Numbered from the stretch's first letter, positions 1 to 27,946 are shown. The stretch is DNA of 27,946 bases from a virus (IMGVR_UViG_3300023184_000430:1-27946), one strand, 5' to 3'. Translations and numbers: made by a program. The notes: generated by a model from the sequence alone, not told the origin.

Positions 1-89
1 AGAATCAAGTCTATGATCAAGTCTGGCATCAAGTCTCGATTCAAGTCTGGAATCAAGTCTCGATTCAAGTCAAAGAGAATGTCAAATGA
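1..89 (+). CDS. xxQV-repeat small protein, 5'-truncated by window edge (..NQVYDQVWHQVSIQVWNQVSIQVKENVK)
   Basis: Translated by hand from position 3; stop TGA 87-89 overlaps the next ATG (ATGA); tail KENVK matches the other family members. Confidence 0.75.
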   Translation, partial: NQVYDQVWHQVSIQVWNQVSIQVKENVK

Positions 90-175
90 TATCAGTTAAG
101 GATCAAGTCAGGCGTCAAGTCTGGAATCAAGTCAGGAATCAAGTCTCGAATCAAGTCAGAGAGAACATAAAATGA
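86..175 (+). CDS. xxQV-repeat small protein, 29 aa (MISVKDQVRRQVWNQVRNQVSNQVRENIK)
   Basis: ATG 86, TGA 173-175; ATGA overlaps at both ends; below the ORF-track size cut-off. Confidence 0.7.
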   Translation: MISVKDQVRRQVWNQVRNQVSNQVRENIK

Positions 176-357
176 AATCGGTCGTGGATCAAGTCTGGAT
201 TCAAGTCTCGAATCAAGTCTATGATCAAGTCTCGAATCAAGTCTGGCATCAAGTCTGGCATCAAGTCTATGATCAAGTCCATAATCAAGTCGGGATTCAA
301 GTCTGGTCTCAAGTCCGGGATCAAGTCAGGAATCAAGTCAGAGAGAACATAAAATGA
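172..357 (+). CDS. xxQV-repeat small protein, 61 aa, 13 units
   Basis: ORF track; head MKSVVDQV, tail RENIK; purine-rich AGAGAG upstream; ATGA coupling. Confidence 0.8.
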   Translation: MKSVVDQVWIQVSNQVYDQVSNQVWHQVWHQVYDQVHNQVGIQVWSQVRDQVRNQVRENIK

Positions 358-539
358 AATCGGTCGTGGATCAAGTCTCGAATCAAGTCTGGAATCAAGT
401 CGGGATTCAAGTCACGAATCAAGTCTGGATTCAAGTCTCGAATCAAGTCCGGGATCAAGTCTTGAATCAAGTCTCGAATCAAGTCTGGATTCAAGTCTGG
501 AATCAAGTCTGGAATCAAGTCAGAGAGAACACCAGATGA
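354..539 (+). CDS. xxQV-repeat small protein, 61 aa, 13 units
   Basis: ORF track; head MKSVVDQV, tail RENTR; ATGA coupling. Confidence 0.8.
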   Translation: MKSVVDQVSNQVWNQVGIQVTNQVWIQVSNQVRDQVLNQVSNQVWIQVWNQVWNQVRENTR

Positions 540-730
540 AATCTGTTAAAAATCAAGTCTCGAATCAAGCCCATAATCAAGTCTATAATCAAGTCAGGAA
601 TCAAGTCTATAATCAAGTCTGGAATCAAGTCTCGAATAAAGTCTTAGATCAAGTCAGGCATCAAGTCGGGCATCAAGTCTGGAATCAAGTCTTGAATCAA
701 ACAATTTATCATTCGCATAACAAGGAATAG
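536..730 (+). CDS. xxQV-repeat small protein, 64 aa, 13 units, divergent tail
   Basis: ORF track; head MKSVKNQV; the tail carries the AAGGA SD of the next gene. Confidence 0.75.
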   Translation: MKSVKNQVSNQAHNQVYNQVRNQVYNQVWNQVSNKVLDQVRHQVGHQVWNQVLNQTIYHSHNKE

Positions 731-734
731 AACA

Positions 735-1367
735 ATGAAGATTAATATTGGACCTTATAAATATTGGTTTGGGCCATATCAACTTTGTGCTTTACTGAAG
801 TATGTTGGTGTATCCGAATCTGGTCGTGATAATATTGCCGAAAAGATATCAGCAAAGCCATTCGACTGGTTTAATAAAAAGTTTAAGAAGAGAAAGATCA
901 TCATTCGAATTGATGATTATGATACATGGTCTGCGGATCATACTCTCTCGCTCATTATTCATCCTTTGCTTGTTAAGTTGAAGAATAATAAAGATGGTGC
1001 ACCTTATATCGATGATGAAGATGCTCCGGAAAATCTTAGATCAACGAGTGCAAAGCCAAAAGAAAATGAATGGGACACAGATGAGTTCCATTTTGATCGA
1101 TGGGATTATGTATTAGACGAAATGATCTTTGCTTTTGAAAAAAGTATCGACAATTCTTGGGAAGAAGAATTCTATTCAGGCAAATCTGATACTGAATGGA
1201 AATGTATCAATGAGGATGAAACTGATCCAGAAAAAAGACTATATGAAGCTTTCAGTGGACCAAATGACACTTTCAAAGTTGATCGTGATGGAATTAAAAA
1301 GATTCAGATTCGAATGCAGAATGGTTATAGATTGTTTGGTAAATATTATTCACACTTATGGACATAA
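735..1367 (+). CDS. Conserved phage hypothetical protein (210 aa)
   Basis: Long ORF with SD AAGGA; the motif RIDDYDTWSADHTLSLIIHP..GAP..RWDYVLDEMIFAF resembles uncharacterised large-phage proteins. Confidence 0.85.
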   Translation: MKINIGPYKYWFGPYQLCALLKYVGVSESGRDNIAEKISAKPFDWFNKKFKKRKIIIRIDDYDTWSADHTLSLIIHPLLVKLKNNKDGAPYIDDEDAPENLRSTSAKPKENEWDTDEFHFDRWDYVLDEMIFAFEKSIDNSWEEEFYSGKSDTEWKCINEDETDPEKRLYEAFSGPNDTFKVDRDGIKKIQIRMQNGYRLFGKYYSHLWT

Positions 1368-1368
1368 T

Positions 1369-1530
1369 ATGATATCAGTTAAGGATCAAGTCTGGGATCA
1401 AGTCTCGAATCAAGTCTATGATCAAGTTCGGTCTCAAGTCTCGAATCAAGTCAGGCATCAAGTCTTGAATCAAGTCTGGGTTCAAGTCGGGCATCAAGTC
1501 TGGAATCAAGTCAAAGAAAACACCAAATGA
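1369..1530 (+). CDS. xxQV-repeat small protein, 53 aa, 11 units
   Basis: True start most likely ATG 1369 (MISVKDQV, same head as 86-175), 1 nt after the upstream stop; tail KENTK. Confidence 0.78.
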   Translation: MISVKDQVWDQVSNQVYDQVRSQVSNQVRHQVLNQVWVQVGHQVWNQVKENTK

Positions 1531-1694
1531 AATCAGTTAGGAATCAAGTCTGGAATCAAGTCTTGAATAAAGTCTCGATTCAAGTCGGGGATCAAGTCGA
1601 TGATCAAGTCTGGAATCAAGTCTGGAATCAAGTCAGGGATCAAGTCAGGGATCAAGTCTATGATCAAGTCAGGCGTCAAGTCTGGAATCAAGTC
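1381..1694 (+). repeat. 12-bp tandem repeat array locus 2
   Basis: Same TCAAGTC 12-bp periodicity; 24 units by hand count. Confidence 0.97.
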
Positions 1695-1751
1695 GAAGAG
1701 ACATATCTTGACAAAACTCCAAATTATGATATACTATATAATGAAGAATGA
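1527..1751 (+). CDS. xxQV-repeat small protein, 74 aa, 13 units plus non-repeat tail
   Basis: ORF track; ATGA overlaps; the tail runs through a promoter-like sequence. Confidence 0.75.
   Translation: MKSVRNQVWNQVLNKVSIQVGDQVDDQVWNQVWNQVRDQVRDQVYDQVRRQVWNQVEETYLDKTPNYDILYNEE
1708..1737 (+). promoter_or_regulatory. sigma70-type promoter
   Basis: cTTGACA 1708-1713; TGaTATACT (16-bp spacer) or TACTAT (18-bp spacer). Confidence 0.6.
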
Positions 1752-2050
1752 AAAGGAACTTAGTGATGTCTGCTGATAATGGAATATATATTATTGAAAC
1801 TGATGGCCCTGAATATCGTGTTGTCTTTAGCCAAGCGATTGATAATATTTATGGTATGTTCAATGATGAAACAAATCATTGGAAAGGTGATGATAAAATG
1901 ATCCTTGAATATTTTGGATCATCCGTAACATATCGAAATCTTGAAGATGCATGGGATGCAGCCACCGTAATGAGTCATGAATATGAATATCTTGAAGATG
2001 GTATTTGTTTAATTCGTGATTTTAAGGATCGAAAGTTCTCAGAACTTTGA
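1748..2050 (+). CDS. Hypothetical acidic protein (start may be ATG 1766, MSADNGIY)
   Basis: ORF track; operon packing; AAGGA just upstream of the second Met. Confidence 0.75.
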   Translation: MKRNLVMSADNGIYIIETDGPEYRVVFSQAIDNIYGMFNDETNHWKGDDKMILEYFGSSVTYRNLEDAWDAATVMSHEYEYLEDGICLIRDFKDRKFSEL

Positions 2051-2060
2051 AAGGTAATAA

Positions 2061-2915
2061 ATGTCAATTCTTGTTGACTTGAATCAAGTATTAATCGCTA
2101 ATCTGATGCAGCAGATTAGTCATGATCCAAAAATGAAATTAGATGAAAATCTTATTCGGCATATGGTCCTGAATAGTCTCCGATCATATTCAAAGCAGTT
2201 CAAATCTAAATATGGTGATCTGGTAATTTGCTGTGATAGCAAAACTTACTGGCGCCGCGAGTATTTTCCGTTCTATAAAGCTAACCGTAAGAAAGACCGT
2301 GAAAAGTCTAATCTCGATTGGAATCTTATTTTTCAGGCACTGAACAAAATCAGGGATGAACTTAAGATTAACTTTCCTTATCGTGTGCTTGATATCGAGG
2401 GTGCGGAGGCGGACGATGTTATCGGTGTTTTGTCTGCTCGATTATCATCGAACGAAGACATTCTCATTTTGTCCTCGGACAAAGACTTCGCTCAACTCCA
2501 GAAGTATTCTTCGGTATCTCAGTATAGCCCTATACTCAAGCGATTTATCAAGAATGAGAATCCACTTTCTTATCTAAAAGAGCATATTATTCGTGGTGAT
2601 AGAGGGGATGGAGTGCCTAATTTTCTGTCGTCCGACAATGTTTTCGTGATAGGTGAGCGCCAGAAAGTCATAAATAAGAAGAGACTTACAGAATGGATTA
2701 ATAGTGATCCAATAGAATTTTGTGTAAATGATACTATGCTTCGAGGATACAAGAGAAATCAGACATTGGTAGATTTAGACTATACACCTGAAAGCATCAA
2801 GTCGAAGATTGTTGACGCATATGATAATACAAAGCCGAATAGCAGGCAGAAGCTACTCACATATTTTATTGAGAATAGACTCAAGAACCTCATTCCCATA
2901 ATCGATGAATTTTAA
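2061..2915 (+). CDS. rnh: T4-type RNase H / 5'-3' flap exonuclease
   Basis: Motifs ILVDLNQ, DSKTYWRREYFPFYKANRK, GAEADD, SSDKDFAQL, GDRGDGVPN. Confidence 0.95.
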   Translation: MSILVDLNQVLIANLMQQISHDPKMKLDENLIRHMVLNSLRSYSKQFKSKYGDLVICCDSKTYWRREYFPFYKANRKKDREKSNLDWNLIFQALNKIRDELKINFPYRVLDIEGAEADDVIGVLSARLSSNEDILILSSDKDFAQLQKYSSVSQYSPILKRFIKNENPLSYLKEHIIRGDRGDGVPNFLSSDNVFVIGERQKVINKKRLTEWINSDPIEFCVNDTMLRGYKRNQTLVDLDYTPESIKSKIVDAYDNTKPNSRQKLLTYFIENRLKNLIPIIDEF

Positions 2916-2928
2916 TAAGGAATAAATT

Positions 2929-3351
2929 ATGAAAAAGAACATACATGAAGTATTTGAAGAATTTGAGAAGGCCAAAACTAAGCCCGAAAGAATTAAGGTG
3001 CTTAAGGACAATAATACATATGAATTAAGAAACGTATTACAGGGCACATATGATCCAAGAATCGAATTCATTTTTGAGAAGATGCCAAAATATAAGTCCT
3101 CAGATGCTCCGATTGGGCTAGGGTATAGCACGATTCATCAAGAACTTGATAGGATATATCTATATGAAAAGAATAATCCTAGAGTAAGCCCAAATTTATC
3201 TAATGATAGAAAGAAGCAACTTCTTATTCAAACACTAGAATGTCTTGAAGAAAAAGAAGCAAAGATTTTTGCTAATATGCTCCTTAAGAAACAAGAAGTA
3301 AAAGGACTGAATGCTACAATCGTAAAGGAAGCTTTTCCTGAATTGTTCTAA
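2929..3351 (+). CDS. Conserved T4-like phage hypothetical protein
   Basis: ORF with SD AAGGA; resembles the conserved protein found downstream of rnh in T4-like phages (ends ..VKEAFPELF). Confidence 0.8.
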   Translation: MKKNIHEVFEEFEKAKTKPERIKVLKDNNTYELRNVLQGTYDPRIEFIFEKMPKYKSSDAPIGLGYSTIHQELDRIYLYEKNNPRVSPNLSNDRKKQLLIQTLECLEEKEAKIFANMLLKKQEVKGLNATIVKEAFPELF

Positions 3352-3405
3352 TATGCGTTTGATGCGTATCTTTATCATGAAAACCTTAAATGGGGATATA
3401 GATAA

Positions 3406-3801
3406 ATGTCAAGGATACATAAACATAAATCTAAACTTATTAAATTGAAGAATGATAAAAACAAAAATACATATATAACAACAAAAGAAGATTGTATCAA
3501 GTGGTCAAGAATAATAAACAGAGAAATATTTAATAATCAACTACCAGACATTGATAATATTGAAATAGGATGGCGAAGAAAATGTTGGGCATATTATGTA
3601 TATGATGTAAATAAAAAAGGCGAGAAATATATCAAATTGGCTATGAATAAAAAATATCCATCTAAACTGTTCTTTGTAGAAGTACTAGCACATGAACTTA
3701 TACATCACTATCAATTTCTATTTGGTGACCCAGTAGGGCATGGGCCATCATTTTCTGACTGGACTGACAAATTCAACAATAGAGGGCTAAATTTAGTATA
3801 A
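3406..3801 (+). CDS. SprT-like zinc metalloprotease
   Basis: HExxH (LAHELIHH) followed by HGxxF; N-terminal IINREIFNNQLP typical of SprT-like domains. Confidence 0.8.
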   Translation: MSRIHKHKSKLIKLKNDKNKNTYITTKEDCIKWSRIINREIFNNQLPDIDNIEIGWRRKCWAYYVYDVNKKGEKYIKLAMNKKYPSKLFFVEVLAHELIHHYQFLFGDPVGHGPSFSDWTDKFNNRGLNLV

Positions 3802-3805
3802 TACC

Positions 3806-3979
3806 ATGACACTAAAAAATAATACGTATCGTGAAGATTATGATGATTATGATGAAGAAGACCGAAAGCGTAATAAAAAACTTCATCAAGAACATCGACG
3901 ACCTGTGCGAAACTGGAAAAAAGTATGGTCAGAACATAGTGATGATATGGAAGACATAGAGAAGTATTACAATAAGTAG
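3806..3979 (+). CDS. Small charged hypothetical protein, 57 aa (MTLKNNTYREDYDDYDEEDRKRNKK...)
   Basis: Hand-translated ORF filling the gap after the SprT gene; not in ORF track. Confidence 0.65.
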   Translation: MTLKNNTYREDYDDYDEEDRKRNKKLHQEHRRPVRNWKKVWSEHSDDMEDIEKYYNK

Positions 3980-4006
3980 TAACTATTTATAGCATATACT
4001 AAAAGT

Positions 4007-4058
4007 TGTAGTAATATTGTTATGGAGCCTTCATAATCTTCGCAACAATATTGCTACG
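4007..4058 (+). other. Imperfect inverted repeat / RNA hairpin
   Basis: TGTAGTAATATTGTTATG pairs with CGCAACAATATTGCTACG (G-U pairs, one mismatch). Confidence 0.5.
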
Positions 4059-4065
4059 ATTTCTC

Positions 4066-4094
4066 TTGCATTGTTTCCGAGTTCATGGTAATAT
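4066..4094 (+). promoter_or_regulatory. sigma70-type promoter, probably giving a leaderless mRNA
   Basis: cTTGCAT-17 bp-TAATAT with extended TG; ATG 6 nt downstream of the -10. Confidence 0.6.
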
Positions 4095-4100
4095 ATACTC

Positions 4101-4415
4101 ATGATCAAGAAACGAAAAGCTCGGTGTGACCGCAAGCATATCATATATGAGATATCCCTAGGCCCTAAGTCTTATATCGGTATCACATATGTTGAAGCCC
4201 AGGCCCCGAAGCGGTCCATGCGTCGCCGGTGGCAAAAGCATGTAAGACGCGCTTTGACTGAAAACCGCGACTGGAAGCTTTGCAAAGCGATCCGGAAGTA
4301 TGGTCCTGAAGCATTTACTCTCCAAATACTTGAAATCGTTAGAGGAAAAGCTTCGGCTCATGCCCGGGAACGCGAACTTATATTCCAATACAACCCAATG
4401 TTGAATACTCAGTGA
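4101..4415 (+). CDS. Small stand-alone GIY-YIG nuclease
   Basis: IIY..(9)..YIG, RRWQKH, ERELI and terminal LN: canonical GIY-YIG motifs. Confidence 0.8.
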   Translation: MIKKRKARCDRKHIIYEISLGPKSYIGITYVEAQAPKRSMRRRWQKHVRRALTENRDWKLCKAIRKYGPEAFTLQILEIVRGKASAHARERELIFQYNPMLNTQ

Positions 4416-4454
4416 GCCATGCATTTCCGCATAGCAGCTATGTGATAATAACAC

Positions 4455-4483
4455 TTGACTCTATACGGAATAACTGCTATTCT
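4455..4483 (+). promoter_or_regulatory. sigma70-type promoter
   Basis: cTTGACT-17 bp-TATTCT with extended TG. Confidence 0.7.
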
Positions 4484-4521
4484 AATAGCATAAGTTGAAC
4501 AGACAAAGAAAGACCTACACT

Positions 4522-4680
4522 ATGAACAAGCGTAAATATAAGACCTACACTGTGGCCATGATGAACAAGCGCGAAAATATGACCGAATCTCGCGGGCTTG
4601 TTGCCGTTTTCTTGAAGAAGGGTGGCAAGATCACTGTGTGTGCTCCTAGTAAGAGCCGCTTTAAGACGTTCAAGCGTTAA
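4522..4680 (+). CDS. Small basic hypothetical protein (FLKKGGKIT motif)
   Basis: ATG 4522 follows the same 17-nt leader as the next gene; the ORF track starts at TTG 4495. Confidence 0.65.
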   Translation: MNKRKYKTYTVAMMNKRENMTESRGLVAVFLKKGGKITVCAPSKSRFKTFKR

Positions 4681-4709
4681 TCGAAACACGAAAAGAAAGA
4701 CCTACACTT

Positions 4710-4952
4710 ATGTCTACCAATATGAACCGCCTCTATGACTTTTGTGCTACTGACTCTTCATTTGCGAACGGCCGCGCCACTAAGCAGGTCGACTCGGGAA
4801 TGCCGACAAGCAAGATGTCTATTCCGTGTGATGGTTGCTCGAAAGCTAATATCTGTGCGATTAGCGGACTCGAATGTAAAGCTTTCAAGCAGTGGTCTAT
4901 CACGGGAAAATATAATAATAAAAACATCGCTAAATCTTTCCAGTCTATCTAA
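4710..4952 (+). CDS. Small Cys-rich protein, putative metal-binding (CxxC-x5-C-x6-C)
   Basis: PCDGCSKANICAISGLEC in translation. Confidence 0.7.
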   Translation: MSTNMNRLYDFCATDSSFANGRATKQVDSGMPTSKMSIPCDGCSKANICAISGLECKAFKQWSITGKYNNKNIAKSFQSI

Positions 4953-4954
4953 TA

Positions 4955-5128
4955 ATGAAATCTGTCCATAAACAAGTCTGGAATCAAGTCTGGAATCAAG
5001 TCTATGATCAAGTCTGGAATCAAGTCTCGATTCAAGTCTGGTCTCAAGTCTTGAATCAAGTCCGCGATCAAGTCTTGAATCAAGTCTCGAATCAAGTCTC
5101 GAATCAAGTCGATGAGAACATAAAATGA
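4955..5128 (+). CDS. xxQV-repeat small protein, 57 aa, 12 units (MKSVHKQV...DENIK)
   Basis: Hand-translated; ATG 4955, TGA 5126-5128 overlapping the next ATG; not in ORF track. Confidence 0.78.
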   Translation: MKSVHKQVWNQVWNQVYDQVWNQVSIQVWSQVLNQVRDQVLNQVSNQVSNQVDENIK

Positions 5129-5292
5129 AATCTGTCCATAAACAAGTCGAGGATCAAGTCTATAATCAAGTCTATAATCAAGTCTTGAATCAAGTCTCGA
5201 ATCAAGTCTTGAATCAAGTCTGGATTCAAGTCTCGAATCAAGTCCGGGATCAAGTCTGGAATCAAGTCAGGAATCAAGTCTGGAATCAAGTC
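4967..5292 (+). repeat. 12-bp tandem repeat array locus 3
   Basis: Same unit; 25 units by hand count. Confidence 0.97.
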
Positions 5293-5310
5293 GATGAGAA
5301 CATAAAATGA
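5125..5310 (+). CDS. xxQV-repeat small protein, 61 aa, 13 units
   Basis: ORF track; head and tail identical to 4955-5128. Confidence 0.8.
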   Translation: MKSVHKQVEDQVYNQVYNQVLNQVSNQVLNQVWIQVSNQVRDQVWNQVRNQVWNQVDENIK

Positions 5311-5591
5311 AATTATGTGAAATCGGACCAAATCAGATCGTAATGATCGTGCGCGGCAACTATATATTATGCTCATATAATATACCTGTTGCTGCACACG
5401 TGCCTAGTATCGGTTACTTTCGGACTACTAAGAAGTTTTCGAAAACCACCACTAAGCATATCAACAATTGGCTTGATGGCATTAATGCCCTCTGTGTTAC
5501 CCAAGACTCAATTGAGTCTCTTGCAAAAGATATATGTGATTGTCGCTTGACAGGCTACGATTCTTGTGATAAGATATCTAAACTGAACTAA
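5307..5591 (+). CDS. Conserved small phage hypothetical protein
   Basis: SYNIPVAA...FSKTTTKHINNWL motif resembles a widespread uncharacterised phage family; ATGA-coupled to the repeat gene. Confidence 0.75.
   Translation: MKLCEIGPNQIVMIVRGNYILCSYNIPVAAHVPSIGYFRTTKKFSKTTTKHINNWLDGINALCVTQDSIESLAKDICDCRLTGYDSCDKISKLN
5547..5575 (+). promoter_or_regulatory. sigma70-type promoter
   Basis: cTTGACA-17 bp-TAAGAT with extended TG. Confidence 0.7.
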
Positions 5592-5613
5592 ACCAAAGGA
5601 AAATATAACTACT

Positions 5614-6048
5614 ATGCCTCGCAATGCTAAATCTAACGGAATTCCTCCTCAGGTTCGCGCCCTTGCTGTAATCAAGCTGGGTGTGCCTGTCACTCCTTCG
5701 GAAATCAACAAGTGTGTTGATACTGGAAATTATGCTTCAAAGTGGATCCTCTATCTTAAGATCATGGGATTCGAATTCGAAGTTAAGAAAGACGGCCGCA
5801 ATGTCGTATCTTATACGATGATCTCCGAACCTAAGAATGCTGCTGAACTTCGCTCGATGCAGCCTAAGGTATCTAATGTAAAGAAGCCTGCAAAGGTTGC
5901 TGAGATTATTACCGTCGTTCCTAAGAAGCCCGTCAATAATCTTACTAAGATCAAGGCCGCTGCTGAGAAGCTTGCTGCTAAGACTGTTCCTACAGTTGAT
6001 CCCTCCTGGGATTCGATTGATGGTGTTGACATTAAGCAGATTGTGTGA
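5614..6048 (+). CDS. Hypothetical protein, possible N-terminal winged-helix DNA-binding domain with K/A/P-rich linker and acidic tail
   Basis: SD AAAGGA; own promoter and terminator; helix-helix-beta-hairpin pattern (fold call is inference). Confidence 0.75.
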   Translation: MPRNAKSNGIPPQVRALAVIKLGVPVTPSEINKCVDTGNYASKWILYLKIMGFEFEVKKDGRNVVSYTMISEPKNAAELRSMQPKVSNVKKPAKVAEIITVVPKKPVNNLTKIKAAAEKLAAKTVPTVDPSWDSIDGVDIKQIV

Positions 6049-6074
6049 TATCATATCTAGATAGGTCCAACTAC

Positions 6075-6104
6075 GAGCCGGGATTTATTCCTGGCTCTTT
6101 TTTT
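6075..6104 (+). terminator. Rho-independent terminator
   Basis: GAGCCGGGA-tttat-TCCTGGCTC followed by T7. Confidence 0.85.
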
Positions 6105-6120
6105 ATAACATGGAAAACAT

Positions 6121-6657
6121 ATGAATATTTTCTTCGTGGACACATCTCCAGCAATAGCAGCACAGTCATTGGTTGATAAACATGTTGTCAAGATGATTCT
6201 TGAAAGTGCTCAACTTTTATCTACTGCTCATCGTGTTCTTGATGGGCAAGAATATATTGATACGAATGGTAATCGTAAGATGAAACGATGGGAACTTCCA
6301 GATTCGCGCGAATCAGTTTTATATAAAGCAACTCATGTAAATCATCCTTCAAATATCTGGGCGCGGAGTTCAATTGAAAATTATAATTGGCTAACAGATC
6401 ATTTTTTTGCATTGTTACTCGAATATACATATCGATATGGCAAGCAGCATAAGTGTGCTGGCAGTATTGCATATACTCTAACTTCACCTCCAATCAATCT
6501 AAAAGAGTATGATATGACAGAAATTCCATCTTGTATGCCAGATATTTTTAGAATATCGTCAAAACCAGTCGAAAACTATCGGAATTACTATAAATTGGGC
6601 AAAGCCCATCTGCACAAGTATACAAAAAGAGCACCGCCAGAATGGCTTGTTATATAA
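6121..6657 (+). CDS. Pyrimidine-dimer DNA glycosylase / DenV-like family protein
   Basis: MNIF..DKHVVKMILESAQLLSTAH..THVNHPSNIWAR..YRNYY signature. Confidence 0.8.
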   Translation: MNIFFVDTSPAIAAQSLVDKHVVKMILESAQLLSTAHRVLDGQEYIDTNGNRKMKRWELPDSRESVLYKATHVNHPSNIWARSSIENYNWLTDHFFALLLEYTYRYGKQHKCAGSIAYTLTSPPINLKEYDMTEIPSCMPDIFRISSKPVENYRNYYKLGKAHLHKYTKRAPPEWLVI

Positions 6658-6660
6658 ATA
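6653..6660 (+). promoter_or_regulatory. T4-type late promoter
   Basis: Exact TATAAATA. Confidence 0.5.
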
Positions 6661-6669
6661 CTACAACGA

Positions 6670-6698
6670 TTGACAGGACTCATTATGTGTGATATGAT
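6670..6698 (+). promoter_or_regulatory. sigma70-type promoter, probably giving a leaderless mRNA
   Basis: TTGACA-17 bp-TATGAT with extended TG; ATG 5 nt after the -10. Confidence 0.7.
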
Positions 6699-6703
6699 AT
6701 ATC

Positions 6704-6865
6704 ATGGGAAAAAATAAAGCGTTGTTTCAAGATATAGTCGAACTAGCAGAGGAAGCTATTTTGGAAAAGGACTATGATGCTGCTTGGAACTATTTCAATA
6801 TGTATTATCCAAACGACAAAGAAATCTTTGATTCGATTTGGTTTAATATAGTCGGTCAACAATAA
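6704..6865 (+). CDS. Small acidic hypothetical protein, 53 aa (MGKNKALFQDIVELAEEAILEKDYDAAWNYF...)
   Basis: Hand-translated ORF directly behind the promoter; not in ORF track. Confidence 0.65.
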   Translation: MGKNKALFQDIVELAEEAILEKDYDAAWNYFNMYYPNDKEIFDSIWFNIVGQQ

Positions 6866-6962
6866 GACCACTTAATATCCTCAATTTCATAAAAAACAGA
6901 ATATATAATTTATTTGTTGTTCTGTATTTTTATGTTTGCGAGTTAACAAAAGGAAACGTACT

Positions 6963-7517
6963 ATGAGAAAAATTACTTTTTTAGTCATAGCGACAATTTT
7001 ATTTGGCATGAGCAGCTTCATCTCTCAGAGTGAAGCAAAGCCTCTCCGTAGCCAAAAGGCTGTACAGTCTGGAATTGACATGACATATCCAGTATATATC
7101 GACGGTGCTTTGGTCCATAATAATCAAGACGGAAGTGAATCAACGCCAACAAAGACTAATAAGAAGCAGAAGAAGCGTAACAAAGGTGAATACCTTATTG
7201 CTTCTCCTGCCGGAGAAGAAGGTTCTGGTCGCCCTGCTGATTGTCCTGGGGCCTGGTGCGGGTGCTGGCTTTCTAAGCAGATTTTCGGTGAGAATCGTCG
7301 CGATCTATGGGTAGCAAAAAATTGGTTGAAGTTTCCACACACGGCGCCACAAATTGGTTCAGTTGCTGTAATGTCGCGGCGAGGCGGTGGTCATGTCGGA
7401 GTCGTCGTTAGTTTTGATGAAAGAGGTAATCCAATTCTCAAATCTGGTAATCATAATCGGAGAGTCGCTATAGCAGTATATCCCAAGTCCCGTATCATCG
7501 CTTATGTGTCACCCTAA
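6963..7517 (+). CDS. Exported CHAP/NlpC-like cysteine peptidoglycan hydrolase
   Basis: SD AAAGGA then MRKITFLVIATILFG..SEA signal peptide; catalytic-type WCG, GGGHVGVV, SGNH. Confidence 0.75.
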   Translation: MRKITFLVIATILFGMSSFISQSEAKPLRSQKAVQSGIDMTYPVYIDGALVHNNQDGSESTPTKTNKKQKKRNKGEYLIASPAGEEGSGRPADCPGAWCGCWLSKQIFGENRRDLWVAKNWLKFPHTAPQIGSVAVMSRRGGGHVGVVVSFDERGNPILKSGNHNRRVAIAVYPKSRIIAYVSP

Positions 7518-7533
7518 TATAGGATGAGCGACC

Positions 7534-7704
7534 ATGCCTTGGCCTGACGACCAGATTGAGAATGGCAAGATCAAACCGTGGCCACCGGAGGAACGGTGTC
7601 CCAAGTGCGGAACCGAAGAATATCCGTCTATCAATTTTCGCAAGGGTAAGCAAGTAGTCTATTGTCAGCATTGCGATCACGAGGAATATGAGTATTTGAA
7701 ATGA
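7534..7704 (+). CDS. Small zinc-ribbon protein, 56 aa
   Basis: Hand-translated: MPWPDDQ...RCPKCG...YCQHCDHEEYEYLK; not in ORF track. Confidence 0.7.
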   Translation: MPWPDDQIENGKIKPWPPEERCPKCGTEEYPSINFRKGKQVVYCQHCDHEEYEYLK

Positions 7705-7720
7705 AACATGAGGAACTGAA

Positions 7721-7942
7721 ATGAAAAAGTTTTTTGTTATTACATCGTTATTGGCTGCTTCTGTATTGCTTGCTAGTTGTAATACAGATTCTGTTTCTAA
7801 AATCAACGTCAGAAGTAATGGAACTTTTGATGTTGAGCAGAATATGAATAGTGTTTGTATCGACGGCAAGACATATCTAATGTCAAAGATGGGTAATCTG
7901 TTATTGATCGATGAAAATCGGAGAGTAGTTCCTTGTAACTGA
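7721..7942 (+). CDS. Small lipoprotein
   Basis: SD GAGGA; MKK + hydrophobic stretch + lipobox LLAS-C. Confidence 0.75.
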   Translation: MKKFFVITSLLAASVLLASCNTDSVSKINVRSNGTFDVEQNMNSVCIDGKTYLMSKMGNLLLIDENRRVVPCN

Positions 7943-7951
7943 TTATGATAT

Positions 7952-7959
7952 TATAAATA
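7952..7959 (+). promoter_or_regulatory. T4-type late promoter
   Basis: Exact TATAAATA, intergenic, upstream of SD GAGGAG. Confidence 0.65.
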
Positions 7960-7977
7960 GAAGTGAGGAGAGTACTA

Positions 7978-8241
7978 ATGCCCATCTATACTATTGAAGA
8001 TATGAAGACTGGCGAAACTCGGGATGAGATGATATCATACTCCGAATTAGAAACTATATTGGAAAATAATAAGAATCTTCGCCATGTGATTAGACCAATT
8101 ATGATAGGAGATCCTGTTGGTATGGGTATCACTAAACCTCCGGCAGATTTCCAAAAATTTGTCCTTGGTAAAATCAAAGCATCTAATCCAGGTTCAGATG
8201 CTATCTCAAATAAACGATGGGCAATACCGAAAGAAATTTAA
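7978..8241 (+). CDS. Conserved T4-like small protein (FmdB-like N-terminus, lacking Cys) upstream of phoH
   Basis: MPIYTIEDMKTGE start after SD GAGGAG; synteny with phoH. Confidence 0.75.
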   Translation: MPIYTIEDMKTGETRDEMISYSELETILENNKNLRHVIRPIMIGDPVGMGITKPPADFQKFVLGKIKASNPGSDAISNKRWAIPKEI

Positions 8242-8285
8242 TTTGAGTATAAACAAGAGACTGTCATTTTTATATAACTAAAAAT

Positions 8286-8329
8286 AGGGCCTGCCTCTTA
8301 TTGGGGTAGGCCCTTTCGCTTTTCTTTTC
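8286..8329 (+). terminator. Terminator/attenuator-like hairpin immediately upstream of the phoH SD
   Basis: AGGGCCTGCCTC-ttatt-GGGGTAGGCCCT then a T-rich run. Confidence 0.65.
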
Positions 8330-8340
8330 AAGGAGAAAAA

Positions 8341-9063
8341 ATGGCTAAAACAAAAAAGAATAAGAATGCTCGTAATATATCATTGTCTCAGCCGCGAACA
8401 ATATCACACTTCGACCTACGCCCGATAAAACCTCTCACACCAAATCAACAAAAAACATTTGACGCATATAATCAAGGGCATAATCTAATGCTCCATGGAT
8501 ATGCAGGTACAGGAAAAACATTCATATCATTATATCTTGCTTTAAAAAATGTCTTGACAATCAACTCACTTTATGATAAGATAATAATAGTTCGTTCAGT
8601 AGTTTCATCAAGGGATATGGGATTTCTTCCTGGAAATATAAGAGAGAAGACTCAGATATTTGAAGAACCTTATAAAGAAATATGTGATGATATATTCGGT
8701 AGAGGTGATGGATATGAAATACTCAAACTTAAAAAGTTAATAGAATTTACAACTACCTCATTTCTCAGAGGCCTAACATTTAATAATGCTATTGTGATGA
8801 TAGACGAGACCCAAAATTTAACTTTTCCAGAAATCGACACTATCATGACGCGCATTGGTAATAATAGTCGTGTTATCTTTTGTGGTGATTTCAGACAAAC
8901 AGACTTAAATAAGCCACATGAGAAAGAGGGTATTACGCAGTTCATGCGAATAACACATAGAATAAATACTTTCAAACATATAGAGTTTGAACAATCAGAT
9001 ATCGTTCGGAGCAATCTTGTCAGAGATTATATCATACAGAAAACAGAAATGGGTTATGCATGA
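8341..9063 (+). CDS. phoH: PhoH-family ATPase
   Basis: Walker A GYAGTGKT, MGFLPGN, FLRGLTF, IDETQN, TRIG, GDFRQTDL, DIVRS. Confidence 0.95.
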   Translation: MAKTKKNKNARNISLSQPRTISHFDLRPIKPLTPNQQKTFDAYNQGHNLMLHGYAGTGKTFISLYLALKNVLTINSLYDKIIIVRSVVSSRDMGFLPGNIREKTQIFEEPYKEICDDIFGRGDGYEILKLKKLIEFTTTSFLRGLTFNNAIVMIDETQNLTFPEIDTIMTRIGNNSRVIFCGDFRQTDLNKPHEKEGITQFMRITHRINTFKHIEFEQSDIVRSNLVRDYIIQKTEMGYA

Positions 9064-9740
9064 AAACTTTTAATTATGTAAGTGATGTGCCTGTATTAGA
9101 ACCTCTTGTTGTCCAAGAAATAGACGGCAAGAGATTCTATATTTCGCCTAATGGTAATAAACTACCTTCTGTCACTACTATTCTTGGTCACTTCGGTAAA
9201 GAAGGCATTCAGAAATGGATTGATCGAGTCGGAGTCGAGACTGCTACTAAAATTAAAAATAGAGCAGCAACTCGCGGAACTAAGTTCCATGCTATGATGG
9301 AAAAGTATATTGGTAATGACAAAACATTATTTGAAGGTGTCATGCCTGATATGAAACAGGCTTTTCGAGATGCTGAAGAAACACTCGACAAGATAGATAA
9401 TATACACTATATTGAAGCTCAGTTATGGTCAGAGAAATTAGGCACAGCAGGACGAACGGATGTTATTGGTGATTATGATGGTGTTCTTTCAGTGATAGAT
9501 TTCAAGACATCGCTGAGAGAAAAGAAAGAATCATATATCCAAAACTATTTCGAGCAGGGCACTGCCTATGCTGAAATGTATGAAGAGAGAGTTGGTAAAC
9601 CTATAGATCAGATTGTTATTATCATATCTGTGGATGGCCTAGACTATCCACAAGTATTCATCAAAAATAAGAAAGATCATATTGAAAATCTAATGAGTAA
9701 AATCTTAGCATATAAGAAGGAGTTTTTTCATGTATCTTGA
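9060..9740 (+). CDS. PD-(D/E)xK exonuclease (Cas4/lambda-exo-like, T4-like phage type)
   Basis: LPSVTTIL, RGTKFH, AGRTD, IDFKTS, QGTAYA. Confidence 0.9.
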   Translation: MKTFNYVSDVPVLEPLVVQEIDGKRFYISPNGNKLPSVTTILGHFGKEGIQKWIDRVGVETATKIKNRAATRGTKFHAMMEKYIGNDKTLFEGVMPDMKQAFRDAEETLDKIDNIHYIEAQLWSEKLGTAGRTDVIGDYDGVLSVIDFKTSLREKKESYIQNYFEQGTAYAEMYEERVGKPIDQIVIIISVDGLDYPQVFIKNKKDHIENLMSKILAYKKEFFHVS

Positions 9741-9942
9741 ACCGTGGATGCTATTTGTTTTAGTATTGACATATGGTATTTGTGCATGGTGGAATCATAC
9801 AAAGGGTATCAAATACGGAATTATCTCAGTCTTGACTGGGCTTGAATATGATAAGATTATTTCAATAAGTGATGAAGGAGTAATTGAGCCTTATAGAGCT
9901 ACCAATCCATATCGGGTAAAAAGAAGAAATAGGTTGTCATAA
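9730..9942 (+). CDS. Small membrane-anchored hypothetical protein
   Basis: N-terminal hydrophobic helix; SD AAGGAG; overlaps upstream gene. Confidence 0.7.
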   Translation: MYLEPWMLFVLVLTYGICAWWNHTKGIKYGIISVLTGLEYDKIISISDEGVIEPYRATNPYRVKRRNRLS

Positions 9943-9996
9943 ATAGAATATATTGAATCAGACTCTGAAAAATAGTTGACATGAAAGGAAATTGAT

Positions 9997-10617
9997 ATGG
10001 CTGATAAACCATCAAAAAGAGCGATTGATCTGATTGTTGCTACTGAAGTCACATCACAAGCATACTATGAAAAGAAGTATCGCAAGCCAGAGTGGCCAGG
10101 CGGTGCATCAGGTATTACAATCGCTGTCGGGTATGATCTGGGATATGCAAATGAAGCTAAGATTCGGAGTGACTGGACTGGCAAGATTTCAGATGATATG
10201 GTTGATTGTCTGGTCAAATATGCTGGTCTTTCAGGCGAAAAAGCTCATGCTAGACTTGCAGAGGCTCGCGGTGAGATTGATATTCCATGGAATGTAGCAT
10301 ATGATGTATTTTCAAATATTGATATGCCCGAATGGTGTGTTAAAGTAAAACGCGCTCTGCCAAACACAGACAAGCTATCAGAAGATTCATTTGGTGCTCT
10401 TGTATCTCTTGCATATAATCGCGGTGCATCTTTCTCTATGGACGGTGACCGGCGTAAAGAAATGCGATCAATTAAGGAACATATGGCTAATGAAGATTTC
10501 GATAAGATTCCTTCCGAGTTTCGTTCTATGAAGCGACTCTGGCCAACAATGCGAGGGCTGATTGTTCGGCGTGAAGATGAGGCAAAGTTATTTGAAGATG
10601 GGCTAAAAACCGCTTGA
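9997..10617 (+). CDS. Lysozyme-fold muramidase (pesticin-C/GH24-like), probable endolysin
   Basis: E..WPGGASGITIAVGYDLG, GALVSLAYNRG, GLIVRREDEAKLF; late-like CATAAATA at 9938-9945. Confidence 0.85.
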   Translation: MADKPSKRAIDLIVATEVTSQAYYEKKYRKPEWPGGASGITIAVGYDLGYANEAKIRSDWTGKISDDMVDCLVKYAGLSGEKAHARLAEARGEIDIPWNVAYDVFSNIDMPEWCVKVKRALPNTDKLSEDSFGALVSLAYNRGASFSMDGDRRKEMRSIKEHMANEDFDKIPSEFRSMKRLWPTMRGLIVRREDEAKLFEDGLKTA

Positions 10618-10647
10618 CATTCTGCTTCAGATATGCTATTATAAATA
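10614..10647 (+). promoter_or_regulatory. Overlapping sigma70 and T4 late promoters for tmRNA
   Basis: cTTGACA-17 bp-TATTAT with extended TG; TATAAATA at 10640-10647. Confidence 0.75.
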
Positions 10648-10649
10648 TA

Positions 10650-10975
10650 TTGATGTCGTTGATGTTTGACGATAGGCTGATGTGACGGGGGTGCGAATCC
10701 CCCCACCTCCACCATAAACAGAGGAACAGGACGCTGGCTCGATGAAGTGGGATAACGGATTGATCACCGTAAAGACATGGAGAGTCCTCTGTTTATGATG
10801 GGGGTGAATAGGATCGAACACAGTTGAAGGGCAAACGGAGATATCGGATTGATCACCTAATGATCAAAACAAGTAAATGCAGCAAACGATAATGCTCCAT
10901 TTGAGATGCGCTTAGCGGCATAGTCTCATTGTGTTTTCGGCAGCTTTTCATAGAAACAGAATAAAGCTGCCACCT
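10650..10975 (+). ncRNA. ssrA: Circularly permuted (two-piece) tmRNA, alphaproteobacterial type; tag AANDNAPFEMRLAA
   Basis: Acceptor piece ends in T-arm GGGGG-TGCGAAT-CCCCC + CACCTCC-A-CCA (10687-10714); coding piece starts GGGGGTG at 10800, giving an acceptor stem with G3.U; tag frame 10879-10923; outer ends approximate. Confidence 0.93.
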
Positions 10976-11042
10976 TTATCATGAGATAACGCGACTTCTT
11001 ATGATGAATAATTTTTACAGTCGCTTATGAGAGGAAATAAAA

Positions 11043-11282
11043 ATGATTCCATTCGCAGTCGTTGCTATCGTTGCAGGTTCACTATTCGTCGGAGGCACAA
11101 TCGTTAAGCCCGCACAACCACAACTAGGCCGTACAATGCAAGCAGCAGGTGTTGGTACACTGGCTGGTGGTGCTCTCGGCACTATTGCTGGCGCATCAGA
11201 AGTTGCTGCTATCACTGCTGGTGCAGTTACTGGCGGTGTAGTTGCTGGCGGAGCGGTTCCACTATTCAATCTTAAGTGGTAA
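11043..11282 (+). CDS. Small Gly/Ala-rich hydrophobic protein (glycine-zipper-like)
   Basis: SD GAGGA; repeated GxxxG motifs. Confidence 0.75.
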   Translation: MIPFAVVAIVAGSLFVGGTIVKPAQPQLGRTMQAAGVGTLAGGALGTIAGASEVAAITAGAVTGGVVAGGAVPLFNLKW

Positions 11283-11324
11283 TCGGTATCTAATCTAAAC
11301 ACACACACAACACAGGAGATTATT

Positions 11325-11528
11325 ATGAGTAAAACACCATATGAACTAAGATTAGAACTTCTTATGTTAGCAAAGCAGAGTCTAACAGAAGGATATTATG
11401 CTAAAATTGATGCTGCTAAATTAACTAATCCTTCGGCATATCCACTAATTGAAATGCCGAATTTTCCTAGTGAATCTGAAGTATTTGCACTCGCTGAATC
11501 ATATAAAGAGTTTATTGAAAGGAAATAA
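11325..11528 (+). CDS. Conserved small T4-like phage protein
   Basis: CA-rich leader + SD AGGAG; MSKTPYELRLELLMLAK...FPSESEV..A motif. Confidence 0.8.
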   Translation: MSKTPYELRLELLMLAKQSLTEGYYAKIDAAKLTNPSAYPLIEMPNFPSESEVFALAESYKEFIERK

Positions 11529-11529
11529 A

Positions 11530-11649
11530 ATGCTCACATTTTTTACGACTTCGGTTGTAGTTGCTTTCGTTGCTGGCGCTGTTGTTGGTTGGAATCTTCT
11601 ACCTCAACCACAAAGGGTAAAGGATCTTTATACTAAGATTTTCGGCTAA
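11530..11649 (+). CDS. Small membrane peptide, 39 aa (MLTFFTTSVVVAFVAGAVVGWNLLPQP...)
   Basis: ATG 11530 after SD AAGGA; the ORF track starts too early at 11449. Confidence 0.7.
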   Translation: MLTFFTTSVVVAFVAGAVVGWNLLPQPQRVKDLYTKIFG

Positions 11650-11657
11650 TAAAATCA

Positions 11658-11700
11658 TATGGCACGGGGAATAGTAGATATTGTTGTTTCCCGTGCCATA
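11658..11700 (+). other. Long intergenic hairpin (processing site or terminator)
   Basis: TATGGCACGGGGA pairs with TTCCCGTGCCATA; extendable with G-U pairs; no U-tract. Confidence 0.65.
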
Positions 11701-11729
11701 ATCTAATGTGAAAACTATAGGATTATATA

Positions 11730-12299
11730 ATGAGATTTTTTGATAATTTTATTCATAATGAAGCTCAAGATAAGATTGAACATGCTATGTTCAAGATGCC
11801 ATGGTATTTTAATACTGTAGATGATGATATCAAAACAATATCAAATGATAATGCTCCATATTTTGTCAATCTATTAGGATGTGAAGCTCACGGCACTACA
11901 GCAGATGATATCAAGCCATTTGTTCCACTTATTATTCAGCTAGAAAAGGTAACAGGTAAATCATATTCGGATCGAATCGTCCGTGTTAAAGCTAATCTAT
12001 ACACAAAGCGGAATGAATTTCCTGAAGATGCTTATCATAAGCCACACCTTGATCTTTACAATAAAGATACAGACTTGGGAGATGAGGGTGAAATATTTTT
12101 ATATTATGTAAATACCGCGGATGGCGACACTTTCTTCTTTAACGAAAAGAAGCAGGGGCAAAAAGATTATACAATTAACAAAAGAGTTCCTCATATAAAA
12201 GGTGCTGCTATGTTGTTTGATAATACGATTGTCCATGCGAGTTCGTCTCCTCGATTCTCGGAATATAGAATGAATATTAACTTTGTATTTAAGAAGTAA
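11730..12299 (+). CDS. 2OG-Fe(II) oxygenase superfamily protein
   Basis: RVKANL, PHLD (HxD), LYYVN..DGDTFFF, FD...HASSSP...RMNIN. Confidence 0.88.
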   Translation: MRFFDNFIHNEAQDKIEHAMFKMPWYFNTVDDDIKTISNDNAPYFVNLLGCEAHGTTADDIKPFVPLIIQLEKVTGKSYSDRIVRVKANLYTKRNEFPEDAYHKPHLDLYNKDTDLGDEGEIFLYYVNTADGDTFFFNEKKQGQKDYTINKRVPHIKGAAMLFDNTIVHASSSPRFSEYRMNINFVFKK

Positions 12300-12302
12300 A
12301 TC

Positions 12303-12530
12303 ATGTCAAGCAAAGATCAAATTTTGAAATTTTCATTAGAGATTGAATCAATAGCTCAAACCAAGATGATATCATATATGGATGCTATTGTGCTATATTG
12401 TGAAAATACAGGATTTGAAATAGAGATTGCTGCTAAATTAATATCTGGTGCACTCAAAGCTAAGATCAAGACTGAAGCTGAAAATCTTAATTTTCTTCCT
12501 AAATCAAAAACAAATAGACTCCCAATTTAA
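12303..12530 (+). CDS. 33: Late-transcription coactivator gp33
   Basis: FSLEIE..SYMDAIVLYCE..LKAKIKTEAENLNFL; gp33-gp59-gp32 synteny. Confidence 0.9.
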   Translation: MSSKDQILKFSLEIESIAQTKMISYMDAIVLYCENTGFEIEIAAKLISGALKAKIKTEAENLNFLPKSKTNRLPI

Positions 12531-12532
12531 AT

Positions 12533-13129
12533 ATGAGAATGCCAGCTTATAATTGTTATTGTCTTTATCTTGCGATGAAGAACCATTTCACTCAAGAAGA
12601 ATATGATTTCTTTAAGTATAATGGAAAAATAAATGCAAGTAAAGAATCGTTTCTGTCTCGCAAAGATAGATATCAATTTCAAAAACTATGCCGTGTTTGT
12701 GATGAAAAAGAGATGACCGAATATCTTGTGTCTAATCTAATCAAAGATAGAAAATGGGTCGGTGATCTATTACAAGAAGAAGCTCAGGATAATTATAAAG
12801 CATATCTAAAAAGGAAACAATCTATTTCATATATGTTTAATAATGAAGTAGATAAACTATTTTCTTCTACATCTGATATTTCTTCAATCTTTAAAGTTTG
12901 TAAGGATAATTATCCTAAAATAATTCATGCTTATCTTCAAGGCGATGTGTCCCTTGAGACATTTTCAATACTAGATAAGTTCATAAGCTTTTCGGCCAAG
13001 TATGATAGTAAATATGGTAAGGATGATATAATCTGGTCGAAGATTCGGCTCATCTCAAAGAAATTGTATCCGTTCATCGAATACGATAAAGAGAAAATAA
13101 AGAATATACTAAAAGAGAAAATTGCTTGA
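12533..13129 (+). CDS. 59: Helicase loader gp59
   Basis: YLAMKNHF...YDFFKYNGK...FLSRKDRYQF; synteny. Confidence 0.92.
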   Translation: MRMPAYNCYCLYLAMKNHFTQEEYDFFKYNGKINASKESFLSRKDRYQFQKLCRVCDEKEMTEYLVSNLIKDRKWVGDLLQEEAQDNYKAYLKRKQSISYMFNNEVDKLFSSTSDISSIFKVCKDNYPKIIHAYLQGDVSLETFSILDKFISFSAKYDSKYGKDDIIWSKIRLISKKLYPFIEYDKEKIKNILKEKIA

Positions 13130-13154
13130 CACACACACATTTCTATGATACTAT
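13126..13154 (+). promoter_or_regulatory. sigma70-type promoter for gp32
   Basis: cTTGACA-17 bp-TACTAT with extended TG. Confidence 0.7.
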
Positions 13155-13219
13155 ATACTTCTATATTATGATGATTGTGAATAAGCTGTACATACAAAAC
13201 ATACAATGGAGAATATACA

Positions 13220-14116
13220 ATGTCAAACTTTGCAACACTAAAGAAGTCTTCGTCCTCGCTTGATCGACTCACTAAAGAGATTGAGAAGATCAATTCGCCT
13301 GGAGCATTCGATAATAAGAAGACAGATGATCGTATTTGGAAGCTCGAACGGGATAAGTCAGGTAATGGTTCTGCTGTTATCCGATTCCTTCCTTCGGCTG
13401 CGGTCGATGGCGATGATGCTCTACCATGGGTTCGGTATTTCGACCATGGCTTTAAGGGCCCTAATGGTAAGTGGTATATTGAAAACTCACTGACATCTCT
13501 TAATCAGAAGGATCCTGTTTCTGATTATAATAGCCAGTTGTGGAATATCTCATCTGATGATAATTCACCGACTCGCAAGCAGGCCCGGGAACAGAAGCGC
13601 CGATTACATTATGTTTCTAACATCTATGTAATCTCTGATCCTAAGCATCCAGAAAATGAGGGTAAAATCTTCCTATTCAAGTATGGTAAGAAGATTTTTG
13701 ATAAGATCACTCTTCTTATGAATCCTGAATTTGAAGGTGATGTACCAGTAAATCCTTTTGATCTATGGAAGGGCGCTAACTTCAAGCTTCGTATTCGGAC
13801 AGTCGAGGGTTATCCAAACTATGATCAATCAGTGTTTGACCTACCCAAGCCGTTGTTTGATGATGATGCTGAGTTAGAGAAGATTTGGAAGCAAGAACAC
13901 ACATTGGGCGAGTTTCTTGATCCAAAGAATTTCAAGTCTTATGAGTATCTCAAGCAGCATCTTGAAGAAGTTCTTGAGATTCGACTTGAGAATAAGCCTA
14001 GTAAGGCAGATGTTCCCACGAAGGAAGATGTCTTTAAGCAAGCATCCAGCAGACAATCTGTATCAACTGATGATGATGATGATCTGAAGGCTTTCAGAGC
14101 CTTGGCTGATGACTAA
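13220..14116 (+). CDS. 32: Single-stranded DNA-binding protein gp32
   Basis: DDRIWK..DKSGNGSAVIRFLP, HGFKGPNGKWYIENS, GKKIFDKI, GANFKL, NYDQS, acidic tail. Confidence 0.97.
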   Translation: MSNFATLKKSSSSLDRLTKEIEKINSPGAFDNKKTDDRIWKLERDKSGNGSAVIRFLPSAAVDGDDALPWVRYFDHGFKGPNGKWYIENSLTSLNQKDPVSDYNSQLWNISSDDNSPTRKQAREQKRRLHYVSNIYVISDPKHPENEGKIFLFKYGKKIFDKITLLMNPEFEGDVPVNPFDLWKGANFKLRIRTVEGYPNYDQSVFDLPKPLFDDDAELEKIWKQEHTLGEFLDPKNFKSYEYLKQHLEEVLEIRLENKPSKADVPTKEDVFKQASSRQSVSTDDDDDLKAFRALADD

Positions 14117-14123
14117 AAGTTAC

Positions 14124-14153
14124 AAGAGGGGAAGAAATTCCCCTCTTTTTTTT
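14124..14153. terminator. Terminator between convergent transcription units
   Basis: AAGAGGGGAA-gaaa-TTCCCCTCTT followed by a T-run. Confidence 0.88.
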
Positions 14154-16677
14154 ATCCATAATTTGATTTATAGTTTGCTGCACCATAGCTATGATGTTGG
14201 CCCTGTTCACTGAAATTAGTTCTAGCTACATATCTTCCCATTGTGGAATTTAGAACATGATCTGTAGGAACTACATCATTTATTTGACTTGCTATATTAA
14301 TAGGTGAATATGGTGGATTATTCGCATTCTGCTGTATTCTCTCTTGTGTATTCTCGAAGTTTTGCATAGCTTCTTTTTGAGTCTTATCTTCTTCTTTTGA
14401 TTTTAACTGATCAGGTCTATTTTTAAATTCGGGCGTAACACCAAATTTATTCTTATCAGGCTCTGATGTTATCGTCTCATTTGAATTCATCGCAGTCACC
14501 ATTTGCGGCTCTTTGCCTGGTGTCATATCGACTAAAGCAGTATTTTCATTACCCGATTTTAAATCATCTTTTATTGGAAATGCTTTGATATTATATTGGT
14601 CTGATGTTGTTTGTTCATCGCCATATGCAGCAACGGCAGCTTCGCGCTGCGGTACCGCATGCGGTTCTAATGCCGATTGTTGTTGCTCTTTCTCTATCTT
14701 GCTTATATAATCATTCTCGTTCTTGCCTGGAAAAGCAGCATTAAATTTACTTTTTACTTTATTATATTCTTCAGGAGTAGCTTGAACTCGGCCTCTGACA
14801 TCTGGTGTAATTCCATATTCTTCTTTAAATTTAGCATGTATCTTCTTATCGAGTTCTTTATCATCAGAAGGCGCTAGAAATCCATATTTTTCTCTAGCTT
14901 CTTTTCTGAGTTGTTCCATATTAAGTTGATATGATTGTTGTTGTGACTGTTGTGGTCCTGGAACAAAAGGAATACGAGCTTTTGCTGCTGCACCTGCCAT
15001 AGTCTCAGGAGGTTGAACCTCCTGCGCAGGAGGTCCGCCTGGCGGATTAGCTAATCCGCGAGTTCGCGCGCGAGGAACATCAGCAGTTTCTGGTGCTGCT
15101 GGCTGTTGTGATCTTGGAGCTAAAGGAATAACAGTAGCAGCCTCTGCCATAGTTTTGGGAGGTGGTTGTTGTTGCCGACCATTTGTTTCATCCTGATTTT
15201 TTCCAGTCTCGACTTTCTCGCCGCGCTTGAAGTTGTATAGCATCGATAGATCAACGTATTTTCCCGCATATTGCCCTTGTTCTAAAGCTCCAGGACCTTT
15301 GGCGGCTACGATTTCTTGCATCTCCTCAAGTGTAAGATTAGCTCCCCTTCTACCTTCTATATGTAAATGATTTACTTTTGCTGCTACGCCGCTTCTGCCT
15401 ATCACGTCCCCCGCTCTTACGACTTGGCCAGCTTTAACAACAGGTCCGCCTTCATCATATTGATCTGATGTGTGCATATGTTTTTCTATGTGACCATCAG
15501 TATATCTAATTGTTATAATACCTCCAGATGTTCCTCCATAGCGTCTATTTATTTTAGTGTCTTGTATCTCCGATTTAATAATAACACCATCTTGTCTTGC
15601 GCGCAGAGGAGATCCGTACGGCATAGAAATATCTGTGCCGGCATGTGCGCGATGACCATTATCTCTAGGATCTCCAGGCATACTTCCAACTGTGCCTGAA
15701 AACCCAGGAACAAGAAGACCACTAGTATTTTTCGAATTTGCTAATGTTACTGTTGCTTTGTCTATATCAGCTTTTGTGGGATTCATGGGTAACTGCTCTA
15801 AATTTTTATTTTTTAAAGCAGCATTAAGTGTAGCTGTTCCTTCATCCATTCTTTTTCTAGAGTTTTCCACATTATGATATTTGCCAATAGAATCCCATCC
15901 AAGATATGAAGCCATCTGGGCATCAGCAGTTTTTGTATCAATATCTTTATTATCTAAGAATGCTTGCCCATTTTTAGTTTTTGGTAATTCTGTTTGCATA
16001 ACAAATCTGGCTTGTGCTTTTAGATATGTCTCATTGTCTACGATAATTTTACCATCTTTATCCATAATACCGGCGCTAGTCATATAGGACTTAAACTCTT
16101 TAACTCTAGCCGGATCACCCCAACTGAATATGCCATAATTTGTTCTTCCATATGCAGCATTTTTTGCGGGCTCACTGTGAGTGCCAAACATTAAATTTGG
16201 ATTAAAACTGTTTTCTCTCGACACTTGCCTAACCAAGGCTCGAGCCTGTGCATCTGAGGCTCCGGCTTCTAGAAATGAATTATATGAAGCTTTTGCCCAA
16301 TATTGACTATTTTTCGAAGTGGAACCAGTTGCTGCTTTCTCTACAGCTTCTAAAGCTGTCCTTCCACCCTCTCTCTGTCTTCCAAGATTACTAGGACCTG
16401 TTTTACTACCGGGTTCAGCAGGTTGAGCAAATTCTGTTCCCGGTGTTTTATCTTTGCCTTTACCATATCGGCGCGATGTAGCCTCGATAAAACCGGAAAC
16501 ATCAGGATTATTTTTTTTATAATAATCTGGAAATGCACCAGCTAAATCTATGGGGGATAGCGATGACAATAGTTGCTGACCAGCCGAAGATTTGGTTAGG
16601 CCAACTCTTTCTGAAATACTAGTATTATTCATGAGAGTCTTATAGTCTATTGTCAGACTTTTTGGATCAATTGCCAT
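14152..16677 (-). CDS. Large virion/baseplate-hub or tape-measure-like protein with tail-lysozyme-like and M23 peptidase domains
   Basis: ARALVRQVSRENSFNP..YGIFSW (lysozyme-like); HAGTD, HMH, VKAGQVVRAGDVIGRSG, HLHIE (M23); lies after gp26-gp51. Confidence 0.8.
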   Translation of the reverse strand: MAIDPKSLTIDYKTLMNNTSISERVGLTKSSAGQQLLSSLSPIDLAGAFPDYYKKNNPDVSGFIEATSRRYGKGKDKTPGTEFAQPAEPGSKTGPSNLGRQREGGRTALEAVEKAATGSTSKNSQYWAKASYNSFLEAGASDAQARALVRQVSRENSFNPNLMFGTHSEPAKNAAYGRTNYGIFSWGDPARVKEFKSYMTSAGIMDKDGKIIVDNETYLKAQARFVMQTELPKTKNGQAFLDNKDIDTKTADAQMASYLGWDSIGKYHNVENSRKRMDEGTATLNAALKNKNLEQLPMNPTKADIDKATVTLANSKNTSGLLVPGFSGTVGSMPGDPRDNGHRAHAGTDISMPYGSPLRARQDGVIIKSEIQDTKINRRYGGTSGGIITIRYTDGHIEKHMHTSDQYDEGGPVVKAGQVVRAGDVIGRSGVAAKVNHLHIEGRRGANLTLEEMQEIVAAKGPGALEQGQYAGKYVDLSMLYNFKRGEKVETGKNQDETNGRQQQPPPKTMAEAATVIPLAPRSQQPAAPETADVPRARTRGLANPPGGPPAQEVQPPETMAGAAAKARIPFVPGPQQSQQQSYQLNMEQLRKEAREKYGFLAPSDDKELDKKIHAKFKEEYGITPDVRGRVQATPEEYNKVKSKFNAAFPGKNENDYISKIEKEQQQSALEPHAVPQREAAVAAYGDEQTTSDQYNIKAFPIKDDLKSGNENTALVDMTPGKEPQMVTAMNSNETITSEPDKNKFGVTPEFKNRPDQLKSKEEDKTQKEAMQNFENTQERIQQNANNPPYSPINIASQINDVVPTDHVLNSTMGRYVARTNFSEQGQHHSYGAANYKSNYG

Positions 16678-16680
16678 TTA

Positions 16681-16887
16681 TTATCTTCTTCTTTGTTGAG
16701 ATTTTTGCATAGCTTTTTGTTCTCTTATTCTATCTTCTTCTTCTTTTATATGCTGTTTGATCAAATCAACATATATAAATCTTTCCCATGGCAACATATT
16801 TTCTAAATCATTAAGACTATACTTATGGTGGTGCATCAATGCAAAGTTGGTTCTAAAATAATTAATTAAAGTATCATATCCCATCAT
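16681..16887 (-). CDS. 51: Baseplate hub assembly protein (gp51-like)
   Basis: NYFRTNFALMHHHKYSLNDLENMLPWERFIY; follows gp26. Confidence 0.85.
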   Translation of the reverse strand: MMGYDTLINYFRTNFALMHHHKYSLNDLENMLPWERFIYVDLIKQHIKEEEDRIREQKAMQKSQQRRR

Positions 16888-17615
16888 CAGAAAAAAAAAC
16901 TGTAAAAATCATTATACTTGATGTTATGATCATATCCACATCTATTACACTTAGCTTCAGCATTAATCACGAATGTAGGAAAATTATCAACAAAGACTTC
17001 TAATTTCTTAAATTGTTCTTGAGTGAGACCTTCGATATAAGTTATCAGTTCTTCTTGTGTAAAGTCCTTATTCGTATATACACTGTCTTTGTCAAGAATC
17101 TGATCGATTGAATGCGCTATAATTTTGATTTTCTTTTCAAGATTTAGATCATTCTCATCGATAGCTTTCATCATAGAATAGCTAGGATATTTCATTTTGA
17201 TTTTGAGACTGCCCGAAAGGACTATATCATTAGAAATGCCCTCTTTCTTGACAATCGAGCAGTTTGCTATATCAATTTTTGTAGAAAACTTATTATCGCA
17301 TGTGATGCCATCATCAGTAGTATTATTACAATTAAAAGTCACTTCAATTGCTTCACCAATAGACTTAGCTCTAAGAGCGATAAAAATGTAATCAATATCA
17401 AAGAATGGTAGAGTATTAACATCCACATCACCTTCGATAACACAATTATTAATAATCTGTTTTGTTGTCTTGATTATCTCATTCTCATCTTTTGATGCTG
17501 CTGCGATAAAAAGCAACTTTTCTTCTTTGACCAGGAATGGGCGTATAGTTATTTCTTTTCCGCTTGAAGGAATTTTCAATTCATATGTAGGAACATCTAT
17601 TTTTGGTAATGACAT
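16887..17615 (-). CDS. 26: Baseplate hub subunit gp26
   Basis: MSLPKIDVPTYEL..RPFLVKEEK..DIDYIFIALRAKSIGE..SFFF; SD GAAAGG before ATG 17615. Confidence 0.92.
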   Translation of the reverse strand: MSLPKIDVPTYELKIPSSGKEITIRPFLVKEEKLLFIAAASKDENEIIKTTKQIINNCVIEGDVDVNTLPFFDIDYIFIALRAKSIGEAIEVTFNCNNTTDDGITCDNKFSTKIDIANCSIVKKEGISNDIVLSGSLKIKMKYPSYSMMKAIDENDLNLEKKIKIIAHSIDQILDKDSVYTNKDFTQEELITYIEGLTQEQFKKLEVFVDNFPTFVINAEAKCNRCGYDHNIKYNDFYSFFF

Positions 17616-17645
17616 TATTATCAACCTTTCATTATTTTAATATTA

Positions 17646-18287
17646 TTAACTCGGAAACTTTGATAATGAACTACTTCTAGTATCATTAACATCATCTTTA
17701 CCTTTTCTTCTCCACTTACTATAAGTAAATGCAACTGTTAGTCTCTGATAGCTATCATCCGCCCATGTTACTGGCTGTGGATTAACAAGAATTGGATATG
17801 CATCATATAATGTAAACGCATATGAAGTACCAGGCTCACCGCTTCCATCACTATCTTCAACTTCTGTCATCTGAAATAGAGTAATTGTTGCGCTATAATC
17901 ATCTCTATAATTAAAATCAAAAGTGCTTGTTGGATTTATTTTTTCCATCCAATCATCAAAAACTTCTCTTTCGAAAGATTCTGTTCTGCATATAAAAGTC
18001 ATATTAATGTCTTCATAAGAAGTTTGAAAGGGCATCTTGAAATCAGGACCGTAATATCCTTTGACATCAACATTATTAAATCCTCTACCTGGAAATTCAG
18101 TAGATTCACAAAGATATGTAAGATCGTCGAAAACACCATTTATATTAGATGTGGTATTTTTGGGTCTGATCATGACAGCATATCGGCAAGTTTTGCCTAA
18201 ACCGCCAAACTCATCTAATCTTTGCCAAAAAGATACCATGTCTAATGTTTGGGGTGGATTGTCAACAATCCAATCGGGGGAGGGCAT
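17646..18287 (-). CDS. Tail-tube-fold baseplate protein (gp54/gp19-like)
   Basis: CESTEFPGR..YGP..KMP..FDDW..LYDAYP..LTVAFTY; synteny. Confidence 0.8.
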   Translation of the reverse strand: MPSPDWIVDNPPQTLDMVSFWQRLDEFGGLGKTCRYAVMIRPKNTTSNINGVFDDLTYLCESTEFPGRGFNNVDVKGYYGPDFKMPFQTSYEDINMTFICRTESFEREVFDDWMEKINPTSTFDFNYRDDYSATITLFQMTEVEDSDGSGEPGTSYAFTLYDAYPILVNPQPVTWADDSYQRLTVAFTYSKWRRKGKDDVNDTRSSSLSKFPS

Positions 18288-18292
18288 TATGC

Positions 18293-18796
18293 TTATCCTT
18301 TTCTTACGAACATTTCTACAGGTAACTGAATAGCTTTATCCCATTCAGGCGCAATAATTTCAATAAATCTGCTCCTGACTTGAGTAAATAAATATCTTTT
18401 AATACATGGACGCATTTCGGATGCTAGGCTCTTTGTGCTTGCTAATAGACTATATGACATTTTAAGTCGTGTGTTTTCGTCATAAGTACTATTACTTCTG
18501 AATTCTTGAAGTTTACCCATCAGGGCTGATCTTTCTCCACCTGATAAGTAATGAATGTTCAAACCAAGAAATCCATTAGAGTATAGTTCGATAGGGAAAA
18601 CCAGTGGGAATCTATCATATACTGGCAATGTTCTTTTATGCTTCGGATCATAATAGAAAAAATACATTTTGCCGATGATAGCATGATCAGCACCTCGCTT
18701 ATCATTATTGACAATATTTTTACGATACCCAGCAGCACTGCGAGCTTTCCCAATAAACCAGTCTTGAAGTTCTTTAGCTTGATATTTTGTTGCCAT
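18293..18796 (-). CDS. 2: DNA end protector gp2
   Basis: GKMYFFYYDPKHKRTLPVYDRFPLV..GLNIHYL..CIKRYL. Confidence 0.92.
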   Translation of the reverse strand: MATKYQAKELQDWFIGKARSAAGYRKNIVNNDKRGADHAIIGKMYFFYYDPKHKRTLPVYDRFPLVFPIELYSNGFLGLNIHYLSGGERSALMGKLQEFRSNSTYDENTRLKMSYSLLASTKSLASEMRPCIKRYLFTQVRSRFIEIIAPEWDKAIQLPVEMFVRKG

Positions 18797-18801
18797 AAGA
18801 C

Positions 18802-18809
18802 TATTTATT
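18802..18809 (-). promoter_or_regulatory. Late-promoter variant AATAAATA, 5 nt before the gp2 ATG
   Basis: One mismatch to TATAAATA; spacing places +1 on the ATG. Confidence 0.55.
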
Positions 18810-19245
18810 TGATCCCCAGTTCATATTCTGTGATAATCTTGAAATCCCAGTCTCGGTCAGCACAATATTCTATAGCAGCCTTCCATTTAGATTGATTGAC
18901 TCCCCATGTCATGACTTCAGTTATATAGCGCCTTGTCTTTTTAGACTGGACAACAGGTTCTTTGGTCTGAGCATGAGGCTTCACTTCAATAATAGTAGTC
19001 CTGAATGTACCATCGGATCTTTTAACTCTGATTTTAAAGTCTGGAAAGTATCTATGAAAGCGAGAATCCACTGGAGAAATGTATGGAATAGCAATTTCTT
19101 CACTGCTCCATTCAAGTATGCTCGCATTCTCATCTAATGACTTCATGACCCGCAATTCCCACAAGGAACGGTAAATTATGTTTGTGGGATCACCTTGATA
19201 TTTCTTTGGATTCTTCGGGCGGAATTTACCTTTATAAGTTTTCAT
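18805..19245 (-). CDS. 4: Head completion nuclease gp4
   Basis: YKGKFRPKNPKKYQGDPTNIIYRSLWE..HRYFPDF..IEVKP..NQSKW; start MKTY at 19245. Confidence 0.93.
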   Translation of the reverse strand: MKTYKGKFRPKNPKKYQGDPTNIIYRSLWELRVMKSLDENASILEWSSEEIAIPYISPVDSRFHRYFPDFKIRVKRSDGTFRTTIIEVKPHAQTKEPVVQSKKTRRYITEVMTWGVNQSKWKAAIEYCADRDWDFKIITEYELGIK

Positions 19246-19258
19246 ATAAATATATATA
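19245..19258. promoter_or_regulatory. Overlapping divergent late promoters
   Basis: TATAAATA (+) 19245-19252 towards gp48; TATATATA (-) 19258-19251, 5 nt before the gp4 ATG. Confidence 0.6.
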
Positions 19259-19284
19259 ATACACTCTTTCATGAAGGTTATTAA

Positions 19285-20295
19285 ATGGCTGAAGATGATA
19301 ATAATAGTATTAAAGTTGCAAATCCAAAGACATATACTAATATAGTTGGTGCAGCTGTAGACAATTTAGCTAAATTTGATCCTCTTGCGAAGACTATAGT
19401 CGATAGTACTACACTTGGCCAATCTCAATATGATTTTTCATATCTTACTTTTCCAGGAGATTTAGGACAGAGTTATATGGATCATTATATGGTTATTAAT
19501 ATTAATGTGCCGACAGATTCAGCAGGTAAATCCAGAGGAGGTTTGTCTGGAAAATTAGCAACAGTAACACCCTTAGTAAATAATTATTCGAAAGTGGATA
19601 CGCTCAGATTTAGTAAAGCAGGAGCTATTACTGGTGCTAAGCAAGCAGAACTTGGAGCGCTTAAACGCGGAACAAGAAGAATAGCACAATCAATTGCTCT
19701 ATTTATGCCTAGTGGATTAACTTTTACGGGTGTTAATGAGTATGAAAATATATCACTAACAGCAATAGCCGGAGCAATAGGCACAGGAGTAGTAAATGCT
19801 GTAACATCATTATTACCGGCAGGTGCTCAATTTTTAGGCAAAATATATAATACTGCCGCGGCAGTTGCGGGTCAAGTAGCTAAGATATCTGGTAATCCTA
19901 TCAATCCTAGAGTAGAAATACTTTTTTCTACTACAACTCAGAGACAATTTACATTTGAAGTTCTTATGGCACCAAGAAACGAAGAAGAATCAATTACGAT
20001 TAAGAATATAATACAAACTCTGAGATATCATGCTGCTCCGGAAATCAGTCCGGAATTTGCCGGCCTTACATTTATTCCACCTGCTGAATTTGATATTACT
20101 TTTTATCATAAGGGTGTAGAAAACACTAATATTCCTAGAATAAGTACTTGTGTTTTAGAAAGAATAGATGTTGATGTTGCACCACAAGGAGCATATGCTA
20201 CATTCAGTAATGGATATCCTGTTGCTGTTCGAATGAACTTAGGATTCAGAGAAATAGAAATGGTTCATAAACTAAGAGTATTACAGGGATTCTAA
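19285..20295 (+). CDS. 48: Baseplate tail-tube cap gp48
   Basis: IALFMP, NPRVEILF..RQFTFE..APRNEEES, PAEFDI..L.FRE; synteny. Confidence 0.88.
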   Translation: MAEDDNNSIKVANPKTYTNIVGAAVDNLAKFDPLAKTIVDSTTLGQSQYDFSYLTFPGDLGQSYMDHYMVININVPTDSAGKSRGGLSGKLATVTPLVNNYSKVDTLRFSKAGAITGAKQAELGALKRGTRRIAQSIALFMPSGLTFTGVNEYENISLTAIAGAIGTGVVNAVTSLLPAGAQFLGKIYNTAAAVAGQVAKISGNPINPRVEILFSTTTQRQFTFEVLMAPRNEEESITIKNIIQTLRYHAAPEISPEFAGLTFIPPAEFDITFYHKGVENTNIPRISTCVLERIDVDVAPQGAYATFSNGYPVAVRMNLGFREIEMVHKLRVLQGF

Positions 20296-20297
20296 TA

Positions 20298-20990
20298 ATG
20301 TCAACATTTCTCGATACATTTCCTAAAATACAGTATGATATTGTAAAGGCTAAACAGTCAAATTATCAAATCATAACAAATATTCTATTTCGCATTGGTA
20401 TAATCAAAGATATATTAAGTAATATCTCAGCATATTATAATCTATCTATTATAGATGGTGAAACACCAGAAATAATAGCGAGTAAGATATATGGTAATCC
20501 TGAAGCATATTGGATGATATTATATGCAAATGATATTCATGATCCTCAGTATGATTGGCCAATGACTAGTACAGTATTTAAGAAATATCTTGAGAGTAAG
20601 TATGGCACCGTAAATGCTGCTCAGACAGGCATTCATCATCATGAAAAAGTAATAATAAAGACAGAATCTCTTTCCGGAATAAAAAGTGAATGGCGGTCTG
20701 TGATAAATTATGATAAATTAACTGAGAATGATATGGGTATACCATATGATTATTATTTATCACCAGCTTTTGCCAACTCAGTTGTTGATATTGTCAGTGT
20801 GAATGGGCAAACAGTTACACAAGTTACTACTGTAGAAGCAATATCATATTATGATTATGAAGATCGGGAAAATGAAAAGAAGCGCGATATAAAAATAATC
20901 AAAGTTGAATATTATAGGCAAATTCTAACAGAATTGGCTAAATTAACAGGCGACAGATTAAATCCATATTTAAGAAATCTGATAGGATAA
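20298..20990 (+). CDS. 53: Baseplate wedge subunit gp53
   Basis: FPKIQY, DGETPEIIASKIYG..YWMILYANDIHDPQYDWP, YEDRENEKKRDIK. Confidence 0.92.
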   Translation: MSTFLDTFPKIQYDIVKAKQSNYQIITNILFRIGIIKDILSNISAYYNLSIIDGETPEIIASKIYGNPEAYWMILYANDIHDPQYDWPMTSTVFKKYLESKYGTVNAAQTGIHHHEKVIIKTESLSGIKSEWRSVINYDKLTENDMGIPYDYYLSPAFANSVVDIVSVNGQTVTQVTTVEAISYYDYEDRENEKKRDIKIIKVEYYRQILTELAKLTGDRLNPYLRNLIG

Positions 20991-20993
20991 TGA

Positions 20994-22259
20994 ATGGTTG
21001 ATACGCCAAATACACCAGAAGTTACTTCTAATGATAGTGATTTACTGACTACTTTCGAATTGGGAGTCGAAGGCGCAGATCCTAATATATTTAGTGATTT
21101 TACTATCCGAGAAGTTCAATTAGCTGAAAGTCTTCTAACTCCAGGTCTACAAACATCTTTTAAAGTCCATAGTTATTTTCATAGTATACCAGTTAAAAAC
21201 TTTGATACTTTCAAAAATAAAAATCTAGTAATAAGCATTAATAGGCCTGGGCTAAGCAGCTATAGAGATTTTGTCGGTAAAACATCTCTTGACATATCAC
21301 AAACATTATATAGGTTGGGTGGTAGATCATCAACTAGTCCTCTTACAACAGATAATAGAAAGCTAATCAATAGAGGCGTCGAAGAGTTAACTTTTCATGC
21401 TTGTGATAAAACTTTATTGAATGACGCGGCTAGTCTTGTTAGTAAATCCTGGAAATGCACAACGCCAAGCTCTATCGTTCAAGAAGTATTAAGTACATGT
21501 GCTGGTGCAAGATCACTTGATATAGAGGAGTGTGATCCTGCTAGAGATTTCGTTGCTGAGAATAAACATCCATTCCAAGTAGTGTCTCAACAAGCAAATG
21601 CTGCACTAGCTGCTGGAAACGACCCATCATTTGTACATTATATGACATATGAAAATTATGGTACACATCATTTCAGATCATTATATTCATTATCTCAACA
21701 AGATCCTATTATAGAACTTGAATATAATATGACAGGATCGTCATATTCTTATCCATATTCTATCATGAATTATACATTTCCCTGCGACTTCGATATGTTA
21801 TCTGACATATTGAATGGTGTTGGTAGCTCCGGTGCTGATATCAATTCGGTTGCTATATTCAATCCTTTGATAGGACTTTTCAGTCTTATGGGAGATCAAA
21901 GTGTTGGCTGTGGTATAGGAGGCGGCGTATATAAAATCGCAATGTCAAATCAAGGTTCTGCTGGAGATCAATTTTCTTGCCCCGACTTCGTATCTACATA
22001 TTTACCAAAAAGACAAGCAAGAATGGCACTTTTAGAGAGGGATAAGATTGCTCTAAGATTGACTGTTCCATGGAATCCCATATACAATGCAGGTAAAGTG
22101 ATAAAAATCAATTTAAAAAACGATCAGGATAGCAGCATATTGAATTATGGATCAGGAAATTATCTTATTGTTTCTCTTATACATACTATCAGATCGGGCG
22201 GTTATTCGACAATAACTATGGACTGTGTATCTCAAACTGTTGGGCAAGGAGAAGTTTAG
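20994..22259 (+). CDS. Putative baseplate hub protein (gp27-like position), divergent
   Basis: Between gp53 and the gp5-like genes; ESLLTP start and AGKVI..SGNYLIVSLIH end resemble hub proteins. Confidence 0.65.
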   Translation: MVDTPNTPEVTSNDSDLLTTFELGVEGADPNIFSDFTIREVQLAESLLTPGLQTSFKVHSYFHSIPVKNFDTFKNKNLVISINRPGLSSYRDFVGKTSLDISQTLYRLGGRSSTSPLTTDNRKLINRGVEELTFHACDKTLLNDAASLVSKSWKCTTPSSIVQEVLSTCAGARSLDIEECDPARDFVAENKHPFQVVSQQANAALAAGNDPSFVHYMTYENYGTHHFRSLYSLSQQDPIIELEYNMTGSSYSYPYSIMNYTFPCDFDMLSDILNGVGSSGADINSVAIFNPLIGLFSLMGDQSVGCGIGGGVYKIAMSNQGSAGDQFSCPDFVSTYLPKRQARMALLERDKIALRLTVPWNPIYNAGKVIKINLKNDQDSSILNYGSGNYLIVSLIHTIRSGGYSTITMDCVSQTVGQGEV

Positions 22260-22260
22260 T

Positions 22261-24177
22261 ATGGCATTACCTAATGAATTTCTTCAGCATGATGTTGTAC
22301 CAATGATTGTTGTTGGGCGAGGAGGTCCTGAAGATCAATATCAGGACTCGTCTTTATCTGGCAGAATTCAAATGAAATCACCTGCTATTCATGGTGAAAA
22401 TGTACCGCTTGATCATCTAGCACTTAGTGGCGGTGGACTACCAATGACAGGTGCTGCTCAATGCACATTTCATGGCGTCCCGGATGCAGGGTCATTTGGT
22501 CTTGCCCATCATGAAACTGGCAGATCAGATATGTATGGAGGAAGTATACCATTTGGATTTGTCAATAATAGCGATGCGGGCACACCAGGTAATTTTGGAC
22601 TTCTCCAAGCATTTCTAAGTTTTGCTTCTATGTTTGACGGAAGAATGAGTCCTCCAAGTTATTATGAAACAAATGAGGGCGGTGCTATAATAAGAAAGAT
22701 CCGTGAAAAGGGCCCTTATAATTATGGTATGACAAGAGGTATTCCAACACACAGTGCGATGCCTCAAATTGCGGGTGTAAGACTGCCTGCATTGAAAGGC
22801 ATACCGACAGCACTTCAAGCAGCATCAGGAATGTTAAATGGTGATATATTGAGTAATCTACCAGGGGTCATTATGGGTATTGGTCAAATTGTTGCTTCTA
22901 TTATGGCTAATAAGCAAACAAGATCGCAAGTAACACAAAATTATTCTCCTCAGATGATCAATGCAATAACTAGTATTGGTAACCTATCACAATCAGGCGA
23001 TCATTTAAATGCTGGTGGATATGTGACGGGAATCAGAGTGGATCCGGATGTATTCACTCAAAACGCAGTAAATCTATTACAAGATTGTAATACAGTTGCT
23101 GATTTATTAAATTGTGTTGAAGAATTATCGTCTAATACATCATATCATGGAATGGGCGCATTAGATTTAGCATTAGATTTATCAGAGGGTGCTGGAGAAT
23201 TTCTTCCTGGTGAAACGGTATATCAAGACATTGTTACTGCTAATACGACAGTAATATCATCTAATTATGTTACACTCAGATTGGGCGTGGGCGAAGGCAA
23301 CTTTATGTTAGGAGAAACCGCATACGATGTATCCGCAAATACTGATCAACCAATAGGTTCTACAACATCATCTCCAATAGGCACTGTTGTAAATTGGCTT
23401 AGTGATCAAAACATTCTTGTATTATATTCTACTAATTCTACTACTGGAACTGTCCACTCCGGATCAGTTATTTCTGATTCTGCCGAATATAAAATAGATA
23501 GTTATACAGACACTAATTTAGCTCCTGCTAAACATGCATTGGGCATAGTTAGAAGTTGGAATTCAGTACAGAAGATTTTAGATGTTTCTTCGCCAAATGA
23601 AGAACTGTTCAATCCTAATTGGTCTGTATACAGCGAATCAGGTGCTTCATATAATATTAATAAATTTACATACTTCAACAATGATGCTTACACTTCATAT
23701 GAAACCACAAATTCATATGGCACAACACAATTTCAAATAGATTCACATGGAAACAGTAGGCAAAGCCCGTCTAATGATGCGTTTAATGCTATGCAAATTG
23801 TTGGTGCTGCTGTGAATATAGCTAGTGTCTTTCCGTCTATAGGTGGTGGCAATTTATTTGGTGGATCAGCAGGGCAAATGATGAGTATGATCAATGGATT
23901 ATCTTCAGGTTCTATGGGATCAGCATTATCTTTACTAAGTGCAATAGGACCAGGAGCTTCTGCGATAACAGCAATCACAAAGGCATTTAATCCATGTTTA
24001 CCGGGTTTAGCTGCTGCGGTGGGCGGTGCTGGAGCATTCGGATTAGGTTCACTGGGCGGCGCGCTAGGCGATGCCCTTAGTGCTGTCGGTGCTGTTGGAA
24101 GTATTGCTTCTGCCGTAGCTGGTGGTAATCCTGTAGCTGCTATAGCCGCCGGCGCGCGCGCCGCGGCGCGAATCTAG
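22261..24177 (+). CDS. Large baseplate protein with divergent gp5-like N-terminal OB region, internal duplicated module and Gly/Ala-rich C-terminus
   Basis: ATG 22261 after GGAG; IVVG..D..SGRIQMK..IHG resembles the gp5 N-terminus. Confidence 0.6.
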   Translation: MALPNEFLQHDVVPMIVVGRGGPEDQYQDSSLSGRIQMKSPAIHGENVPLDHLALSGGGLPMTGAAQCTFHGVPDAGSFGLAHHETGRSDMYGGSIPFGFVNNSDAGTPGNFGLLQAFLSFASMFDGRMSPPSYYETNEGGAIIRKIREKGPYNYGMTRGIPTHSAMPQIAGVRLPALKGIPTALQAASGMLNGDILSNLPGVIMGIGQIVASIMANKQTRSQVTQNYSPQMINAITSIGNLSQSGDHLNAGGYVTGIRVDPDVFTQNAVNLLQDCNTVADLLNCVEELSSNTSYHGMGALDLALDLSEGAGEFLPGETVYQDIVTANTTVISSNYVTLRLGVGEGNFMLGETAYDVSANTDQPIGSTTSSPIGTVVNWLSDQNILVLYSTNSTTGTVHSGSVISDSAEYKIDSYTDTNLAPAKHALGIVRSWNSVQKILDVSSPNEELFNPNWSVYSESGASYNINKFTYFNNDAYTSYETTNSYGTTQFQIDSHGNSRQSPSNDAFNAMQIVGAAVNIASVFPSIGGGNLFGGSAGQMMSMINGLSSGSMGSALSLLSAIGPGASAITAITKAFNPCLPGLAAAVGGAGAFGLGSLGGALGDALSAVGAVGSIASAVAGGNPVAAIAAGARAAARI

Positions 24178-24214
24178 CTAGAAGATTATGAAATATATAA
24201 AGGAATAAATTATC

Positions 24215-25189
24215 ATGATTAGTAAGTTCGAAACTCCTGATAAATGGGACAGTTGCACAGATGCTAGGGATGATCCAGCGTCGGGAATATATCCTAATTA
24301 TTGGACACATAAAACACGATCTGGTCATTGCCTCACAATGGACGATTCTAAGGGTGGAGAGCATATAACGATGCAGCATCGTGGCGGCTCTATGATTCAA
24401 TTTAAGCCTGATGGCTGCGTTCAATTTGTGTCGCATAATGGACAGTATAATATGGTATTTGGTGAAAATAGAGTCAAAATTACAGGAGCTTATGATATTA
24501 CTGTTGATGGTGGAGGAAGCCTTAGAGTAGAAAAAGATTACAATCTTACCGTTGGTGGTAATATGAATACGAAGATAGAAGGCGATTATAATATAACGTC
24601 CGAAAATTATAATGCTACTATTCGTCAAAATGTAACAATTGCAGGTAAAAATATAACAGCCAGAGCAGGTGAAAATGTGAACATTGATGCTACTGGTGGA
24701 AGTCTGTCAATGGCAGGAAAAACTGATGCAAGACTTACAACAGGCGGATCATTATCTTTAGCGGGATCAAAAAGTACAGGATTATCGTCTGATATAGGTA
24801 TGGTGTTTATATCTGGCCAGACAGGAGTTCATACAACTGCATTGGCAGGTCAAGTAAATAGTATGGGAACGCTAGGCGTCAATATTAGTACGCCTGGAAT
24901 ATTAGCTATGGGATCCGCCACGCTAATGTCATTTCTTGCTGGAGGTGCTATTATGCAATCGGCTGGAACATTTATTTCAGCATTAGCGGGCGCCGCGTAC
25001 ACTGTTTCAGCGGGAGCAATGGCTTCTATTAAAGGAGCAACTGTTGCTATTGATGGTACACCTATTTCAACAAATATGGGACTATCTCCTGTCGCCGCCC
25101 CGGCACCGCCAGCACTACCTGCTTTGCCAATTGTCGCTCATGTTACCACACCGGCTGTTCCTTCTTCTTCTATAAGAGGTCCTCGTTAA
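24215..25189 (+). CDS. gp5 C-terminal part (spike, beta-helix), without OB or lysozyme domain
   Basis: YPNY..KTRSGH..MDDSKGGEHI..HRGGS..PDG then VxG octapeptide-type repeats. Confidence 0.8.
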   Translation: MISKFETPDKWDSCTDARDDPASGIYPNYWTHKTRSGHCLTMDDSKGGEHITMQHRGGSMIQFKPDGCVQFVSHNGQYNMVFGENRVKITGAYDITVDGGGSLRVEKDYNLTVGGNMNTKIEGDYNITSENYNATIRQNVTIAGKNITARAGENVNIDATGGSLSMAGKTDARLTTGGSLSLAGSKSTGLSSDIGMVFISGQTGVHTTALAGQVNSMGTLGVNISTPGILAMGSATLMSFLAGGAIMQSAGTFISALAGAAYTVSAGAMASIKGATVAIDGTPISTNMGLSPVAAPAPPALPALPIVAHVTTPAVPSSSIRGPR

Positions 25190-25197
25190 GGATATAA

Positions 25198-25205
25198 TAT
25201 AAATA
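25198..25205 (+). promoter_or_regulatory. T4-type late promoter, 5 nt before the gp25 ATG
   Basis: Exact TATAAATA. Confidence 0.7.
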
Positions 25206-25210
25206 CAATT

Positions 25211-25609
25211 ATGGCACAAATAGCAAGACACCCAGATTATAGCGATCTAGATTTAGATTTTATACCGCATCCTACAACAAAGGATGTAGTTAAAAAGATT
25301 GGGCCCGATGCTATAAAAAGATCAGTCCGAAATCTAATATTCACAAATTATTATGATAAACTGTTTAGGCCTGGAATAGGATCCAGTGTAAACAGTTTAT
25401 TATTTGAAAATAGTTATCCTCTTATAGCTAATTTCATAAGCAATGCTATTACAGAAGTATTACATAATTATGAACCAAGAATAAGTGTGGATAGTGTTAA
25501 CGTATCTGTGTCTAATGATAGTAATGGATTCAATGTAGCTATACGATACACAATATTAAATAAAAGTTTGCCTGTATTAATCAATCTATTTTTAGAGAGA
25601 ATCCGATAA
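25211..25609 (+). CDS. 25: Baseplate wedge subunit gp25
   Basis: YSDLDLDF..HP..D..AIKRSVRNL..F.PGIGS..LFE..YEPR..LER. Confidence 0.94.
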   Translation: MAQIARHPDYSDLDLDFIPHPTTKDVVKKIGPDAIKRSVRNLIFTNYYDKLFRPGIGSSVNSLLFENSYPLIANFISNAITEVLHNYEPRISVDSVNVSVSNDSNGFNVAIRYTILNKSLPVLINLFLERIR

Positions 25610-25610
25610 A

Positions 25611-27692
25611 ATGACCACATCCAATACTGCTCTTAGAATAACAGAGCTTGATTTTGATAGCATCAAAAATAACCTCAAGAATTTTCTAAGAAGCCAGAAT
25701 CAATTTCAAGACTTTGACTTTGAAGGCAGTGGTATGTCGATCCTTCTTGATGTTCTAGCCTATAATACACATTATATGGGATATTATCTCAATGTCATTG
25801 GCAATGAAATGTTTCTTGATACAGCACAGTTAAGATCATCAGTATTATCACATGCCAAGAATCTGAATTATGTACCTCAGAGTCAAAAAGGCGCACTTGT
25901 TAATGCAAATATAAAAGTAACACCAACATATATTGAAGATCAAACGACAAATGTTATAACACTTGAAAAATATACTAAATTCCTTGGTCAAGACTTAGAT
26001 GGAATAAACTATCAATTTGTCACTTGGAATGCAAACACAGCAACTAAAATAGATAGTGCATTCACTTTCAGCAATACTCAATTGAGACAGGGTGAAGTCA
26101 CTACTCTCCAGTTTGTTATGGATCCAACAAATACTACACGAAGATTTAAAATTCCTACTGCAAATCTAGATACAGATACATTGACGATTACTGTTCAAGA
26201 ATCATCAACAAATACATCAACTATTGAATATAAGATAGCAGAAGACATTACAGAATTAAAAAGCAATACTGCTGCATATTTTCTAGAAGAAGCCGAAGAT
26301 TTGACATATACAATTTATTTTGGTGATGATGTTATAGGTAAAAAGCCTAAGAATGGGAATATCATTATTTGTAACTATCTTGATACAGTAGGTTCGATAG
26401 CAAACAATATTTCTAAGTTTTATTTGTCTGATACTATCGCTGGATTATATAAAAATAATGTTAGTATTACGGCTGCAAATTCATCTTATGGCGGAACAGA
26501 TAAAGAAACTATCAATCAGGTCAAGCATAGAGCACCATATTTCTATACAACACAGAATCGTGCAGTAACAATAAGAGATTATGAAACAATTCTAACCAAA
26601 GATTATAACAATATCGACTCAGTTACCGTATGGGGTGGAGAAGACAATCTTCCTATCGTTTATGGTAAAGTGTTTATGTCGCTCAAAACAAAAGGCAACT
26701 ATAAACTAACTAATTATGAAAAAGATCAAATTAAGACTAGTCTTATTAAAAGACGGAATGTGATGACAGTATCTCCAGAAATCGTCGATCCTGATTACAC
26801 ATATATTCTAATAAAAGGCCAAGTCAACTATAACAGCACATTAACATCCCTATCCTCAAATGAAATATTGACTTATGTTAAAGCTTCGATATCCGACTAT
26901 ATAGATGCTGAATTAAATAAATTTACAGCATCGTTTAGAAAATCTAAGCTTCAAACTTATATCGAAAATTCTGAAAAGTCTATTACAGGCAGTGATCTGA
27001 CTATCTATGTTCAGAAGCGAGTGCCTTTGACAATAAGAAATAGTGCATATGATATCAATTTTAATCTACCTCTGCAAAAGAGCGATTATAATAATAGACT
27101 ATACACAACACCTGAAATCCAAACTTTTGATGTTAATGGAACTTCAAGAAATATATTCTTCGAAGAAACTCCTCGATCAGCAACTGGTATCGATGCGGTC
27201 ACTGTATTGAATAGTGGAATCAATTATTATAGTGAACCCACGATAACTATTACAGGTGATGGTACTGGAGCTACAGCAAAAGCTATTTTGAGTAATGGTA
27301 TTATTTCTAAAATTTCTGTCACTAACAGAGGTATCAACTACACTTATGCTAATATTACAATTACTCCTAATGGATCCGGATCAGGTGCAACAGCTATTAC
27401 ACGATTAGAAGCAAAAGTTGGTACAATTAGATCATATTATTTCAAATCTGACGGGACAAAAGTGATATTGAATACAGATGCTGGAACTATTGATTATGAA
27501 ACAGGAGCCCTATATCTAAATTCGTTTGTGTCATCAACTGGTACTCCAGTAAATCGGTATTATGATACGGATGTGTTCACTGTCAATATTCCTTCAGAAA
27601 AAGACATCATATTACCTCTCCGAAATCGGATATTGACTATAGATGAAAATGATCCATTGGCTATTCAAATAACAATGTATGCTGAACAATAA
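25611..27692 (+). CDS. 6: Baseplate wedge subunit gp6
   Basis: ELDFDSIK..DFDFEGS..LAYNTHY..EMFLDTAQLRSSVLSHAK, QNRAVT..DY, WGGED..YGKV. Confidence 0.96.
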   Translation: MTTSNTALRITELDFDSIKNNLKNFLRSQNQFQDFDFEGSGMSILLDVLAYNTHYMGYYLNVIGNEMFLDTAQLRSSVLSHAKNLNYVPQSQKGALVNANIKVTPTYIEDQTTNVITLEKYTKFLGQDLDGINYQFVTWNANTATKIDSAFTFSNTQLRQGEVTTLQFVMDPTNTTRRFKIPTANLDTDTLTITVQESSTNTSTIEYKIAEDITELKSNTAAYFLEEAEDLTYTIYFGDDVIGKKPKNGNIIICNYLDTVGSIANNISKFYLSDTIAGLYKNNVSITAANSSYGGTDKETINQVKHRAPYFYTTQNRAVTIRDYETILTKDYNNIDSVTVWGGEDNLPIVYGKVFMSLKTKGNYKLTNYEKDQIKTSLIKRRNVMTVSPEIVDPDYTYILIKGQVNYNSTLTSLSSNEILTYVKASISDYIDAELNKFTASFRKSKLQTYIENSEKSITGSDLTIYVQKRVPLTIRNSAYDINFNLPLQKSDYNNRLYTTPEIQTFDVNGTSRNIFFEETPRSATGIDAVTVLNSGINYYSEPTITITGDGTGATAKAILSNGIISKISVTNRGINYTYANITITPNGSGSGATAITRLEAKVGTIRSYYFKSDGTKVILNTDAGTIDYETGALYLNSFVSSTGTPVNRYYDTDVFTVNIPSEKDIILPLRNRILTIDENDPLAIQITMYAEQ

Positions 27693-27946
27693 TGACAACT
27701 AATAATAAGATATCTAATTTAGTATCATCGCAAGTTCCTGGGTTCGTTCGGGCTGATCATCCAAACTTCATCAAATTCATTGAAGCATATTATCAATGGA
27801 CGGAACAGAACGGCGAAACTGTCGAGCGGATCAAGAATATTAAGAGTCAGATCGACATTGATACATCAGTTGATATCTTTACGGAAGAATTATACAAAAC
27901 TTTTCTGAATCTCATGCCTATCACTAGTATTATTACTGATAAGGCA
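27692..27946 (+). CDS. Baseplate wedge initiator gp7-like, 3'-truncated
   Basis: MTTNNKISNLVSSQVPGFVRADHPNFIKFIEAYYQW; follows gp6 with TAATG overlap. Confidence 0.8.
   Translation, partial: MTTNNKISNLVSSQVPGFVRADHPNFIKFIEAYYQWTEQNGETVERIKNIKSQIDIDTSVDIFTEELYKTFLNLMPITSIITDKA

Follow-up and report, generated by a model that had tools for sequence, protein, structure and literature searches.

Multi-copy x-x-Q-V mini-genes of a T4-like phage, a likely detached form of the repeat tract of DUF6745 proteins

A fragment of a freshwater T4-like phage carries nine small open reading frames built from four-residue x-x-Q-V units, and the question is what kind of gene these are and with what they might work. 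The record, 17% complete, was analysed over its whole stretch of 27,946 bases (the window). We favour, at a probability of roughly 0.6, the reading that the nine ORFs code for proteins, belong as mini-genes to a large phage family, are each predicted to yield a single helix and are likely a detached form of the tract found in DUF6745 proteins. The features are:

3..89, plus strand: mini-gene 1, 5' part lost at the contig start; ...NQV, five full xxQV units, tail KENVK and stop
86..175, plus strand: mini-gene 2, 29 aa; MISV, 5 units, RENIK; its ATG overlaps the stop of mini-gene 1
172..357, plus strand: mini-gene 3, 61 aa; MKSV, 13 units, RENIK; single α-helix predicted for residues 2–60
354..539, plus strand: mini-gene 4, 61 aa; MKSV, 13 units, RENTR
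536..730, plus strand: mini-gene 5, 64 aa; MKSV, 13 units (3 deviate: QA, KV, QT), non-repeat tail
1369..1530, plus strand: mini-gene 6, 53 aa; MISV, 11 units, KENTK
1527..1751, plus strand: mini-gene 7, 74 aa; MKSV, 13 units, 22-aa non-repeat tail; ATGA overlap with the next gene
4955..5128, plus strand: mini-gene 8, 57 aa; MKSV, 12 units, DENIK
5125..5310, plus strand: mini-gene 9, 61 aa; MKSV, 13 units, DENIK

All nine are read in the xxQV frame and form arrays at three loci (1–730, 1369–1751 and 4955–5310). A recount of in-phase units (6+5+13+13+13+11+13+12+13) gave 99, in agreement with the hand count of about 99 in the earlier note, and re-reading the genes returned the residues listed there for the two variable positions, with no two genes having the same unit order. 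The head is MKSV in six of the eight complete genes and MISV in two, and the tail (R/K/D)EN(I/T/V)(K/R) ends seven of the nine, the non-repeat tails being those of 536–730 and 1527–1751. Seven of the eight complete genes encode 53–74 aa and the remaining one 29 aa. Adjacent genes overlap by ATGA at 172/175, 354/357, 536/539, 1527/1530, 1748/1751, 5125/5128 and 5307/5310, the last with a phrog_5643 gene (5307–5591); a phrog_11543 gene (735–1367) ends 2 nt before the start of mini-gene 6. Mini-gene 4 is a tandem copy of mini-gene 3 (182-nt period, 82% matches). The first array is truncated by the 5' end of the record. The earlier note had mentioned neither this truncation nor the uniformity of third codon positions within arrays and the link to DUF6745.

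The repeat unit and its reading frame

The DNA unit is 12 nt long, NNN-NNT-CAA-GTC (NNNNN-TCAAGTC). The pattern TCAAGTC-N5-TCAAGTC-N5-TCAAGTC matches the plus strand of the window 67 times, the minus strand never, and 100 shuffles never. TCAAGTC is unchanged, silent sites included, in 94 of the 98 complete units, and deviations from CAA GTC in the window amount to one synonymous change (GTT) and four amino-acid changes (GCC, AAA twice, ACA). The 79 five-base words between adjacent motifs, of 23 kinds, hold no stop in the xxQV frame, against 6.7 expected from position-wise base frequencies. In relatives, sampled by and thus ascertained on TCAAGTC, 1803 unique inter-motif words (loci L001–L140) again hold none, against 140.5 expected, whereas the two other plus-strand frames are at expectation (57 stops vs 54.3; 171 vs 151.4). 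When every codon for Q and V was permitted, scanning returned 42 varied-xx runs with seven different QV hexamers between arrays, the dominant hexamer having a median share of 1.0 within a run. Head codons also differ synonymously (TCG/TCT/TCA, GTC/GTT). Because stops are missing from the xxQV frame with the other plus frames at expectation, and because other lineages spell QV otherwise, the nine ORFs are protein-coding and selection keeps the xxQV frame open. The absence of stops had been read in the earlier note as selection on the protein, and the relatives bear this out.

Third codon positions are uniform within each array; the variation lies in the two x codons, at their first and second positions. 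Pairs of paralogues differ by 19–21 amino-acid-changing codons and 0–2 silent ones, all in unit phases 1–6. Across 171 mini-proteins there are 203 distinct xx pairs (entropy 3.44 and 3.12 bits), which supports the proposed fixed scaffold, Q-V, with two variable residues per unit. The amino-acid variety at the two positions (x1 and x2) is thus kept or favoured, although the amino-acid-changing excess between paralogues could also come from reshuffling of a limited unit alphabet in the absence of positive selection. The combination of uniform third positions and variable x codons implies that duplication or recombination of 12-nt units makes the arrays grow and reshuffle, and the pattern as a whole points to concerted evolution together with selected or shuffled variability. 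Arrays A and C have a 47-nt exact block in common; of 100 shuffles of the units, three gave a block as long or longer. For the other two array pairs, sharing did not go beyond that of shuffles. The target of a diversity-generating retroelement was considered and rejected: each of the five free positions takes all four bases, the CAA adenines never vary, and a scan of 37 window ORFs revealed no reverse transcriptase.

Three other accounts of the arrays were weighed against these data. If they were DNA- or RNA-level elements with incidental ORFs, TCAAGTC every 12 nt acting as a binding-site array or RNA sponge, the motif would be expected to hold at silent sites as it does; the minus-strand codon mirror frame of the window is open as well, other frames are open in parts, and the motif-ascertained relatives have strongly skewed codons (CAA 4317 vs CAG 88; GAT 1672 vs GAC 27). 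However, stops are avoided in the xxQV frame only, the mirror frame of the relatives' units containing nine; Q-V is kept with six other hexamers in other lineages; the tract is in-frame within DUF6745 proteins; and the ORFs look like genes in their heads and tails, their ATGA overlaps and a length kept near 62 aa, all of which makes this account very improbable. A silent or semi-silent donor library, whose units would be transferred by recombination to a single expressed repeat gene, much as cassettes are in antigenic variation, would suit the many paralogues with a common 7-base homology every 12 nt, the 47-nt block and the alternative joints seen in other samples. It is very improbable nonetheless, since a start codon preceded by a purine-rich stretch, a stop and a held length are present in every copy, the sharing between the other two array pairs is that of shuffles, and the DUF6745 gene of T4-like phages lacks a tract to receive units. 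Short-read assembly over a low-complexity repeat could also have produced the arrays: public contigs break within them and show alternative joints, and the first array lies at a contig end. In four public runs (four studies) the unique DNA is well covered and the arrays only by contig pieces of 66–156 nt. Against an artefact, words of the stretch occur in 20 DNA runs from 10 studies, within-array pieces match independent runs with 0–2 differences, some 160 viral contigs carry arrays of the same motif, and complete genomes hold 11–24 copies; we consider it extremely improbable. Independent data therefore contain the arrays, whereas the exact order of units and genes is that of the short-read assembly only.

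Relatives of the mini-genes and the DUF6745 connection

The window genes align with 75 relatives (36–69% identity to mini-gene 3) and have the features of the family, namely 12-nt x-x-Q-V units, about 10–14 of them, a short M(K/N)xV head and about 60 aa. Median length in the relatives is 62 aa, held at about 60–64 aa. The profile search and paralogue count proposed earlier gave 4474 clusters matched at E ≤ 0.001 and 11, 12 and 24 mini-gene copies in three complete genomes. The QV tracts suspected within larger phage proteins were found in DUF6745 (PF20530, phrog_31813): the domain is present in 20 of 30 sampled top profile matches, fused forms match PF20530 with E from 1e-36 to 1e-6, and in many phage and bacterial proteins the tract lies between an N-terminal domain and the DUF6745 domain. 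Proteins with the tract inside DUF6745 number in the thousands. Examples are gene 38 of prophiGD102-1 (Mycobacterium phage, MW584211.1) and the IMG/VR proteins L022:2338-3606(-) and L055:2317-3651(-). Like the mini-genes, these fused forms have an x-x-Q-(V/L) unit, a 12-nt DNA period, uniform third positions and a preference for W/R/G at x1 and D/N/A at x2, and their tracts are the strongest matches of the profile built from the mini-proteins. They differ in having 24–50 units as one in-frame segment and less variation (entropy 2.72 and 2.35 bits), whereas the more varied mini-genes are stand-alone, with about 13 units, a 4-residue head, a 5-residue tail and many copies. As the mini-proteins consist of the tract only and lack the domain, they are not members of DUF6745.

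The two kinds of gene also occur side by side. DUF6745 is found on all five large array-bearing contigs and on 28 of 49 further ones. At 20 of 23 DUF6745 loci, a count that includes near-duplicates (L294/L295/L296, L300/L301, L302/L303), one to nine mini-genes lie within 3.5 kb, 92 of 95 of them on the same strand and often 4–100 nt distant. A partner of about 117 aa, phrog_27831, sits beside DUF6745 in 22 of the same 23 loci. Rows of mini-genes flank DUF6745 and phrog_27831 in T4-like phages, where the DUF6745 gene carries no tract of its own. Since relatives either fuse the repeat into DUF6745 or place mini-genes beside it, the mini-proteins are likely swappable helical parts of a DUF6745 system.

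The whole window gave no PF20530 match (206-position model, 27-bit cut-off) and tblastn found no phrog_27831 homologue in it below E 0.9, although with the record 17% complete the latter gene may lie off the contig. For this phage the DUF6745 link accordingly comes from synteny and relatives only. Among complete genomes the nearest relative is G004, whose RNase H is 66% identical; its genes run QV genes, DUF6745, QV genes, phrog_27831, QV genes, RNase H, DUF6433, GIY-YIG, followed by a QV gene, an orf5614-like gene, a denV-like gene and PhoH. In that genome DUF6745 is located about 7.7 kb upstream of RNase H, and the sequence ahead of RNase H in the window extends for only 2.06 kb; by this synteny, the DUF6745 gene of our phage is predicted to lie just beyond the 5' end of the contig.

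Predicted fold and possible mode of action

AlphaFold2, given an 80-sequence alignment, predicts one continuous helix for residues 2–60 (pLDDT 91.8, pTM 0.43), though confidence can be overstated when a low-complexity repeat is modelled as a single helix. This helix would be amphipathic, with V and, beside it, mostly W/L/Y/R; as the period is strictly 4.0 residues, the constant stripe spirals round it. A canonical coiled coil was rejected, the core residues of which recur with heptad (3.5) or 3.6–3.75 periodicity rather than exactly 4.0, and the coiled coil of 4-residue period suggested earlier does not suit the classical form. The helix model likewise gives no support to amyloid, β or disordered Q/N-rich stacking, though aggregation is beyond the reach of a monomer model.

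In the reading that we favour, the Q and V stripes would form a constant face of the α-helix and x1/x2 a variable one. With such faces the mini-proteins could act as interchangeable rods that work with a DUF6745 core and would give one core many surfaces; by analogy with Tweety gp54 (see below), such a system would serve phage–host conflict. A more elaborate proposal, which we consider rather unlikely, is combinatorial recognition: a core of DUF6745 and phrog_27831 would be armed in trans by 10–24 fast-diversifying single-helix rods, renewed by shuffling of 12-nt units and each presenting its own x1x2 surface on a constant Q-V face, so that one phage could neutralize or sense many variable host proteins.

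The mini-proteins might instead act without DUF6745, as self-assembling helical rods (bundles, fibres or a scaffold) or as binders or decoys of host proteins, their proximity to DUF6745 reflecting common descent of the tract. The three window arrays and satellite arrays of complete genomes stand apart from DUF6745 (in G003, seven matches at 107–109 kb with DUF6745 at 69 kb), the length is narrow, the predicted helix is amphipathic, and QV tracts also accompany other domains, such as Peptidase_S8 in P0020. We nevertheless think this unlikely, given the same-strand mini-genes adjoining DUF6745 at most loci, the widespread fused forms and a period at odds with known coiled-coil packing.

Comparison with known systems

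The closest studied analogue is gp54 of mycobacteriophage Tweety, grouped here with Che8 gp57 and PMC gp51; no other phage protein of this type is known to have a role that has been tested. Published work describes 12-bp units with invariant third codon positions (PMC2884959), a repeat number that differs between phages (PMC2884959, PMC9262239), and repeat-number mutants that escape the Phrann gp29/gp30 prophage defence (PMC2884959, PMC9262239). The mini-genes resemble gp54: a tetrapeptide is encoded by a 12-bp unit in which two residues stay fixed, two others change at their first and second codon positions, and the third positions are invariant. In contrast, the gp54 unit is A-A-x-x, and gp54 is a single gene with unique N- and C-terminal domains, whereas the mini-proteins lack flanking domains and come in arrays. 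Tweety gp54 gave no PF20530 match and has no Pfam family in common with the mini-proteins; as no homology is shown, it is an analogue and not a family member. An anti-defence or counter-defence role of the mini-proteins may be suggested by analogy only.

The repeats of fungal NLRs are near-identical through concerted evolution; few surface positions vary, and reshuffling of the repeats gives a recognition repertoire. Unlike the mini-proteins, to which they have no sequence or structural relation, these eukaryotic receptors have units of 30–42 residues with their own fold and one array per gene. Work on the het-e/het-d family describes highly internally conserved WD40/ANK/TPR repeats (PMC1805685, PMC4986451). 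With TALEs the mini-proteins have in common only the notion of a constant repeat in which each unit has two variable residues. TALE units are helical hairpins of 33–35 residues that read DNA bases; the mini-protein unit has four residues, about one turn of a single continuous predicted helix. A TALE/PPR-type code (~34–35 residues, one hairpin per base), to which the earlier note likened the units, was therefore rejected, there being neither a repeat fold in the AlphaFold2 model nor anything to suggest nucleic-acid reading.

A constant scaffold, uniform silent sites and two variable surface positions are typical of recognition repertoires in conflict systems. By analogy with the tunable counter-defence protein Tweety gp54, the family would be a good candidate for widespread phage–host conflict proteins in lakes and oceans. 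It can supply 11–24 genes of one complete T4-like phage genome, and because its split form lets tract and core be expressed apart, it provides a natural way of testing the role of the tract. The literature searched yielded no paper on, and no described function for, DUF6745 or the mini-genes, as the earlier note had supposed for stand-alone arrays; likewise, neither a solved fold for either nor a solved structural relative of DUF6745 was found. Such genes tend to escape gene callers or to be masked by low-complexity filters: tblastn with the filter on found one record, and a word-index search one protein.

The xxQV mini-genes and their coding status

The window derives from a T4-like myovirus, with Pfam matches to RNase H, gp59, gp32, baseplate gp53, gp25, gp6, a gp5-like protein and PhoH, and is a whole IMG/VR virus record, rated 17% complete. 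An independent count agreed with the earlier note on nine xxQV ORFs at three loci, with 99 in-phase units:

3-89, + strand: mini-gene, 5' part cut by the contig start, xxQV-frame ORF, locus 1
86-175, + strand: mini-gene, xxQV-frame ORF, locus 1
172-357, + strand: mini-gene (gene 3), xxQV-frame ORF, locus 1
354-539, + strand: mini-gene, xxQV-frame ORF, locus 1
536-730, + strand: mini-gene, xxQV-frame ORF, locus 1
1369-1530, + strand: mini-gene, xxQV-frame ORF, locus 2
1527-1751, + strand: mini-gene, xxQV-frame ORF, locus 2
4955-5128, + strand: mini-gene, xxQV-frame ORF, locus 3
5125-5310, + strand: mini-gene, xxQV-frame ORF, locus 3

The array observation is real. The DNA unit is NNN-NNT-CAA-GTC, and a three-unit pattern matched the window 67 times on the + strand, with no match on the - strand or in 100 shuffles. 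ATGA overlaps link the mini-genes to one another and to neighbouring genes. Tandem Repeats Finder gave a 182-nt period (82% matches), which means tandem copies of whole mini-genes.

A coding test was needed because several frames stay open in the repeat. Every five-base word between adjacent TCAAGTC motifs was taken, inside ORFs or not, and expected stops were computed from position-wise base frequencies. The 79 words of the window gave no stop in the xxQV frame (6.7 expected), and the 1803 unique words of 140 IMG/VR loci gave none either (140.5 expected). At the same 140 loci the two other + frames contained 57 and 171 stops, against 54.3 and 151.4 expected, and the codon mirror frame on the opposite strand contained 9. 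The mini-gene ORFs are genes, and the proposal that they are kept protein-coding is upheld by this depletion, which is confined to the xxQV frame. Silent codons of the MKSV head differ among copies (TCG/TCT/TCA, GTC/GTT), whereas those of the repeat do not. Mini-proteins of relatives have a median length of 62 aa and a mode of 60-64 (171 unique proteins).

Words of bases 1-5400 are present in 20 DNA runs from 10 studies, with the labels freshwater, lake-water or simply 'metagenome'; no RNA run was among the sequencing runs listed as containing them. Public Logan contigs do not bridge the arrays of the window. In runs X1, X2 and X5, public contigs have loose ends at 83 and 5044/5229, where a QV-gene start runs into non-window sequence, in one case a unique stretch followed by ATGAAATCA. 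These joints suggest strain variants, or additional paralogues at other places in the genome.

Homogenized units, variable residues and the predicted helix

The CAA GTC spelling is altered in only 5 of the 98 complete window units, with a single silent change among the five. Such frozen silent sites could have meant a DNA-level motif, and IMG/VR was therefore scanned for five units built on CARGT, allowing any Q and V codon. From an estimated 2300 stretches 122 were examined, many of them unrelated simple repeats; they included 42 runs with varied xx, a few of which are probably outside the mini-gene family. The dominant QV hexamer of these 42 runs was CAAGTC in 15, CAGGTC in 11, CAGGTG in 8, CAAGTG in 4, CAGGTT in 2, and CAGGTA and CAAGTT in one each, with a median share per run of 1.0. 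Third positions of the x codons were likewise uniform inside arrays and different between them. That seven hexamers dominate different arrays decides against a DNA-level motif as the cause. With one hexamer dominant in each array, the pattern points instead to Q-V being conserved as protein between lineages and each array being homogenized as DNA. Judging from these sequences, array uniformity is attributable to concerted evolution, in which 12-nt units undergo duplication, slippage or recombination.

Variation against this homogenized background falls on positions one and two of the x codons, and the term repeat-variable di-residue holds as a description of the mini-genes, with constant Q-V and variation at the x1 and x2 codons. 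Between the three paralogues of equal length there are 30-36 base differences, giving 19-21 amino-acid-changing codons versus 0-2 silent ones, and all differences within the repeat fall at unit phases 1-6. The variety at x1/x2 may reflect positive selection, or the reshuffling of a limited unit alphabet, with 23 five-base word types in the window. Mosaic sharing between window arrays was no greater than in shuffles for two of three pairs.

AlphaFold2, supplied with an alignment of 80 mini-proteins, modelled gene 3 as a single α-helix spanning residues 2-60 (mean pLDDT 91.8, pTM 0.43). On the predicted helix Q and V would line up as a constant stripe, with x1/x2 making a variable stripe; judging from the sequence, both would wind slowly round the helix because the period is 4.0 and not 3.6. 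The earlier note had likened the units to a TALE/PPR code and had offered coiled-coil or amyloid roles. The single-helix model does not support a TALE-like repeat fold or mechanism, or an amyloid or β reading, and a canonical coiled coil is at odds with the strict 4.0 period.

Fused and split forms of DUF6745

About 160 stretches in IMG/VR carry the exact motif array. A mini-protein profile matched 4474 clusters among 1.84 billion representatives at E<=0.001 (684 at <=1e-10, 66 at <=1e-30). The best matches are proteins of 300-600 aa, 20 of 30 sampled carrying Pfam DUF6745 (PF20530), and in these fused proteins a tract of 24-50 units separates the DUF6745 domain from an N-terminal domain. A tblastn search with gene 3 returned one phage record, which proved to be a fused DUF6745, and a word-index homologue search returned one protein. 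Gene 38 of the Mycobacterium prophage prophiGD102-1 has the same fused build with x-x-Q-L units. In bacterial DUF6745 proteins, from assemblies that are mostly MAGs, the middle part consists of x-x-Q-V, x-x-Q-L, x-x-N-L or x-A-A-T tetrapeptides, or of a non-repeat linker. Among these bacterial assemblies, L315 has a central tract of x-x-N-L units, and L338, L326, L333 and L337 have tracts of x-A-A-T or x-N-A-T that recall the A-A-x-x units of Tweety gp54. Two proteins carry a QV tract without DUF6745: P0020 (741 aa) ends in a C-terminal subtilase domain (Peptidase_S8, E 2e-28), and P0065 (1629 aa) has weak Sacsin and MgtE_N matches. For the mini-proteins, Pfam and PHROGs gave only sub-threshold matches (DUF4816, phrog_5189) and the ESM Atlas only small viral clusters without names; neither PADLOC nor NCBIfam had a meaningful match to mini-proteins or fused proteins.

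The DUF6745 protein of T4-like contigs, about 290 aa long, lacks the tract, and mini-genes lie around its gene. This repeat-less form was found in all five large array-bearing contigs, and DUF6745 in 28 of 49 further ones; most of the other 21 are fragments rated 6-33% complete. At 20 of 23 DUF6745 loci, some of them near-duplicates, 1-9 mini-genes lie within 3.5 kb, on the same strand in 92 of 95 cases and often 4-100 nt away. The repeat-less gene is adjoined in 22 of the 23 loci by phrog_27831 (for example 2664-3014, - strand, of locus L300), which encodes a conserved protein of ~117 aa (MAAQGDF...HSETGHNHV...) without a Pfam family. At locus L302 phrog_27831 appears joined to the DUF6745 N-terminus. 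Three complete genomes have 11, 12 and 24 profile matches, some of which fall in satellite arrays at distances of tens of kb from DUF6745. Variety at the x residues is greater in detached than in fused tracts, with entropies of 3.44 (x1) and 3.12 (x2) bits versus 2.72 and 2.35. In a quick tree of the DUF6745 C-domain, 20 viral split forms cluster, nested among fused forms, with a moderate SH-aLRT of 85, below the 95 mark, and an arbitrary midpoint root; several 'split' labels at other places in the tree are truncated ORFs. The clustering suggests a single origin of the split form.

Neither DUF6745 nor a phrog_27831 homologue was found in the 27,946-nt window. Of the complete relatives examined, G004 is the closest: its RNase H and that of the window are 66% identical, and the gene order is shared. 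In G004 three QV genes are followed by DUF6745, about seven QV genes, phrog_27831 and five QV genes; further on come two QV genes with an orf1748-like gene, then RNase H, DUF6433, an orf3806-like gene and GIY-YIG, and further still one QV gene, an orf5614-like gene, a denV-like gene and PhoH. In G004 the start of DUF6745 lies some 7.7 kb upstream of RNase H, and the window has only 2.06 kb there; most simply, therefore, the first array (1-730) would be the last part of the main cassette, truncated where the contig ends. By synteny, the two mini-genes at 4955-5310 are probably the counterpart of the satellite QV gene that precedes the orf5614 homologue. No longer contig turned up when metagenome contigs were scanned for exact 44-nt matches, which gave only the window's own, and positions 700-6700 had no megablast match among isolated phages. 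The neighbour gene 735-1367 gave only distant relatives by tblastn (at most 45% identical), and no array or DUF6745 lies near any of its 21 IMG/VR relatives. The RNase H homologue of G003, a complete 149-kb relative, matches in two pieces (C1:55015-55978, - strand) with in-frame stops (one TGA and two TAA in all), and may be a split or interrupted gene.

Possible function and other features of the window

The window is a further, truncated example of an apparently unpublished, recurrent phage gene system. No paper naming DUF6745 was found in the literature searched, and PADLOC and NCBIfam were silent on the domain. Its AlphaFold model (pLDDT 88.5, pTM 0.74) had no PDB sequence match, no Foldseek match at E<=0.001 and, by VIA-align, a best Z of just 4.2 over 49 residues; none of the three comparisons gave a solved relative. 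The only studied phage protein with such a tract is Tweety gp54, which is not homologous to the mini-proteins and has A-A-x-x units. One paper describes in the 12-bp units of gene 54 the same pattern of uniform third and varied first and second positions (PMC2884959), and another reports that repeat number tunes escape from prophage-encoded defence (PMC9262239).

Several other roles were considered and dropped: a DGR target, as CAA never varies at its adenines; a RiPP precursor, as maturation enzymes are absent nearby and the tract is also internal to large proteins; and a CsrA-type GGA sponge, as GGA occurs in only some units. On our best reading, mainly because the tract is fused to, or neighbours, DUF6745, the mini-proteins would be interchangeable helical parts working with a DUF6745 core, and the system would serve phage-host conflict.

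A small GIY-YIG/SegE-like homing endonuclease ORF (4101-4415, + strand; sub-threshold Pfam matches) is found where G+C is raised (0.43), and the syntenic place in G004 holds a 55% identical copy. The window also encodes a permuted, two-piece tmRNA of alphaproteobacterial type (10610-10971, + strand; Rfam RF04321, 86.7 bits; RF01849, 60.7 bits), for which ARAGORN gives the tag peptide AANDNAPFEMRLAA; its type hints at an alphaproteobacterial host.
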